Origin: a virus
Taxonomy: Duplodnaviria; Caudoviricetes
Length of the DNA stretch: 64,000 bases
Strand: one strand, 5' to 3'
IMG/VR virus record: IMGVR_UViG_3300037067_002168
Span: 1 to 64,000 of that record
Shown piece after piece: positions 1 to 64,000 of the stretch. How positions within the stretch are numbered: the stretch's first letter is position 1; every line of letters starts with the position of its first letter. The translations under genes and the position numbers were made by a program. Under the pieces are notes generated by a model. That model saw only the letters and a list, made by a program, of their open reading frames with translations, did no database searches and was not told where the DNA came from.

Positions 1-154
1 GCACAAAGAATGGCACGTATACGCTCCCAACCCTTTTCTTGCCGGGCAGCGGCGTGACAAGAGCGACATCAACGGGCGAGAGAACCCCACAAAGTTCTGG
101 GTAGCACCTCCCGATAACCAACCGTGCCTATTACTCCGATGTCCAAAGGAAGCC

Positions 155-466
155 TTGCCAGAGTTACGGGCCAAGGGCATCCACACGGGCTACTCACGCG
201 ACCCAGAGACTGACATTGACGTTGGGCTTATTGCGTGGGCGAACGCACCAGCGGGCGAGCAGGGGGCCTTGCTGCGGAAGTGGGTGGAAATGATCCAGTG
301 GGAGATTGCGAGCGAGCCGTCGATGGTTGGTGCGGTGTGGCACCCGGCAGTAATGGTAGAGGCTATGGCAGCCGCTTGCACGTGGCCGTGGCATGAGGTT
401 GTTGGCGGGACGGCGGAAAGTATAATGGAACAATTGCCTAAATCTGTAAAGGAGAGATTGAAATGA
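155..466 (+). CDS. hypothetical protein
   Basis: 103-aa ORF whose stop overlaps the next start (ATGA at 463-466). Confidence 0.5.
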   Translation: MPELRAKGIHTGYSRDPETDIDVGLIAWANAPAGEQGALLRKWVEMIQWEIASEPSMVGAVWHPAVMVEAMAAACTWPWHEVVGGTAESIMEQLPKSVKERLK

Positions 467-621
467 CCGAACAAGAAGCCCTATCGAAGTCATCGGGATA
501 TTTCAAGGGGAGAAAAATTGGCTATCTTCCGCTATCCGCCGCAAACGCCTTGGTTAAAACCGGCAAATATCGCTTTTTCCGCGCCGACTGCTGGGGATAC
601 ATCGTAGAAATGGTATCGTGA
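463..621 (+). CDS. small hypothetical protein (52 aa, MTEQEALSKS...)
   Basis: Read by eye; AAAGGAG RBS upstream; coupled to both neighbours. Confidence 0.6.
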   Translation: MTEQEALSKSSGYFKGRKIGYLPLSAANALVKTGKYRFFRADCWGYIVEMVS

Positions 622-1355
622 GCAACTACCACACGCAATCCGCTTTCGACGCCCGTATGGCCGAACGCCGGGCCAATTCCGTTGCTCCACTGCCGCTGCG
701 GTGCTGGTATCACTGTGCCATTATGGGCAACTATCGGGACGTGGTACGCGAACACGCAGCCATCTTTTCAGCCCTAGACCTTCGCCCAACGGCTTGCATC
801 GTGGGGCCGCGTGAAGGGGCCGATTGGGTATCGACGATTTGGCCCTGGGCAACGATCCACCACAGCGAAAATCTACTGTATTACGAGACGCCGACGCTAC
901 AGCGATTGTGGGAGGACTGCCAAGCGAATCCAACCGGGGCCGTTCTTTATGCCCACACCAAGGGCGTCAGCACACCCAATGACCTAGCCAAGGTTGGCTG
1001 GCGGCGGATGATGAACCGATTCATTATCGGCAACTGGCGGGCGAATCTACAAAAACTCGCGGTAGCCGACGCGATAGGAGCAAACTGGCAGGACTCAAAA
1101 GACTACCCCCACTTCGCTGGAAACTTTTGGATGGCTCGGTCCGATTGGATTGCCCGCCTGGACGCCCCAGTAGAGCATCGGGCAAGAGGCGGTCACTTTG
1201 CCAATCAGCCGTGGGAGAGGATGCATGCAGAGGTGTGGCTTGGCAGCAAGCCGTGGCACCACATAGAAAGTCTAGCCTGCCGGAATTGGCTGTTATGGCC
1301 GATGGAATCGGCTTATGATCTGCTTGGCGAACCTCGCCCAACGGGTGCAATGTGA
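618..1355 (+). CDS. putative glycosyltransferase-like protein
   Basis: Motifs YETPTL, VLYAHTKG, WRRMM, HFAGNFWMA and R..AEVW resemble a GT-like family common in viruses. Confidence 0.55.
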   Translation: MSNYHTQSAFDARMAERRANSVAPLPLRCWYHCAIMGNYRDVVREHAAIFSALDLRPTACIVGPREGADWVSTIWPWATIHHSENLLYYETPTLQRLWEDCQANPTGAVLYAHTKGVSTPNDLAKVGWRRMMNRFIIGNWRANLQKLAVADAIGANWQDSKDYPHFAGNFWMARSDWIARLDAPVEHRARGGHFANQPWERMHAEVWLGSKPWHHIESLACRNWLLWPMESAYDLLGEPRPTGAM

Positions 1356-1825
1356 CTCCTCACATTCTCAATTGGCTGCAAACCGTGAAGGGGCGATGGT
1401 CGTCGTCCCCGGCGTCGATCCTGGAAATTGGCAGCCGAGACGTGAACGGCTCGCCACGATCGGTGTGGACGGGCTGCCAGCGATATATCGGCGTGGACCT
1501 GGAAGCGGGGCCGGGCGTGGATGTAGTTGCCGACGCCCACACTCTTGATTTACAAGAACAGTTCGGCTTGATTCTATGCTGCGAAATGCTGGAACACGAT
1601 ACCGACCCAATGGCAACTGTTGCGGCGTGTCGTCGCCACCTATCGCCGGGTGGCATTCTGATAATCACCACGCCCGCCAACGGGTTCCCTGACCATAAGT
1701 ATCCCAAAGACTATTGGCGATTCATGCCCGACGCCTACGCCGATCTGTTTTTTGTAGGCATGAACATTTTGGAGGTTGTCAGGATTGAGGGGCCAACACT
1801 TTGCGGTGTCGCCGCTACGGTATAG
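1352..1825 (+). CDS. class I SAM-dependent methyltransferase
   Basis: ILEIGSRDVNGS, YIGVDLEAG, LCCEMLEH, DYWRF. Confidence 0.85.
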   Translation: MTPHILNWLQTVKGRWSSSPASILEIGSRDVNGSPRSVWTGCQRYIGVDLEAGPGVDVVADAHTLDLQEQFGLILCCEMLEHDTDPMATVAACRRHLSPGGILIITTPANGFPDHKYPKDYWRFMPDAYADLFFVGMNILEVVRIEGPTLCGVAATV

Positions 1826-2738
1826 CCCGGTAGACTTGGCATTCAAGTTCGCTCGATACCGTCTCTGTGTGCCCGTCCGCGAATGTGACAATTACAATAC
1901 CCGGATGGATCGACGGTAATGGCGACCAGTATTTGACGTTTCCTGGCGGATCGACGTAAAATGTACCAGCCAGCATGTTCGACAACACGCTATTTGGCAT
2001 CGTTGGTTGTGGGGCCGGTAGTGGCTGCGGCGGATAGTTCGGCCAAGAGAAGCCAAGCCTGCCAAGTATTTGATCGGTCCACTGTCTGCTTGGTGTGGGC
2101 GTTGACGGCACGTAATCGCCTTCGGCCGATACAGGCGTGATGATCTTTTCGCCAAGCATTACAGTCTGAGCCCGGGAAGTTACGCTTGCCAGAGACGGAC
2201 AAGTGACGCCTGCCGCGTGGTTTCGGAACAAACCAGATATTTCAACCAGCCCGGTATCGCCATTTTGGTTGAACGTGTTATTCACGTTGACGTTGTACAG
2301 GCCTAGATTGACAACATAAGACAGCGGGCATTCAACGGTGGTGTCGTTGTCGTCGGGGCAGACTAGCGACGGGATTCGCGGGGTGGGTGAAATGCCATCG
2401 CCATCTGCTGTTGACGTGTCGCGTCCATACCGCCAACCTTTCATGCCGCCTTCATTATCCTTCCATAGGTCATTGCGACCGAGATACGGAAACAACACGG
2501 GCACCCAGCCTACCGTTGTTCCGCGAACCAAGTTTAATGCGCCGGGCAAGTGCCTTTTGGCTGAATCATATTGTGCGATTGCCAATGCAAGTTCATGCTG
2601 ATTGTTTGTGCATTGGGTGATTCTGGCACGTCCACGAACGGACTGCATGGCCGGAAGCAATAGACCAACCAGCATACTGATAATCGTGATGACCACCAAA
2701 AGCTCGACCAACGTAAACGCTTTTTTAAGCATAATCAA
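1815..2738 (-). CDS. DUF1559-family prepilin-type N-terminal cleavage/methylation protein
   Basis: KKAFTLVELLVVITII...LLLPA.Q..R..AR..QC.NN N-terminus and C-terminal H-X9-DG motif (HPGIVIVTFADG). Confidence 0.92.
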   Translation of the reverse strand: MIMLKKAFTLVELLVVITIISMLVGLLLPAMQSVRGRARITQCTNNQHELALAIAQYDSAKRHLPGALNLVRGTTVGWVPVLFPYLGRNDLWKDNEGGMKGWRYGRDTSTADGDGISPTPRIPSLVCPDDNDTTVECPLSYVVNLGLYNVNVNNTFNQNGDTGLVEISGLFRNHAAGVTCPSLASVTSRAQTVMLGEKIITPVSAEGDYVPSTPTPSRQWTDQILGRLGFSWPNYPPQPLPAPQPTMPNSVLSNMLAGTFYVDPPGNVKYWSPLPSIHPGIVIVTFADGHTETVSSELECQVYRAIP

Positions 2739-2848
2739 TTCTCCTAAAGTAAGTGTTTATCCAGGCCCTTGCCGATAAAGCGTAGTGCGGTCATGGGGTG
2801 GGGGCCTTTTGAAACAGGATATACAATAAATAGTCTGTGCTTCGGTTC

Positions 2849-3091
2849 CTATGCGATGAGTCTTATGTGTGTGTATCCGTGTCGAGTTGCCCACAGCTTT
2901 TCACCGATCATAATGCTTGATGCGCCTCCCCAAATATGGGTTCCAATTACAGATTCGATGTTATCTGGAACCCCTCCCTCCAGTATTAGGGCCGATTGCC
3001 CGGCAGGGTCGTTGTTGAATTGCTCCAAAGTCAATCGTGCCGTCAGGTCGGGCAGTCGAGTTACGCCAGTGATTATTGCATTGATACTCAC
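2849..3091 (-). CDS. hypothetical protein
   Basis: 80-aa ORF in a co-oriented small-gene block. Confidence 0.6.
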   Translation of the reverse strand: MSINAIITGVTRLPDLTARLTLEQFNNDPAGQSALILEGGVPDNIESVIGTHIWGGASSIMIGEKLWATRHGYTHIRLIA

Positions 3092-3094
3092 AAA

Positions 3095-3268
3095 TTATTT
3101 CCTTTCGTTTTCGTACCAACTCTCAGGAATGGCCCTCAGCGTTCTCTCGAATCGCTCCTCAGCTTCCCGCTGCTTCCGGTCTTCCAACCGCTTCAGCCAC
3201 GCGGCAACGAAACCCACGGCCACGGCGGCATAGAAAGCGTATGGGGCAAGGTTAGGTAAGGAAGGCAT
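3095..3268 (-). CDS. small membrane protein
   Basis: Start MPSLP after AGGGAG RBS; hydrophobic N-terminus and charged tail. Confidence 0.55.
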   Translation of the reverse strand: MPSLPNLAPYAFYAAVAVGFVAAWLKRLEDRKQREAEERFERTLRAIPESWYENERK

Positions 3269-3270
3269 GG

Positions 3271-3483
3271 TCAGGCTCCCTTGTTCGCAATAAGTTCCCG
3301 CACGTCCCTGATATGGTCCCACTGAGCTTTATCCAACTGGTCCCAATGTTTCCAGTTGTCAACCGTCCTGGCCATTGACTCCTCGTAGTATCTGTCACGC
3401 CAGAAATTGACTTGGTATTCCAGACTTTCGATACGATCGAACCAAGGAACAAATGAGCGAAAAAGGTTGATGATGGTTTGCAT
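3271..3483 (-). CDS. hypothetical protein
   Basis: AGGGAG RBS; 70 aa. Confidence 0.6.
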   Translation of the reverse strand: MQTIINLFRSFVPWFDRIESLEYQVNFWRDRYYEESMARTVDNWKHWDQLDKAQWDHIRDVRELIANKGA

Positions 3484-3485
3484 GG

Positions 3486-3821
3486 TCAGGCTCCCTCAAT
3501 TTGTTCTTTCGCCGACAAGTCAGCTATTCTGTTTCTATGCAACGGCACCCCCAAAACTTTTTCGCAATGACACACCATACAGTTTGGCTTTCCACAATCG
3601 TGTGCATGTTTCTTCCGAAACTTGCCTAGCGGCTTTTTGGAGTCAACGGAAATGCCCCACAACTTCGATTGCCGAACCATCACGGTTTCATCGTCATGCC
3701 ACCGCTTCATTGTCAAGCCCCCATATCCGTCATTAACTTGCGGCCTCGTATTCGAGTTTGATGTACTCTGTATCACGGAGGTCCGCCCTGACTCACACGG
3801 CAGGGCGATAATCGCTATCAA
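3486..3821 (-). CDS. hypothetical protein with DCGKPNCMVCH metal-binding motif
   Basis: Cys/His motif; true start probably at internal MKRWH. Confidence 0.55.
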   Translation of the reverse strand: MIAIIALPCESGRTSVIQSTSNSNTRPQVNDGYGGLTMKRWHDDETVMVRQSKLWGISVDSKKPLGKFRKKHAHDCGKPNCMVCHCEKVLGVPLHRNRIADLSAKEQIEGA

Positions 3822-4079
3822 TCACATTGTGATCAGCTCATGGTGGTCTCCGTGACCCGTCCCATCGGTGCCTGGACGGTATCGGTACAGCGGCAGACGG
3901 TCGCGGGAGGCGTCGAGTTGCCTCATCTTTGCAGCCGGGAACATTCCGAACCGGACGCATGTACGCTCGCTATCGTCAAACGTGTCGTACAGCAATGCTG
4001 CCTTGTGCTTGATTAGCGTCTCGGCACTTCGGTAACTGTCTTGGCGTTTTTTGATCGGGTCGCAATCATCGGGTAACAT
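3822..4079 (-). CDS. hypothetical protein
   Basis: 85-aa ORF with GGAGA RBS. Confidence 0.5.
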   Translation of the reverse strand: MLPDDCDPIKKRQDSYRSAETLIKHKAALLYDTFDDSERTCVRFGMFPAAKMRQLDASRDRLPLYRYRPGTDGTGHGDHHELITM

Positions 4080-4090
4080 GGGTATCTCCG

Positions 4091-4615
4091 TTAGGGTGTT
4101 TGTGGGTAATAATGCTCAATGGTCGTATGCGCCCAATCGTAGGCGTTTGATGGATCGTTTCGGTTGCATTCGTCGGTGGCGGCGTCCGCCTTGGTGGCGT
4201 TCTCATGCGTACTAATGAGCCGCAATCCGTCTGCCTCTCGCACAAAAACGGCAAACGAATCTGAGTCGTTGCACAAGACCGGATTGATTGCGGGCAAGAG
4301 GATTTTACCCTCAATCGACTCCATGCACTTCGTTCCCTGAACGCGGCGCTGTTTGCACTCTGCGACATCCTCAAAATCACCACTGCCATCATCGGGCGGC
4401 GGTGGGTTCGCCCATTCTTCATCGAGAATGTAGCCTCGACCAAGCATTCCGCGAATCGTTGTGCGAAGCGCCTTTAGGCTAAAATCCTCCACGTCGGAAT
4501 AGATGGGCTTTTTGGATTGCGGGTCGATCCGGTACAATCTGCCTCCATACACCGTTGCGCCGCTGTCTTTTATGGACTTGATTTCTGCCGCAGTCATTTC
4601 GTGAACGCTTTTCAT
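4091..4615 (-). CDS. hypothetical protein
   Basis: GAGG RBS; ATGA overlap with upstream ORF. Confidence 0.6.
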   Translation of the reverse strand: MKSVHEMTAAEIKSIKDSGATVYGGRLYRIDPQSKKPIYSDVEDFSLKALRTTIRGMLGRGYILDEEWANPPPPDDGSGDFEDVAECKQRRVQGTKCMESIEGKILLPAINPVLCNDSDSFAVFVREADGLRLISTHENATKADAATDECNRNDPSNAYDWAHTTIEHYYPQTP

Positions 4616-4863
4616 GGCAACCTCTTCGGGTAATTGTCCAAAATCGTATCCATTAGCGTTTTCAAGACACATAAAACCTCGTGTTTCCGGTTTGTGTCGG
4701 CGCAGACTCGGCCCATCGCTTCACAATTGATACGAAAATCGATTTCGCCGCTATCAACTCTACTGCCATTTATTTGCAGGGTGGCCAGAACCATATCCTT
4801 GGAAGCAATGGCTTCTCTGGCGGCATTCGGAATAAACTGTATGTTTGGCATGGTTATCTCCAA
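4612..4863 (-). CDS. hypothetical protein
   Basis: 83-aa ORF coupled to the downstream gene. Confidence 0.55.
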   Translation of the reverse strand: MEITMPNIQFIPNAAREAIASKDMVLATLQINGSRVDSGEIDFRINCEAMGRVCADTNRKHEVLCVLKTLMDTILDNYPKRLP

Positions 4864-4869
4864 TTCTGT

Positions 4870-5061
4870 TTATTCCTCTATAAGAGCAATAAAGCGGTCC
4901 AAATTACTAACACATTGGCAGCGACTCATAAATGCCCTGATCTGGATTCTCCCGCGATCGTCCGGTCCTGCGATTATGCGAACATGCCGAGTATGCCCGT
5001 TGCTCGCTTCGTACTGCCATCGCTGGCCTTCCTGAATTGCGGACAACTTTTTTGCATCCAT
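4870..5061 (-). CDS. hypothetical protein
   Basis: MDAKKL start after GAGG. Confidence 0.5.
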   Translation of the reverse strand: MDAKKLSAIQEGQRWQYEASNGHTRHVRIIAGPDDRGRIQIRAFMSRCQCVSNLDRFIALIEE

Positions 5062-5124
5062 CCTCGATCGCCGATTCAATCGCCTCGTAGATACGCTCTG
5101 CCGCATCCTGGCTGCCGCCGAGTA

Positions 5125-5463
5125 TTAGTCGGCTGCCTCGATAATCGCCTCTACCGAGGTGTCGCAGTTGCACACGCTGTAGACGGGATTGCCATCCGTG
5201 TATGCGGCACATCGCTCATCGTCGTCCATGCCATCGACCAGTTTTGCCGCGGCATCACTCACCTGCTGTGGCGTCAGGCCGGCATCCCGGAGGGCCGCAG
5301 CCACGGCCGCATCCCACACGCCGATCTCACACCACGGATCGGCTGTCTCACGGGAGAATTCCTCATCCAGCCATCCTTGCGCCTCATCCAGTGAGTTGTT
5401 GCCGGAAAATCGGTCGCCGTAACCGTCCAGCATCGCGGCCATCTCCGCAGTTTCGCTTGCCAT
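5125..5463 (-). CDS. hypothetical acidic protein
   Basis: GGGAG RBS; first gene after the promoter at 5554-5582. Confidence 0.65.
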   Translation of the reverse strand: MASETAEMAAMLDGYGDRFSGNNSLDEAQGWLDEEFSRETADPWCEIGVWDAAVAAALRDAGLTPQQVSDAAAKLVDGMDDDERCAAYTDGNPVYSVCNCDTSVEAIIEAAD

Positions 5464-5553
5464 TTCCGTACTCCCATTCCTCATCCCGCACTCGGCAGCG
5501 GACTCCCCGGCCTCGTTGCCCGGCCGGTGGGCTCTTGTCTTCCACTAACCACT

Positions 5554-5582
5554 ATTATAAATAGTATCGGTTGAAAAGTAAA
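5554..5582 (-). promoter_or_regulatory. sigma70-type phage promoter
   Basis: TTTACT-N17-TATAAT within ctatttacttttcaaccgatactatttataatag; near-identical to the copy at 17284. Confidence 0.85.
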
Positions 5583-5699
5583 TAGGTATTTAGAAATAAT
5601 TTTTGCCGTATTATATACCCCCCTATACAGGTTATACTGACTCGGTTTGACGGTTTGCAGATCGGGGTATAATTACCGTAGTAGGGGAGGTATGAAAGA

Positions 5700-6677
5700 A
5701 TGGAAGATGGAAACAGCCGATGCGTCTACACCAATTGGTCACCTATTGCGCAGACTTCCTGCTGTTGGGGGATTACCGACTGCAGCGATTGTAGAACTAA
5801 ACTACAGATTGATAACCTGCAATTTTTAAGTCGCTGGCAGGACTCCTTGATAATCTTAAATCGCCAGCGGCAAAAGACGCACGATCTAAGAAATCTAATC
5901 GCCGGTTGTCCTGCCTTCTTACTATGCGGCGGACCTTCCACTAACGATCAACCATTGGAAAAATTATCGGGCCGTGGGATATGGTCGTTGGCTGTAAATA
6001 ATATGGCTGGACATCCAAGGATTCGACCGCAAGCATTTGTCTGCTCTGATCCCCCCAGTAAGTTCAGTCACAGTATCTGGCTCGATCCAGGTATTATGAA
6101 GTTCGTCCCAACTCCGAAACTTACTTCCAACCGTCGCGGATTGCTGAGGAAGAAGATCAACGGCGTGTTCTCATCCCTGGATAAGACGACGGTTGACTGC
6201 CCAAACATCTGGGGTTTCCAACGAAATCCCTGGTTGACCCCAGATGACCAGTTCTTTCTGTCAGACGGTGCCTGCTGGGGCAATCACGACAAAGGCGCTA
6301 CAGCCACAAACCAGGCAAAGACCGTCTGTACAATGCTACTAGCTCTAAGAATACTGTATTACTTAGGCGCTAGAACGATCTTTCTAGTCGGCGTTGACTT
6401 CCGAATGACGCCAGGAATAACCGGATATTCCTTTAACCAAGCCAGAGACGATGGTGCAGCGGCATCCAATAACGCTCAATTTGCTACCGTCAACGACTGG
6501 TTAGTTAAGATGCAAGAAGACGGCGTGTTTAGTCGGTTCGGCTTAACCGTATATAATACGTTTCAGCATAGCGGTCTTCGTGCTTTTCCCTACCTGCCTT
6601 TCGACGAAGCAATGATCATGGCGAAAGGTATAATAGAAGATCAGCCAAATCTGAGCCACTGGTACGATAAGAATTAA
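5700..6677 (+). CDS. Maf/DUF115-like glycosyltransferase-related protein
   Basis: AFLLCGGPS, SLAVNN, FVCSDPP, IFLVGVDF. Confidence 0.55.
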   Translation: MEDGNSRCVYTNWSPIAQTSCCWGITDCSDCRTKLQIDNLQFLSRWQDSLIILNRQRQKTHDLRNLIAGCPAFLLCGGPSTNDQPLEKLSGRGIWSLAVNNMAGHPRIRPQAFVCSDPPSKFSHSIWLDPGIMKFVPTPKLTSNRRGLLRKKINGVFSSLDKTTVDCPNIWGFQRNPWLTPDDQFFLSDGACWGNHDKGATATNQAKTVCTMLLALRILYYLGARTIFLVGVDFRMTPGITGYSFNQARDDGAAASNNAQFATVNDWLVKMQEDGVFSRFGLTVYNTFQHSGLRAFPYLPFDEAMIMAKGIIEDQPNLSHWYDKN

Positions 6678-6684
6678 GGTTACA

Positions 6685-7056
6685 ATGCCGTTGATACAAG
6701 AGACGAAAGTGTGGGGCACCGTATCACACCTGTTCACATCAGAACATGCCGCCGTGAGTCTGCTACAGTTGAACGCCGGATTCCAATGCTCGCGTCACCT
6801 GCATAAGATGCGAGTCAACCAGTTCACTGTAATATCAGGTATAGTACAGATTCAAGAATGGTATCAGAGCGGAGAGTTTCACGTAAAAACTCTACTTCCA
6901 GGAGATACGCACTGCGTCGGCGTTGGAGTATTGCATAGGTTCCGCGTGTTGGAATCAGGTACTATGGTTGAGGTCTACTGGCCAGTAGATGTTGATGACG
7001 CTGTAGTACGGCAGGATGACATCGTGCGATTCGACGAAGGTGGACCTGATGCCTAG
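6685..7056 (+). CDS. cupin-domain protein (sugar isomerase-like)
   Basis: KVWG...CSRHLHKMRVNQFTVISG...LHRFRVLE. Confidence 0.8.
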   Translation: MPLIQETKVWGTVSHLFTSEHAAVSLLQLNAGFQCSRHLHKMRVNQFTVISGIVQIQEWYQSGEFHVKTLLPGDTHCVGVGVLHRFRVLESGTMVEVYWPVDVDDAVVRQDDIVRFDEGGPDA

Positions 7057-7876
7057 TAACCTACCTAACTACACGCTAGTCGTAGTCGTCGATCATCGGC
7101 ACCTGAGTCAACTGGCGATGACTTGGAAAACTTGGCAACGCCACAAGCCGTCCACGATGGATTGCCCAATCTTGATCGTCTACGACAGGCAGCAAGTCTT
7201 ACCGTCGAGAATCGTCGATCTGTTGGGTACCGATTCGCTAGGCGGCGCGGGCGTTCAATGTTATTCTTGGCCGCCGACTGACGTTGAATACCCGGCGGGA
7301 ACCGATAAGTGGACAGACTCGCAAAGGTATCGTATGCTGTCAGGGTTTGTACATGCCACGGCGAAGATGGTCGATACACCCTTCTGGCTCAAGTTAGATA
7401 CCGACGTTGTGGCGACGGGACAAGACAACTGGATTGATCCAAATTGGTTCTCAGATAATCCGGCGATCGTAGCGCAACCTTGGGGATTCACCAAGCCAGC
7501 AAACCAGATGGTTGATCTAGATACTTGGGTGGCTACTCACGGTGACGTGCTTACAGAGTTGCGTAGTAAACCGCCGTTGAATCTGCGGCCCAAACCAGGT
7601 TGGTCGATGATTCGTCATCCGAGGATCATCAGCTGGTGCGGATTCTTCAACACTGAGTTCACTAGGAAATGTAGTGAGTGGGCTGAATTGACTTGCGGTC
7701 ATGGTCTACTGCCCGTTCCTTCTCAAGATGGATTTATATGGTACTGCGCTGCTCGTCTCGGACTACCTATTGTTCGACCACAGATGAAGAATCTGGGGTG
7801 GGAACACTGGTCCACCGACGGCAACGTACAAAAAGCCTACTTGAAGGCGATGGAGACAACAGATGTGCGCAAGTAA
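7049..7876 (+). CDS. putative glycosyltransferase
   Basis: DXD motif FWLKLDTDVV; cluster context. Confidence 0.55.
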   Translation: MPSNLPNYTLVVVVDHRHLSQLAMTWKTWQRHKPSTMDCPILIVYDRQQVLPSRIVDLLGTDSLGGAGVQCYSWPPTDVEYPAGTDKWTDSQRYRMLSGFVHATAKMVDTPFWLKLDTDVVATGQDNWIDPNWFSDNPAIVAQPWGFTKPANQMVDLDTWVATHGDVLTELRSKPPLNLRPKPGWSMIRHPRIISWCGFFNTEFTRKCSEWAELTCGHGLLPVPSQDGFIWYCAARLGLPIVRPQMKNLGWEHWSTDGNVQKAYLKAMETTDVRK

Positions 7877-8522
7877 ACTACTTCGTCGCAGTGGAGTCGC
7901 CTGCGGACTGATTGCTGATGTACTAGGTTGGCGGGCCGACACAGTGATCCAGGTTGGCATCGGCCAGTACCACCAAGAGGTAGACGTGCTTAAGGAGGAG
8001 TGGCCTGGCGTCCGATTCATCGGATTCGATCCGTGCCCAAACGTCGCTGATGACTATCCAGGAGTTCTTTTTCAACACGCCATCTCAGACTCAGACGGAG
8101 AGGCCATATTCAACGTCAAGAAGCACCACAAGGACGGTTCATCACTCTACGAGATGGACGGTGCCAACGGCTGTGAGAAGATTAAAGTAGTCACTCGCAG
8201 ACTAGACTCGTGCATCGTAGCAACCCAGGCAACCGGCCGCATTCTGTTATGGCTTGACTGTGAAGGTAGCGAGTTAGCGGCATTACGAGGCGGGGGTGAG
8301 TTGGTTAAATGGATTGATATGGTCAACGTAGAGATGACTTCAAAGCCGCCAGGACCAGACTGGTGTAGTCCCACGGAAGTCCATCGGTGGCTGACTTGGA
8401 ATGGATTTCTTCGGCAGTGGATTCACACAGGTAGGATTTCTAGCGGACAGTATGATGCTGTATATGTCAAACCAAATCTGTTCAAAGCAGAATACTGCTG
8501 TGACCCGGTAAGCCTACTATGA
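7863..8522 (+). CDS. FkbM-family methyltransferase
   Basis: AISDSDG, RRLDS, LWLDCEGSELAALRG. Confidence 0.85.
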   Translation: MCASKLLRRSGVACGLIADVLGWRADTVIQVGIGQYHQEVDVLKEEWPGVRFIGFDPCPNVADDYPGVLFQHAISDSDGEAIFNVKKHHKDGSSLYEMDGANGCEKIKVVTRRLDSCIVATQATGRILLWLDCEGSELAALRGGGELVKWIDMVNVEMTSKPPGPDWCSPTEVHRWLTWNGFLRQWIHTGRISSGQYDAVYVKPNLFKAEYCCDPVSLL

Positions 8523-9427
8523 GACGAGTAATCTACCTGATGAGTGGGGCAGCCCACGCGCCCTACCTTCTTTGCTCGATTTACACGCTGCGTAAGCACT
8601 GGAGTGGAATAACCGAGGTACATGCCTGGTCCGAATCCATCTCTATCGTGGAACAGATAGCTAAAGACAAAAGCCTAGGTATCCAACCACATTGGAGAGA
8701 ACCGCATTACCGTGGAAAGAACGACCAGTTTATTGACAAGATACGATTAGCCGCTTCTTTCTCTACAGAAGACACGATTCTGTATCTTGACGCGGATACT
8801 ACAGTACATGGTCCGTTGAATTTACTATTTGATACAGCAGAAACGTACGGATTTGCAGCAACCCAATTCAACGACTGGACTACTGATTCTAGCATGATGC
8901 GGAGTCGGATAGAGACGCTTCGCCAATACCCAGAGATTGACCCTAGACTAATTGACCAGACGATTGGCTATCGCTGGCCTAGCGTCAATGGCGGCGTCTG
9001 GTGCTGTAAGCCTGATTCGTTGGTTCTTCCGCTCTGGCTTGAATGGTCTTTAGCCGCCTCTATCAAACGTGGAACTTATATTGCTGACGAGAAGGTATTA
9101 CACCTGATGCAGACAAAGTACTCTCTCGATTCGGAGATCGTTCCTACGCCGATTTGCTATTCCTTCAAGACTATTAAAGAACAGGGTAGATACAACTGTT
9201 CACCAGTTCATCAGTCGCCTGGCTTAAAGGACGAAGACGTAGTAATACGCCACTATCACGGTGACAGTAACGTGCGTAAGGAAAAGAGCCCGAAGGGTTG
9301 GAATCTATGGTGGCCGATCTACGATGAGTGCCTACGAGGCAATGTAGGAAACGTACAGAGTTGGCGGCAAGAGGCAGAGCAGTCAAACAAGTGGATGCGG
9401 AACTTACCTAGAGAAGTAATTTCATGA
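8519..9427 (+). CDS. putative glycosyltransferase (GT8-like)
   Basis: ILYLDADT, SVNGGV, IRHYHG. Confidence 0.65.
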   Translation: MRRVIYLMSGAAHAPYLLCSIYTLRKHWSGITEVHAWSESISIVEQIAKDKSLGIQPHWREPHYRGKNDQFIDKIRLAASFSTEDTILYLDADTTVHGPLNLLFDTAETYGFAATQFNDWTTDSSMMRSRIETLRQYPEIDPRLIDQTIGYRWPSVNGGVWCCKPDSLVLPLWLEWSLAASIKRGTYIADEKVLHLMQTKYSLDSEIVPTPICYSFKTIKEQGRYNCSPVHQSPGLKDEDVVIRHYHGDSNVRKEKSPKGWNLWWPIYDECLRGNVGNVQSWRQEAEQSNKWMRNLPREVIS

Positions 9428-10014
9428 TTCTATATCAGTTCAAAGATTACGAAGAGTATCTGACATCTCAGCGCCGGGGTTCTACGCGAAGGCCGAACAG
9501 GCGACCCGGCGCTATGCCTGGGCAGATCGATCGTATAGCAAATTACTGGTATGCCAATCGACCAAAGCCGCCAGAACACGGTATCTGTCATGGAGCGCGC
9601 TGCGGAACCGAGGTAGAACTGCTCAAGAGTAAGTTTGGTATGGCTAAAATACTAGGAACTGACTTAAATCCAGTCGATAAGAATACCGTGATTGAATGGG
9701 ACTTTCATCTACAGAAAGACGAGTGGGCAGGTGCGTTTGATTTCGTTTATACGAATAGTCTCGACCACTCGCCAAAACCAGAAGAGTGCTTGACGACATG
9801 GGTTCAGCAACTTACGTCGGTTGGTATGTTATTCGTCGTGTGGGCGCATGGATGTCGATTAGACGGCCGTCCATTGCCACATCCTGGCGGAGACTGCTTT
9901 GGCGCTTCATTGGATGAGTATATATGGCTGATCAACAAGATCATACCGGTACGTGACCTACTGTGGTGCCCTTCTTCTTACAATCAAGTAGTAATCGTAG
10001 CTAGTCAATCCTGA
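9424..10014 (+). CDS. SAM-dependent methyltransferase
   Basis: GICHGARCGTE, ILGTDL, FDFVYTNSLDHS. Confidence 0.75.
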   Translation: MILYQFKDYEEYLTSQRRGSTRRPNRRPGAMPGQIDRIANYWYANRPKPPEHGICHGARCGTEVELLKSKFGMAKILGTDLNPVDKNTVIEWDFHLQKDEWAGAFDFVYTNSLDHSPKPEECLTTWVQQLTSVGMLFVVWAHGCRLDGRPLPHPGGDCFGASLDEYIWLINKIIPVRDLLWCPSSYNQVVIVASQS

Positions 10015-10040
10015 ATCTATTCACGCAACAGATAATTACA

Positions 10041-10634
10041 ATGCCTGACTACCACGGTGCCTATCCTGACTTCATGCAGTCTAACCATGCCAGACGAGTT
10101 TCTAGGCGTATGCGACGTCAAGCAATACCCATATATTTGCTAGATGCAATCAAGTCAGTAATTCAACCGGGGGAGAGCATCTTAGACATTGGATCGAGCG
10201 TCGGATGGCTTGTCTATCTGCTGAGAAGAGAGGGATTCAAGATCGACGGAGTTGATGGATCAGAGAATGTCGAGCAGGTATCTAGTGGACTAGTTCAGCA
10301 GTTAGATTTAGTGTCTGGCGACTGCAGTCCCTGGATTGACAGATACGACTGGGGTTTGTTCTACGAAGTTGGCGAGCATGTACCAGCCCAGTACGAAGAT
10401 GTCTTGGTACGCAACGTAGCTAGTATTCCTAAGAAGGGATTGATCGTCAGTTGGAATGCCTACAACACGAAGCGAGAGGATCACGTCAACCTGCGTCCAG
10501 AGAAGTATGTAGTGTCTCTATTTAGCAAGTATGGGATGGTCCGAGATGACACAGCAACGGATCGATACCGTCAACTGTTTGGTGAGAAGAAGAGTAGAAA
10601 GTACAATCCGTTCGTCTTAATAAGGTCTTCGTAA
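10041..10634 (+). CDS. class I SAM-dependent methyltransferase
   Basis: ILDIGSSVG, GVDGS, EVGEHVP. Confidence 0.85.
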   Translation: MPDYHGAYPDFMQSNHARRVSRRMRRQAIPIYLLDAIKSVIQPGESILDIGSSVGWLVYLLRREGFKIDGVDGSENVEQVSSGLVQQLDLVSGDCSPWIDRYDWGLFYEVGEHVPAQYEDVLVRNVASIPKKGLIVSWNAYNTKREDHVNLRPEKYVVSLFSKYGMVRDDTATDRYRQLFGEKKSRKYNPFVLIRSS

Positions 10635-11389
10635 TGTCGGCATTGATCAGAGTCTTGTGGGGTTCTAGCAATGCGCCGCTGTCGAAGTGGAACCGCGTGT
10701 GGTACAACCACATACGGCGGTGGCGGGCCAAGGAGACGAATCCAGACTGCCAGTACATCTACGTCTACGGGAAAGACAACGCTGACCGCCTGACAAGGTT
10801 GGGATTTCCTCGGGTCGTCCTGTTGAACAACGATCCATGGCCAGATGGTCAAGCCGATCGAATTACAGGTAAACACCTGGTGCGGCCGTGGTACTACAAG
10901 ATCGAGATGATTCGCCAAGCAATGCTCGATCACAGCGAGATCGTCTATTGCGACTGGGATGTCTGCTATGTGAAGCAGGATTGGCCCTACGTCCTATCCC
11001 GTCTGGCAGGTCGCGACAGCACATTCGTGGCCTACGGGTACAAGCGATCGAGGCCAGGTAAATCGTCCAAGTCGGCCGACGGCCGTATTGCCGTCTCAGG
11101 CCGCTGGTATCATTTCAACCGGATCGATTTTGTGGAGACGGTCTTGGCGCGCATGCTGTCCAAAGACGCCAGCATTCTCTATTGGCATGACGAGATAGTT
11201 GTTAGAGAGATACTGGATCAGTTGAATGGGGGTTGGATGGGTGATTCCAAGTGGCTACAATACTACGAATCACCGATCACCGTGGTGCCTCCCAAGCGCT
11301 CTCCGTGGGGTCTGTCTCTGACCGACGACGAATCAGGTATCACCAGAGACACACCGATCCCCTTCACGTGGGAGCGAGTGTTCGTTTAA
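10634..11389 (+). CDS. putative glycosyltransferase-like protein
   Basis: IVYCDWDV DXD motif; context. Confidence 0.45.
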   Translation: MSALIRVLWGSSNAPLSKWNRVWYNHIRRWRAKETNPDCQYIYVYGKDNADRLTRLGFPRVVLLNNDPWPDGQADRITGKHLVRPWYYKIEMIRQAMLDHSEIVYCDWDVCYVKQDWPYVLSRLAGRDSTFVAYGYKRSRPGKSSKSADGRIAVSGRWYHFNRIDFVETVLARMLSKDASILYWHDEIVVREILDQLNGGWMGDSKWLQYYESPITVVPPKRSPWGLSLTDDESGITRDTPIPFTWERVFV

Positions 11390-11412
11390 TCCGATAATCC
11401 AAGGATACTGCT

Positions 11413-11967
11413 ATGCGGAAGCACGCCAGAAGTTTGGTCAATATACTGCGAGAAATTGTAGAAGACTCTACGGCGGAAGACATCATGTGGGGTTGCGAAG
11501 TCGGCGTCTGGCGGGGTCATACGTCGGCAGCCCTACTCAAGTCGTTTCCTAACCTGTACCTGTCAGCCGTCGATCCGTGGGAGTTAGGTGCGTTTAATCC
11601 CACGATGGTCAGAGAGATGCAAGAACTACGAAAGGCGCACGAGGAGTTCTGCCAACTAACTGACCCGTTCAACCCCAGAGTCACTATACTACAGATGACC
11701 AGCTTGGAAGCAGCGTCAGTTTGCCAAGATCAGTCGCTGGACTTCGTATTCATCGACGGCGTACATACCTACGATCACGTCTGCCAAGACCTGCGCGCCT
11801 GGCAGCCGAAGGTGGCTTCTGGCGGTGTACTCAGCGGTCATGACTACGGAGGCGTGGGGGATCGTCGAGGTGTGTTCGGCGTCAAGCGCGCCGTAGACGA
11901 GTGGGCAGGCGAGCAAAAATTATCGGTCTACGTAGCGGCTGGTAACGTCTGGTGGGTACAACTATGA
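11413..11967 (+). CDS. Methyltransf_24-type SAM methyltransferase
   Basis: GCEVGVWRG, AVDPW, FVFIDGVHTY, GHDY. Confidence 0.9.
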   Translation: MRKHARSLVNILREIVEDSTAEDIMWGCEVGVWRGHTSAALLKSFPNLYLSAVDPWELGAFNPTMVREMQELRKAHEEFCQLTDPFNPRVTILQMTSLEAASVCQDQSLDFVFIDGVHTYDHVCQDLRAWQPKVASGGVLSGHDYGGVGDRRGVFGVKRAVDEWAGEQKLSVYVAAGNVWWVQL

Positions 11968-12449
11968 TTGATTACAGACTATTCAGATTTGCTGCGGCGC
12001 GGGGCACAGGTGTCTTCGACTTTATGAATGCCTGCCGTAATTCTGGAGTGACTCCGGTCGGAGGCTATACAGCGGCCGATCCCGTGGCATTCTTCGTCGA
12101 TGGCGGTACTAACCTGAAGGTGTCTCTGGTCCGGCATCCCTGTGACTACCTAGCAACCTACCTCATGACGGTAGTAGACGTAGATAAAGAAACCACCGTC
12201 AGACGCTACCTGGACTTCTGCCCAGGGATCATAGGCAGTCGGTTGCTGGCGTATGCTGCAGACTCTTACATCCGCTGCGAGTGGATGAATCCTGGATTCT
12301 ACGACCTACTGACCGCCTACGGCATACCGCACGGTCAGATACGCCCCCCAATCAACGCGCCGAAGATACGCTGGCCCCTCTCTAGGGACATCTATGACCA
12401 GGTGATGCGGGCTGAACGTGAGATGGCTGAGATGTTCGACTACTACTAG
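11964..12449 (+). CDS. hypothetical protein (possibly sulfotransferase-like)
   Basis: LVRHP motif only. Confidence 0.45.
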   Translation: MIDYRLFRFAAARGTGVFDFMNACRNSGVTPVGGYTAADPVAFFVDGGTNLKVSLVRHPCDYLATYLMTVVDVDKETTVRRYLDFCPGIIGSRLLAYAADSYIRCEWMNPGFYDLLTAYGIPHGQIRPPINAPKIRWPLSRDIYDQVMRAEREMAEMFDYY

Positions 12450-12465
12450 TGCAAAGGATGGTACC

Positions 12466-13191
12466 ATGAAGACGATCGAGATAGTGACCCATGCGTACGC
12501 CGAGGTGCTGCCGCACTATGCTGCTTGTCTAAATTACCAACTCAGTTCTCTATGGCTACATCCACCCAAAGAGTGTCAGGTAGAAGTCACCGTGTGCTAT
12601 TGTACCACGGATCAGAAGACAAAACGTGTTTTAGATTGGTTTTATGGTTTGTCCCCAGTAGTTGACGGTGTATCACTAAATTATTTGGCCTACGACAGAC
12701 AGCACTTGGGTCGGCGATGTATTGGCCGTAACGACGCGGCATTAGAAACTGCGGCCGATATAGTTTGGTTTACCGATGTTGATCACGTCTTTCGCGACGG
12801 TGTTTTAGACTCATTGGCAAATTATGTTTGGGATAATCAGACAAAGATGGTCTATCCGCAAACAATCCAGATTCATAGGGACCACGCGACGGGCGATCAG
12901 GCGTTGGCGAAGGCGGTTAAACCAGGATTGATTGATATTGACCCGGTAGAGTTTGTTAATAAGCAATACAACAGAGCTATCGGCGGTATTCAGATCGTCG
13001 ATGGGGATTTTGCTCGTTGCCATGGTTACTTGGACCAGAATGCTCGATACCAACGACCTACATCTACGCCGTTTGGCGACTTCAAGGACGACGTGAGTTT
13101 CCGGCACTTCTGCGAAATCTCTGGTGACGTTCTGGCAGTTGATCTGCCAGGTGTCTATCGCCTGCGACACAGCACTACCTCCTATCAGTAG
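12466..13191 (+). CDS. GT-A fold glycosyltransferase
   Basis: RNDAA...IVWFTDVDHVF; DDV..R. Confidence 0.7.
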   Translation: MKTIEIVTHAYAEVLPHYAACLNYQLSSLWLHPPKECQVEVTVCYCTTDQKTKRVLDWFYGLSPVVDGVSLNYLAYDRQHLGRRCIGRNDAALETAADIVWFTDVDHVFRDGVLDSLANYVWDNQTKMVYPQTIQIHRDHATGDQALAKAVKPGLIDIDPVEFVNKQYNRAIGGIQIVDGDFARCHGYLDQNARYQRPTSTPFGDFKDDVSFRHFCEISGDVLAVDLPGVYRLRHSTTSYQ

Positions 13192-13198
13192 GTGATTC

Positions 13199-13513
13199 AT
13201 GCTAAAATGGATACAGAAGATTTTGCTGCGATTACTGTTGGGTAATTACAATCTGAGTAGCGACTATCAAGACGATAGTTTAGATTGCCGAGCCGTCATC
13301 GACGGTCGTATTAAAGTCGTCCGATGCCGTGTAGTTAATCCGATAGGATTGCAATTAAACTGCTCTTGTGCTGGTCAGACTAGTCTGTTTTTAGTATCGG
13401 CAGATCAGGCCATAGACCGCGTCAGGTTCTGGCAGTTATGGCAGGCTAAACAGGGGGATGCTTGCCGAGTTACGTGGGGCGACGGCACTCCAGTGGACAT
13501 AAGCCAGATATAA
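13199..13513 (+). CDS. hypothetical protein
   Basis: 104-aa ORF ending the cluster. Confidence 0.6.
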   Translation: MLKWIQKILLRLLLGNYNLSSDYQDDSLDCRAVIDGRIKVVRCRVVNPIGLQLNCSCAGQTSLFLVSADQAIDRVRFWQLWQAKQGDACRVTWGDGTPVDISQI

Positions 13514-13797
13514 TCCCCAGCGACTCCCGACGACACCCAATTCTAACTACCTACGTCACGTTCTAAGGCACTTCAACGGATCACTGGTAGTTTATAACAT
13601 GTCTCGGGCCTACCCAGTGTTAGACAATGGCCTACGGAGTTTGGCTGGGTATCATCCTAGATTATCTAAAGTGAGTTGATATGCTTCAATAACTGCTCGG
13701 CTTTGAGATGGTGATTGTGCAGTTTATCAAATTCTGATAGTTTCATAGAATTGTTCCTATATGGTTAAACTTATATTTAGCATCCATGATCGACGTA

Positions 13798-14325
13798 TCA
13801 TCTTCCAAGTGTTCCTTGATGTTTTCGTTTACAGTATTCAGCAATTAAGATGGCATCAGCGGTAGCAAGAGTAATAATGACATGCGGAAATAGTTGTTGG
13901 GCAACCGCCTTCAGTCGATTCTTCCACTGCGTCTTACTCTCCTCTTTTTTCTTAGGCGTAATACCCAATGCCCGCTGCCATTTCTGAGGGGTAATTTCTT
14001 CAAACGGTATACCGTTAGCAATCATTGCCATCCTCAATCCGCCGTATCCAGTGCCAAACTTGAACATGGCACTGCCCGGCTGGCCGGTACCGATATACCC
14101 ACCAACCTTTTCTATTACGGCAGCGGCGTCGGTATACTCCCACGGGTAGAACCAGTCGTATATATCTCGTTCTGTCGCTGGCATCTTAATAGTTTGGACT
14201 CTACCCGACGGCAAGAAAGCAGCCAAACCACCAGATGCCCCTGGATCAACGCCGATATAGTACTTGCCATTTTGTTTAGGTATTTTGGGCATTACCGCGC
14301 TCCTAAGACTGTAATAAGTAGGCAA
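13798..14325 (-). CDS. ruvC: RuvC-like Holliday junction resolvase
   Basis: IGVDPGASGG, VIEKV, SAMFKFG, PQKWQ, ADAILIA. Confidence 0.88.
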   Translation of the reverse strand: MPTYYSLRSAVMPKIPKQNGKYYIGVDPGASGGLAAFLPSGRVQTIKMPATERDIYDWFYPWEYTDAAAVIEKVGGYIGTGQPGSAMFKFGTGYGGLRMAMIANGIPFEEITPQKWQRALGITPKKKEESKTQWKNRLKAVAQQLFPHVIITLATADAILIAEYCKRKHQGTLGR

Positions 14326-14534
14326 TCAGAATGGGTAATTTTATTTTGCGCGATAGATATTGTCACAGATAATCCTAGACGGCACGCCGCGTTACGAACC
14401 TGGACTCCCATCGCATGGGTCATACCCTGATAGTCCTTGCCTTGTACTAGCGTGAACTTCTTCTTACGAAACCAGCGTTCCCAAGGATGCCGAACGACTT
14501 TAGACTGCTTTTTTACCATGTCAGATACCTCCAA
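14292..14534 (-). CDS. hypothetical basic protein
   Basis: GGAGG RBS; overlaps the resolvase start. Confidence 0.55.
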   Translation of the reverse strand: MEVSDMVKKQSKVVRHPWERWFRKKKFTLVQGKDYQGMTHAMGVQVRNAACRLGLSVTISIAQNKITHSDCLLITVLGAR

Positions 14535-14671
14535 AATGAGTTTGAACGAGCACTATTATAAACGCTAATCGAACTGCCAATTTTTCTTCACGGTGATTTA
14601 CTAACCGGCGATAACCTCTCACGGGGTGTCAAATAACTACGCAAGCCAATTTAGATTATAATTAGGGTGGG

Positions 14672-14705
14672 AGAGTCTACTTACGTAGTACTACGTAGTA
14701 GTATA
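14672..14705 (-). repeat. 34-bp palindromic element, inverted copy at 50242-50275
   Basis: tatactactacgtagtaYtacgtaagtagacYct, 32/34 identical between copies. Confidence 0.85.
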
Positions 14706-14749
14706 AGTATAATACGGGCAACGACTTATAAAAATTAGTCAGGCCCCTA

Positions 14750-14778
14750 TTTACTTATTTTCCTAGACTATTTATAAT
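14750..14778 (+). promoter_or_regulatory. sigma70-type phage promoter
   Basis: TTTACT-N17-TATAAT with ctattt flank. Confidence 0.85.
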
Positions 14779-14827
14779 AGGCAAGCAACGGCGGTCTATT
14801 TTTGCCGCCGTCGGATTCTAAACCTTT

Positions 14828-16594
14828 TTGACAAGGATTGGTAAGATGCCAGTAGTCAAGAGCAAACCAGTTTCTAGTGGATCAAGAGAGAAAGATGCTG
14901 TCGCCGAAGAAAGGGAAATTACGTACCCTACACTCACGGCGGATGTGTGCATCGACGCGACGGCTATCACGGCCGATGATGCCAAGCAACTACTTGGCTG
15001 GCAGGAAGAGACGGAGGCGGTAAAGTTCGGCGGGGCGTTCATGTTGAAGGATTCACGCGACCGGAAGATACGATGTCACAACAATCTGAAGAATCGCCCG
15101 CTCAACTTGGTAAATCTTCAGACGCTGAAGCAAGAACACCTGCGGCGTCGCTGGCGGTTCAACGGAGAACCGATCATCGTCGGCAAGACCGGACTACTAC
15201 TCAACGGGCAACACACTCTGATCTCTCTTGTGTTAGCAGCACAGGAGTGGGAAGATGACAGAGAGAAGTGGGGCGAGTACTGGGACGCGCCTCCGACGAT
15301 GGCCAAGTTGGTGGTCAGCGGCGTCGACGAGAGCGACGAGGTGGTCAACACGATGGACACGTGCAAACCTCGTGCGCTATGGGAGGTGATCTACCGCAGC
15401 GAACACTTCGCCCACCTGAAGAACCACGAACGGAAGGTTTGCGCTCGTATGGCAGATTACGCCGTCCGCCTATTATGGCATCGCACTGGCGCCGGCATCG
15501 ACGCCTTCGCCCCGCGCCGAACCCACTCAGAGTCTCTAGGGTTCGTCACCAGGCATCCGCGACTATTGGAAGCGATTCGCCACGTTTACGAGGAGAACGG
15601 CGATGAGAATTGTATCGGTAGGTATGTCAGTCCTGGTTACGCGGCAGGACTCTGCTATCTAATGGGCTGCTCGACTACAGATTCGGCTGACTACCGATCA
15701 GCAGCGCATCCAGACGAGTCGATGCTGGATTGGAGTCAGTGGGACAAGGCGTGTAACTTCATCGTTATGCTCGCCTCTGGCGGCAACGAAACGGAGGCAG
15801 TGCGTAAGTATCTATCAGAACGGATCGAACTAGGTGGAGCTAGCAATGCCGAACGGTGGGCCATCCTAGCGAACGCCTGGATCGCCTACGACGAGTCCGG
15901 TAAGATTGCTAAGCATGATTTAGAACTCCAGATTAATGTAACGCCAGGTGGTTCGTCAGTCTTGACAGAGCATCCCACGGTCGGTGGTATCGACCTGGGC
16001 GACCCCTCTTCTGCTGATGAGGCCAAGATAGCCGCCAAAGATCCGTCACCAGAGGAGATCAAGGCCCGTTCAAAGGCCGTCAAGGAGAAGGCCATAAAGC
16101 CGACTACGCCTAAGAAAGCGGGTAAGTTTGTTCCACCTAATGCAGGCAGTAAGTCCGGTGCAGACTGGGCTGAGGGCGACAAGGCTTGGGTATTCGCCAA
16201 AGACGGCGACCACTACTTCGGCACTCTAGCGTCTGATCCCTATCTCTGCGATGATGACGTAGAACGTACCACGGTGGCCACAGAAGATGGTAATGAGTGG
16301 GAAGTAGACGTAATCAATTTACGTCTAGAACGTCCGTCCAGTTCGGCAAAGACCAAACTGAAGATGCCGAAAGCACGATCCTCCAAGCAGTCAACCAAAG
16401 CCGCTTCTACGTTCAAGATCGGCAACTCTGCCTGGGCGATAGATCGCGACGGTGAGTCGTGGCAAGGTAAGATCGTGGAGATCAACGACCAACTGAAGGT
16501 CGCCAAACTTCGCGTGGTCAACGGATTCCAGGGTGCTGGCAACGTGAGAACCGTCTCCCTGTCCGATCTGCAGAATAGCCAGCCGATCAACTAG
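14828..16594 (+). CDS. ParB-N-like domain protein with C-terminal SH3/Tudor-like modules
   Basis: NRPL...W.FNGEPI...LLNGQH.L; K/P/A-rich linker; two beta-rich modules. Confidence 0.55.
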   Translation: MTRIGKMPVVKSKPVSSGSREKDAVAEEREITYPTLTADVCIDATAITADDAKQLLGWQEETEAVKFGGAFMLKDSRDRKIRCHNNLKNRPLNLVNLQTLKQEHLRRRWRFNGEPIIVGKTGLLLNGQHTLISLVLAAQEWEDDREKWGEYWDAPPTMAKLVVSGVDESDEVVNTMDTCKPRALWEVIYRSEHFAHLKNHERKVCARMADYAVRLLWHRTGAGIDAFAPRRTHSESLGFVTRHPRLLEAIRHVYEENGDENCIGRYVSPGYAAGLCYLMGCSTTDSADYRSAAHPDESMLDWSQWDKACNFIVMLASGGNETEAVRKYLSERIELGGASNAERWAILANAWIAYDESGKIAKHDLELQINVTPGGSSVLTEHPTVGGIDLGDPSSADEAKIAAKDPSPEEIKARSKAVKEKAIKPTTPKKAGKFVPPNAGSKSGADWAEGDKAWVFAKDGDHYFGTLASDPYLCDDDVERTTVATEDGNEWEVDVINLRLERPSSSAKTKLKMPKARSSKQSTKAASTFKIGNSAWAIDRDGESWQGKIVEINDQLKVAKLRVVNGFQGAGNVRTVSLSDLQNSQPIN

Positions 16595-16656
16595 TAGTTA
16601 ATGGGTCAGTTTACCAATTTGGCTATCCACTTGTTTCTTTAACCGAGGAGTGCATC

Positions 16657-17142
16657 ATGTTACGTCGTTGCTTAGTTACGTTCGTTGCGTGTCTGATTGT
16701 TATATCGGCGGTTAGTGATTCGTTCGGTCGCGGCATTCGGCGAGGTCGAGGCGGTGGTTGTTCTTCTAGCGGTGGTACGTCCGCCTCAGAGAGTGCCGTA
16801 GTCGACGAGTCGCCGGTCTACGAAGCGGAATCTCGACTACTCAAGGCCGTCAATGCTATACGTGAGAAGTATGGCCTGCGAGCACTGATATTGGATGTTC
16901 AGTTGCATCGCAGCGCTCGTCGGCACTGCGGATGGATGGCTAACAACCAACAGATGATCCATTCGTCTGGGCATGCCGAGAACATCGCTATGGGCCAATC
17001 TGACTCAGACGCAGTGATGGCCGCTTGGCTCAACAGTAGTGGCCATCGGGCGAACATCTTGAATCCCCAATATACCAAGATTGGGGTATCAGGGTATCTG
17101 TCGCCCAACGGTAATCCGTTCTGGTGTCAGCAATTTGAGTGA
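16657..17142 (+). CDS. secreted CAP/SCP-domain protein
   Basis: Signal peptide; N..R...GL..L, ENIAMG, WLNSSGHRANIL. Confidence 0.9.
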   Translation: MLRRCLVTFVACLIVISAVSDSFGRGIRRGRGGGCSSSGGTSASESAVVDESPVYEAESRLLKAVNAIREKYGLRALILDVQLHRSARRHCGWMANNQQMIHSSGHAENIAMGQSDSDAVMAAWLNSSGHRANILNPQYTKIGVSGYLSPNGNPFWCQQFE

Positions 17143-17174
17143 ATCCGTTGACTAGTATACGCCTGTATACTACA

Positions 17175-17212
17175 AAATAGCCCCCAGGTCATTCTTGGGG
17201 GCTATTTCTTTG
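17175..17212 (+). terminator. intrinsic terminator
   Basis: aaatagccccca/tgggggctattt stem followed by ctttg. Confidence 0.75.
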
Positions 17213-17283
17213 TATCGTAACTTGTTACTCTATAACAGTTTATAACTATTTTAGAAAATCTTTCAAAATAGCCTATTAGGCTA

Positions 17284-17312
17284 TTTACTTTTTGACCGAT
17301 ACTATTTATAAT
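17284..17312 (+). promoter_or_regulatory. sigma70-type phage promoter
   Basis: TTTACT-N17-TATAAT. Confidence 0.85.
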
Positions 17313-17355
17313 AGCTAACGTGATGAGGAAAACCACTAACCTAAAGGATACTAAA

Positions 17356-17553
17356 ATGTTTCGCCTGCATCGTAATTATGATTCGGAAACTGGTAACAGA
17401 GGTATTGAAGCTGTGTCAGTCTGCCTATTCGGTTGTGGCGTGGAGTTACGTTGGCGGTCCGCTGCTGATGGAATCACTCCGCATGTTTGTTTGATTTGGT
17501 GGTTACGCCACCACAGTTGGTGTAAGTCAGTCACGTTTTACGGCGCTGACTAG
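17356..17553 (+). CDS. hypothetical protein
   Basis: AAAGGA RBS; first gene after the promoter. Confidence 0.55.
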   Translation: MFRLHRNYDSETGNRGIEAVSVCLFGCGVELRWRSAADGITPHVCLIWWLRHHSWCKSVTFYGAD

Positions 17554-17607
17554 CCGAAACGGCCTTCGGGCCGTCTGCCAGATTTTACCCACTGGCACTG
17601 ATGAGGC
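17553..17607 (+). ncRNA. hammerhead ribozyme, type II
   Basis: GCC-GAAAC-GGCC-UUCG-GGCC-GUC|UGCCAG-loop-CUGGCA-CUGAUGA-GGC: complete core and three helices. Confidence 0.92.
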
Positions 17608-17630
17608 AGGTTACACAAAGGATACCAAAA

Positions 17631-18017
17631 ATGATTGTTACAAAAGAACAGATTATTAGCGTGAAAACGAAGAAAGAACTCCTTGCACTATCATCTTCCC
17701 ACTGCTCCAACTGCTCCAACTGCTCCAACTGCTCCCACTGCTCCCACTGCTACGACTGCTACGACTGCTTCCACTGCTCCAACTGCTCCAACTGCTCCAA
17801 CTGCTCCCACTGCTCCCACTGCTACGACTGCTACGACTGCTTCCACTGCTCCAACTGCTCCAACTGCTCCCGCTGCTCCCACTGCTCCCACTGCTCCAAC
17901 TGCTCCGATTGTCTGCTGTCTAAGGATTTGGAAAATGCCAGATTCGCTGTTTATAGTGTTATACTCACAGAAAAAGAATACAGAAAAATCGAACAGATTT
18001 ACACGAAAAATACCTGA
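17631..18017 (+). CDS. Cys-rich (CxxCxxC) repeat protein
   Basis: AAAGGA RBS; 23 Cys-x-x triplets encoded by a 9-bp repeat. Confidence 0.7.
   Translation: MIVTKEQIISVKTKKELLALSSSHCSNCSNCSNCSHCSHCYDCYDCFHCSNCSNCSNCSHCSHCYDCYDCFHCSNCSNCSRCSHCSHCSNCSDCLLSKDLENARFAVYSVILTEKEYRKIEQIYTKNT
17703..17912 (+). repeat. 9-bp tandem repeat with a 72-bp higher-order duplication
   Basis: tgctccaac/tgctcccac/tgctacgac units; 17703-17774 equals 17775-17846. Confidence 0.95.
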
Positions 18018-18025
18018 GGGGGTGG

Positions 18026-18247
18026 GTGATGACTGTAAGTAAGGCAGCCGAGATCATCGGGTGTAGCGTGCGGTACGTTCGCACGCTCATCAAGTTGCAG
18101 AAGATCGCAGCCACCAGAGACTGGATTGAAGGTGAGGGCCCACGTTGGGATATATCACTACGTGAGGCAGAACGGTTCCGTGATACTAAGCAGTCTCGGG
18201 GGTATCCCCGAGGAAAACTACGTATTAAAAAGGATACTCAATCGTGA
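18026..18247 (+). CDS. excisionase-like HTH DNA-binding protein
   Basis: MTVSKAAEIIGCSVRYVRTLI..KIAA. Confidence 0.8.
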   Translation: MMTVSKAAEIIGCSVRYVRTLIKLQKIAATRDWIEGEGPRWDISLREAERFRDTKQSRGYPRGKLRIKKDTQS

Positions 18248-18639
18248 AGAAAAGAGAGATCAATGAGTTGCTGTTCGAGACGATCTACCACGCGGCGCAG
18301 GCCAAGGGCACTCTGGCTGCTACCCGATTGACTCCACGGCCGATGATTGTTCAGCAACACGCCAATCCGCTGGATGATGATTCGCCGGTTGTAGCCCACT
18401 GGGACGTGTCTCAGGGAGTCTGCGGATTTGCCTGGGTGGTCGTCAGTCCCGGCACCAGTGCGTTTGCCAAGTGGCTAGTCAAGCACGACTACGCCAAGCC
18501 ACACTACTATGGCGGCGTCAGTATTTGGATCCGAAACTAAGGTCAGTGCTATGAACGTAAAGTCGCTCATGCTCAGGCGATGGCTACTTACCTTCGTAAG
18601 GTGGGAATCAGAGCCAGCGCCGGTGATCGACTAGATTAA
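18244..18639 (+). pseudogene. phage protein interrupted by an in-frame TAA at 18538-18540
   Basis: Frame continues GQCYERKVAHAQAMATYLRKVGIRASAGDRLD*, matching my recollection of this family's C-terminus. Confidence 0.7.
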
Positions 18640-18659
18640 CCAATACAAGGAGGTGCATT

Positions 18660-18863
18660 ATGCGGGAGTACGTCATTGAAGTCGTCGTGCGAGATGACCG
18701 AGAGGAAGGTGTAGAGGGCGCAGAACGAGTGATTACATGTACCAGCATACGAGCCACCGGAGAACTAGACGCACGCCGGCAGGTGCTGGAACGATTGTGG
18801 CATCGTCGACTGCTAGCCAGTCAGTTCAATTCTATCCAGGTACGCCAACCCAAATCCAGATAA
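18660..18863 (+). CDS. hypothetical protein
   Basis: AAGGAGG RBS. Confidence 0.65.
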   Translation: MREYVIEVVVRDDREEGVEGAERVITCTSIRATGELDARRQVLERLWHRRLLASQFNSIQVRQPKSR

Positions 18864-18877
18864 CCTGAAAACAAATC

Positions 18878-20755
18878 ATGAAAACAAAATCCCCCCAGGC
18901 TAAGTCGAAGAAATCTCCCCGCGTTCGCTGCTCACGGTGCCACTTACTGTTCGACCGATCATCACTGGATGACCAGAAGCAGTGCGTCACCTGTCGAAAG
19001 GTAACGTCGGAGGCAGCCAAGCAGCCAGCGGACCCTACTACGACAATCACCCGTTCTACGACGCAGAGTCGGACGGATACAGAGAGGACGCCTTCTATCC
19101 CAACGAATTTGACGGACCAGCCGACTGAAAAGATTTACGGCGACCGGCACCAGAAATTGGCCGACCGACTGCGACAGGCCAAGGACACGGGCGTCGATAT
19201 TGCCCCGCACCTGGTCGTGGAAGCGCGAGCCGGAACTGGTAAGACGACCACGTTGATCGAGGGCCTGAAGCGAATCAAGGGCATCCAGAGTAGCCTGGTA
19301 CCTAGCCCCCAGCAGGTTGCCGTGTGGGAGCAGATGGAGTTGAGTGCTGGAAGGGCGCAAACAATCGGCTTCGTCGCTTTCAACAAGAGCATCGCCACCG
19401 AACTCCAGAAGCGAGTACCAGCGGGTTGCGATGCAATGACGATGCACAGCCTCGGCTTCCGCGCCGTGCAGAAGGCGTTCGGCCAAGTCGCTGTCAACAG
19501 CTATCGCGTCCAGGACATTATCAGCGAATTGCTAGGCCAAGACACCCGTGAACTACGCCGACGTAAACCTGAAGTTATCAAGGCTACGGAGGAGCTGGTC
19601 GGTCTGTGCAAGATGAACCTCGTCAACCCGATCGGTGGGGATGATTACGGGATGATTTCCGATCTTGCTTCCTACTACGACGTGGAAGTCAACGGCCACT
19701 CGTCTGAGATTTTTGACCTAGTTCCCCGCGTTCTGGAGCGGTGCAAGGATGTGAAGCGCGACAACTGCATCGACTTCAACGACATGATCTGGTTGCCAGT
19801 GGTTCTGGCGTTGAATGTCTACAAGTACGACCTGCTGCTAGTCGATGAATGCCAAGATTTATCAAAAGTACAACAAGAACTGGCCAAGCAGGCGGGTCGC
19901 CGATTGATACTGTGTGGTGATCCGAAACAGGCGATTTACGGGTTTGCAGGAGCAGACGCTGAGAGTATGGCGAGGGTAGAAAAGGAATTGATAACGACTG
20001 ACCGTGGTTGTATTCATCTACCACTCACTGTCACACGCCGGTGTAGTAAGGCAGTCGTCAAAGAAGCTCAACAGTTTGTAACTGACTTCGAGGCATTCGA
20101 GACGAACCCAGAAGGCAAAATCAGCAGGGCCAATTTCAAGAAGCAAGAAGGCAATCAGACTAATAACGGCTGGTACGGCAAGTCGGTCAGCAATGGCGAC
20201 ATGGTTCTCTGCCGTTGCAACGCCCCGTTGGTGTCGGAGTGCTTTCGATTTCTCAAGCTGGGTCGTAAGGCAACAATACAAGGAAGAGACGTTGGACAGG
20301 GCCTCATCAGCACCATCAAGAAGGTGCTCAAGGTCAAGGACGAGGTAGAGCTGGAACGGCATAGCGTCGTGGACCTTATTGCCCAGTTAGACGATTGGCT
20401 ACATACCGAGTCTACTAAGGAGCGTGCTAAGAGAAACCCAAGCGACAACAGGCTGATCAACCTCCAGGACAAGCACGACTGCCTCCTGTGCTTCTGCAGT
20501 GAATTACAAAATGCAATGCAGGTCGTCCAGAAGGTCAATTCCATTTTTACGGACGACAAGAGCGGAACTGGCATCAAGCTAAGTTCCATACACAAGGCAA
20601 AAGGTATGGAGGCGGATCGAGTATTCTTCCTGCGGCCGGAAGGTGCCCCATGCCCCCACCCTATGGCCAAGAGCGTCTGGGAGCAAGAACAGGAGCGCAA
20701 TTTAGTGTATGTGGCGATTACCAGGGCGATAATCGAACTAGTGTACGTTTCTTAG
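18878..20755 (+). CDS. UvrD/Rep-like SF1 helicase
   Basis: ARAGTGKTT, LVDECQD, GDPKQAIYGF, SIHKAKGME, YVAITRA. Confidence 0.93.
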   Translation: MKTKSPQAKSKKSPRVRCSRCHLLFDRSSLDDQKQCVTCRKVTSEAAKQPADPTTTITRSTTQSRTDTERTPSIPTNLTDQPTEKIYGDRHQKLADRLRQAKDTGVDIAPHLVVEARAGTGKTTTLIEGLKRIKGIQSSLVPSPQQVAVWEQMELSAGRAQTIGFVAFNKSIATELQKRVPAGCDAMTMHSLGFRAVQKAFGQVAVNSYRVQDIISELLGQDTRELRRRKPEVIKATEELVGLCKMNLVNPIGGDDYGMISDLASYYDVEVNGHSSEIFDLVPRVLERCKDVKRDNCIDFNDMIWLPVVLALNVYKYDLLLVDECQDLSKVQQELAKQAGRRLILCGDPKQAIYGFAGADAESMARVEKELITTDRGCIHLPLTVTRRCSKAVVKEAQQFVTDFEAFETNPEGKISRANFKKQEGNQTNNGWYGKSVSNGDMVLCRCNAPLVSECFRFLKLGRKATIQGRDVGQGLISTIKKVLKVKDEVELERHSVVDLIAQLDDWLHTESTKERAKRNPSDNRLINLQDKHDCLLCFCSELQNAMQVVQKVNSIFTDDKSGTGIKLSSIHKAKGMEADRVFFLRPEGAPCPHPMAKSVWEQEQERNLVYVAITRAIIELVYVS

Positions 20756-20773
20756 GTAATCAGGTATCAATTT

Positions 20774-21001
20774 TTGGAGAACAAGATGAACGAGATAAAA
20801 TGTAAATCAGAGAAAAAGAAGACAGTCCATCTCAAACTTGTCGGACTAGACGGTAACGCTTTCGTGCTGATGGGGGCGTTCCAGCGTCAGGCTAGAAAGG
20901 AAGGATGGACCAGCGAGGAAATCGGTACGGTGCTGGACAAATGCCGGTCTAGTGATTACGACCACCTACTGTTCACCCTGCAGGAGCACTGCAGGAGTTA
21001 G
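20774..21001 (+). CDS. conserved phage hypothetical protein
   Basis: LVGLDGNAFVLMG...EGW...DYDHLL. Confidence 0.75.
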   Translation: MENKMNEIKCKSEKKKTVHLKLVGLDGNAFVLMGAFQRQARKEGWTSEEIGTVLDKCRSSDYDHLLFTLQEHCRS

Positions 21002-21053
21002 TCTACCCAGTTTACGATTTTACCCCCCCCCACCATCATTTTTGGAGAATACG

Positions 21054-21323
21054 ATGACCCACTACGAGCGATTCTTGATACGCATCACGGACGAGGTATT
21101 CGACCGTGCCTATCAGGAGGGACTGACCTGGATCGGGTTGGCCAATCTAGCAGGCGTCTCAGTTACTACTGTTTATAACTTAGGAAATCGAATCACTCGA
21201 TTTCCGCAACTGAGAACCTTCTTCCTGTTGGCCAAGGCCGTCGGAATGAGGATCGACATATTGAGAAAGGAGGTAAATCATTATGAAGCGCAGAGCGAAG
21301 TTAGAGAAGCAGTCCATAGCTAG
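21054..21323 (+). CDS. XRE-like HTH regulator
   Basis: LANLAGVSVTTVYNL...PQLRT. Confidence 0.7.
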   Translation: MTHYERFLIRITDEVFDRAYQEGLTWIGLANLAGVSVTTVYNLGNRITRFPQLRTFFLLAKAVGMRIDILRKEVNHYEAQSEVREAVHS

Positions 21324-21555
21324 CCGCGTAGCTCAGTGGGACGCGGTTAAACCAAACTTGCCGGCCGGGCAGGTCGCTAAAGAACTCAAGTTGACCTTGA
21401 AGCAGGTTTATAATGCGAGAACCACGAATGGTAAGAAGGCCGGCGTGACCTCCGGTTCAGCCACTCAACTTGACGAACGTGACATCGTCGCTATCTCGAA
21501 GATCGGGATAGCCAAGACGGAACGGATACTGAACCTGCTCAAGCGATTGAAGTAG
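21283..21555 (+). CDS. hypothetical basic/DNA-binding protein
   Basis: AAAGGAGG RBS; HTH-like VAKELKLTLKQVYN. Confidence 0.6.
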   Translation: MKRRAKLEKQSIASRVAQWDAVKPNLPAGQVAKELKLTLKQVYNARTTNGKKAGVTSGSATQLDERDIVAISKIGIAKTERILNLLKRLK

Positions 21556-21627
21556 CAGAGGGAGCCAGTCAACTTAGGTTAACTGGCTTAATGCGCTGCC
21601 TACGGTAGGCAACGGTCCCAAGCCCGT
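21555..21627 (+). ncRNA. twister ribozyme, P5-type permutation
   Basis: GCA-GA-GGG-P1 hairpin-UAA-UGC-GC-P3-ACGG-UCCCAAGC-CCGU; P2, P4, T1 and T2 can all pair. Confidence 0.75.
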
Positions 21628-21644
21628 CTCGTAAGGAGGCAGTT

Positions 21645-21725
21645 ATGTTAGCCGATTTGAAGGTGATAGCGTTAGGATTCTGCGGTGTCGTCATCCTATG
21701 GGTCTATCTGATCTTTTGGTGCTAA
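21645..21725 (+). CDS. 26-aa hydrophobic peptide
   Basis: AAGGAGG RBS; MLADLKVIALGFCGVVILWVYLIFWC. Confidence 0.6.
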   Translation: MLADLKVIALGFCGVVILWVYLIFWC

Positions 21726-21781
21726 CTAATCAGACGCCCTTAGTTCTAACCGTCAAGACCAATCTCTCGGGAGAGCAGATT

Positions 21782-21961
21782 ATGCCGAATCTACCAGCTA
21801 AATTGAACAGCCAACCGTCGATACGCCGCATCGTTCGATGCCCGGCGTGCCATGCCGAGCAGTTTGACGGCGGGAAGCGTAACACGTGTGTACGATGCGG
21901 CACCCAGCCGATCCCAAGTTACTCTTACCCCAAGGGGTGCTCGTTCTACCCCAAAAACTAG
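21782..21961 (+). CDS. small Zn-ribbon protein
   Basis: CPAC...CVRC. Confidence 0.6.
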   Translation: MPNLPAKLNSQPSIRRIVRCPACHAEQFDGGKRNTCVRCGTQPIPSYSYPKGCSFYPKN

Positions 21962-21964
21962 ATA

Positions 21965-22189
21965 ATGCGGCATCTAATCCAGGGGGCCGAGAAGCGAATC
22001 ACCGAAGGGACGATGACGTTCCACCTGTACGTACGCACCGAGGTACCTAACAACCGTCGCGGTAAGTATGATCACGGCGTGGATGCAGACCTGCCGATGG
22101 AGATGTTGCGCGACGCCGTGCTTCCGGTTTTGACAGCCGAACTGAATAAGAGTTTGCTGAAGTTCAAGAATATGCCATTTACAACATAG
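21965..22189 (+). CDS. hypothetical protein
   Basis: 74-aa ORF in operon. Confidence 0.5.
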   Translation: MRHLIQGAEKRITEGTMTFHLYVRTEVPNNRRGKYDHGVDADLPMEMLRDAVLPVLTAELNKSLLKFKNMPFTT

Positions 22190-22191
22190 GA

Positions 22192-23016
22192 ATGCCGATG
22201 ACGTCACTATTTCAGCAGCATCGAAGCAAGTGGTCAAACTGTGATCGGTGCTTACTCTGCTCTCAGAGAACAAACGTGGTGCTCGCTCGCGGTAGAATAC
22301 CTGCCCCGATTCTACTCTGCGGTGAAGCGCCCGGTGTTTCAGAAGACGTTCTCGGTTCTCCGTTTATCGGCCCTGCCGGTAAATTGCTGGATCATATTCT
22401 TGCCAGAGCGATTGACGGACAGTTTGACTATTGTCTGACGAATCTGGTAGGATGTATACCAAGAGTTCCGCCACCAGTCGTCGTCAACATGCGAAAGTCT
22501 GAGTATGATGTTCGTATTGACCGGCAGTCTGAGTGGGGCAACCCGTTCGTCATCGGCAAAGATGGCACTCGATCAGAGGTCATCGACAAGTATGCCGATT
22601 GGTTGCCCATGCAGTTAAAACTGGTCGGCAAACTGCAGTCCCTTGCCGGAAAACGATTGGGCTGCTACTGTTATCCACAGCCGTGTCACGGCGATGTGAT
22701 CGTCAAGTTATTTAGCGAAGTGATCGGCAACGACAAGGTCAGTGAGCCGCCAGAAGAGTCTATCAAAACCTGCTCTGAACGATTGGCTGAGTTTATCTCA
22801 ATCTGTAAACCTAAACTGATCGTCATGGTCGGTAAGTTAGCAGACAAGTGGGTTCCAAGAGTAACAGAACAGATAGAAAGAAGACGGGGAGAGAAGGCAG
22901 TTCAGTGGGCGTCTATCACCCACCCAGCGGCGATACTTCGTATGGATGTCAGTCAACGCGGACTGGCAATTCAGCGGTGCATCGTAACTTTAGAAGACGC
23001 CGTAGCCGAATTATAA
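22192..23016 (+). CDS. udg: family-4-type uracil-DNA glycosylase with inserted DUF4326-like domain
   Basis: CxxC, GEAPG..ED..G.PFIGPAG, TN.V.C, HPAA; insert WGNPF...GKRLGCYCYPQPCHGDV. Confidence 0.85.
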   Translation: MPMTSLFQQHRSKWSNCDRCLLCSQRTNVVLARGRIPAPILLCGEAPGVSEDVLGSPFIGPAGKLLDHILARAIDGQFDYCLTNLVGCIPRVPPPVVVNMRKSEYDVRIDRQSEWGNPFVIGKDGTRSEVIDKYADWLPMQLKLVGKLQSLAGKRLGCYCYPQPCHGDVIVKLFSEVIGNDKVSEPPEESIKTCSERLAEFISICKPKLIVMVGKLADKWVPRVTEQIERRRGEKAVQWASITHPAAILRMDVSQRGLAIQRCIVTLEDAVAEL

Positions 23017-23051
23017 ATAGCCCTCGAAAAATAGTTTATAATAGTAGAGTT
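23011..23051 (+). promoter_or_regulatory. promoter-like 41-bp direct repeat, copy 1
   Basis: TATAAT at 23037-23042; 37/41 identical to 25023-25063. Confidence 0.75.
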
Positions 23052-23084
23052 GTTTTTCACCGCCCTAGCTTAAAGGATACCAAA

Positions 23085-23768
23085 ATGTCTAAGAAAATTG
23101 CTGCTAGTTCTCCGCAAGACGACAATCAAAGTAAACCGCATTTAATTAGCATCCCGCCTCTCATGCAGGCCGAGATACACCTAGTCTTAGTTGGAGATAG
23201 GCCATTACTGGTTAATAACAAGTTGGCCGTAGCTGAAGAATTGGATGCAACTTATGGCCCTGGTGCTAGAAGAACAGTACCCAAGGCTCCACCAACGCCG
23301 GAGGAATGCTACATAAGGTCCTTTTATGTATTGCCTGATAGCAAGTATGCTGCTCCCAGTCTAAAGGCGCGTTACGGAGTACCGTGTAGTGGTATCAAGA
23401 AATGTGCTTGCTCAGCGATTCGCAGCACTGGTATTACCGACAATACAACTGTTGGACTGATACAACGGTCATTTTGGGTACTGGAAGACAGTGGTGGATT
23501 ATGCTTACTCCAGTTCAAACGACTGGAACACGACGTAAGAGCGGTCAATATTGGTAGTGGGCAGAAGACGGTGCCACGCATGGCGCATCGGCCAATTTTC
23601 TTTGATTGGCGAATCAACATTCGCATCAAATACAACCCACTGACGTTATCTCCAGAGACATTGTTTAACTTATTCATGTACGCCGGTCAATGTATTGGCC
23701 TTTGCGAGTTACGTGCTGAGAAAAAGCAAGGTCAGTGTGGTGGATTCATCGTCGAAGCTGGTAAGTAG
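23085..23768 (+). CDS. RAMP/Cas7-like protein (candidate RNA-guided effector)
   Basis: L.GDRPLLVN start, YGVPCSGIKK, RPIFFDW, C-terminal Gly-rich loop AGQCIGLCELR...GQCGGF.V; directly followed by a pentamer array. Confidence 0.65.
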   Translation: MSKKIAASSPQDDNQSKPHLISIPPLMQAEIHLVLVGDRPLLVNNKLAVAEELDATYGPGARRTVPKAPPTPEECYIRSFYVLPDSKYAAPSLKARYGVPCSGIKKCACSAIRSTGITDNTTVGLIQRSFWVLEDSGGLCLLQFKRLEHDVRAVNIGSGQKTVPRMAHRPIFFDWRINIRIKYNPLTLSPETLFNLFMYAGQCIGLCELRAEKKQGQCGGFIVEAGK

Positions 23769-23771
23769 CCT

Positions 23772-23962
23772 ATCTGTATTGGCTCGGAAAGGATCGGAGT
23801 GGAATAGAGTAGACAGGAACCGCTGTACCGGAGAGGAAAGGAAATGACAAGAATGGACTGGACCTGCTGTAACGGAGTGGAAGGGCGAGGATTGGCATGG
23901 AACGGAGCAGAACTGCCGTAGTGGATCGGATTGGACTGGGATGGAAAGTAGTGGAACCGCTG
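23772..23962 (+). repeat. non-coding punctuated GGA-NN pentamer array, four units (putative guide RNAs)
   Basis: 7-8 mostly RGA-NN pentamers per unit, separated by C-YGCYG-TANN; stops in all three plus frames. Confidence 0.85.
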
Positions 23963-23976
23963 GAAAGGAAAATCAA

Positions 23977-24540
23977 ATGCCAAAACTGAAATTTGAGTAT
24001 AAAAAAGTTCTGTCAGAAAACTTACGTTACGGCAACAAAAAGCAACGTGAAGCGTTACTCAAGTGGTCTAACCAAAAGAAGTTTGACGGACGTAAACCAA
24101 CGCCAGATGAATTGACATCCGAATGTCTACGTAAGAGTAGTCCGTTATTTGGCCTGATGAAATCAGATGTAAAATCGGCTGCAATGGTATATTGGCGACA
24201 GACAGCTCAGGATATTATTCGTCATATCAATGTTGTGAAAGTCAACATTTATACGAAAGAAATATCGAAGCCTGTCGTAGCTTTCTTGCATATCAAGCGA
24301 GAACAGTGTGGACGAATCTCCGAAAAAAATTATGTCCCTGCTGACAGAATTATGGAAAATCCATTACTACGGCAGAACATTTTAGAACGCGCTCACGGTG
24401 ATTTTTTGGCATGGATGCAACGGTACGAGAGATATTCTGAGTTCTTAGAGGAGTTTTCACCTGTCTTAGATGCGTACCAAAAAGTGTGCAAGTCAATAAA
24501 CCAGAAACCAAAGAAAGTCAAATCAAAGAGAATAGCATGA
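23977..24540 (+). CDS. basic hypothetical protein associated with the RAMP-array locus
   Basis: PTPDEL...SPLF...D..SAA..Y.RQ.AQ.II motif; starts right after the array. Confidence 0.7.
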   Translation: MPKLKFEYKKVLSENLRYGNKKQREALLKWSNQKKFDGRKPTPDELTSECLRKSSPLFGLMKSDVKSAAMVYWRQTAQDIIRHINVVKVNIYTKEISKPVVAFLHIKREQCGRISEKNYVPADRIMENPLLRQNILERAHGDFLAWMQRYERYSEFLEEFSPVLDAYQKVCKSINQKPKKVKSKRIA

Positions 24541-25028
24541 TTCGTAGAAAGTTCTTACAGTTACTGTCGTTGGCTGGAGTTACTATCCCAGTAAAATTAG
24601 CCACTGGTAGCATACTACCGATGGGGCAAGTTACTACGTCCTGGAATGATCAGAATGGGTGGATACCCACTTCAAACCAATTACCAGAAACAATCATACA
24701 ATACGGCCCAGTTATTCGAGTTTCAAAAAGAGTGTTGTTACTACACTGGTCAGGATCGGGGTACCAACGTAAGTTTGAATACCAAAACAAAGTTACAGAT
24801 CGATATTCAGTAAGTACAGGTAGACTGATTACCTATCAATATGACGACGTTACAATTGGTCTTGCAGACGTTATACCATTACTCGATTATCGAAAACCCT
24901 GGTGGCTTATAGATACAATACAGCATCCGAAGTTTACAGATAAGGATAGGTTAGTTCTCTCATCCGCCGTGCAACTAAATCTAAGCCATGTTAAATGTTG
25001 GCGGCCTTATTTTTGCCCAGAGTTATAA
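24537..25028 (+). CDS. hypothetical protein with Tat-like N-terminus
   Basis: MIRRKFLQLLSLAG; ATGA coupling. Confidence 0.55.
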   Translation: MIRRKFLQLLSLAGVTIPVKLATGSILPMGQVTTSWNDQNGWIPTSNQLPETIIQYGPVIRVSKRVLLLHWSGSGYQRKFEYQNKVTDRYSVSTGRLITYQYDDVTIGLADVIPLLDYRKPWWLIDTIQHPKFTDKDRLVLSSAVQLNLSHVKCWRPYFCPEL

Positions 25029-25063
25029 ATAGCCCCTGGAAAATAGTTTATAATAGTAAAGTT
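25023..25063 (+). promoter_or_regulatory. promoter-like 41-bp direct repeat, copy 2
   Basis: TATAAT at 25049-25054; matches 23011-23051. Confidence 0.75.
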
Positions 25064-25075
25064 ACGTCATGATAC

Positions 25076-25196
25076 GTTGCTTGGTTTGGTAGAATCTTAC
25101 TACTGTGTAAAACCGAGCAACTGAAAGACGGCAGGAGCGGTCCGTAGCTCGCTCCGAGGTGGGTTTGGTATCCCCCATGACCGCTCCTGTCCGTCT
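25076..25196 (+). ncRNA. structured leader or small RNA (two long hairpins)
   Basis: gttgcttggttt/aaaccgagcaac and agacggcaggagcggtc/gaccgctcctgtccgtct stems. Confidence 0.5.
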
Positions 25197-25223
25197 GTAT
25201 TATCTAGCAAATTGGAGAGAACG

Positions 25224-26324
25224 ATGGTTATCATAAGAACGAAGAAACTCGTCAAGAAGCAAATAACGCCAGTTTGGGAAGGACCAGAGAGTACTGGTCG
25301 CAATGGCGGTGTCACCCAGTCTCTGCTAAACCGATTCATCCTATGTCGTGAGCGGTTTCGATTGTTGGTAATTGACGGGTTACAATCTGCCGATTCATTT
25401 AATCACCGGCTCGAATATGGCCAGATGTGGCATTGCTGCGAAGAGTGGTTTGCTCAAAATAAGTCTTGGCAAGATGCATTGCGTAACTATTCCGTTGGAC
25501 TGTGTCAACGCTACCAGACGCAACAAGAACAAGTTCAGCATTGGTACAACGTCTGCAAGACGCAGTTTCCGCTCTACGTCCAGTACTGGGCTAAACACAA
25601 AGATGTCGTTCAACGGACCCCGCTGCTGCAGGAAGTTTCGTTCAATGTACCCTACGAATTACCCTCCAAGCGCGTCGTTCGGCTGCGAGGTAAGTGGGAT
25701 AGCGTCGATCTGATTGGCAAAGGAAAGTCCGCTGGAATCTATCTACAAGAAAATAAGACCAAAGCAGACATCAACGAGGAGCAGATCAAGCGACAGATGC
25801 AGTTTGACCTTCAGACGATGCTGTATTTGGTTGCTTTGCAGACAGAGTTGAAACAAGAGTTACGCGACGGTTTTCCAAAAGGAAACTTGGCGGGGGTCCG
25901 CTACAACGTCATTCGTCGGCCGCTGAGTGGCGGCAGGGGTAGTATAGTTCGGCACAAGGCAAAGGGATCGACGCCAGAAGAGACGCTGGAGCATTATTAC
26001 GGACGATTACGAGATATAATAGAGGAATCACCGCAGGAATTCTTCATGCGTTGGAAGGTTGAGGTGACTCAGCAAGACATCACTCGGTTCAGACGTGAGT
26101 GCCTTGATCCACTGCTTGAGAGTCTTTGTGACTGGTGGGAGTTCATCTCGACGCATCTGGACGATCCGTTTGACCCTGCTAGTCACGGTATCCATTCAAG
26201 AACGCCGTTCGGCTTGTACAACGTGCTGGCAGAAAGTGGATCGACTGAAGTGGACGAGTACCTGGCGACCGGCTCTACTGTCGGTCTGCAAAAGGCAGTT
26301 ACTCTGTTCAACGAATTGGAGTAA
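25224..26324 (+). CDS. PD-(D/E)XK (RecB/Cas4-like) exonuclease
   Basis: QS.L..FILCRERF, LRGKWDSVD, LQENKTK, Q.MLY. Confidence 0.8.
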   Translation: MVIIRTKKLVKKQITPVWEGPESTGRNGGVTQSLLNRFILCRERFRLLVIDGLQSADSFNHRLEYGQMWHCCEEWFAQNKSWQDALRNYSVGLCQRYQTQQEQVQHWYNVCKTQFPLYVQYWAKHKDVVQRTPLLQEVSFNVPYELPSKRVVRLRGKWDSVDLIGKGKSAGIYLQENKTKADINEEQIKRQMQFDLQTMLYLVALQTELKQELRDGFPKGNLAGVRYNVIRRPLSGGRGSIVRHKAKGSTPEETLEHYYGRLRDIIEESPQEFFMRWKVEVTQQDITRFRRECLDPLLESLCDWWEFISTHLDDPFDPASHGIHSRTPFGLYNVLAESGSTEVDEYLATGSTVGLQKAVTLFNELE

Positions 26325-26331
26325 TCGTCTA

Positions 26332-26550
26332 ATGCCGAAATTACCTAAGAAGTTGACAAACAAATCTAACCGGGTTAAACAGACAGACATTCGCGTGTCG
26401 TCTAGGCAGTTGGCGGAACGGATTTACCGTTTGATAGACACCGCGTATGCTCTAGTAAAAGAACTACAAGACATCCAGGTTATCTTACATACTACAGGAC
26501 TATGCGACTGCGGACCAGTCGTAGAAGACAAAAATGACATCCCCTTCTAA
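26332..26550 (+). CDS. hypothetical protein
   Basis: 72 aa. Confidence 0.5.
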   Translation: MPKLPKKLTNKSNRVKQTDIRVSSRQLAERIYRLIDTAYALVKELQDIQVILHTTGLCDCGPVVEDKNDIPF

Positions 26551-26956
26551 GACAAACCGGCGCAGAAAGTCCACTGTTCATAGAATAGAACGCGGGTGGG
26601 CCGGTCACTATTGTTTAGCAGATCGTTGCCTATTCCGCCGCAACACGCTACTCAAGTATCTACGAGTTGAGATTGTCGTATCAACGGTGGGATTATGTAG
26701 AATTCGCCCAGAAGACTGTACATTCAGTGTATTGGATGCTAACTACAGTATGTACGAAACACGGGCATTCCATACTGATCCCGCCGATCAGAGATACCAC
26801 GACATTGACTGTACACGAGAGATTACTTTTATCAGTCCTTGGTCTATCAAGCAAATTGATGCTGACGATCTGGCAAACCAGATGCACGAAACAGTAGTAT
26901 CTGAAATAATAAAACGCCTAGAAAATGGAGAACAATTCGATGCCGACCGTGATTAA
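26534..26956 (+). CDS. hypothetical protein
   Basis: ERGWAGHY...C.FRRNTLL. Confidence 0.65.
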   Translation: MTSPSKTNRRRKSTVHRIERGWAGHYCLADRCLFRRNTLLKYLRVEIVVSTVGLCRIRPEDCTFSVLDANYSMYETRAFHTDPADQRYHDIDCTREITFISPWSIKQIDADDLANQMHETVVSEIIKRLENGEQFDADRD

Positions 26957-27788
26957 GCAGAGTATGAAGAAAGCGGTAAGAAAAGGTGACAGCGCTTGGG
27001 ATCGCATCGCCCCTATCTCATTTGGAGAAGATGACGGACTGAAGATCAACATCTATGGTAGGAGCGGTACTGGAAAGACGACGCTGTGGGCAACTTTTCC
27101 CAAACCAATTCTTGCCATCGTCTGCTCCGGCGGAACTCAACCTGGTGAGCTACGGTCGATCAATACTGCCGAATATCGTAAGACGATCTCCCAAGTCGCC
27201 GTTAGATCATCCAACGAAGTAGCCGAATTAGCAGAACGGCAGCGCAGCGAAGAGAGGTATAATACAGTAGTCTTAGACCACGCCAGCGGTCTGCAAGATT
27301 TAGTTCTTAAGGAGATTCTTGGTCTTGATGAACTACCGCCGCAACTCAGTTGGGGATTAGCTTCGCAGCAGCAGTACGGGCAACTGGCGATCAAGATGAA
27401 AGAGTTGTTACGCAGTTTACTCAATCTATCTTGTAACGTGGTGATCGTCGCGCAGGAGCGAGAGTTCAACACGGAGAGTAGCAGCGACTTATTGATGCCG
27501 TTTGTGGCGTCAGCGCTAACGCCGTCCGTGGTCGGTTGGCTCAATCCGGCTGTCGATTACATCGTTGAGACGTTCATCCGTCCCAAGTTGGTTACAAAAC
27601 AGGTGAAAGTTGCTGGCAAGGTTGTGTCCCAGACGGTACGTACTAAAGAAGTTGAATACTGCGCACGAACAGCACCGCACGACATATTCACCACGAAGTT
27701 CCGAATGCCTAAAGGATACAAGGTGCCTGAATGCATCGTCGATCCTGACCATAGTAAGATTCTATCTCTCATCAATCAAGGAGGTTAG
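26940..27788 (+). CDS. AAA_24/Sak4-like ATPase
   Basis: IYGRSGTGKTT, TVVLDHAS, VIVAQE. Confidence 0.85.
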   Translation: MPTVIKQSMKKAVRKGDSAWDRIAPISFGEDDGLKINIYGRSGTGKTTLWATFPKPILAIVCSGGTQPGELRSINTAEYRKTISQVAVRSSNEVAELAERQRSEERYNTVVLDHASGLQDLVLKEILGLDELPPQLSWGLASQQQYGQLAIKMKELLRSLLNLSCNVVIVAQEREFNTESSSDLLMPFVASALTPSVVGWLNPAVDYIVETFIRPKLVTKQVKVAGKVVSQTVRTKEVEYCARTAPHDIFTTKFRMPKGYKVPECIVDPDHSKILSLINQGG

Positions 27789-27792
27789 CAAG

Positions 27793-28020
27793 ATGCTTGT
27801 GTTATCCCGAAAAAAGAACGAAAGTATTGTCATCAATGATGACATTACAATCATGGTTGTGGAAATCCGAGGGGACAAGGTCCGTTTAGGAATCGACGCC
27901 CCCAAGGAAATGCCAGTACATAGAAAAGAAGTTTACGACGCGATCCATCGTAGTAATCCTGCCGCTGAGAAAGTCGTAGTCGAAACTGATGCAGAGATAG
28001 TTAGTCGCTCTGGCTATTGA
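27793..28020 (+). CDS. csrA: carbon storage regulator CsrA
   Basis: MLVLSRKKNESIVINDDITIMVVEIRGDKVRLGIDAPKEMPVHRKEVY. Confidence 0.96.
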   Translation: MLVLSRKKNESIVINDDITIMVVEIRGDKVRLGIDAPKEMPVHRKEVYDAIHRSNPAAEKVVVETDAEIVSRSGY

Positions 28021-28082
28021 CAAATTACTTACTTAGCAATTTTGCGTTTTTGTTTTAACCCGTTTTATAGAAGGAAAAAGTT

Positions 28083-29120
28083 ATGCCAAGGCAAACTAGC
28101 CAAAGTGGATTGGCCGCACGATTGGGCCAGAAGGGGCGTCAAGCGTACGACGCCCACAAAACCGAGGAAGCGCAGTATGGATCTGGGTCTGATTTACCAG
28201 CTGGCATCGAAGGTGGAGTAGCTCAACTTACTGAATGTAAGTTTGGTATCTACCAAACTGGTGACATGAAGGGAAAAGACTTCTTTTTAGCAGCAGGAAT
28301 CGTCAAGTCTCCAACGACAATCGCCGACGGGTCGCCAGTTCGTGGTCTTCGTACCCAGATCGGTCCAGAACCACTTTGCGACACGCCGTCGCGTACTCGT
28401 AAAACCGTGATGGACCATATCGAGTGGGTTCAGAACGAGTTGAAGAAGCTGGGTGCTGACCTTGCTGACACCGACCTCGATGACTTGGAAACGATCGTCG
28501 CCGCGCTCAAGGATGAGAAACCGCACTTCCGATTTCGCACCTGGAAGGGATCGAAGGCGACGGATGGTCCGTTCAAGGGTGTCGAACCTCGCGTGCAACA
28601 TGAGTGGAGAGGCGCTTGCGAGTACGTCGAGGACGAGAGCAACGAAGAAGTTATCGATGGCACGGAACCAGCCGAGGAAGTTGCTGAAGAACCCGAAGAA
28701 AAATCGGTCAAAAAGCCTACGGCAAAATCTGTTACGAAGCCGAAGTTGAAGACGGCAAAACCTGAAGAAGAGACGATTGAGTCACTCGCGGAAGCAGCCG
28801 ACGGCGGAGACGAAGACGCCCAGGTGAAACTTGTCAAACTAGCCGAAGCAGCCGGAGTAGACGCTGAAGCGTGTGAGTCATGGGCGGCAGTCGTTGAGTC
28901 TATCGAGGCGGCCAACGCTCCTGAAGCCGATTCTGACGATCCTGAGAAGGAATGGAAGCCAGAGAAGGGTGATATCTATCTCTACAAACCGGCCGGAAAG
29001 AAGAAGCCGGTTGATTGCGAAGTTGTTGCCGTGTTCGAGGGAAAGAGGACGGTGAACCTTAAGAACCTCGATGACGGAACCAGCTACAAGGCTATCGACT
29101 GGGATAGTCTGGAGCAGTAG
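28083..29120 (+). CDS. putative ssDNA-binding protein with acidic linker
   Basis: Follows nuclease and ATPase; acidic linker; C-terminal SH3/Tudor-like domain. Confidence 0.55.
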   Translation: MPRQTSQSGLAARLGQKGRQAYDAHKTEEAQYGSGSDLPAGIEGGVAQLTECKFGIYQTGDMKGKDFFLAAGIVKSPTTIADGSPVRGLRTQIGPEPLCDTPSRTRKTVMDHIEWVQNELKKLGADLADTDLDDLETIVAALKDEKPHFRFRTWKGSKATDGPFKGVEPRVQHEWRGACEYVEDESNEEVIDGTEPAEEVAEEPEEKSVKKPTAKSVTKPKLKTAKPEEETIESLAEAADGGDEDAQVKLVKLAEAAGVDAEACESWAAVVESIEAANAPEADSDDPEKEWKPEKGDIYLYKPAGKKKPVDCEVVAVFEGKRTVNLKNLDDGTSYKAIDWDSLEQ

Positions 29121-29269
29121 ACTAGGTAGTCGCCGTAATACATAGCGGTAGGTAAGTACAGGCGCAGAATAAGTCCTGTAGCGGCGTAATGTCGCGATAA
29201 TTACTGAGTTACAGCGTTTCTAGCTATTGCTAATTACCATCAGAAGTAGACGGGCTTCCGATGGTTAGC

Positions 29270-29328
29270 GCCAGTTCACCAGTCGTTCTTATCTTGTCGT
29301 AGGAACGACTGGTGGCTGGCCTCTTTTT
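29270..29328 (+). terminator. long-stem terminator
   Basis: caccagtcgttc/gaacgactggtg stem plus ctcttttt. Confidence 0.7.
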
Positions 29329-29346
29329 CCACCCGTACTAGCAATC

Positions 29347-29523
29347 ATGGGTATTCGAGAACAGCGTAAGAAATTACAGCGAACGATCTTGGCAATCGTA
29401 CAATGTGAAAAATCAGACTCGGCGCTTCGAGAGATAAAATTACTCAAGCAGACGATTGATAGTCAGATTGGATTATTTGAGTCGCGTCTGCTGCCTCTCG
29501 TAGATCAATTTGACGACAGTTAA
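29347..29523 (+). CDS. small hypothetical protein (58 aa)
   Basis: Read by eye; MGIREQRKKL... Confidence 0.5.
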   Translation: MGIREQRKKLQRTILAIVQCEKSDSALREIKLLKQTIDSQIGLFESRLLPLVDQFDDS

Positions 29524-29534
29524 GGAAGACTGCT

Positions 29535-30878
29535 ATGAAGTTAGTTTTGATCAATCCAGCATCATCTGGCCGTGCTGGACTATCTGATAATTACCGGTCT
29601 AAGCATCCTCCGTTGGCTCTTGCAATGCTAGCTGAGATGACGCCAGACGACTGGGAGATTGTAGTTCAGGATGAAAACTATGGGAGAGCAGAGATAGTAC
29701 CAGATGCCAATTTAGTCGGTATCACATCATTTACGTCACGTGTCAACCGTGCTTATGAGTTATCTACCCAATATAGGCAGTTAGGAATACCGACTGTGCT
29801 GGGCGGTATTCACGCCTGGGCCAGATCAGATGAGGCGATGGCAAGGTTTACGTCTGTAGTAATCGGGGAGGCGGAATCGGTATGGTCCCAACTTTGCCAG
29901 GACGCCCGACAAGATAAGTTGCAGGCGCAGTATATCGGCCGTCCTGCATCTAGGTTTACCATACCAGACCGATCTGTGTTGAGACCAGAATACCCAGTCG
30001 ATTCAATAGCAACATCACGCGGGTGCCCTGAAAACTGCTCGTTCTGCTCCGTGCATGACTTCTCCGGTAAGAAGTTTCGACGGCAACTACTGTCTCGTGT
30101 TGAAGAGGATCTGCAGAATATCAAGAGTGACTATGTGTTCGTCGTAGACGATAATTTTCGCGGATTCAACTACCAACACCTGCTAGACTCTATTGCAATC
30201 CTGAAGTTAATGGCTCAGGCGAAGAAAGAATATATCATCCAGTGTCCGATGCGAGTCTGCCAAGAAGACGATTTTCTTCAGGCTGCCGGCGAAGCAGGAG
30301 TTCGTATGATCTTCGTCGGGCTGGAGACAGGCGACGAGCAGGGGTTGCAGATCGTCAGCAAACGGCAGAACCTCAAATACGGATTTGACTTCAGCCGAAT
30401 ACACAAGGCCGGGATTGGCGTGATCGGATCGTTCATGATCGGATTAGACACCGATACCCCACAGAAGCTGCGTGACCGGGCGAAGTTTATGGTTGACTGT
30501 GGTATAGACAGCATCCAGGTGACGATCGTGACACCGCTACCAGGGACTAGACTGTTTAATCAATTACTAAGTGAAGGTCGGTTACTGTACACCAATTTTC
30601 CAGAAGACTGGGGTCACTACGATATGTCTGAGTTGGTCTACCTGCCTTCTGGGTTCAGGTCATTATCTGAGTTCTATGCTGCCGCTTGCGACGTAGTGCA
30701 AGAGGTATTCAGCGACGCCGCTATCAAGATGATGGTTCGTAGAACCTATGACGTAACAAAGAGTCAGTCAGTCGCTCTATTCGCCCAGATGCTGAACTAT
30801 TCCTACAGAGAGATTATCTGGGAAGAGGCGAAGATGTGGAATAAACTTTCCTGGGATAACTATGCCAAAACTAAGTAG
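29535..30878 (+). CDS. B12-binding radical SAM protein
   Basis: PPLALA, VLGGIHA, GEAE, TSRGCPENCSFC. Confidence 0.93.
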   Translation: MKLVLINPASSGRAGLSDNYRSKHPPLALAMLAEMTPDDWEIVVQDENYGRAEIVPDANLVGITSFTSRVNRAYELSTQYRQLGIPTVLGGIHAWARSDEAMARFTSVVIGEAESVWSQLCQDARQDKLQAQYIGRPASRFTIPDRSVLRPEYPVDSIATSRGCPENCSFCSVHDFSGKKFRRQLLSRVEEDLQNIKSDYVFVVDDNFRGFNYQHLLDSIAILKLMAQAKKEYIIQCPMRVCQEDDFLQAAGEAGVRMIFVGLETGDEQGLQIVSKRQNLKYGFDFSRIHKAGIGVIGSFMIGLDTDTPQKLRDRAKFMVDCGIDSIQVTIVTPLPGTRLFNQLLSEGRLLYTNFPEDWGHYDMSELVYLPSGFRSLSEFYAAACDVVQEVFSDAAIKMMVRRTYDVTKSQSVALFAQMLNYSYREIIWEEAKMWNKLSWDNYAKTK

Positions 30879-31632
30879 TATCAGGCTGAAACGCAATCGA
30901 GCGTATCAAGGCGATTGCTTAGACTTGATGAAATATATTGAACCTAAGTCAATTGATATGATCCTTTGCGATCTACCGTATGGAACAACGGCGTGTAAGT
31001 GGGATACTATAATCCCATTTGTACCACTTTGGGAACAGTACAACCGTGTAATCAAGGATGGTGGAGCAATCGTATTGACTGCTAGTCAACCATTTACAAG
31101 TGCATTAGTGATGAGTAACATTAAACTGTTTAGATATGAATGGATTTGGAATAAGGGCAAAGGAAGCAATCCGTTATTATCTAAAAAACAGCCAATGAAA
31201 TCCCATGAAAATATACTTGTATTTTCAAAGCGGCAAACAAAATATATCCCGCAAATGACAGTAGGCCAAAAATATGCTGTACCAAAAACTGGCGGAAATA
31301 GGCATAATCGGATAATTGGTTCGTTTGCAGATAACCCACATTTTGTCCAAAAAACAGATCCAACAAAGCGATTTCCTGTATCAATTCAAAATTATTCAAT
31401 ACACTGCGGTAGTAAATTGCACCCAACACAAAAACCCGTGGCCCTCTTTGAGTATCTCATCAAGACATACACCAATAAGGGCGATCTAGTTTTGGACAAC
31501 TGCGCTGGTAGTGGAACAACCGGGATAGCATGTTTGAATACCGACCGTGATTTTATTTTGATCGAAAAACTACCTGAGTACGTAGATGTAATCAACCAGC
31601 GAATCGCCGAACACCATGCCAAAACTACCTGA
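30862..31632 (+). CDS. beta-class N4/N6 DNA methyltransferase
   Basis: DLPYG, HPTQKPV.L, VLDNCAGSGTT. Confidence 0.93.
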   Translation: MPKLSSIRLKRNRAYQGDCLDLMKYIEPKSIDMILCDLPYGTTACKWDTIIPFVPLWEQYNRVIKDGGAIVLTASQPFTSALVMSNIKLFRYEWIWNKGKGSNPLLSKKQPMKSHENILVFSKRQTKYIPQMTVGQKYAVPKTGGNRHNRIIGSFADNPHFVQKTDPTKRFPVSIQNYSIHCGSKLHPTQKPVALFEYLIKTYTNKGDLVLDNCAGSGTTGIACLNTDRDFILIEKLPEYVDVINQRIAEHHAKTT

Positions 31633-31774
31633 TAAACTTTTGCAACAACGAAGATTAAAGGAACAACAGAAACTAGTTGCAAGTGTCCTATGTATTGCTT
31701 GCGGCGGATCAGGGAAAGCGAGCAACGGTAGTCGGTGTGTTCCCTGCCGAGGAAAAGGAATCCGATGTCGCTAG
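31616..31774 (+). CDS. small DnaJ-type zinc-finger protein
   Basis: CIACGGSG...CVPCRGKG; read by eye. Confidence 0.6.
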   Translation: MPKLPDKLLQQRRLKEQQKLVASVLCIACGGSGKASNGSRCVPCRGKGIRCR

Positions 31775-32364
31775 CTGACCGGCTTCGTAAGTCCATAGTT
31801 GCCAGACCGAAAGTAGAATGGGTCAGACGGCCTGAAATACTACTAAATGAAAATATCCCTCTCCCATTACACGGAATAGCACCACGAGTAGTCTTGGGGG
31901 CGAAGTGGTGGGAAGCAACACGGCAGGCTGCCTATCGAAGCACTTCATTTCACTGTGTCGCCTGTGGTATATGGAAGGGCGTAGCTGAATATCGACAGTG
32001 GTTGGAGGGACACGAGGTCTACCAAATTGACTATCAACGTGGCAGGGCAGTCTACATAGAAACGGTTCCACTGTGTCACTTGTGCCACAACTTTATTCAT
32101 GATGGTAGACTACAAGCCTTACTAGAACAAGGTAAAATACAGCAGGCGAAGTATGCCGCTATTTTGCAGCATGGGCATCGAGTATTAACAGCGGTAGGTT
32201 TACGCCGTCCTACTCATGCCGAGCGAGAAAATGTAATCACTGATTTGATTGTCAAAGGCGATGTGGCTTCTTGGGATAAATGGCGGTTGGTGATTGACGG
32301 AGTAGAGTACCCGCCGTTGTATCAGACGTTTGACGATTGGAAGAAAGCGTTTAAGGTTACATAA
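31765..32364 (+). CDS. HNH-like protein
   Basis: CVAC, LEGHE, LCHLCHNFIH. Confidence 0.7.
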   Translation: MSLADRLRKSIVARPKVEWVRRPEILLNENIPLPLHGIAPRVVLGAKWWEATRQAAYRSTSFHCVACGIWKGVAEYRQWLEGHEVYQIDYQRGRAVYIETVPLCHLCHNFIHDGRLQALLEQGKIQQAKYAAILQHGHRVLTAVGLRRPTHAERENVITDLIVKGDVASWDKWRLVIDGVEYPPLYQTFDDWKKAFKVT

Positions 32365-32365
32365 G

Positions 32366-34396
32366 ATGCCGAAAATCAAACGACGTATCATCTCTATTGA
32401 TACAGAGACAACAGGATTAGACTGCTATCATGGGGCTAGACCGTTCTTGGTGACTACCTGTAACCAGCGGGATGAAGTCAGCTGGTGGGAGTGGCCAGTC
32501 GATCCGCTGACTCGTAAAGTGCAAGTAATCAAATCTGACTTATTGGAGATACAGCAAGAGATTGACCGAGCGGACGAGCTGATACTACAAAATCCAAAGT
32601 TCGATTATAAGATGCTCTATCTTTTGTTTCAAGACGCTGGTTTGGAGTTACGATGGGATTGGACGAAAGTGCGTGATACACTGTTGGCCGGGCATCTATT
32701 GGCGAGCAATCAGCCGCACGACCTAACAACGATGGGGTTGGTCTATTTGGGAATCAACATCGAACCATTGGAGGATGGCGTCAAGAAGGCAACCCAAGAG
32801 GCGCGACGGCTAGCCAAGAATGACTACCCGACTTGGCGACTGGCGAAGGTTGGCCTACCTGAGATGCCTAGTGCCAAAGAGAGCACTTGGAAATACGATA
32901 TGTGGCTACCGCGAGCGATTGCCGAGACTGAAAGCTACCCAGAAAATCACGAGTGGTGGACCGTCTGCTCTGAATATGCCAACGGCGATAGTGCTGTAAC
33001 GCTCCCACTCTATCTGAGGCAGGCAGAGATATTGAAGCAGCGGGGGTTGACTCGAATCTATCAAGAACGATTGAAGTTGTTGCCTATCGTAGTTGCTATG
33101 GAAGATCGGGGCATTACAATTAGCGGCGAACGACTGGAAGAGTTGCGGGGCGATTATGAAACAGAAAGTGGCAAGGCGGGTCGAGTATGCAGGACAATCG
33201 CTGGTGGATTAGGCTGCGACTTAGTGCTCCCAAAATCAGGTAACAACAAATCGCTGACAGACTTTGTTTTTGGACCGTTGGGTCTCAAGGCAGAAAAATC
33301 TAGCAAGAAGACGGGTAAGCCGAGTCTTGACAAGTCAGTGTTAGAGCACTGGGAGGCGACGCTGCCAGCCCATAGTAAGGCACTGACTTTTGTCAAATCG
33401 CTCAAGGGAAAACGCAAGCGTGACACCGCATTAAACTACATGGAGGGATATAGGAAGTTCTGGATTCCACTGACTGATCAACCTGATTGGTTTTGCTTGC
33501 ATCCATCGTTGAATGCGACAGGTACGGATACTCTACGGTGGAGCAGTCAGAATCCAAATGAGCAGAACATCAGTAAGCAGGAGGGATTCAACCTTCGATA
33601 CATGTTTGGGCCAGCATCTGGTCGTGAGTGGTGGTCTTTGGACGCAAAGAACATTGAGCTGCGATTGCCCGCTTATGAGTCGGGTGAGACGGATATGATT
33701 GATCTATTTGAGCGGCCAGACGATCCGCCCTATTACGGCAGCAATCATCTTCTTGTGTTTGACATCTTACACCCAGACTTATTTGCCAAGTATGGCAAGG
33801 ACGTAAAAAAGCTGTTTGCGTCTACTTGGTATCAGTGGACAAAAAATGGCAATTTTGCAGTAACATATGGAGCTGTAGAACAGAGCGGCACGGCTGACCG
33901 AGCATATCATGTTACTGGAGCGCAGCATATTATCAACAGTCGATTCACGAAGATCAAACAGCTCAATGAGAGGATGATTGAGTTTGCCCAGAAGAATGGT
34001 TACGTTGAGACAATGCCGGACAAGACAGTCGATCCAAAACGTGGCTATCCATTGCTGTGTTCTCGAAATAACTGGGGTAGTATCTCGCCGACGATCCCAC
34101 TCAATTACCACGTCCAGGGATCAGCATGCTGGTGGATGATGAAGGCTATGATTCGTTGCCAAGCGTTATTAGACGACTACAACGCCAATCAAAAACCAGA
34201 ATACAAAGCGTATATGGTAATGCAGATTCATGATGAAGTAGTTTTTGATTTTCCATTTGTTATAAATAAGGGTAATTTGCCTATTCTTAGAAATATATCT
34301 AAATTGATGGAAAAAAGTGGCGACGATCTAGGGGTACCCACTCCTGTAAGTCTGGAATACCACCCAAATAATTGGTCAGACGGCGAATCAGCATGA
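32366..34396 (+). CDS. polA: family A DNA polymerase with 3'-5' exonuclease
   Basis: IDTETTG, TLRWSS.NPN.QNI, DAKNIELR, KNGNFAVTYG, QIHDE. Confidence 0.95.
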   Translation: MPKIKRRIISIDTETTGLDCYHGARPFLVTTCNQRDEVSWWEWPVDPLTRKVQVIKSDLLEIQQEIDRADELILQNPKFDYKMLYLLFQDAGLELRWDWTKVRDTLLAGHLLASNQPHDLTTMGLVYLGINIEPLEDGVKKATQEARRLAKNDYPTWRLAKVGLPEMPSAKESTWKYDMWLPRAIAETESYPENHEWWTVCSEYANGDSAVTLPLYLRQAEILKQRGLTRIYQERLKLLPIVVAMEDRGITISGERLEELRGDYETESGKAGRVCRTIAGGLGCDLVLPKSGNNKSLTDFVFGPLGLKAEKSSKKTGKPSLDKSVLEHWEATLPAHSKALTFVKSLKGKRKRDTALNYMEGYRKFWIPLTDQPDWFCLHPSLNATGTDTLRWSSQNPNEQNISKQEGFNLRYMFGPASGREWWSLDAKNIELRLPAYESGETDMIDLFERPDDPPYYGSNHLLVFDILHPDLFAKYGKDVKKLFASTWYQWTKNGNFAVTYGAVEQSGTADRAYHVTGAQHIINSRFTKIKQLNERMIEFAQKNGYVETMPDKTVDPKRGYPLLCSRNNWGSISPTIPLNYHVQGSACWWMMKAMIRCQALLDDYNANQKPEYKAYMVMQIHDEVVFDFPFVINKGNLPILRNISKLMEKSGDDLGVPTPVSLEYHPNNWSDGESA

Positions 34397-34863
34397 AAAA
34401 AGAGCCAGCAATTACTAGGTTTTGGAGAAAAGTACGAAAAACCAAAACCTGTTGGATTTGGACCGACCACACTGGAAAAAGAGGTACCGGAATAATCTGG
34501 ATTTCAGGAAAACCGATTTCTGCCCATATATTTGCTTATGAACAATTTATAGGCCCTATACCGGATGGTCTATATATTTGCCACCATTGTGATAATCCTA
34601 AGTGTGTTAATCCAAAACACCTATTTGCTGGAACTCAAAATGACAATATGCAAGACATGAAACGTAAGAAAAGGGCAAATCACCCATTAGGAGAAGCTAA
34701 TGGCAGAGCCGTACTAACTGAAGCTAATGTGCGAGAAATAAGGGCGTTTTGTAAGCCCTGGTCCAAGCAGCACGGTCAAGTTATCTATGCTAAGAAGTTC
34801 GGTGTAACTGTGACAGCTATACAAGACGTTCTCAAACGAAAGAGATGGTCTCATGTTATCTGA
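34393..34863 (+). CDS. free-standing HNH endonuclease
   Basis: CWIW...CHHCDNPKCVNPKHLFAGT..DN. Confidence 0.92.
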   Translation: MKKEPAITRFWRKVRKTKTCWIWTDHTGKRGTGIIWISGKPISAHIFAYEQFIGPIPDGLYICHHCDNPKCVNPKHLFAGTQNDNMQDMKRKKRANHPLGEANGRAVLTEANVREIRAFCKPWSKQHGQVIYAKKFGVTVTAIQDVLKRKRWSHVI

Positions 34864-35698
34864 TGTATCTAGTCTATCTCCAATAGATCGGTTGATCTAC
34901 TGGATAAAGGAGCGGGAGAGTGTTCGCCTGAAGAAAGAAGCAGGAGAACCAAAACCGTGGACAGATGATCCAATCCTACAAAAATACAGATTCTGCAATG
35001 TGCGACGGATGGATGATAAAGTCAGTCAGTGGCTGTTACACAACTGGTACGAGCCGTTTCACGATCATCCGAATATGCTGATTGCATGCTGTCTGGCTAG
35101 GTTTTTTAACCTACCTTCGTCGTTAGAAGCAATTGGGTTCCCAGAAGTTTGGGATGCTGCCAAGGTTCGATCTGTCTTACGTCGATTGAAGAAGCAGGGC
35201 AAGACGATTTTCAACGCTGCTTACATGGTGCGTGGAAACGATGGAGTTGATAAGGTTGCTTGTGTAATCAACTATTCAATCCAACCGTTAGTTAAACACC
35301 CTCCAATTATTGATACGTCTAGTATGCAAAATACTTGGAAGGCACTAGAGTGTCGGCGGGGGTTTGGATCATTTATGGCTGGACAAGTTGTTGCCGATCT
35401 ACGGTGGGGATTGTCGGGCAGCTGGGAAGATAAGGGTACCTGGGCTCCTATTGGTCCTGGATCAAAACGAGGAATGAATATCCTGCTTGGTAGGGAGTTG
35501 GAATCACCGATTACGCAGAGCGATTTTAACATCCAACTCAATAATCTTATGCTCGATCTGAGAATCCGTCTACTGATTAAATTGACTGGTAGGTTGGAAG
35601 CGATTGATTATCAAAATTGTCTCTGCGAGTATTCGGGATATGAGAAAGTGCTTTGGGGTAGGGGCAGGAAGAAACAATTGTATCCTGGATTGGTGTAG
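34853..35698 (+). CDS. aGPT-Pplase1 / 5-hmdU DNA kinase family protein
   Basis: WI.ERE...PWTDDPILQKYRFCNVRR.DD. Confidence 0.85.
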   Translation: MLSDVSSLSPIDRLIYWIKERESVRLKKEAGEPKPWTDDPILQKYRFCNVRRMDDKVSQWLLHNWYEPFHDHPNMLIACCLARFFNLPSSLEAIGFPEVWDAAKVRSVLRRLKKQGKTIFNAAYMVRGNDGVDKVACVINYSIQPLVKHPPIIDTSSMQNTWKALECRRGFGSFMAGQVVADLRWGLSGSWEDKGTWAPIGPGSKRGMNILLGRELESPITQSDFNIQLNNLMLDLRIRLLIKLTGRLEAIDYQNCLCEYSGYEKVLWGRGRKKQLYPGLV

Positions 35699-35699
35699 T

Positions 35700-36251
35700 A
35701 TGGCAGTTATTGGATTAGTTGGCCCACATGCAATTGGTAAAACAACTGCCTGTTATCGCTGGCTTACTAGATACCGGGGAAAGCTGGTTTGCGCTATTGC
35801 TGATAATCAGTGGGAGGCTAGATCAGCAACAGATCGAACTAGGGTCAGGAACTGGAAAGGAACAATACAAGAGAAACAGCAGTTGGTAGAGCAATGTCAA
35901 TCCCGGCAGGAAGTAATTGTAATTGACTCGGTACGCACAACCAACCTAAACTACTTTCAACCGACTGATCCAGTGATTATTGTAACTTGCAGTTGGCAAG
36001 TTATGAACCAAGTTTTGCGAGACCGGTGTAAAAGAAATAATAAGAAGTTTAACGAGAAATACTGGGATCAATGGAAATTAGACTATGAATCACATAGACG
36101 GTATTTGAATTATGCTGCCAAAAGATTATCTGCCAGCCAGTGGAAGCATTTTGTCATAGAAGATCAAGCAAGGGACTGGCTGGCTGTTGATGATTATTTT
36201 GGTTCATTGTTTAGAAGGTTGCATAATAGGATTGTGAGAAACCGTGTCTAG
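35700..36251 (+). CDS. P-loop kinase
   Basis: IGLVGPHAIGKTT. Confidence 0.7.
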   Translation: MAVIGLVGPHAIGKTTACYRWLTRYRGKLVCAIADNQWEARSATDRTRVRNWKGTIQEKQQLVEQCQSRQEVIVIDSVRTTNLNYFQPTDPVIIVTCSWQVMNQVLRDRCKRNNKKFNEKYWDQWKLDYESHRRYLNYAAKRLSASQWKHFVIEDQARDWLAVDDYFGSLFRRLHNRIVRNRV

Positions 36252-36789
36252 TTGTATTCAAGTAAGGGGAACTAGCGGTAGTGGAAAATCCACGGTAATG
36301 CGTCAGGTGATACACGGCTTGGGCGATTGGGTTCCTCAATTTGTAGAAAAACGTAAGCAACCGTTGTACTATCACCACGTTGATTTTGATCTGGTTGTTT
36401 TGGGTCACTATGGATCGCCATGCGGTGGTTGTGATACAATAGGAAGTGCTCGGGCGGTTTATGAACTGATACAACAGATTGATGCTAAGGTAATCTTGTG
36501 TGAGGGACTATTGTTGAGTGAGGATACATTATGGAGCAGCCAACTCGCTAACCTTCGAGTATTGTTCTTAACTACACCGATTCAACAGTGCTTGACTTGG
36601 ATTGGTGATCGACGGATAGCAGCCGGAAACGTAAAACCCCTGAATCCAAATAACACGGTAAATCGAGTAGCTACAATAGAACGTGCTAGGCAAAAGTTAG
36701 TAAAATTAGGGGTTCCGTGTCGGCGTGCTTCTGCTAAACAAGCACCAGAAATTGTTCTTAAATGGGTCAAAGAGATATGCCAAAAATAG
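36244..36789 (+). CDS. P-loop kinase (hypermodification-associated type)
   Basis: VRGTSGSGKST, GGCDT, ILCEGLL. Confidence 0.8.
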   Translation: MSSCIQVRGTSGSGKSTVMRQVIHGLGDWVPQFVEKRKQPLYYHHVDFDLVVLGHYGSPCGGCDTIGSARAVYELIQQIDAKVILCEGLLLSEDTLWSSQLANLRVLFLTTPIQQCLTWIGDRRIAAGNVKPLNPNNTVNRVATIERARQKLVKLGVPCRRASAKQAPEIVLKWVKEICQK

Positions 36790-38147
36790 ATAGCAAACAA
36801 CTGTCTGTAGTTCAACCAAAACTTGAAGGCTATGCCTACTTTATGCAGAACGAGCCACAGAAGAATCTGGGACCAATCCATACAGAACAAGACGAGATTT
36901 TTGGTAAGCAAGTCAAGGTTAGAGACGTTAGCATTGCAATGATGCGTAATGCCTCTACTGCCAATCGTAAACAGGTCAAGGTCTTTCTTGAGCCATTTCC
37001 ACATATACGAATTGAAAAGGCTAAAGAGTTGCAGGGTTGGTACAAAGGAGCCAACGAGCGCAATCAGGTACGGCCACGACCCTGTTGGACGGAGGCATTG
37101 TTAACTCAACCTTACGGTGGATTTTGCCCAAATTCCTGTCTGTTTTGTTATATTGATTCTGGCATGCGTGGTTATCGGGCGACGGGATTGATGACGGTGC
37201 CTATCAATTATGGGGAGCAGATCAGACAACAACTGAAAAAGATTCGTCGCGGATCGGCCGGATACTTTACCAGCTTCCACGACCCGTTCAATCCGCTGGA
37301 GAAAATCTACCACAATAGTCAACAGGCTGCTGAAGCATTTATTGAGGTTGGGTTGCCTATTTTCTTTCTCAGCCGTCTTCGCTATCCAGATTGGGCAATT
37401 GATTTGTTGACTAGAAACAAATACAGCTATGCCCAGAAAAGTATCAATACTTCCGATGCGGACGATTGGCACAAACTATCACCGGGAGTTCCACCGCTGG
37501 CTACACAATTGGAAGATATACGCCGATTGAAATCCGCCGATGTTTACGTATCAGTACAAGTCAATCCTATAGTTCCAGGAGTAACAAGCAATCAGCAGAT
37601 TGTAGAGTTGTTCAGGATGTTGGCTGAGGTAGGCGCAAATCACGTGATTGTTAAGTTCGTTGAAGCAGCTTACTCTTGGGCTCCAACAATGATCCAAAAG
37701 ATGGTAGATGCTTTTGGTGATCGTGGTAGACGATTTGGAGAATTGTTTACGCAGAACATTGGCGGCGAGAAAACGGTTGACGAAGATTATCGTATGCGGG
37801 CCCACAAGGTGTTTACCAGTTATGCCAAACGGTATGGATTGACTTACGGCACTTGCTACGAATACCGTTGGGAGAGAAATGAAAGCGGTGGTATTGTAAA
37901 CAAAACAGGCATCAGCATTGGACCTGAAGTTACGACTGGGGCACAATGCCACGGCCAACGAGTACCAATGTTTACTCGTAACAGAGCAGATGAGATATTT
38001 CGTGAAGTATCCGTTTGTCCACCATCTGGATGCCTCTATTGTTCAGAAAACAACGGCGGTACTCCCCGTTGTGGAGACGTTCTGGCAGGAGAAGCAGCAG
38101 CGCTTCGGATGGCTGATTTGAAGAAGCCGATTGGTTTACCAAAATGA
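36777..38147 (+). CDS. radical SAM enzyme (putative glycyl-thymine isomerase)
   Basis: CPNSCLFCY motif; lies between kinases and AADT. Confidence 0.8.
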   Translation: MPKIDSKQLSVVQPKLEGYAYFMQNEPQKNLGPIHTEQDEIFGKQVKVRDVSIAMMRNASTANRKQVKVFLEPFPHIRIEKAKELQGWYKGANERNQVRPRPCWTEALLTQPYGGFCPNSCLFCYIDSGMRGYRATGLMTVPINYGEQIRQQLKKIRRGSAGYFTSFHDPFNPLEKIYHNSQQAAEAFIEVGLPIFFLSRLRYPDWAIDLLTRNKYSYAQKSINTSDADDWHKLSPGVPPLATQLEDIRRLKSADVYVSVQVNPIVPGVTSNQQIVELFRMLAEVGANHVIVKFVEAAYSWAPTMIQKMVDAFGDRGRRFGELFTQNIGGEKTVDEDYRMRAHKVFTSYAKRYGLTYGTCYEYRWERNESGGIVNKTGISIGPEVTTGAQCHGQRVPMFTRNRADEIFREVSVCPPSGCLYCSENNGGTPRCGDVLAGEAAALRMADLKKPIGLPK

Positions 38148-38950
38148 CTCAACAAAAAGGAAAACTGGGTGTTGTTGAGTTTGGTCGCCAGTTGATTGAG
38201 ACTGGTGATTTAGACCCCTTATACATCGCCCTATGGAAGGCGAGATTACCGCATAAGAAATTGTGCCAATGGCTGGTGTGCTACTTCTGCTATTACCATG
38301 CTGGACTATCCTCCTGGGTCGTAGATCAACTGGAGCAGAACGAATGGGACATCCTAGACAAAATAGCTCGCGGAGGAACCGCCTATCCACGCGGGTCGGA
38401 ACGCCGGCACTTTCGTGGGCAGTTAGCTATCAAAGCAGTGGAGAAGCTGCGTAGCACGTTCTCCGATGGCGAGGAATTGATTAGATGGGTAGGCGACGGC
38501 GGCCCACGCGCCAACGGTGTGATGTCTCGTGTACGATCCTTGTACGGGTTCGGAGAGTGGATCAGCGGGAAAGTGCCAGACATCTGCGAACGTCTGAAGC
38601 TATTTCCTGTCAAGTTTGTTGATCGGGACATAGATTACATGTTTGATTCGCCTAAGAAGGGCGCAATCGAAGTGGCAAACAGATACGCTCCATCAGACGA
38701 TCCGCTAATGTCGGCGCACCGATACCTAATCCAACAACTGTCGTCGATCAAGGCACCGCCGAGATACGAACGCGGTATCAACGTGCAGGAGACGGAGACG
38801 ATTTTTTGTAAGGTTCATGCCTATTGGAATGGAACATACGAGGTAGGCAAAGATACGCGGGAGATTAGGCACGGGCTGCTTCGATATGCTAGGAGTAAGA
38901 CTAGCCAGATTTTGCTTCGGACGATGCCTAGCGTGGTGGTAGGGGGCTAG
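38144..38950 (+). CDS. amino acid:DNA transferase (aGPT-Pplase2)
   Basis: F...LI.TGDLDP.Y, Y..YYH.G, RGSERRHFRG, GFGEWISGK. Confidence 0.85.
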   Translation: MTQQKGKLGVVEFGRQLIETGDLDPLYIALWKARLPHKKLCQWLVCYFCYYHAGLSSWVVDQLEQNEWDILDKIARGGTAYPRGSERRHFRGQLAIKAVEKLRSTFSDGEELIRWVGDGGPRANGVMSRVRSLYGFGEWISGKVPDICERLKLFPVKFVDRDIDYMFDSPKKGAIEVANRYAPSDDPLMSAHRYLIQQLSSIKAPPRYERGINVQETETIFCKVHAYWNGTYEVGKDTREIRHGLLRYARSKTSQILLRTMPSVVVGG

Positions 38951-38952
38951 AA

Positions 38953-39777
38953 ATGGCTATTAGGACGGGTAGGATAACCGCTGGTGGTATGCTTAGGGAG
39001 GGAACCCCCCTAGAAGACTACCAGGAGCAATACGGTTTATGGGTAAAGCGCGAAGACAAATCGTGCGTGCCTCCTGGTCCACCGTTCTCCAAAGCGCGTG
39101 GCGTGTATGCCAGGATTGCTAGTCGTCCTGAAACAATTATCGGCGTGCTGGATACATATCATTCCCAGGGTGGGCACGCTGCTGCTAGAGCGTGTCAAAT
39201 ACTGGGTAAGCAGTGTTTAGATTTTTATCCAGAATACAAACACGATCCTGGATGCCGGGAACCACAACTCAGAGCAAAATCCTTGGGAGCTGAATTGATT
39301 GGTCTGCCGGCCGGTAGGTCGGCGATACTGTTTCATACAGCCAAAAAATACGCAGAAGCATGCAGAGGTTACATGCTACCGAACGCCCTAAAATTAGAAG
39401 AGTCAATTGAAGAAACGGCGAAAGAAGTGCCAGACCGCTGCTTTGATAACGTGCTGATCTCGGCAAGCAGTGGTACAATCGCCGCAGGAGTAATTCGCGG
39501 ATTTTCTCGACGCAAAATATCAATCAATAGATACTTGATTCACCTTGGATATACTCGATCACATGATTCAGTGCTGCAATACCTGGCTGTGTCGTCCGGT
39601 GGCGTAACGAACTGCGTAGAAATAGTTGACGAGGGGTATCAGTACAAAGACAAAGCAAAACCGGGCGATACTCCTCCGTGGCCTTGCAACGAATACTACG
39701 ACCTGAAGGCATTTCGTTGGTGGATAGCCAATCGATCTAGGTATGACGGAAAAACTCTATTTTGGAATATAGGTTAA
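38953..39777 (+). CDS. PLP-dependent enzyme (fold type II; putative decarboxylase)
   Basis: WVKRED, SKARG, SASSGTIAAG, YDLKA, LFWNIG. Confidence 0.85.
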   Translation: MAIRTGRITAGGMLREGTPLEDYQEQYGLWVKREDKSCVPPGPPFSKARGVYARIASRPETIIGVLDTYHSQGGHAAARACQILGKQCLDFYPEYKHDPGCREPQLRAKSLGAELIGLPAGRSAILFHTAKKYAEACRGYMLPNALKLEESIEETAKEVPDRCFDNVLISASSGTIAAGVIRGFSRRKISINRYLIHLGYTRSHDSVLQYLAVSSGGVTNCVEIVDEGYQYKDKAKPGDTPPWPCNEYYDLKAFRWWIANRSRYDGKTLFWNIG

Positions 39778-39907
39778 ACAAATGAACCAAGATACTCCAG
39801 CAGTTGATATACGGTCTAATGATTTGGCCCATAACGTAGAGGCGCTATCTGATTGCTCATCAAAAATAAATCCACAATCAATAAGTACGGCTCTATTTAC
39901 CAAAATA

Positions 39908-39932
39908 AAACCCAGGAGGATTAGTCCTGGGT
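39908..39932. terminator. hairpin between convergent genes
   Basis: aacccagga-ggattag-tcctgggtt. Confidence 0.55.
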
Positions 39933-39962
39933 TGTAACTGAGTGAAATTGTCGAGGGTTGAG

Positions 39963-40547
39963 TTACAGCTTGGCAGCTGCAGTTTTGCCCTCGGCGCTGA
40001 TTTCATACGTCGGTACCGTTCGGCCGCCAACATCATCTTGAGGACCAAACTTGACCAGACCTAAGCTCAGCAATGAAGGAAAGTGCTTTGCGTCGTTTGC
40101 GGCGCGAACATCGGGATCATGCGAACCAATCCATTCCACGCATCCGGCCGTGTCAACTCCGCCCTTTTCGGCGATCTGGGCGCGGGTCATGGCTTTGCCC
40201 GCATTGGCCAAGCACTGGAGGATTTTCACCTGCGATTTGCGCAGACCGTCCTTCTTGGCTTTTTCGGCCTTAACTTCGGCCTTAGCTGCCTTCACCGACT
40301 TCACTGGCTTATCGGCCTTAACTTCGGCCTTAGCTGCCTTCACCGACTTCACTGGCTTATCGGCCTTAACTTCGGCCTTAGCTGCCTTCACCGACTTCAC
40401 TGGCTTATCGGCCTTGACTGCCTTGGCCGGTTTGGCTGCCTTCACCGACTTCACTGGCTTATCGGCCTTGACTGCCTTGGCCTGTGCGTCGCTGACGGCA
40501 GGGGTGGATTCGGTACGTTCAACTGGGGCACCAATTTCGGGACACAT
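39963..40547 (-). CDS. histone-like Ala/Lys-repeat protein with C-terminal winged helix
   Basis: (AEVKADKPVKSVKAAK)n; ILQCL...MTRAQIAEK; own promoter. Confidence 0.75.
   Translation of the reverse strand: MCPEIGAPVERTESTPAVSDAQAKAVKADKPVKSVKAAKPAKAVKADKPVKSVKAAKAEVKADKPVKSVKAAKAEVKADKPVKSVKAAKAEVKAEKAKKDGLRKSQVKILQCLANAGKAMTRAQIAEKGGVDTAGCVEWIGSHDPDVRAANDAKHFPSLLSLGLVKFGPQDDVGGRTVPTYEISAEGKTAAAKL
40264..40482 (-). repeat. 48-bp coding tandem repeat
   Basis: cggccttaacttcggccttagctgccttcaccgacttcactggcttat x3 plus variants. Confidence 0.9.
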
Positions 40548-40616
40548 GTTCGTTCTCTCCTGTTACCTGCGTCGGGCAGGTTTCCGGTTGACTGATTACT
40601 TTCAATCAACTCTTGC

Positions 40617-40645
40617 ATTATAAATAGTATCGGCGAATAAGTCAA
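40617..40645 (-). promoter_or_regulatory. sigma70-type phage promoter
   Basis: TTGACT-N17-TATAAT with the shared ccgatactattt spacer end. Confidence 0.85.
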
Positions 40646-40719
40646 TAGATATTTGGGTTATTTTTACGGATTTCTCAAAATAATTGTAAGTTGTTTTCCC
40701 ACACCAAGTTAGGATTACC

Positions 40720-42672
40720 ATGCACTATCACTTTCGCAATGTAAACACGGCATTCAAGGGTATTCTGGAGGCAATTGAGTATCCAAACGCAGTTCTCCAG
40801 GGCCTCAAAACTCGATTCTGCAACAGTCGTGCTGGGTCTGTACGTATGGTTGACGAACCAGTCACAGTTACTTACGAGCGACCAGTAGAACGAGTGCTGT
40901 TTAATCCAGCCAGAGACGCAAACCCGTTCTTCCACGTTTTTGAGAGCCTTTGGATGATTGCTGGCCGTAACGATGTTAAACCGTTGGCCTACTATAACAG
41001 CAAGATTGCTGAGATAGCTAGCGACGACGGTGAAACTTTCAACGGTGCTTACGGCTATCGGTGGAGACATTCGCCGGTTGGCCACTTAGAGTATGAAGGA
41101 ACTTCCATTATTGATCAACTCAAACTCATTACCAATCAACTCAAACAAAAGCCGGAGAGCCGTCGCTGTGTTTTGCAAATGTGGGGGATTGAAAATGATC
41201 TATTAAGGATAGATGATACTAAAGATGTCTGTTGTTTAGCTGGAGAAACGAAGTTTAGATCACCAGAAGGAGATATTTGTATTTCAAGTCTTGCTAAAAA
41301 CTTTCAAGATAGAAAGGGATACAAGTTTCCTGTTTACAGTGTAGATACAATTACTGGCGATCAGAGATTGTGTTGGATGACCAATGTTTGGAGAGTTGGC
41401 ACAAAGCCAGTGCTCAGACTTAGATTTGATGATGGTTCTTCGATCCGGCTAACCTCGGATCATAAGGTGTTTAGAAAACATTGGCTATATGAGAATGGCA
41501 AGCGAACAGGATTAGGTGTTGAGGAGTGTTGTGCTGGTGACTTGAACCCTGGCGATCGGTTACTAGCTGAAATGTCCAAAACAGCTAAGTACCGTTCTTT
41601 AGGGGGAGGCTATCGCACGTTTAGGAGAAATCTGTTTGTTGGAACAGAGCATAGAAATATGGTGTATGAACACCGAGAATATGTGGCTTTAGCCCTGGGA
41701 CTGGTTTCCCATAAAGATGGATATTCAATTCATCACATAGATGGTAATAAGCAAAATAACTGTCTGGTTAATCTCTGTCAAATAGAGACTGGAAAGCATC
41801 TAGCAATAGGTAAGTGCGGAGTAGCTAATCCATACTACAAACGATCTAAAGAATCTAAGACCCAGTTTCAACAATCTGGCCTAGCTGCTATTCAGGAATT
41901 GAGGAGACAGTTGCCTAATGAGTTGAGAAAAGCTCTATTCACTAAGTCGGCTTGCCGGTCTGTAGAGCAACAAGTTATAGTCGAAGAATACCGCAGTTCA
42001 AAGAGTAACCATAAAATCACGGCCATTGAAGATGGTGGTGTTATGCCTGTTTACGATTTCACTGTTCCTGGCAGACATAATGCTGTTCTCGACAATGGTG
42101 TGGTAGTCCATAATTGCAATACTCATGCCTACTTTGCTTTGCGCGACGGGCGTTTAGACATGACTGTCTGCAACAGATCGAATGATCTAATTTGGGGAAT
42201 GTTGGGAGCCAATGCAGTTCACTTCAGTTTTCTAATTGAATATCTAGCTGCTTGTATTGGAGTTGAAGTAGGTGTCTACAATCAATTCACCAACAACCTA
42301 CACGCCTATACCGATCGGTGGGAACCAGATAAGTGGTTGGCTGACTATCGAGAAGGCGAAAGTCAATCAGATAAGTGGTATGCCGATGGAAATTATCATC
42401 ACGTTCCGCTGGTTAAGAATCCAGAGACTTTCGATAAGGAATGTGCTGCGTTTGTAGACAGTTGGCAAGGCACTTGGACAGAGCCGTTCTTGGCTAGTGT
42501 GGCAGCGCCGATGTGTAGGGCGTTTGATCTACACAAACTACGGCGATACAGCGAAGCGATTGCTGTTGCAGATTCTATCGCTGACGATGCTTGGCGAATT
42601 GCTAGCCATGCCTGGATCGAACGTCGCCAACAGAATTGGGAGAAGCGTGATGCATCCACCAGTACTGACTAA
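40720..42672 (+). CDS. thymidylate-synthase-fold dUMP hydroxymethylase, intein-containing
   Basis: RDANPFFH..E, FNGAYG.RW, KDVC[intein]CNT, RSNDLIWG..GAN..HF, NLHAY. Confidence 0.88.
   Translation: MHYHFRNVNTAFKGILEAIEYPNAVLQGLKTRFCNSRAGSVRMVDEPVTVTYERPVERVLFNPARDANPFFHVFESLWMIAGRNDVKPLAYYNSKIAEIASDDGETFNGAYGYRWRHSPVGHLEYEGTSIIDQLKLITNQLKQKPESRRCVLQMWGIENDLLRIDDTKDVCCLAGETKFRSPEGDICISSLAKNFQDRKGYKFPVYSVDTITGDQRLCWMTNVWRVGTKPVLRLRFDDGSSIRLTSDHKVFRKHWLYENGKRTGLGVEECCAGDLNPGDRLLAEMSKTAKYRSLGGGYRTFRRNLFVGTEHRNMVYEHREYVALALGLVSHKDGYSIHHIDGNKQNNCLVNLCQIETGKHLAIGKCGVANPYYKRSKESKTQFQQSGLAAIQELRRQLPNELRKALFTKSACRSVEQQVIVEEYRSSKSNHKITAIEDGGVMPVYDFTVPGRHNAVLDNGVVVHNCNTHAYFALRDGRLDMTVCNRSNDLIWGMLGANAVHFSFLIEYLAACIGVEVGVYNQFTNNLHAYTDRWEPDKWLADYREGESQSDKWYADGNYHHVPLVKNPETFDKECAAFVDSWQGTWTEPFLASVAAPMCRAFDLHKLRRYSEAIAVADSIADDAWRIASHAWIERRQQNWEKRDASTSTD
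41233..42114 (+). mobile_element. intein (294 aa) with HNH endonuclease
   Basis: Starts CLAGET, LTSDH block B, HHIDGNKQNN, VYDFTV..HN..VVHN followed by +1 Cys. Confidence 0.93.
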
Positions 42673-43219
42673 GAAGGACTTCGTTGTTCGATACCAGGCT
42701 AGTGAGTTCGGCAATCATTCGCCAACATGGAATAACTGGCAAGAATGGTTGGATGACGACGGGCGTAGGTTTGGTGATCTATTTCACATTCGTAATCGGG
42801 TTGCTGGCGGTAAAACGTGGTACAATGTGCCCTATTATCTACTGGGTACTCAGTGGGAAGAATCTTGTAGAAATTGCGGCAGTTCTCTACTGTATATTTC
42901 CGCGATGGCTCCACACCAATATAATCTCATTCAGGGTGAAGTACAACGTGGGATTTTTGGGCTCGATCTATATTACAGTCTTATAGTTGGAAAACCAATG
43001 AGAGAGGCTCTTGCCGAAGATGCCAGGAGTGTTTCAGGACTACAAGCGAAGGTTATAATAGACTATTTCCTGTGTCCCAATAGCTGTGAATGGATGAAAG
43101 TGCTACTGGATAGATATCAAGAACCGTCTCATGTAGTAGAGTTTACCACTCTTTCTGTAGAATGGGGCACTTTACCTGGATATAACACATTATTTTGGGA
43201 AGTAAGAGGTGGATATTGA
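42650..43219 (+). CDS. hypothetical protein
   Basis: 189 aa, coupled to the hmU synthase gene. Confidence 0.7.
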   Translation: MHPPVLTKKDFVVRYQASEFGNHSPTWNNWQEWLDDDGRRFGDLFHIRNRVAGGKTWYNVPYYLLGTQWEESCRNCGSSLLYISAMAPHQYNLIQGEVQRGIFGLDLYYSLIVGKPMREALAEDARSVSGLQAKVIIDYFLCPNSCEWMKVLLDRYQEPSHVVEFTTLSVEWGTLPGYNTLFWEVRGGY

Positions 43220-43743
43220 CTATTCTTCTATCAGAAAAATACAAACGAAGATTTGAGTCTAAGTACATTCAGATGGGAGAAGACGATTGTTGGGAATGGA
43301 TAGCATGTAAGTATCCATCTGGGTATGGGTGTTTTTCTGGCTCAGAACACTATGCCCATAGGGTGTCCTATTGTCTCTATATTGGTAGTATACCAAAAGG
43401 TGTATGTGTTCTTCACCATTGTGATAACCCATCTTGTGTTAATCCAAACCACCTATTCTTAGGACTTCAAGCAGATAATGTGAGGGATATGTTGCAAAAG
43501 AATAGGAGGGGAGATACAAGGGTTTATGGAAACCGGAATGGTGCCCGTATTCACCCAGAAATCAGACAGGGTGAGAATAATGGGAGTTCAGTTTTGACTG
43601 AATTAAGTGTAGTAGAAATTAGAAAGTTGTATACGAGAGATAGATATCATCACAGTAATATAAGGCAGTTATCTACGCGATTTGGCGTTTCTAGATCAAC
43701 TATTAAGTCAATTGTAGCTAGCAAATCTTGGAAACATATCTAG
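43195..43743 (+). CDS. free-standing HNH endonuclease
   Basis: CWEW...AHRVSY...LHHCDNPSCVNPNHLFLG...DN. Confidence 0.92.
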   Translation: MGSKRWILTILLSEKYKRRFESKYIQMGEDDCWEWIACKYPSGYGCFSGSEHYAHRVSYCLYIGSIPKGVCVLHHCDNPSCVNPNHLFLGLQADNVRDMLQKNRRGDTRVYGNRNGARIHPEIRQGENNGSSVLTELSVVEIRKLYTRDRYHHSNIRQLSTRFGVSRSTIKSIVASKSWKHI

Positions 43744-43755
43744 GAGACAATAACG

Positions 43756-44277
43756 ATGCAAGATTATGTTCACCAATCGTTTGAACGGTGCGGTCAACTC
43801 TGGAACAGAACAGACATCCTACTCAAGATAGCAGAAGAACTGGGAGAGTTGGTGCAATCCTTTCGCAAGAAAGACAGTGATAGTCATAGACACGAGTTTG
43901 GCGATCTAGTGTTTTCTGTATTTGCTTTAGCCGAGCGTGAGGGATTTAACATCAACGATCAACTGTGTGCTGCCGTTGTTCGTTTCGAGAAACATTGTAG
44001 TTGTCTAGTTAGTAATCGAATCAAAGAGCAAGACAGGGATAGGATCAACGCCGGTGGATATTGCGAAACGAATGCTTTTGGCGATACGAGGGATGGACTT
44101 ACGCCCACTTCTAGGATGATGTATGATTTACGAGAAGCGCGAGATTTACCTGAATTGACTGACGATTATCCTTACCGATGTATAGACTGCAATAGACAAC
44201 CAACCCATAAAACCAATGGTCTAAGAGTTTGTCCAGATTGTATGGCTGTTCATAAACCAAAAATTATCCATAAATGA
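43756..44277 (+). CDS. MazG-like nucleotide pyrophosphohydrolase
   Basis: LKIAEELGEL...HEFGDL. Confidence 0.8.
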   Translation: MQDYVHQSFERCGQLWNRTDILLKIAEELGELVQSFRKKDSDSHRHEFGDLVFSVFALAEREGFNINDQLCAAVVRFEKHCSCLVSNRIKEQDRDRINAGGYCETNAFGDTRDGLTPTSRMMYDLREARDLPELTDDYPYRCIDCNRQPTHKTNGLRVCPDCMAVHKPKIIHK

Positions 44278-44293
44278 ATCATAGAGATACGTA

Positions 44294-46534
44294 ATGCCAA
44301 AAATCAACAAAGAGCTACCAGAAAAATTACGTCCCTACGCCTTTCTAGGGCTGGACATAGTCTATCGTCCTGGAGAGAAGGACGTGATGTGCGATTGTCC
44401 GTGGTGCGGTCGAGAGCAGAAGTTTGGTATCAACGCGGATACTGGTCAGTGGCGATGTTTTGTCTGTGGCGAAGGATCGGCGAAGGGTGGTGGCAATGTC
44501 GCTACGTTTTTGACGAAACTGTGGGAGATCAGTGATCGAACTACCAAGGACTATTCATGGATAATGGCCAGCAGAAGATTACTGTCTGCTGATACCCTAA
44601 GTTATTGGGGTACCATCCAATCTTGTGTTACTGGAGATTGGATCGTGCCTGGCTACGGCGTGGATGGTAAGATTCACCAACTCTACAAGTGCCTGTCTGT
44701 CAATGATAAATTACGTCTGCTACCGACGCCAACATTGGGACATCAATTGCATGGCGTCTACGACCAGCGTAAGTCCATCGTCTATCTATGCGAAGGCCCC
44801 TGGGACGGTATGGCACTATGGGAGATGCTAGGTCGGGCGAAACCGACAGATAGTAGTGGGCTGGTCGCGACGGCCAGTGCTGATCGTAGTCTGCTGGCCT
44901 CTGCCTGCGTCCTGGCAGTGCCAGGGTGCAACGTATTCTTTGAGTCCTGGATGCCACTGTTTGCTGACAAGATCGTCCGGCTGATGTACGATAGTGACCA
45001 CCCAAGAAAGCATCCGCAGACGGGTAACATGACGCCTCCAACAGGTCTGACGGCTATGCAGAGAGTGGCAAGGATACTGGCGTCAGCGACGACACCGCCG
45101 AAGTCGATCGAGTATCTTCGCTGGGGTGATCTTGGCTATGATCCAGACAAGCCTAGCGGTTATGACGTCAGAGACTATTTGACAGAAGGTAGATCAGTCT
45201 CTGACCGGGTAACAAGACTCGACGGGCTACTGAGCCGTCTCTCGCAAGTACCAGATGATTGGGTCGGAAAAGACCCAGATGGAAAGACGGCGGCAAATCC
45301 TAAGCAACTGACTTGCCTATCCTGCTCCTCCTATACTAAATTGACGACAGCCTGGCGTAAGGCGCTGCGGTGGACTGATGGGTTAGACCACGCTCTAGCC
45401 GTCATGCTCGCCTCGATCGCGTCGGTCAAGATATTAGGTGACCCCTTGTGGATTAAGGTGGTTTCTCCAGCGGCATCTGGCAAGAGCACGCTTGCTGAAG
45501 CTGTGAGTGTTGCTAAAAAATACATAGTTGCGAAGAGTACGATTCGGGGGTTTCATTCTGGATTCAAGGAAGACGGGTCAGAGGGAGAGGATAATAGCCT
45601 ACTGTCGCAGTTATTTGACAAGACTTTGATCATTAAAGACGGCGACACACTATTGCAAAGCCCGAATCTATCGCAGATATTGTCTGAGGCGAGAGACATC
45701 TACGACGGTACGTCAAGGACGAGCTACCGAAATAAGATGAGTAAGGACTACGAGGGCATAAGACTGACGATCATCCTGTGCGGGACTAGTTCATTGCGCG
45801 CCTTAGATTCGTCAGAGTTGGGCGAGCGGTTCTTGGACTGCGTGATCATGGACGCCATCGACGACGAGTTAGAGGATGAGATACTGTGGCGAGTGGCGAA
45901 TCGGGCGGATCGATGTATGTCGATGGCAACGAACGGTGACGCTGAAAGTCAGTATGAGGCCGAGATGACGGCCGCCATGCGTATGACAGGCGGCTATGTA
46001 AACTGGCTGAGAGAGAACGCCGCTGAAGTTTTGGGTGGTATTATTATGCCCAGCGCCGCCAAGCGGCAATGTACGCGGTTCGGTAAGTTCGTAGCTCACA
46101 TGCGCGCCAGGCCCAGTCTTCGCCAGGAGGAAGTGGCTGAACGGGAGTTCGCATCACGTTTAGTCAGCCAACTTACTAGGCTGGCTAAATGTCTGGCTCT
46201 GGTGTTGAACCGGCCTACTGTAGATGATACAGTCATGTCTCGTGTTCGTCGTATAGCACTGGATACGAGTCGTGGGCAGACGTTATCTATCGTGAGTCAC
46301 CTATATGATTGCCCAGAGGGGCTAGAAAGCAGTAGCGTATCATTACTAACAGGCCGATCCGACGATAAGACGAAACCACTGTTACGATTCTTACGGGCCA
46401 TAGGAGCTATCGAATTATTTAACCCAGAATCATCGGGCGGGTTAAAACGTCGCCCGCGCTGGCGACTATCACCGAAGATGTATAAATTATACACAGACAC
46501 AGTAGTTATCAGCGATGTTAAAGATAACTCTTAA
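44294..46534 (+). CDS. primase-helicase (Zn finger, TOPRIM, AAA+)
   Basis: CPWC...CFVC, LCEGPWD, YDSD, SPAASGKST. Confidence 0.85.
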   Translation: MPKINKELPEKLRPYAFLGLDIVYRPGEKDVMCDCPWCGREQKFGINADTGQWRCFVCGEGSAKGGGNVATFLTKLWEISDRTTKDYSWIMASRRLLSADTLSYWGTIQSCVTGDWIVPGYGVDGKIHQLYKCLSVNDKLRLLPTPTLGHQLHGVYDQRKSIVYLCEGPWDGMALWEMLGRAKPTDSSGLVATASADRSLLASACVLAVPGCNVFFESWMPLFADKIVRLMYDSDHPRKHPQTGNMTPPTGLTAMQRVARILASATTPPKSIEYLRWGDLGYDPDKPSGYDVRDYLTEGRSVSDRVTRLDGLLSRLSQVPDDWVGKDPDGKTAANPKQLTCLSCSSYTKLTTAWRKALRWTDGLDHALAVMLASIASVKILGDPLWIKVVSPAASGKSTLAEAVSVAKKYIVAKSTIRGFHSGFKEDGSEGEDNSLLSQLFDKTLIIKDGDTLLQSPNLSQILSEARDIYDGTSRTSYRNKMSKDYEGIRLTIILCGTSSLRALDSSELGERFLDCVIMDAIDDELEDEILWRVANRADRCMSMATNGDAESQYEAEMTAAMRMTGGYVNWLRENAAEVLGGIIMPSAAKRQCTRFGKFVAHMRARPSLRQEEVAEREFASRLVSQLTRLAKCLALVLNRPTVDDTVMSRVRRIALDTSRGQTLSIVSHLYDCPEGLESSSVSLLTGRSDDKTKPLLRFLRAIGAIELFNPESSGGLKRRPRWRLSPKMYKLYTDTVVISDVKDNS

Positions 46535-46551
46535 ATCGAAGGACCAAAGCA

Positions 46552-47394
46552 ATGACCAAGCCAATTATCGAGCGAGCTAAACAAGTGTTTCAGGATTCTT
46601 ACGGCGAAGGTCATTGGATCGATGTCGCTGTTGCATGTCTCGACGCTGCCCACCTACTCAACGATCCTGTACCAATGCTCACGGCGGAAGAGGTGCGAGA
46701 GATAGCGGCAAAGGCGCTACATGATGGTGGAGAATATATGATTGCAAATGCAATGAGGGCGGGAGATCGAAGCTTTGGAGCTACCTATATAGCCGTCAAT
46801 GCTCTAGTCGGCCACATTCAGCGTGGAGGCTTGACAGAGGAACAAACAAAAGAGATTAAGAAACTGAATGTATTGAAAGAGGAAATCAAGTCACTCAAGG
46901 GGCAGTTAGCAGATATTGGCGTTGAAAAATATGGTTTGGAGTTGTTACAAACTTCATTTAATTGGGGCCACACGCGCCTTTGTGCAATCAATGCAATACA
47001 CCATGAATCTCAATGTACTTGTGGCAGAAGTATTATCGGACGTTTGATTGTTGCAGAAAATGCAGTCAAGAAGATGAAAACAGAAAATGAGTTGTTTCAC
47101 AAAAATGCTAAGGATAGAAACGGCCTAACTCCAGAACAAACGAAAGACTTGGAGCGGTGGGAGTTTGTGAATCATCTTCAATGGTACAATAAAGTCGTAA
47201 GAGGTTATCGTTATCGTTGTGTAGATGTTCCTATCGATGGGAAACTTGGCGGCAATTTTGCATTCGCTGTTGATGCCGCTATCACTGAATCGAAGAAGCC
47301 GAAGCCGATTACGCCAGAGCAAGCCAAGGCGGCTATCGACAGTGGCGACAAAGAGATTGTTAGGAAGTGGATTGAACAGGAGAAGAAGCAATGA
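46552..47394 (+). CDS. hypothetical protein
   Basis: 280-aa ORF, AAGGA RBS. Confidence 0.65.
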   Translation: MTKPIIERAKQVFQDSYGEGHWIDVAVACLDAAHLLNDPVPMLTAEEVREIAAKALHDGGEYMIANAMRAGDRSFGATYIAVNALVGHIQRGGLTEEQTKEIKKLNVLKEEIKSLKGQLADIGVEKYGLELLQTSFNWGHTRLCAINAIHHESQCTCGRSIIGRLIVAENAVKKMKTENELFHKNAKDRNGLTPEQTKDLERWEFVNHLQWYNKVVRGYRYRCVDVPIDGKLGGNFAFAVDAAITESKKPKPITPEQAKAAIDSGDKEIVRKWIEQEKKQ

Positions 47395-47891
47395 AAACCG
47401 TTACTAAAAAAACTCGGTACAAGACAGAAGATGGCATGACGTTCGATAACCAAGAATCTGCGAAACGGCACGAGGAGTTTGCCTTGGCGATCAAGGATTA
47501 TGAGAACGCCAAACACACGCTTGGAAAAATTCTTGCAGAACGATGCAAAACGGCTGATGGCAAAACATTTTCTTTTGGTTTATGGCATAAATACTACTGG
47601 ATCACTCCTGGATATTTCGCGTTGCCGCGAATCCTGGAGTGCGAGTTCTGGGGTACAAACTGGTCGTGGGACAGTAGCCACGACATTGACGACATACGCG
47701 AAACCGATCCGGCAATTTGCCTGTTATTCTACCAGGACTGCAACGGACAAAAAATGGATCATGGGCAGCATATCTTGATTTCCGAACTGTATGCCGGCCG
47801 CGCCGCTGCGGATGCCGCCTTGAAAACGGCCCAGAAACAATGGCTTAACGAGAGAGCAAAAGAGGTTGAGGGAAAGGAAGGTGCGGAATGA
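47391..47891 (+). CDS. hypothetical protein
   Basis: ATGA coupling. Confidence 0.65.
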   Translation: MKTVTKKTRYKTEDGMTFDNQESAKRHEEFALAIKDYENAKHTLGKILAERCKTADGKTFSFGLWHKYYWITPGYFALPRILECEFWGTNWSWDSSHDIDDIRETDPAICLLFYQDCNGQKMDHGQHILISELYAGRAAADAALKTAQKQWLNERAKEVEGKEGAE

Positions 47892-48103
47892 GCTGTTGCG
47901 ATAATAGCGGTCTGATATTTCCAACCGGTTGTTCGACGCGCAAGGAAGGCATATCACTTCGGGATTGGTTTGCAGGAATGGCCATGCAGGGAATTCTTGC
48001 ATCATATTACCCATACAATCGCGGCAGTCCTCTTATAGGAAGAGAATCTTACGCGATTGCCGACGCGATGCTGGACAGCAGAAAAAAGGGCACCACACAA
48101 TGA
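47888..48103 (+). CDS. conserved phage hypothetical protein
   Basis: GISLRDWFAGMAMQG...YAIADAML. Confidence 0.75.
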   Translation: MSCCDNSGLIFPTGCSTRKEGISLRDWFAGMAMQGILASYYPYNRGSPLIGRESYAIADAMLDSRKKGTTQ

Positions 48104-48492
48104 CGCACTCAGAGCGATGTGGACGCGAAGGAACACGCGACGTGATATTTGTGTTTCAGGTTCGCAATCGACAGATCATTAAAGAGCCGGATGGACGCGA
48201 ATACGACGGCGAAGGATGGAGCCGCGTGTTCGATGATGACGAGCCAGAGGATTTGGATGCGGGTTATCTTTCCTTTGATGAGTTATATGAGATTGATAAC
48301 GAGTGCATTGTTGACACATGGGATACGGAGTCCGTATGGCTTGATCGTGAAGAAGCTGAGACGTTTGGTGAATGCAACTCACACAACTACGGCGCAAAAA
48401 ATAAAGATTGGCAAGTTTACGGAGTTCCTGCGAACGGGCAGCTTGCAAGGATACTTCAATCGCAAGACGCACAAAAGGATACCACACCATGA
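48100..48492 (+). CDS. hypothetical acidic protein
   Basis: ATGA coupling. Confidence 0.65.
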   Translation: MTHSERCGREGTRDVIFVFQVRNRQIIKEPDGREYDGEGWSRVFDDDEPEDLDAGYLSFDELYEIDNECIVDTWDTESVWLDREEAETFGECNSHNYGAKNKDWQVYGVPANGQLARILQSQDAQKDTTP

Positions 48493-48872
48493 CCCTAAAG
48501 CCAACTCCACCAGTAGTCGGGAAAATATGCGAGTACATTGACAGCGTGTTCAGCCTACAGCACACAAGGCCGGAAGATGCTACAGAAATCGCAGATCTAA
48601 TTGCCGAACATGACGCGGCGAAGGATGCGGAGATTGAACGGATGCGAGTGGAACTGGCCGAAGCCAATACGATTATCGACAAATTTCCAAAGACGGCGGA
48701 TGGAGTGGTAGTCGCGCCCGGCGATGAAGTATGGGATGCTGATGCTGATCGGTGGCTGATTGTTGCGGACTTTGGCCTATGCTGCATTGCAGATGGCGAG
48801 GCGGTGTCGTGTGAAATAATTGACAGCCATTCAACCCGCGAAGCCAGCGAGAAGACAAAGGACGGTGCGTGA
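48489..48872 (+). CDS. hypothetical protein
   Basis: AAAGGA RBS. Confidence 0.6.
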   Translation: MTLKPTPPVVGKICEYIDSVFSLQHTRPEDATEIADLIAEHDAAKDAEIERMRVELAEANTIIDKFPKTADGVVVAPGDEVWDADADRWLIVADFGLCCIADGEAVSCEIIDSHSTREASEKTKDGA

Positions 48873-49156
48873 TGAACACGAAACAAGAGATATGGCATGT
48901 TGGTTACAATGGACCAAGGTCTGTCCAATTTATTGAACTGTTTCCTCAGCCAAACGTGAAAGACAGAGCCGTGATTCTATTTCACGGTGTTCCCGAGGTT
49001 GTAGACGCTGCTGATTTGCACGAATCGAGAGCAGCTTGTTACCGTGAGGCAGGAAATAGGAAGCAGGCAATTGCATTCCAGGCCATGCAACAGGCGACTG
49101 AATGGTTTGCGAGTGCTGACAAGGTGGAGTCAGAAGAAGCAAAGGAAGGGGAGTAA
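48869..49156 (+). CDS. hypothetical protein
   Basis: Coupled ORF. Confidence 0.6.
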   Translation: MMNTKQEIWHVGYNGPRSVQFIELFPQPNVKDRAVILFHGVPEVVDAADLHESRAACYREAGNRKQAIAFQAMQQATEWFASADKVESEEAKEGE

Positions 49157-49447
49157 ATGATGGGAAAACGCGGAGAATTAACACGGCGTATCGAGGATCT
49201 GTCAAAAAGTCTTCTTGGCTACGAGATGGGGCTAACTGAGTTTCGATTGATGCCCTACATTTTGTACGTGATGGTCAACGAGCAGAGGATCGATCCGAAC
49301 AAGATCAATGCGGACGAACGCGATATTTTAGCTCGGTGGCGGCAGGCCGGGTATATCGAGGGCGGCGCAAGCGGCCTCAATATCACCGAGAACTTTTGGA
49401 ACATTCTGTGCAAGATTGTTTTCGCTGGGTATGTCGATATTGCCTAA
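49157..49447 (+). CDS. conserved phage hypothetical protein
   Basis: RLMPYI.Y..VN.Q.IDP.KIN..ER.IL..W. Confidence 0.7.
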   Translation: MMGKRGELTRRIEDLSKSLLGYEMGLTEFRLMPYILYVMVNEQRIDPNKINADERDILARWRQAGYIEGGASGLNITENFWNILCKIVFAGYVDIA

Positions 49448-49629
49448 TCGTAAAAATTGATCAATCTAGGGATGCAAAAATACTGTAGTTAGCCGCTGAG
49501 TTTATTAAAGCGTGGATGGAGTGATACAATGAATCATGAGCGACTGATTTCAGAATTGAAACAACTGGTTCGTGATCCTGCGGATGGCCACTTGTACGGC
49601 GGTATAAAAAACAATAAGTATCCGTCGCG

Positions 49630-50040
49630 TTGGATGCCGGCGGTTTTAGTGCGAAAACAAACGATCCGCGCAATCTTGAAAGAATTAAGCGAGTGCAAGA
49701 AATAATCGCCTCTATCCAGCGCGGATGTTACGCTTCTAAGGAGTTGCTGGACGCTGTCGAATTGGCTATAGACAGCAAAATGCCATTAGAATTACTAGAT
49801 AGACTATTATTGGAAAAAGAGTCGATCAGAATTATCGGTTACGACCCAACTGGTGAACTACTCGGGGAGGATTATTGGAGAGACGCTGCCGGTGAACCGC
49901 GGGGATTAGACTGGCCCACACCCAAAGAGAAGGATCGACGTGGAAATAATAAGTCTATCCGCGAAGAATACAGAAGAGTCATTCCGACAGTCGTAACTGA
50001 TAGGCACCTGGGTAAATTAACAATAATGGATGCAGAGTAA
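49630..50040 (+). CDS. hypothetical protein (start uncertain)
   Basis: ORF track only. Confidence 0.4.
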   Translation: MDAGGFSAKTNDPRNLERIKRVQEIIASIQRGCYASKELLDAVELAIDSKMPLELLDRLLLEKESIRIIGYDPTGELLGEDYWRDAAGEPRGLDWPTPKEKDRRGNNKSIREEYRRVIPTVVTDRHLGKLTIMDAE

Positions 50041-50042
50041 CA

Positions 50043-50219
50043 ATGCCTAAGAAAGGAAGACGGTGTTGGGGAATCGACTTAAGTGAGAAGTATTTGAAGG
50101 ATAACGCGGTGCCTAGAATCGAGGGAGCATTATCAGTTAGGCCGGCGTTATCTAGATTGATTCCCAACCGTAAGACAGAGCGTATTAGATTGGGTAATAG
50201 GTTACTGAGTTCAAAATAA
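50043..50219 (+). pseudogene. possible remnant of a DNA methyltransferase C-terminus
   Basis: GRRCWGIDLSEKYL resembles the GR..IGIE.S.EY tail of N4/N6 MTases. Confidence 0.35.
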
Positions 50220-50241
50220 AATTGATTTTGGCTTCTTACTA

Positions 50242-50275
50242 TATACTACTACGTAGTATTACGTAAGTAGACCCT
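50242..50275 (+). repeat. 34-bp palindromic element, inverted copy of 14672-14705
   Basis: tatactactacgtagtattacgtaagtagaccct. Confidence 0.85.
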
Positions 50276-50403
50276 GCCGATTACATTATAATAATCAAAA
50301 CTTGCGTCGTAAGTAACCGGCGTTAGGTAAAATCGTAAGGGTTTACGGGCATGGGTATAATGGCAGTATAGTTTAATAATCTTGTAATAGTCAGGAGATA
50401 ACC

Positions 50404-51309
50404 ATGAATGTTGGGATCATAGGTCAGGGATTTGTTGGCACCGCCGTTCGAGAAGGTCTACGCAAACATCATACAATTCTTACTTATGATAAAAAACACT
50501 TGGACCATATTGACTATTTTGCCGGCGATTTAGGACGGTCGCAGCCGTCGTCGTCTCCGGTCAGTCAATTATGCGTCGATTGCGCTGTAATCTTTATCTG
50601 CTTGCCGACTCCGATGGGTATGGACGGCTCCTGTGATACAAGTATCGTTGAGTCCACCATCGCTCTGATTTACGATGCGCGTCGGAATCGGCAAAGTGAA
50701 TCAGTTGGGTTATGCTATTCTCCGACGATCATCATCAAGTCAACAGTACCGCCAGGAACGACGAAGGAATTGATGGGTAAGTATCCTGGAACTAAAATCT
50801 GTTTCAACCCGGAGTTTCTCACGGAAAGAGATCCAGTCGGTGATTTTCAACGACAGAATCGGATCGTCATTGGTGTAGAAGACCGGGGGACTGCGACGGC
50901 AGTGTCTCTGATGTACCGAGAGGCATTTCCAGGAGTTGAGCAGTGCGTCGTCGATTCTACTACGGCAGAATTAGTCAAGTATTTTACCAACGTCGCCCTG
51001 GCCGTCCGCGTATCGTTGGCAAATGAGTTTTATCAGATTGCTCAAAAGTTAGATTTAGACTATGGGCAGGTCCAGAAAATTGCTAATTTAGATCCTCGAT
51101 TAGGCGGCAGTCATTGGCAGGTGCCTGGGTTAGACGGTAAGATGGGATTTAGTGGGAGCTGCTTTCCTAAGGATTTGAATGGATTGATCACATTCGCTGA
51201 GTCGATCGGAGTATCCTGCCCTACGATGCTTGGCGCTTGGCAGACAAACTTAAACGTGCGACCAGAGCGAGACTGGGAACAATTGGTTGGCCGTGCTGTC
51301 ATAGGATAA
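50404..51309 (+). CDS. ugd: UDP-glucose/GDP-mannose dehydrogenase family protein (short form)
   Basis: GIIGQGFVG, ICLPTP, KSTVPPG, NPEFL, AELVKY..N, GSCFPKD. Confidence 0.92.
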   Translation: MNVGIIGQGFVGTAVREGLRKHHTILTYDKKHLDHIDYFAGDLGRSQPSSSPVSQLCVDCAVIFICLPTPMGMDGSCDTSIVESTIALIYDARRNRQSESVGLCYSPTIIIKSTVPPGTTKELMGKYPGTKICFNPEFLTERDPVGDFQRQNRIVIGVEDRGTATAVSLMYREAFPGVEQCVVDSTTAELVKYFTNVALAVRVSLANEFYQIAQKLDLDYGQVQKIANLDPRLGGSHWQVPGLDGKMGFSGSCFPKDLNGLITFAESIGVSCPTMLGAWQTNLNVRPERDWEQLVGRAVIG

Positions 51310-51358
51310 CATCGGTATAATACTTAGTTGTGCGTCTTATCAGTAGAAAGGAAACATC

Positions 51359-51631
51359 ATGCAAATCGAGTACGTAAAGTTGAGATCGGGCGATGAACTG
51401 ATCGGTGGCATTCAGGAAGATAGTCCGAACGCATTGTCAAATCCCTGGCGTATGCTACTGACGCCTAATGGTTACGTGCCTTGCCCTATACCAGTTAAGG
51501 AGATTACTCTGGATGGATCGGAAATTGTCTGGCGAGGCGAGGTTGATGCTGACCTAGCCGACGTATATCGAACTAAGAATGGGCTACTGTCAGTCCAAAC
51601 TCCCAGACTATCTATACCGCGTCCATGCTAA
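51359..51631 (+). CDS. hypothetical protein (possibly Sm-like fold)
   Basis: VKLRSGDELIG...LSNP; AAAGGA RBS. Confidence 0.55.
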   Translation: MQIEYVKLRSGDELIGGIQEDSPNALSNPWRMLLTPNGYVPCPIPVKEITLDGSEIVWRGEVDADLADVYRTKNGLLSVQTPRLSIPRPC

Positions 51632-51687
51632 GCAGTTGACCAACCGCGTGGTACTGGATTATCGACGTAATAATAGCGAGGTATACT

Positions 51688-52023
51688 GTGGTCAATAAGG
51701 ACTTGGATCTGCTGCAAGAGTCGGTGGACGAGTGCCCTGTACAACGCCGTATGGTTCAGATGCTGCTAGATGGGCTGCCGCACCGTCGGGAAGAGTTACA
51801 CGGGTGCTTGGCAGACAGACTGGGCCCACTGTCAAACATCAAGTCTAACATCAGCAAGATTCGTAAGCAGGCGCACATCTTTGGGTTGGACATCGTATGC
51901 GTACTATTCCAGCGTACCGTGTGGTATCGTCTCGTTCGCGCGATAAACGATCAACGCGATCGTGAATCGGATGTCGGCAGATGCTCATCTTCTGCGTCAG
52001 TAATTTTTGATTCTGGCCGGTGA
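51688..52023 (+). CDS. hypothetical (winged-helix-like) protein
   Basis: ORF; weak motif. Confidence 0.5.
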   Translation: MVNKDLDLLQESVDECPVQRRMVQMLLDGLPHRREELHGCLADRLGPLSNIKSNISKIRKQAHIFGLDIVCVLFQRTVWYRLVRAINDQRDRESDVGRCSSSASVIFDSGR

Positions 52024-52123
52024 AAAATCAGATTTCAAACGTCAAAAATTGCGCCTATTTTATAACCCCGAGTAAGGCAGTTCAGTATCAGGTCAGTCGC
52101 CGCCTGTTTGCCATGATAATAAA

Positions 52124-52528
52124 ATGATCCCGCTATGCAAGATTACACAGATTCAAGATATGCTAAACGCTGGAATCTCATATAGAAAAATTACCGTGAT
52201 GGCTGGTGTGTCGAGAGGAACCATCAGCCGTGTGGCCAATGGCGAGATTACCAATAGGAGACGTAGGAAAACTGACTCTAATTTTAGCAGGTATGTAGAT
52301 AGTTCACCACGACTGCTACCCAAAAGGATTTGTCCAACATGCGGAATAGTTGGATACCATCCTTGCGTTGCTTGCAGAGCAATAGATGGTGATAACTCTG
52401 AAAAGCGTATTGCTAGATTAGAAGCAGATCAGGTAAATACGGCTGATCTGGATCTGAAGTTGGATGAGCAAGAAACCAATAACCTACGACTTTTAGTTGC
52501 CAATCCAAATATCTTAGATGCTGAATAA
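52124..52528 (+). CDS. HTH plus CxxC protein
   Basis: SYRKI..MAGVSRGTISRV; CPTC...CVAC. Confidence 0.7.
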   Translation: MIPLCKITQIQDMLNAGISYRKITVMAGVSRGTISRVANGEITNRRRRKTDSNFSRYVDSSPRLLPKRICPTCGIVGYHPCVACRAIDGDNSEKRIARLEADQVNTADLDLKLDEQETNNLRLLVANPNILDAE

Positions 52529-52546
52529 ACAATTGTAAAAACCCAA

Positions 52547-52581
52547 ATTGTAGATTGTAGATTGTAGATTGTAGATTGTAG
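52547..52581 (+). repeat. 7-bp tandem repeat (ATTGTAG)x5
   Basis: Five perfect intergenic copies upstream of the putative terS. Confidence 0.95.
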
Positions 52582-52605
52582 ATTTAATTATCATATCGGA
52601 TTATA

Positions 52606-53340
52606 ATGAGTAATGATGGACATCAGAATAAGATGACGTTACGTAAGCGGGAACAGGCAATCGCTACCAGTAAACGTCGCAAGGCGATCTGGCAGATGTG
52701 GTTGCAGGGAGTACGCAGTCAGTGCGAGATGGCGGCTAGACTAGGCATCAGTCAACCTGCCGTATGTAATCATCTAAAGGCAATACAGCGGCAATTGAAG
52801 GAAGAGGATGTCAAGGGGTATCGCAATAAACAATTGCGGCGTATCAATCAGTTTGAGATGGCTGCCAAAGAAGCATTTGACGCTTGGCAGAAGAGCAAGG
52901 AGAGCGTAGAACAGATACAGACTGAGTATGTTCGCAAGGATTGCCCTCTATGCAAGCAGAGAGAAAAAGAAGAGGCGTCAGCTAAGAAGTCAGTGAAAAG
53001 AGTATCGATGAAAAAAGAGAAACCCTGTGAAGTTTGCAACGGAAACGGGTACATAATGCAGGAGAACATCATACGTAGAGTGACAGGCAAGGCAGGCGAC
53101 GCGGCGTTAATTCAACAGTACTGGTTTTGTATGCGTGAAGCGGCTAAACTTGAGGGATTGTATGAGCGAAATAAACGGCCGATACCTCCTGGGCAGGAGA
53201 CGCACCTACATGCCCATGTACACGGTGATATGGACTGGAGTAAAGTTCCGGCTGATCAACTGCTACAATTGAAGCAGGCATACTCCAATGCAGAAGAAGC
53301 GAGCAAGACGGCGATCGACGTTGAGTCAAAGCCAGAGTGA
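52606..53340 (+). CDS. terS: putative terminase small subunit
   Basis: N-terminal HTH (EMAARLGISQPAV), Zn motifs, GD..L...AKL.GL; upstream of terL. Confidence 0.65.
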   Translation: MSNDGHQNKMTLRKREQAIATSKRRKAIWQMWLQGVRSQCEMAARLGISQPAVCNHLKAIQRQLKEEDVKGYRNKQLRRINQFEMAAKEAFDAWQKSKESVEQIQTEYVRKDCPLCKQREKEEASAKKSVKRVSMKKEKPCEVCNGNGYIMQENIIRRVTGKAGDAALIQQYWFCMREAAKLEGLYERNKRPIPPGQETHLHAHVHGDMDWSKVPADQLLQLKQAYSNAEEASKTAIDVESKPE

Positions 53341-53528
53341 TAGATACTATGGAATACCCATTAGAGATAGAGATGTTGGGGTTAGGTATGTACCGACGAC
53401 GGTTGATCGACTGCGTATTCTTTCGCGGTTGGTCTACATTAAAGTGCGCCAGGGAGATTGGTGCTGATCCAAACCAAGTGTTACTAGACTTTAACGAGGC
53501 TACTCGCAAAAACGAGGAGGAACGATAA
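53337..53528 (+). CDS. hypothetical protein
   Basis: Coupled small ORF. Confidence 0.5.
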   Translation: MIDTMEYPLEIEMLGLGMYRRRLIDCVFFRGWSTLKCAREIGADPNQVLLDFNEATRKNEEER

Positions 53529-53722
53529 TGTTGCAAGTTATTTGCACTGTGTTCTATGCAGATACGGGTGAATTTTGCAAGCGGGTAATTGACTGGGATG
53601 ATCCAGAGCAGCGTAGGAAGTTTGCTCGTAGGGCAAACCAAGCAATTCGAGACGGTGGAAAGGTCACAACAGAACGGTTTGATGCGAGGCAGGATGTCAA
53701 TCAGGATGTCAATTTTGAGTAA
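53528..53722 (+). CDS. hypothetical protein
   Basis: GAGGAGG RBS. Confidence 0.55.
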   Translation: MLQVICTVFYADTGEFCKRVIDWDDPEQRRKFARRANQAIRDGGKVTTERFDARQDVNQDVNFE

Positions 53723-55325
53723 GCAAAAATTACCATCTAAACCTTCTACGCTACCTCCCTCATCTACGGTGGACGCAGAGTATCGGCGACGCAGCAAGGA
53801 TGATCCATTGCTGTTCGCTCGCGGGTTGATAATCCCTAGCGCCTCTGGTCCCAAGCTATTCGAGAGTTGCATCGCGCCGTTCCAACGAGAGTGTTTCGAC
53901 CTGCTAGCCGAATCGCTGTTGGCAGTACGCGACGGTAAGCTACCGCAGAGGAGAAGGTACTGGATCGAGCGAACGAAGAAGGCGTCGAAGGATGCCGACA
54001 TGGCCATCTGCATCGTGTGGTTGATGGCCTTTGCTAGTAAGCCAACACTGGTTCAGGTGTCTGCGGCGAATCAGCAGCAGGCAGGTATCATCAAGCGGCG
54101 CGCCGCTGCATTACTACACTACAATCCTTGGCTAAACGACTTAGTGACTATCCAACTCAATCGTATATTCAGTAAGGACACCAGGCTGGGCGAGACAGTC
54201 ATCGAGGCGACTGGCAGCTCAGGAGCTAAACAGGGTGACATCCCCGATCTGCTATTGTTGAATGAGCTGGTTCACGTCGATCGCTGGGGCGTGAATGAGA
54301 CACACATGAATAACGCCGACGGAGTTCCTCGTGGCGTCGTCATCATCTGTACCAACGCCGGTATCAAGAATAGCAAGGCGTGGCGCTGGAGACAGAATGC
54401 CCTGAATAATCCAGATCGGTGGACCGTCCATCTGTGGAAGGATCTGGCCCCCTGGAACAGCCCCGAAGACATGGAGGATGCCAGGCGCAGAGACCCGGTG
54501 GGGTCTGAGTTCGCTAGACTCTGGAAGGGGCAGTGGGTGAGCGGGTCAGGCGACGCCGTGTCTGAGGTGATGATAGACAAGTGCTTCAGGTTAGAGGGGC
54601 CATTAAAGGGGCCAGAGCATGGCTGGGAGTACGTGGCGGGCGTAGACTTGGGTATATCCCACGATCACTCCGGCGTTACCCTAGTGGGCGTAGACCGTCT
54701 TAATCAGCGTATAAAAGTCGGGTGGATCAGGGGGTTTGAGCCGTCTATACCGAACGATCAGAATAAGCTGGAGGTGGATTTAGACAAAGTTGAGTCCACC
54801 TGCCTAAATCTAACAAATAGGTTTCATGTTCGTTGGTTCGGCTACGATCCGGCAGCCGGTGGTAGCTTCATGGCGCAACGGTTACGCAAACAAAATGTAC
54901 CGATGCGCGAAATGTCTTTCTCCAGCCCAACAAACTTGAGCGCTATGGCTCTGGCGTTTGTTCAGACAGTCGGAGCCGGCAAGCTGGAGTGCTACGAAGA
55001 TGACGACGGAAGGTTGAGAAGGGATTTTGGCAAGTTCTCCATCGTACCTAGGATACCCGGCGGATACAAGTTGGAGGCTCCTAGCGACGAGTGGGGTCAT
55101 GCCGACGTTGGTACCGCGCTGGTCATATGTCTACCTGAGGCAGTCAGCATGCTGGGAGGTAATCTGGCCTTTTCTTCTGGGGATGTCCTATTCGAGGAGA
55201 CTAAGGAATTGACTGATAAGGAATTGTCTCAGATGCCGAAAGAACTACAAGACATCTGTGATGTTTATCAGAAACCAACTGCGAGTCAACGATTCGATGG
55301 TTTAGACGACCCAGACAACTGGTAA
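53706..55325 (+). CDS. terL: terminase large subunit
   Basis: ATPase (RTKKASKD, QQA, LLLNE) plus RNase H nuclease (AGVDLG..HD, YDP, HAD). Confidence 0.85.
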   Translation: MSILSKQKLPSKPSTLPPSSTVDAEYRRRSKDDPLLFARGLIIPSASGPKLFESCIAPFQRECFDLLAESLLAVRDGKLPQRRRYWIERTKKASKDADMAICIVWLMAFASKPTLVQVSAANQQQAGIIKRRAAALLHYNPWLNDLVTIQLNRIFSKDTRLGETVIEATGSSGAKQGDIPDLLLLNELVHVDRWGVNETHMNNADGVPRGVVIICTNAGIKNSKAWRWRQNALNNPDRWTVHLWKDLAPWNSPEDMEDARRRDPVGSEFARLWKGQWVSGSGDAVSEVMIDKCFRLEGPLKGPEHGWEYVAGVDLGISHDHSGVTLVGVDRLNQRIKVGWIRGFEPSIPNDQNKLEVDLDKVESTCLNLTNRFHVRWFGYDPAAGGSFMAQRLRKQNVPMREMSFSSPTNLSAMALAFVQTVGAGKLECYEDDDGRLRRDFGKFSIVPRIPGGYKLEAPSDEWGHADVGTALVICLPEAVSMLGGNLAFSSGDVLFEETKELTDKELSQMPKELQDICDVYQKPTASQRFDGLDDPDNW

Positions 55326-55439
55326 CTGCCAGAACCGTCTGACGATTAAACTCTAATGGGTTTATGCCTAATGATACTGCGTTGCTGATTTTGAGAATAG
55401 ACTATAGTGTTCTTCGGGAACGGTATATCCAGGAAGATC

Positions 55440-56006
55440 ATGAAACTACTCCTTCAGAAACCAATCCCTGGCGGTCCTCCGATTGAGCGTATCATCGCGC
55501 AAGTCTGCGGTCCCTACTGTCATGCAGAAGTACTGTTTGAGAGCGATGGTAGGATGTTTTCTTCTGGAGTGCCTGACGGAGTTCGATTCACGTCAGCCAA
55601 AGATACATTCGACGAGCTGGCTAACCATGCTGGCTATTGGGACATCATACAGCTACCGTGGACTGAGACGCACGAAGTTACCGTCTGGTGTGAATCACTA
55701 GTCGGTGCTGGATACGACTATGTTGGTGCGTTTTCTTCTGGATTTGGGTTAGCTCGCCAACATTTTGACAAGTGGTTCTGTTCGGAAGTCAGCGCTGAAG
55801 TCATCAGTCGAGTGAGTGGGCTAGTCATACCAAAACTACTCTGTCCTACCGATCTGGGTATTTGGATCAACGACATTCTGGACGGGGTTTCAGACGTAGA
55901 AGCTATTGCACGACGACAAATAGCGGCTCTGACTAGGTTCCATGGTAGCGAGATAGAAGATTACGGCGATTTACTACAGATTATTCAAGGGCGATTGACA
56001 ATTTAA
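55440..56006 (+). CDS. permuted papain-like (YiiX/YaeF) peptidase/amidase
   Basis: YCHAEVLF...GAGYDY...KWFCSE. Confidence 0.75.
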   Translation: MKLLLQKPIPGGPPIERIIAQVCGPYCHAEVLFESDGRMFSSGVPDGVRFTSAKDTFDELANHAGYWDIIQLPWTETHEVTVWCESLVGAGYDYVGAFSSGFGLARQHFDKWFCSEVSAEVISRVSGLVIPKLLCPTDLGIWINDILDGVSDVEAIARRQIAALTRFHGSEIEDYGDLLQIIQGRLTI

Positions 56007-56039
56007 CTTTGAACAAATTTATGGAATCGGGAGACAGTG

Positions 56040-56150
56040 ATGAACTTAATACCAGACATACTACGTATTACGTTTGTATGGCTGATATTTGGTACTATAA
56101 CAGCCGCCGCAATTGTTTTAGTTAAACTAGCGATCTATGTTGGTTTGTGA
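56040..56150 (+). CDS. 36-aa membrane peptide
   Basis: Read by eye; GGGAG RBS; hydrophobic. Confidence 0.45.
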   Translation: MNLIPDILRITFVWLIFGTITAAAIVLVKLAIYVGL

Positions 56151-56176
56151 TTACCCATTACCCTAGGAGGTGTCTT

Positions 56177-56461
56177 GTGAGTAAAGTTACTGATGCTGCA
56201 AAGGTGGTTACTAAACCACTGGCAAAGTTGGTCGGCCCCAGTCAATGCAAGGCCGCACGCGATTTGATCATCTTGTCTGTCAAAGGTCCGGTCGGCGCTG
56301 GCGGTCTTGGATGGCAGTCGGTTGAAGACTTCAAGTCTGCCGTAGCTGACAACCGACGGTTCAAGAAGATTGATCCTGATACGATGGCCTTGATCATGGA
56401 GATGGTGCTAGCCATTATGGAAGCGATGATGGAGAACAAGAGCAAGAATGCAACGGCGTAG
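56177..56461 (+). CDS. hypothetical protein
   Basis: AGGAGG RBS, GTG start. Confidence 0.65.
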   Translation: MSKVTDAAKVVTKPLAKLVGPSQCKAARDLIILSVKGPVGAGGLGWQSVEDFKSAVADNRRFKKIDPDTMALIMEMVLAIMEAMMENKSKNATA

Positions 56462-56602
56462 TTGCATTGTTTAAGACGGCTCTTGTTGTTCAGTGAAGCA
56501 ACGGCAGTTTGGACCAGGCCCACACACGATTAGTACCTGTACGTCTACTGCCGTTGCTTCTTTTTGTATGCTTGTACAATTTGTAAGATTGAGGAGCAAA
56601 GA

Positions 56603-56968
56603 ATGAATCGGTTAGTAATTTTGGTCATCGCGTTTATTCTGTTGATTACGTCGTCTGTATTCGCCCAGGGTCGTCGTCCTTCGGTCGTCGTGTCCGTCAA
56701 TCCAACCGTCGTACAATCCGGTGAACCCGCCGCGTTGCGCTGGGAGTCATCTAATGCTACATCGGTAACTGTAGGCACTAACGGTCGATTCTACACGTAT
56801 AGAGACCCGTTGCGAGTACCATTGACTGGCTCGATGATCGTCAAACCGACACTGACGACGACTTATTACGTCATCGCCAGAAAACGTCTGGCTGACTTGA
56901 ATGACAATGGACGATCTGACGGCATTCGTCGATCAACTCGTGCGTCTGTTACAGTACAAGTTAAGTAG
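56603..56968 (+). CDS. exported Ig-like beta protein
   Basis: Signal peptide; G....L.W.S.NA..V...G...V.P..TT.Y motif. Confidence 0.65.
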   Translation: MNRLVILVIAFILLITSSVFAQGRRPSVVVSVNPTVVQSGEPAALRWESSNATSVTVGTNGRFYTYRDPLRVPLTGSMIVKPTLTTTYYVIARKRLADLNDNGRSDGIRRSTRASVTVQVK

Positions 56969-57031
56969 CTAATAAACAGACTTGCTATCTACTGGTAATT
57001 GTAAGTTACATTTAACCACAGGAGACTTGAA

Positions 57032-58714
57032 ATGAGACGGTTGATTGCACTTAGCATTACGGCAGTTTTGCTGCTTTCTATCGGGATGGGAGCTGCTCCC
57101 CGATGGCCCTGGAGCGTAAAAGGTACTCTGACGGTCGATCCACCTTCGATCAAATTGGGAGAGAAATCTGTACTGACCTGGGATTGCAGTAAGGCGGCAA
57201 GGTCAGTAGATTTAGACGGGGAAGAAGTGGCCCTTTCTGGCTCCAGGGAGGTGACTCCGACTGAGACTACCAATTACACTCTTACGATTCGAGGTAAGCG
57301 TCTATCTATGGCTACAATGGCTACGGTGACGGTAATAGACGGTGTTCCTGATCCTGTACCGCCAGAACCTAGTCCCGATCCTCAGCCAGATCCAGAACCG
57401 CCGGCACCTACTCCCACACCTGATCCTGTTGATGGATTTTCTCTGTCGGCCGTCGGATTCGGTTCTGCCTTTGACGTAGATAGCACTCTCAGCGCGGCAG
57501 CTCGTGACAAAGACATTGGTGAGTTGCTTAGAAGTCAGAATGGTACTTGGCTCGTTCTTACGGATGAAGTGATGGCCGTATCGCATCCCAAGGTGTTCGA
57601 TGACTGGGTTACTCTATTTAACGCCAGCGGTAAGAAGAAACCTGCCGTACTATTCCATGATCAAGGCAAGGTACTCAGTATTGAGGAAGTGGCTGGTAAG
57701 ACAAAGTTAGACATCTTAAATCTGGCCAAGTCAGTAATTCCAGTATCCAAAGATTGTGTGACGATCCACGGTAGAATCTACCGATTGGGATTGAAGCCAG
57801 AACCGTTGAATGCTGAAAAATCGGCACTCAGTGTGACTAAGATACTCAATCCAATCGGCGAAAAAGAATGCCCGTTTGTCGATCTGTCATCTCAGGTACG
57901 ATTCATCAAAGATCAAGTCAGTGGTACCTGCGTCTTAAACTCTTTCGCCGGTGCTTGTGAAGCGGCAGTATATACGGCTTACGGCGCAGAAAATTGCCGA
58001 GAGTTTTCCCCCAGTTTCCTTGCTAATCTAACGGATGGTTGGAATGGCACTTGGGGATCTGAAGCGGCGAAGATGGTTCAAAAGTATGGTAATCTGTTCA
58101 TGGATGAGATGGGCCCATCGCAGACGCGGTATCCTAGTAATTGGAAGAATATTGCTGAAAAGAATCAGGTATTAGCCCTCTATGGTCCACCAGATAGCAA
58201 CCCGCCAGGATATATCCGAGCTGCGTTGAACCGAGGGTATATCGTCTGCGCTGGTATCGCCGTCGGATCTGGATTCGACGTAGACTCTTCTGGATTCATA
58301 GGTACTTGGGGTATGGGCCGATCGATCAACCATGAGATTCGCGTGGTAGGCTACAACCCAGAAAATGGCCGATACAAGATAGCCAACTCTTGGGGAATCG
58401 ATTGGGGTAACAAGGGATTTGCCTGGCTCGACGGTAAGTTCTTCAGCGAAGATACGGACCTTTGGGTCATCGTAGCTATAGAAGCTAATCCTGGCTACAA
58501 GTTTTACGCTCCATTGAATCCTTCTGCAACTCAATCGAAGCAAGTTCTACAAGTGCCAGTTGAGGCAGTGATCAAGGCAAGTAAGGAGTTAAACCTATCT
58601 TCAAATGCGCCTATTGTAGCGCCGCGTAAGAATAATAATATGACTCGTAAGACTGGCACCAATTGCGCAAGTGGCAGTTGTTCTATAAAAAGTAAGCCCC
58701 GTAAGATTCGATAG
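57032..58714 (+). CDS. secreted papain-like (C1) cysteine peptidase with Ig-like domain and Pro-rich linker
   Basis: DQ..GTC, NHEIRVVGY, IANSWG..WG..G. Confidence 0.85.
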   Translation: MRRLIALSITAVLLLSIGMGAAPRWPWSVKGTLTVDPPSIKLGEKSVLTWDCSKAARSVDLDGEEVALSGSREVTPTETTNYTLTIRGKRLSMATMATVTVIDGVPDPVPPEPSPDPQPDPEPPAPTPTPDPVDGFSLSAVGFGSAFDVDSTLSAAARDKDIGELLRSQNGTWLVLTDEVMAVSHPKVFDDWVTLFNASGKKKPAVLFHDQGKVLSIEEVAGKTKLDILNLAKSVIPVSKDCVTIHGRIYRLGLKPEPLNAEKSALSVTKILNPIGEKECPFVDLSSQVRFIKDQVSGTCVLNSFAGACEAAVYTAYGAENCREFSPSFLANLTDGWNGTWGSEAAKMVQKYGNLFMDEMGPSQTRYPSNWKNIAEKNQVLALYGPPDSNPPGYIRAALNRGYIVCAGIAVGSGFDVDSSGFIGTWGMGRSINHEIRVVGYNPENGRYKIANSWGIDWGNKGFAWLDGKFFSEDTDLWVIVAIEANPGYKFYAPLNPSATQSKQVLQVPVEAVIKASKELNLSSNAPIVAPRKNNNMTRKTGTNCASGSCSIKSKPRKIR

Positions 58715-58770
58715 GTAACAACTGAGTTGCTTATGGTAATTAACTAGTTTAGTAAAGATAGTAAAACCCG

Positions 58771-59181
58771 GTGAGAAGCAGCATGGCTGAAAAAGAAAAT
58801 GAATCTAAATTAGTTAGTAATGGTTATCCGCCAGAATGCCCTTGGTGGTTGAAGATGGCTATCTGGAGTCTACAGAAGTTTGGGATTGCTACAGTTATCT
58901 TGCTTATTGGCGGTTGGTGGACAGCGACGCGGATTGCCGACCCATTGGTACAGCAGTATACGACAAATATCGAGCTTCAAGGGCAGGTGTCTAAGCAGCA
59001 AGCAGAAACTCTAGCTAGTCTTGATAGGGTTTTACGTGAACGATCAAGTCTATTCGTGCAAATGGCTATCGAACATCGCGCGATGCTAGATTCAATGGAA
59101 CAGGCAAAAAATGAACACCGTATGATGTTAGATAATCACATTAAAATTATGGAAAAGTTATCGAAAGGGTCAGGAGGATAA
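58771..59181 (+). CDS. membrane protein with coiled coil (holin/spanin-like?)
   Basis: One hydrophobic segment followed by a helical region. Confidence 0.5.
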   Translation: MRSSMAEKENESKLVSNGYPPECPWWLKMAIWSLQKFGIATVILLIGGWWTATRIADPLVQQYTTNIELQGQVSKQQAETLASLDRVLRERSSLFVQMAIEHRAMLDSMEQAKNEHRMMLDNHIKIMEKLSKGSGG

Positions 59182-59184
59182 CCC

Positions 59185-62100
59185 ATGACCCAACTTGTCC
59201 CCGACGGCTGCTGGAATTGGATCAACGAACCCATTGCCATCTATTCGGCGGCAATGAATAGCTGGTTCATGGGCTGGATTGACTCGACGGGTCGGGTGTT
59301 CATCGGCCAGTATTCGCCGAGCAGTCAGGCGTGGCATGTCGCCAGTCTATATAACGGCGGCCTCTTGGAATACGACGACCACGACGATCCGGCCGTACTG
59401 CCGTTGTTCTCGGGAAAAGTATTGGCCGCCTACAGCCAACATGCCGGTTACTCCTACTGTCAGACGACGACGAGCGTCAACTCGATCTCTGCATGGGGGC
59501 CGATCGTCGTAATGAACAACACGGCCGGCAACGGGGACAGCTACTGGCAATTAGGCCAGACCCACGACACAAACAACACGATTTGGGCTGTCTCTCGGCG
59601 TACAACAGTGGCGGATGGTCTGCGGTGGATGCTTCGCACTTCGACGGACGATGGCGCAACGTGGACAACGCCGTTTGCCTTGTACAAATCGGAGGAATTT
59701 CCATACCTCAAGCAAATACAAACAGGCAACCGCTTTGACTTCGTAGTCAGTAACGACCACCCAAAGCATGTTCTCACCACGAACAATCTGTACCACTTCT
59801 ATCAGATTGTGAAGGCCGACGGGAGCGGATTCGCCATCTACGACTCGGCGGGAACGCAGATTGGGACATATACCAGTGCGGGCGTGAAGCTCGCAGGAGC
59901 CGATCTGCCGTTGACGCCGGCGGCATTAGGCGCAGCGTCGATCGTGTGGGACGACGGGAATAGTTGGATGTGGGACATCCTGCCAGTAAATGGCGTGTTG
60001 ACGATTGCGTTCACAACATACGTTGACGTGACGGACCCGCTAGATACCCATTCTTTTCATCGAGCACAACTGATTAACGGCGTTTGGAATACAGAGTTGA
60101 TTCACGATGGGGCCACCGATTACGTGCCGAATTGGTTGTCGCCTGACCCTGATACGCTTTGCCCCGAATATACGCCGGGATTCTGTTTGGACCCAAACGT
60201 TACTGACCGCGTTTATCTGGCCCGAAAGCACGCCGTTGACGACGCACGTCTTGAGCAGTGGGATAAGGTTGATGGTACGTGGGCAATGACTGCCGACATC
60301 AGCGGGACGACGGGCGTTCTCAATGCGAGACCTTATGCCGTTCGAGGACTCTCGCCCACGCAGATTGTCTGGTGGGCTGGAAGCTATCCCTACTACAACA
60401 GCTACGACACTGCAATATACACGATGCGGACAACGCCGTTATTGCCAACCACCAAGCCGGCAATCGTGGATTTTCAGCGATCACTTACACCGCATGGTGC
60501 AAAGCTGATTGTTCCGCTAACCGAAGGGTCGGGGACAACGATTGGCGAAGCTACTCGGGCATACCAACCAGTGATGGTCGGGGAGCTGACGTGGGCAGAT
60601 GGTGCGATAGGAAAAGAGTTGTCGGGGTGGAGCACGTCGAAATATATCACGATGGACGATGCGGCCGTGGACTTCAATGCCGCCGCGTACCCGAAATGGA
60701 TTTATTTCCTCTACCACAACACGTCCACGGCGGCGCAGGCGTATCCTGTTTCAATTGGTCGCTCGACAACATCGACGCCCACGATAGCAATCGGCGTCAA
60801 CGTGCCCAGTGCGGGCCACGCTTACTTCATTGCTCGGGACGACGCGGGCAACGCCATGACTTTGGATGCCACCATTGCCACGCTGAACGACGGGAATCTG
60901 CATTCACTGATGCTCTTGCTGACCTCCGCCAGTCGCATGGACGCCTATTTTGATGGCAAGTTTGTCGGATTCGAAAATGCCCCGACAATCGGGACGACCA
61001 CGATTAACCAAGGCACTATCGGAGCGCATCGCAGGGACACTGTGGCATACCCGTGCTTGGGCTCGATTGGTTTCGTTGCACTCGGCTGGGGTGCGATTAC
61101 AAATCCGGCCGTGCTGCACCACGACGTCATCAGCGGTCAGGTGGCCTGCTTGCGAAAGCCCGCGATTGTCTCGCCCGTTGCGGCTGTCGGGGACGTGAAG
61201 AGCGGCGTGGATCGTGGTGACGGCAGTCTCGGAACGTATCCGACAACTGAAACGAGTCAGGCCGCACAGCTTGCTACCGATCAAGCGGCCGTAACTGCCG
61301 CGTCCGACCATATCGACGGCGACACAACAATCATTGGCGTGGAGGGAACTGGCATGACCACGGATACACTGCGGACCGCGTTGGGGCTGACGGGTGACGA
61401 AAGCGTTTCGACGCTAACCAGGCAAGACTTCCAGGGCGTAAAAGGAACAATCTGGCACGTCTCTACCGCTGGCAACGACTCCAATGACGGCCTATCGTGG
61501 GCAACGGCCAAGCTGACGCCCAAGACGGTTATCGAGGCAGCCGCGGCAGGCGACTTGGTTCTATGCGATGGACATTTCACGGTCGGGTCCAATTCGATCA
61601 ACACGCCGGACGGCGTTTCGGTTCGCGGGTCAGGGCGCAGTACCACAACATTCACGTTTACGCGAGCCGACTCCGACCCTGCGGCGTTTCGGTCGCCAAG
61701 CAACGGGCGGCTATCCGACTTCCGCACGGTCCTGACAGGAACAACCGGCTACGCATTCGGCGGCATTGTATCCCGAGGGCAGTCTATTTTCACGAACAGC
61801 ACACTCGAAAAAGTGAGCCATAGCGGCGGCAATACGGTAATCATGCTATGGGTGAACGGTGGAAGTATAACCGTCCGCAATCTTGACGTATCTGGATGTC
61901 TTTCGGGTTTTGCGAGCGACGTACTCGGGACCACGATGCAGATTTCCGATTCGCAATTCAATGTGACCTCAAGCCTTTCCCAGGTGCGTGGAACCCTGTA
62001 CCTGTCGAATTGCGAATGCACGGCCGTTTCCGCTGCCTCTGCCGACATTCGCGGCCTCAGCGGCTCTAACGGCTCGACCATTCGCGCTAATAATTGTCGC

Positions 62101-63375
62101 ATTCGCACCAAGACAGCGGCGGGCAATAGTGCTTACGACGTCTACAACGAGGGCACAGCCACGATCGTCTTGGACGGTTGCGACTACGACCGGACCAAGA
62201 CTTATGGCACGTACACGGATGTAGGACGTGTTGCCACCAACGCAAGCGGCAAAGCGACTGCCACACTCGATTGGTCGGCCGACGTGACCAACAAGCCGAC
62301 GATCGGAACCAGCACCCTCGTTTTACAGGATATTCCCGACGCCCTGAAACTCGCCCCGTCGGCCGGAGACCCGGCAACCGGAAGCCTCAACAAGCATGTT
62401 AACGACATTCTCGCCGACACCAACGAGCTGCAAACCAATCAGGGCAACTGGTTGACGGCAACTGGATTTGCAACGCCAACCAACATTACGGCTGGAACCA
62501 TTACGACGGTCACGAATCTGACCAACGCTCCCACGGTAGGCGACCTGACAGATACGATGAAAACCAGCGTAGCAACAGCCGTTGATGCCTCGACCTTTGC
62601 CGGAAAGTTCGCCGGCGTCACGCTCTTTGTAAAATTGATTCGCGGTTTGTTCCGTAAAGACGCAATGGACGCAACGGCCAAGAGTGAAGTGAATCTTGGT
62701 GGTGGCACATTCAATGAAGCAACGGACAGCATGGAGGCAATCCGCGATCGAGGTGACGTAGCCTATTTGACTGCCACTGGGTTTGCAACGCCTACAAACA
62801 TTACGGCCGGGACTATTACTACTGTAACGAATCTGACTAATGCCCCGACAACCGGGGATTTGACGGATACAATGAAAATGAGCGTTACAACGGCTGTGGA
62901 TGCTTCAACACTCGCAGGAAAGTTTGCCGGTATTACACTGGTTGCTAAATGGCTACGTGGGTTGTTTCGTAAAGACGTGATGGATTCAACTGCAAAGACT
63001 GAGATCAATATCGGTGGTGGAACATTTAATGAGACGACGGATAGCAACGAGGCGATGCGGGACAGGGGCGATGCAGCCTATCTGACCGCTACCGGATTCT
63101 CGACGTTCAATCCGGCGACACAAGAAGTAACGCCTACTGCCGCAAGCAAAACAGGCTATTCCCTCTCTTCTTCTGGTCTGGACGACATCGCTGACGTAGA
63201 ACCCACTGCAAAACCGACTAATTTCATCGGTTGGGTACGCTGGTTGATCCAACGGCACCGAAGGGCAAGCATGACTTCTACTGCGCTGATAGTAAAGAGT
63301 GAATCTGGAGAAACAATCACGACGCAATCCCTCAGTGACGATGGTACTACGCAGGAGGTAGGACCGCCAGTATGA
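59185..63375 (+). CDS. large virion/tail-fibre-like protein (BNR-like propeller, LamG-like, beta-helix, repeats)
   Basis: STDDGATW Asp-box; LamG-like segment; VST.G.D.N.G.SW; 105-aa repeats. Confidence 0.7.
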   Translation: MTQLVPDGCWNWINEPIAIYSAAMNSWFMGWIDSTGRVFIGQYSPSSQAWHVASLYNGGLLEYDDHDDPAVLPLFSGKVLAAYSQHAGYSYCQTTTSVNSISAWGPIVVMNNTAGNGDSYWQLGQTHDTNNTIWAVSRRTTVADGLRWMLRTSTDDGATWTTPFALYKSEEFPYLKQIQTGNRFDFVVSNDHPKHVLTTNNLYHFYQIVKADGSGFAIYDSAGTQIGTYTSAGVKLAGADLPLTPAALGAASIVWDDGNSWMWDILPVNGVLTIAFTTYVDVTDPLDTHSFHRAQLINGVWNTELIHDGATDYVPNWLSPDPDTLCPEYTPGFCLDPNVTDRVYLARKHAVDDARLEQWDKVDGTWAMTADISGTTGVLNARPYAVRGLSPTQIVWWAGSYPYYNSYDTAIYTMRTTPLLPTTKPAIVDFQRSLTPHGAKLIVPLTEGSGTTIGEATRAYQPVMVGELTWADGAIGKELSGWSTSKYITMDDAAVDFNAAAYPKWIYFLYHNTSTAAQAYPVSIGRSTTSTPTIAIGVNVPSAGHAYFIARDDAGNAMTLDATIATLNDGNLHSLMLLLTSASRMDAYFDGKFVGFENAPTIGTTTINQGTIGAHRRDTVAYPCLGSIGFVALGWGAITNPAVLHHDVISGQVACLRKPAIVSPVAAVGDVKSGVDRGDGSLGTYPTTETSQAAQLATDQAAVTAASDHIDGDTTIIGVEGTGMTTDTLRTALGLTGDESVSTLTRQDFQGVKGTIWHVSTAGNDSNDGLSWATAKLTPKTVIEAAAAGDLVLCDGHFTVGSNSINTPDGVSVRGSGRSTTTFTFTRADSDPAAFRSPSNGRLSDFRTVLTGTTGYAFGGIVSRGQSIFTNSTLEKVSHSGGNTVIMLWVNGGSITVRNLDVSGCLSGFASDVLGTTMQISDSQFNVTSSLSQVRGTLYLSNCECTAVSAASADIRGLSGSNGSTIRANNCRIRTKTAAGNSAYDVYNEGTATIVLDGCDYDRTKTYGTYTDVGRVATNASGKATATLDWSADVTNKPTIGTSTLVLQDIPDALKLAPSAGDPATGSLNKHVNDILADTNELQTNQGNWLTATGFATPTNITAGTITTVTNLTNAPTVGDLTDTMKTSVATAVDASTFAGKFAGVTLFVKLIRGLFRKDAMDATAKSEVNLGGGTFNEATDSMEAIRDRGDVAYLTATGFATPTNITAGTITTVTNLTNAPTTGDLTDTMKMSVTTAVDASTLAGKFAGITLVAKWLRGLFRKDVMDSTAKTEINIGGGTFNETTDSNEAMRDRGDAAYLTATGFSTFNPATQEVTPTAASKTGYSLSSSGLDDIADVEPTAKPTNFIGWVRWLIQRHRRASMTSTALIVKSESGETITTQSLSDDGTTQEVGPPV
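62452..63096 (+). repeat. 315-bp coding tandem duplication (two units plus a partial third)
   Basis: LTATGF recurs at 62452, 62767 and 63082. Confidence 0.9.
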
Positions 63376-63596
63376 GACTATTCGGAGAAGTAACCGGCGA
63401 AATTAGCTATCGTGACGCTGCGATGTGGTTGTATCCGCCGTTTGACCCGACGTTTAGAAAAATCAGGTATCCTTCCAGTAAAATAGCGGTAAAAGTTGGA
63501 CCTGCTGACGCTTCTGTATCTACAGCGGAGTTTACAAAAACGGTATCCAGCGGATTATCTGGTGTGGTATCAGTACCAGTTGTTGATTGGAATTAA
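63372..63596 (+). CDS. hypothetical protein
   Basis: Coupled ORF. Confidence 0.5.
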   Translation: MRLFGEVTGEISYRDAAMWLYPPFDPTFRKIRYPSSKIAVKVGPADASVSTAEFTKTVSSGLSGVVSVPVVDWN

Positions 63597-63597
63597 C

Positions 63598-63933
63598 ATG
63601 GCCTTGATCCTAGCATATAAGAACCGTAGACTGGCCAGGGACATCACGATTTTAGATGCCGACGGAATCACGATAACTCCCGGATCGACTGACCGAGTGC
63701 GTATAAGTATTGGTAGGGAAGGTGAGACTGCACTATTGACCGTAGACAGTCAATCTCCTACGGCAAACGGTAGCAGTTTGACAAAGGGTGCGGCAAACCG
63801 TCTTATCTTAGACGCAGATGATCTAGGATTTACTCCAGGTACCTACACGATGCTCGTAGATTACTACGATGCAGACGACGGGCCAGAGTGGAAAACCGTA
63901 TCCCGTCAATGCTTTGTGCTGGAGAATACTTGA
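63598..63933 (+). CDS. hypothetical structural (Ig-like/BppU-like) protein
   Basis: G...L.L...D....PG.Y motif. Confidence 0.55.
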   Translation: MALILAYKNRRLARDITILDADGITITPGSTDRVRISIGREGETALLTVDSQSPTANGSSLTKGAANRLILDADDLGFTPGTYTMLVDYYDADDGPEWKTVSRQCFVLENT

Positions 63934-64000
63934 TGAATACTATAGTAAGTATCTCAGAATTGCTGCTTGAACTTGGTTTGTCTTCTTCAGTTACAGACGA

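Follow-up and report, generated by a model that had tools for sequence, protein, structure and literature searches.

The window analysed here is a stretch of 64,000 nucleotides (positions 1 to 64,000 of IMG/VR record IMGVR_UViG_3300037067_002168) from an 88-kb contig of an uncultivated groundwater phage. The candidate locus lies within it at 23085-23962. An open reading frame of 227 codons and a stop, exactly as placed by a first-pass annotation made from the sequence alone, is followed on the same strand by a purine-rich tract of 191 nt (23772-23962), which opens 3 nt past the stop codon, and then by a gene for a 187-aa protein. We refer to these below as vipr, the array and the partner gene (Table 1). 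The genomic context is a phage replication module with genes for a helicase, UDG, a PD-(D/E)XK nuclease and Sak4. The same phage genome also has hypermodified DNA and self-cleaving ribozymes.

Table 1. Features of the vipr locus and its surroundings, in window coordinates
Feature	Position	Strand	Basis or remark
41-nt direct repeat, copy 1, promoter-like	23011..23051	+	TATAAT at 23036-23041; upstream of vipr
vipr, 227-aa single-RRM RAMP (Cas7-like)	23085..23768	+	profile, hhalign, AF2 model, structural matches
Separator-like leader	23772..23780	+	CTGTA core of separators; a similar motif heads the arrays of relatives
Guide unit 1, 8 pentamers	23781..23820	+	parse
9-nt separator (5+4 nt; pentamer phase shifted by one)	23821..23829	+	parse
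Guide unit 2, 7 pentamers	23830..23864	+	parse
9-nt separator	23865..23873	+	parse
Guide unit 3, 8 pentamers	23874..23913	+	parse
9-nt separator	23914..23922	+	parse
Guide unit 4, 7 pentamers	23923..23957	+	parse
Terminal half-separator CGCTG	23958..23962	+	same cut point in the window, L001, L002 and L003
Partner gene, 187 aa, vap-like accessory	23977..24540	+	beside vipr and array in 6 of 6 related loci
ORF in the same cassette	24537..25028	+	N-terminus twin-arginine-like (translation read only); not conserved in related loci
41-nt direct repeat, copy 2	25023..25063	+	closes the 2,012-bp cassette

The combination of vipr, a pentamer array and the 187-aa partner gene was common to all six relatives recovered from viral metagenomes. 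The partner gene was the only neighbour conserved across these six loci, with 23-49% identity among its products, and 14 further homologs were found. Its product matched no Pfam family; the PHROGs match, phrog_15946, has no named function. A sequence search of the PDB returned nothing, Foldseek returned nothing at E<0.001, and a wide VIA search with the partner fold gave helical-hairpin matches only, with Z of 5 or less. The product showed no similarity to those of the genes beside two type II Viprs. The partner is a putative clade-specific accessory.

Both genes and the array lie in a cassette bracketed by the 41-nt direct repeat. The repeat has two copies only in the 88-kb contig, identical at 37 of 41 bases and with sharp ends. 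From its sequence we infer a promoter role for this element; a promoter consensus scan did not call copy 1. The repeat pair would fit either two successive promoters or a cassette that was moved by recombination between such elements.

Vipr and its place among RAMP proteins

VIPR (Viral Interference Programmable Repeat), a CRISPR-related system with which viruses carry out RNA-guided silencing, was first published in 2026 (bioRxiv 10.64898/2026.04.26.720920, 10.64898/2026.04.26.720927). It combines a RAMP protein, Vipr, with vrRNAs in which 9-16 GGY-NN repeats precede a structured tail; each repeat is bound by one protomer. The NN dinucleotides pair with dsDNA on either strand, every third target base being skipped, and the natural targets, in genes of rival phages and satellites, are aligned to the wobble position (10.64898/2026.04.26.720920, 10.64898/2026.04.26.720927). 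The text of these papers distinguishes seven VIPR types, among which array architectures and accessory genes (vap1-6) vary.

The product of the window's vipr gene matched no Pfam family and, in PHROGs, an unnamed family only. A word-indexed search found 72 homologs with 47-67% identity, all of them unnamed and mostly on metagenomic contigs. When the single sequence was searched against the PDB, the best match was the Vipr of Escherichia phage SUSP1, with an E value of 0.31. A profile of 30 sequences matched the same protein (PDB 36pp) with E 7e-5, and hhalign gave a probability of 94% for the match to a Felixounavirus Vipr. An AlphaFold (AF2) model built on that family alignment had a mean pLDDT of 86. 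The top Foldseek matches of the model were Csm3 (type III-A) and the Cas7 proteins of types VII, III-D and III-E, with E values of ~1e-5, and VIA matched it to Csm3/Cas7 with Z ~12 over ~160 aligned residues. No sequence similarity to Csm3/Cas7 was detectable in the single-sequence or profile searches of the PDB. The first-pass annotation had proposed a RAMP-like protein with a glycine loop near the C-terminus. The structural matches to Csm3/Cas7, together with the profile match to SUSP1 Vipr, bear out the fold, and the stretch singled out as the loop does contain the G-loop, which aligns with that of SUSP1.

A full-length alignment was made of the Viprs of this clade, two type II Viprs and several intermediate clades. 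Residues G37, Y81, R169, W175, A200, G201, G205, R210 and G219 were invariant. The thumb arginine, R169, aligns with R138 of SUSP1, and in the G-loop E208, L209 and R210 align with D177, W178 and R179; N44 aligns with H17. An exhaustive profile search collected 3,065 cluster representatives at E values up to 1e-3, nearly all of which carry the G-loop signature AG...G..[ED].R. Only ~10 of them had E values <1e-60, which makes the clade described here one small branch within a very large superfamily.

The third base of the repeat has been studied in SUSP1. There, GGY>GGA is among the changes that abolish silencing, and the pocket for Y, with E71 and M72 on helix 1, is said to exclude purines sterically (10.64898/2026.04.26.720920, 10.64898/2026.04.26.720927, 10.64898/2026.10.15.759431). 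In our alignment these two residues correspond to S102-G103 on helix 1, which are invariant in the clade. Ser-Gly in place of Glu-Met at the third-base pocket could make room for adenine. We take this as a lead only, because the helix-1 alignment has ~22% identity and because glycine is also found at this position in some GGY clades. A general rule that helix-1 glycine goes with a purine in the repeat was rejected, since Ile-Gly and Val-Gly also accompany GGC and GGT arrays.

The pentamer array in the window and in related loci

The tract after vipr was parsed into four units of seven or eight pentamers, divided by 9-nt separators of the form N-GCYG-TA-NN (Table 1). The unit coordinates of the first-pass annotation were correct, each of its units including the separator that precedes it. 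The first base of the window's separators is C or T; in relatives it is G. Autocorrelation of the tract peaks at lags of 5, 44 and 49, and it contains 10 adjacent GGA..GGA pairs, compared with a maximum of 5 in 10,000 shuffles. No other stretch of the window had a comparable pentamer score. The minus strand is also rich in GGA at 17700-17900, but this patch was rejected as a second array because it is a coding repeat of 9 nt. Shuffled sequences fold at least as well as the array after vipr (z +0.74), and a structured 3′ tail is thus absent; no Rfam families were found in the array.

The six relatives, whose Viprs are 38-64% identical to that of the window, were compared at the level of their IMG/VR loci. 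In all six a pentamer array lies directly after vipr and on the same strand, and some carry a second array, either upstream of vipr or after the partner gene. Arrays thus accompanied vipr in every locus fetched, as the proposal of an RNA-guided system had led one to expect. Across the five closest loci, units comprise 4-20 pentamers and separators are 9-nt GGCYGTARY or GGACGTAAY; the final pentamer or two of a unit often do not vary. The arrays of relatives are cleaner and much longer than that of the window, and reach 15-20 clean units, each made up of 10-12 pentamers. In the window and in the related loci L001, L002 and L003, the array ends with just the first five bases of a separator.

The 731 pentamers of the clade give a logo of G 95%, G 99% and A 97%, followed by two variable positions at which all 16 dinucleotides occur. 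The earlier claim that pentamer positions 1-3 are near-constant needs one qualification for the window: only 20 of its 30 pentamers begin with GGA (67%, against ~91% in relatives), and the remaining 10 begin with AGA, TGA, GGC, GGG or GTA. This counts against a working array, in that SUSP1 loses silencing when the constant triplet is altered. AGA units are present also in the clean arrays of relatives. The NN positions vary among relatives, in agreement with the proposal that they carry the specificity. L002 and L003 are a clear case: their flanks are 94-100% identical, yet they have 20 and 15 units respectively, of which just three are identical. Guides therefore turn over much faster than genes.

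We surveyed ~110 further Vipr loci for the core of the array and the sequence of the G-loop. GGC or GGT cores were found in a large clade with a G[IV]GEWR G-loop. Several clades whose G-loop reads GLCE[LMYF]R have GGA cores, in some cases with 4-nt GGCA separators, and CGA cores occurred in two loci. Since several of the surveyed clades use GGA, it is a recurrent natural variant. The suggestion that the GGA core marks a distinct variant thus stands at the level of the clade and fails as a property unique to this phage. A sister clade of Viprs (L026 and L027) has abutting units and phase-breaking punctuation like those of the window, with GGC-NN units and 9-nt GGCAGTCNN separators, and the GGA clades represented by L006, L028 and L044 share the GGA core and short phase-breaking punctuation, with separators of 4-nt GGCA. 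The window differs from both groups in the sequence and length of the separator, the G-loop and the helix-1 residues.

Type II VIPR, as found in SUSP1 and in a Pseudomonas fulva prophage, resembles the present locus in several respects. Both have a single-RRM RAMP with a thumb arginine and a G-loop, adjoining pentamers in which three bases are constant and two vary, a two-gene phage locus and no cas genes or CRISPR array. In type II the third base is a pyrimidine, whereas here it is A. The guides of type II are separate and tailed, as we saw in two GenBank phages (Felixounavirus and LESphi2), where guides of 10-12 GGY-NN units each have a structured tail of ~40 nt; here the units abut, are divided by 9-nt separators and show no fold. 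Other features are shared with the 'staggered arrays' mentioned in the text of the discovery paper together with the alternative vrRNA consensus sequences NNNGG, YNNNG and NNNNG (10.64898/2026.04.26.720920, 10.64898/2026.04.26.720927): like the window's array they are tightly packed, the end of one guide being the start of the next, and they have a non-GGY triplet. Non-canonical 5-mer cores include GAC, CAC, WGT and TGH in the text of a further preprint (bioRxiv 10.64898/2026.10.21.760802). Neither GGA-NN nor 9-nt GGCYGTARY punctuation is named in the running text of the VIPR papers.

With A as the third base in nearly all pentamers, the clade departs from the canonical GGY motif. The text of the discovery paper notes that vrRNAs are often internally degenerate and allows 'a related consensus' (10.64898/2026.04.26.720920, 10.64898/2026.04.26.720927), so that a non-GGY core bars membership of the canonical type and not of the VIPR family. 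VIPR loci, most of them on viruses, minimally hold vipr and one accessory (vap) gene and lack cas genes and a CRISPR array. The present locus has the same composition, in a phage setting.

The nearest solved folds belong to CRISPR systems. Csm3 and Cas7 of types III and VII share with Vipr the RRM, the thumb and the G-loop and polymerise along the guide RNA in a fixed register, which Vipr would do by homology. Their register spans 6 nt of a contiguous spacer, one base of which is flipped, whereas that of VIPR is 5 nt with three sequestered bases, and the CRISPR repeats, Cas10 and other cas partners of Csm3/Cas7 systems are absent here. No CRISPR-like repeats were seen near the locus, where pentamer periodicity alone is present. 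We rejected a class 1 CRISPR-Cas system because there are no direct repeats of 25-40 nt with spacers and the neighbours are replication genes; the first-pass annotation likewise saw no classical CRISPR array here.

Taken together, the locus is very probably a VIPR system of a clade that spells its guides GGA-NN, where GGY-NN is used elsewhere. The first-pass annotation had noted the resemblance to VIPR with a GGA core, and the profile match, the predicted fold and the arrays beside vipr in all six relatives support it. VIPR as a kind is already known; what differs here is the GGA core, the 9-nt punctuation and the clade's own partner gene.

A genuine VIPR cassette might nevertheless hold an array that is a decaying remnant, with protein and partner intact and guides that no longer assemble or have lost their targets. 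The degeneracy of the window's pentamers (20 of 30 GGA), the loss of the first G of its separators and the 15-20 clean units of 10-12 pentamers reached in relatives point in this direction. So does a near relative in a third metagenome, in which vipr and the partner gene are apparently ~3.8 kb apart, compared with 0.2 kb here. We nevertheless consider decay unlikely. A landfill metagenome from a different study contains DNA identical to the window's from the 3′ half of vipr through the array and into the partner gene. The frame of units plus separators is fully preserved, and AGA units are found in clean arrays as well. Internal degeneracy is described as frequent in vrRNAs, and a natural SUSP1 guide acts via an 18-bp footprint of six units (10.64898/2026.04.26.720920, 10.64898/2026.04.26.720927, 10.64898/2026.10.15.759431). 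Having only seven or eight units each, one third of them degenerate, the guides of the window may work less well than those of relatives. In view of the six-unit footprint and of the degeneracy of vrRNAs in general, function of the window's array is plausible, yet not assured.

Proposed mechanism, targets and the NN code

For a VIPR system of the GGA clade, the steps from transcription and processing through filament assembly and the skip rule to silencing can be proposed by homology with the SUSP1 system. The array would be co-transcribed with vipr from the upstream promoter-like repeat, as is suggested by the 3-nt distance between the vipr stop and the start of the array. One Vipr protomer would bind each pentamer, with the two guanines held by R169 of the thumb and by E208 and R210 of the G-loop, and the third base pocketed by the next protomer. 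The exposed NN dinucleotides would pair with the target at codon positions 1-2, every third base being skipped, and the target, a gene of a competing mobile element, would thereby be silenced. Because 5+4 nt breaks the 5-nt register, the separators are likely to delimit filaments, each ending one and starting the next, and they are probably also processing sites. That the last separator is truncated at a conserved point hints at cleavage after the fifth base. Mature guides would then have the form (UANN)-(GGANN)n-(NGCYG).

Target searches with the NN strings, as the first-pass annotation had suggested, did not identify a target in the contig, in related contigs or in viral and metagenome collections. 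The window's four guides, searched against the whole 88-kb contig with skips of 0-3, matched the array itself only. When ~64 guides of the clade were compared with the loci of relatives, the best matches were equal for every skip rule, and the same was true of ~50 distinct guides compared with 250 kb of complete related contigs. Exact seeds with 1-nt skips and 20-22 specified bases from long guides found nothing (two seeds in viral and two in metagenome contigs). One 16-base seed gave 7 chance-like matches, several of them with in-frame stops. Guides written as degenerate peptides had no match among 86 Vipr and partner proteins. These searches are weak, because an exact match was demanded and the window's guides are short (14-16 specified bases).

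The composition of the NN positions gave indirect support for the code. We used 532 NN dinucleotides from 66 distinct units on five related contigs, with the constant end pentamers excluded; the window alone, with 20 usable NN, offers too few for a composition signal to emerge. NN frequencies of the clade correlated with the reverse complement of codon positions 1-2 (r 0.86) and not with the sense strand (r -0.17). The permutation p value was 5e-5, the bootstrap interval was 0.73-0.89, and the correlation was 0.65 without base marginals. Each of the four large arrays gave r 0.67-0.74 for the reverse complement of codon positions 1-2, and every other phase or transformation gave 0.61 or less. 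Canonical GGY arrays from ~80 loci, called in the same way, showed the opposite tendency, with r 0.43 for sense and 0.06 for the reverse complement. No such reverse-complement signal was found in the other GGA clades. The NN composition therefore agrees with the wobble-skipping code as published, except that its strand polarity is the reverse of that in GGY arrays. As the arrays come from five related contigs and local sequence constraints may contribute, we regard this antisense polarity as an unexplained observation.

If the polarity is taken at face value, the clade with GGA and 9-nt separators might be a mechanistic variant, in which guides are complementary to the sense strand, mRNA or one DNA strand is read, and the pocket has been remodelled; this combination seems doubtful to us. 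The narrower proposal that the GGA clade reads RNA (mRNA), or one DNA strand, with guides systematically antisense to coding sequence, draws on the same contrast with the GGY arrays and on the fact that the nearest solved folds are those of the RNA-targeting Csm3/Cas7 proteins of types III and VII. We think it quite unlikely: the signal is one of composition alone, from arrays that are not independent of one another, and local constraints, such as a C favoured ahead of the next GGA or a bias towards GATC, could contribute to it; other GGA clades lack it, and published VIPR binds dsDNA on either strand.

Pentamers that act as DNA, as iterons or protein-binding sites for replication or partition, would suit an array within a block of replication genes. 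This is very improbable, since the arrays always accompany a RAMP that is homologous to a protein solved with such RNA, they lie on the strand of that gene in every locus while other neighbours are not conserved, and neither free variation at two of five positions nor the turnover of units is expected of iterons. That the tract encodes a hypervariable repeat protein on one strand or the other, or is a simple repeat that arose by chance, is scarcely credible: stops in all three plus frames, noted in the first pass, were confirmed over 23769-23976, the unit lengths, 5n+9, are not divisible by three, and none of the shuffles came near the periodicity observed. The mechanical minus-strand ORFs of 83 and 68 aa that cross the tract can be disregarded as a by-product of composition, since no stop codon can arise in the reverse complement of GGANN repeats.

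Implications of a GGA-spelling clade

The VIPR concept dates back only months, and characterisation has so far centred on essentially one type. A VIPR clade that naturally uses a triplet which abolishes silencing in the model system shows how a protein-RNA code can shift, and a shifted recognition code would be useful for orthogonal programmable silencers. The arrays of the clade, with up to 20 guides and 9-nt punctuation, offer a compact format for multiplexing. If the polarity signal is true, VIPR clades differ in the strand or the nucleic acid that they read, which would matter for the proposal that CRISPR RAMPs descend from Vipr. For the phage itself, the locus would, by homology with VIPR, be one more weapon between viruses.

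Apparent strand polarity of the guide dinucleotides

The variable dinucleotides (NN) of the guide pentamers were compared between pooled arrays of the five closest relatives of the window locus (L001-L005, for example L002:2765-4060), which belong to the GGA clade with 9-nt separators, and the canonical GGY arrays of loci L053-L132. NN usage in the GGA clade correlates at r 0.86 with codon positions 1-2 taken as their reverse complement; for the GGY arrays the agreement is with the sense orientation, at r 0.43. Set against each other, the NN distributions of both groups are best related by reverse complementation, with r 0.54 as against 0.10 for the direct comparison.

Variant arrays beside other Vipr homologs

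In two IMG/VR contigs, L045 and L051, the dominant repeated core of the array beside the Vipr homolog is CGA-NN, with 21 phased triples in each. This core is a further non-GGY variant. GGC-NN units with 9-nt separators, GGCAGTCNN, were found in a sister Vipr clade (L026:2420-2700 and L027:1095-1620). This clade and the GGA clade of the window have the 5+4 punctuation plan in common, but the sequence of the separator differs. In a related contig from the landfill metagenome run X3, matches at window positions 23728-23746 and 23963-23983 appear to put ~3.8 kb between the end of vipr and the beginning of the partner gene (the conserved gene beside it), compared with 0.2 kb in the window. The size of this gap suggests that the X3 relative carries a very long array.

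Ribozymes, neighbouring genes and a direct repeat around the cassette

The features found around the vipr cassette are listed in the table. The twister ribozyme lies 1.5 kb upstream of vipr and the hammerhead ribozyme 5.5 kb upstream, both of them in the same plus-strand early gene block. Hammerheads have been described within the arrays of published VIPR types I and V, whereas the ribozymes of the window are located outside the array.

Features around the vipr cassette in the window
Feature	Position	Strand	Remarks
Type II hammerhead ribozyme	17552-17615	+	42.1 bits; gathering threshold 37
ORF with long 9-nt tandem repeat	17601-18017	+	repeat at ~17700-17900
Type-P5 twister ribozyme	21554-21627	+	43.8 bits; gathering threshold 37.6
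UDG-superfamily (uracil-DNA-glycosylase) gene	22192-23016	+	inserted DUF4326 domain; upstream of vipr
41-nt direct repeat, two copies	23011-23051 and 25023-25063		37/41 bases identical
Cassette ORF	24537-25028	+	twin-arginine-like N-terminus: RRKFL, then hydrophobic stretch
Small CsrA-like ORF	~27790-28020	+	directly after Sak4-like gene

A minus-strand GGA-rich signal at ~17700-17900 corresponds to the tandem repeat of the ORF at that position and has no relation to the vrRNA array. The N-terminus of the last cassette ORF looks like a twin-arginine signal; this ORF gave no family match, and no conserved counterpart of it was found in related VIPR loci. Further downstream, the small ORF following the Sak4-like gene resembles the carbon storage regulator CsrA, as judged by reading its translation.

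The 41-nt direct repeat occurs only twice in the 88-kb contig, once on each side of the vipr cassette. Both copies begin inside the final codons of the preceding ORF, and each contains TATAAT. The repeat may serve as a promoter present in two copies, or as a site of recombination through which gene cassettes are moved.
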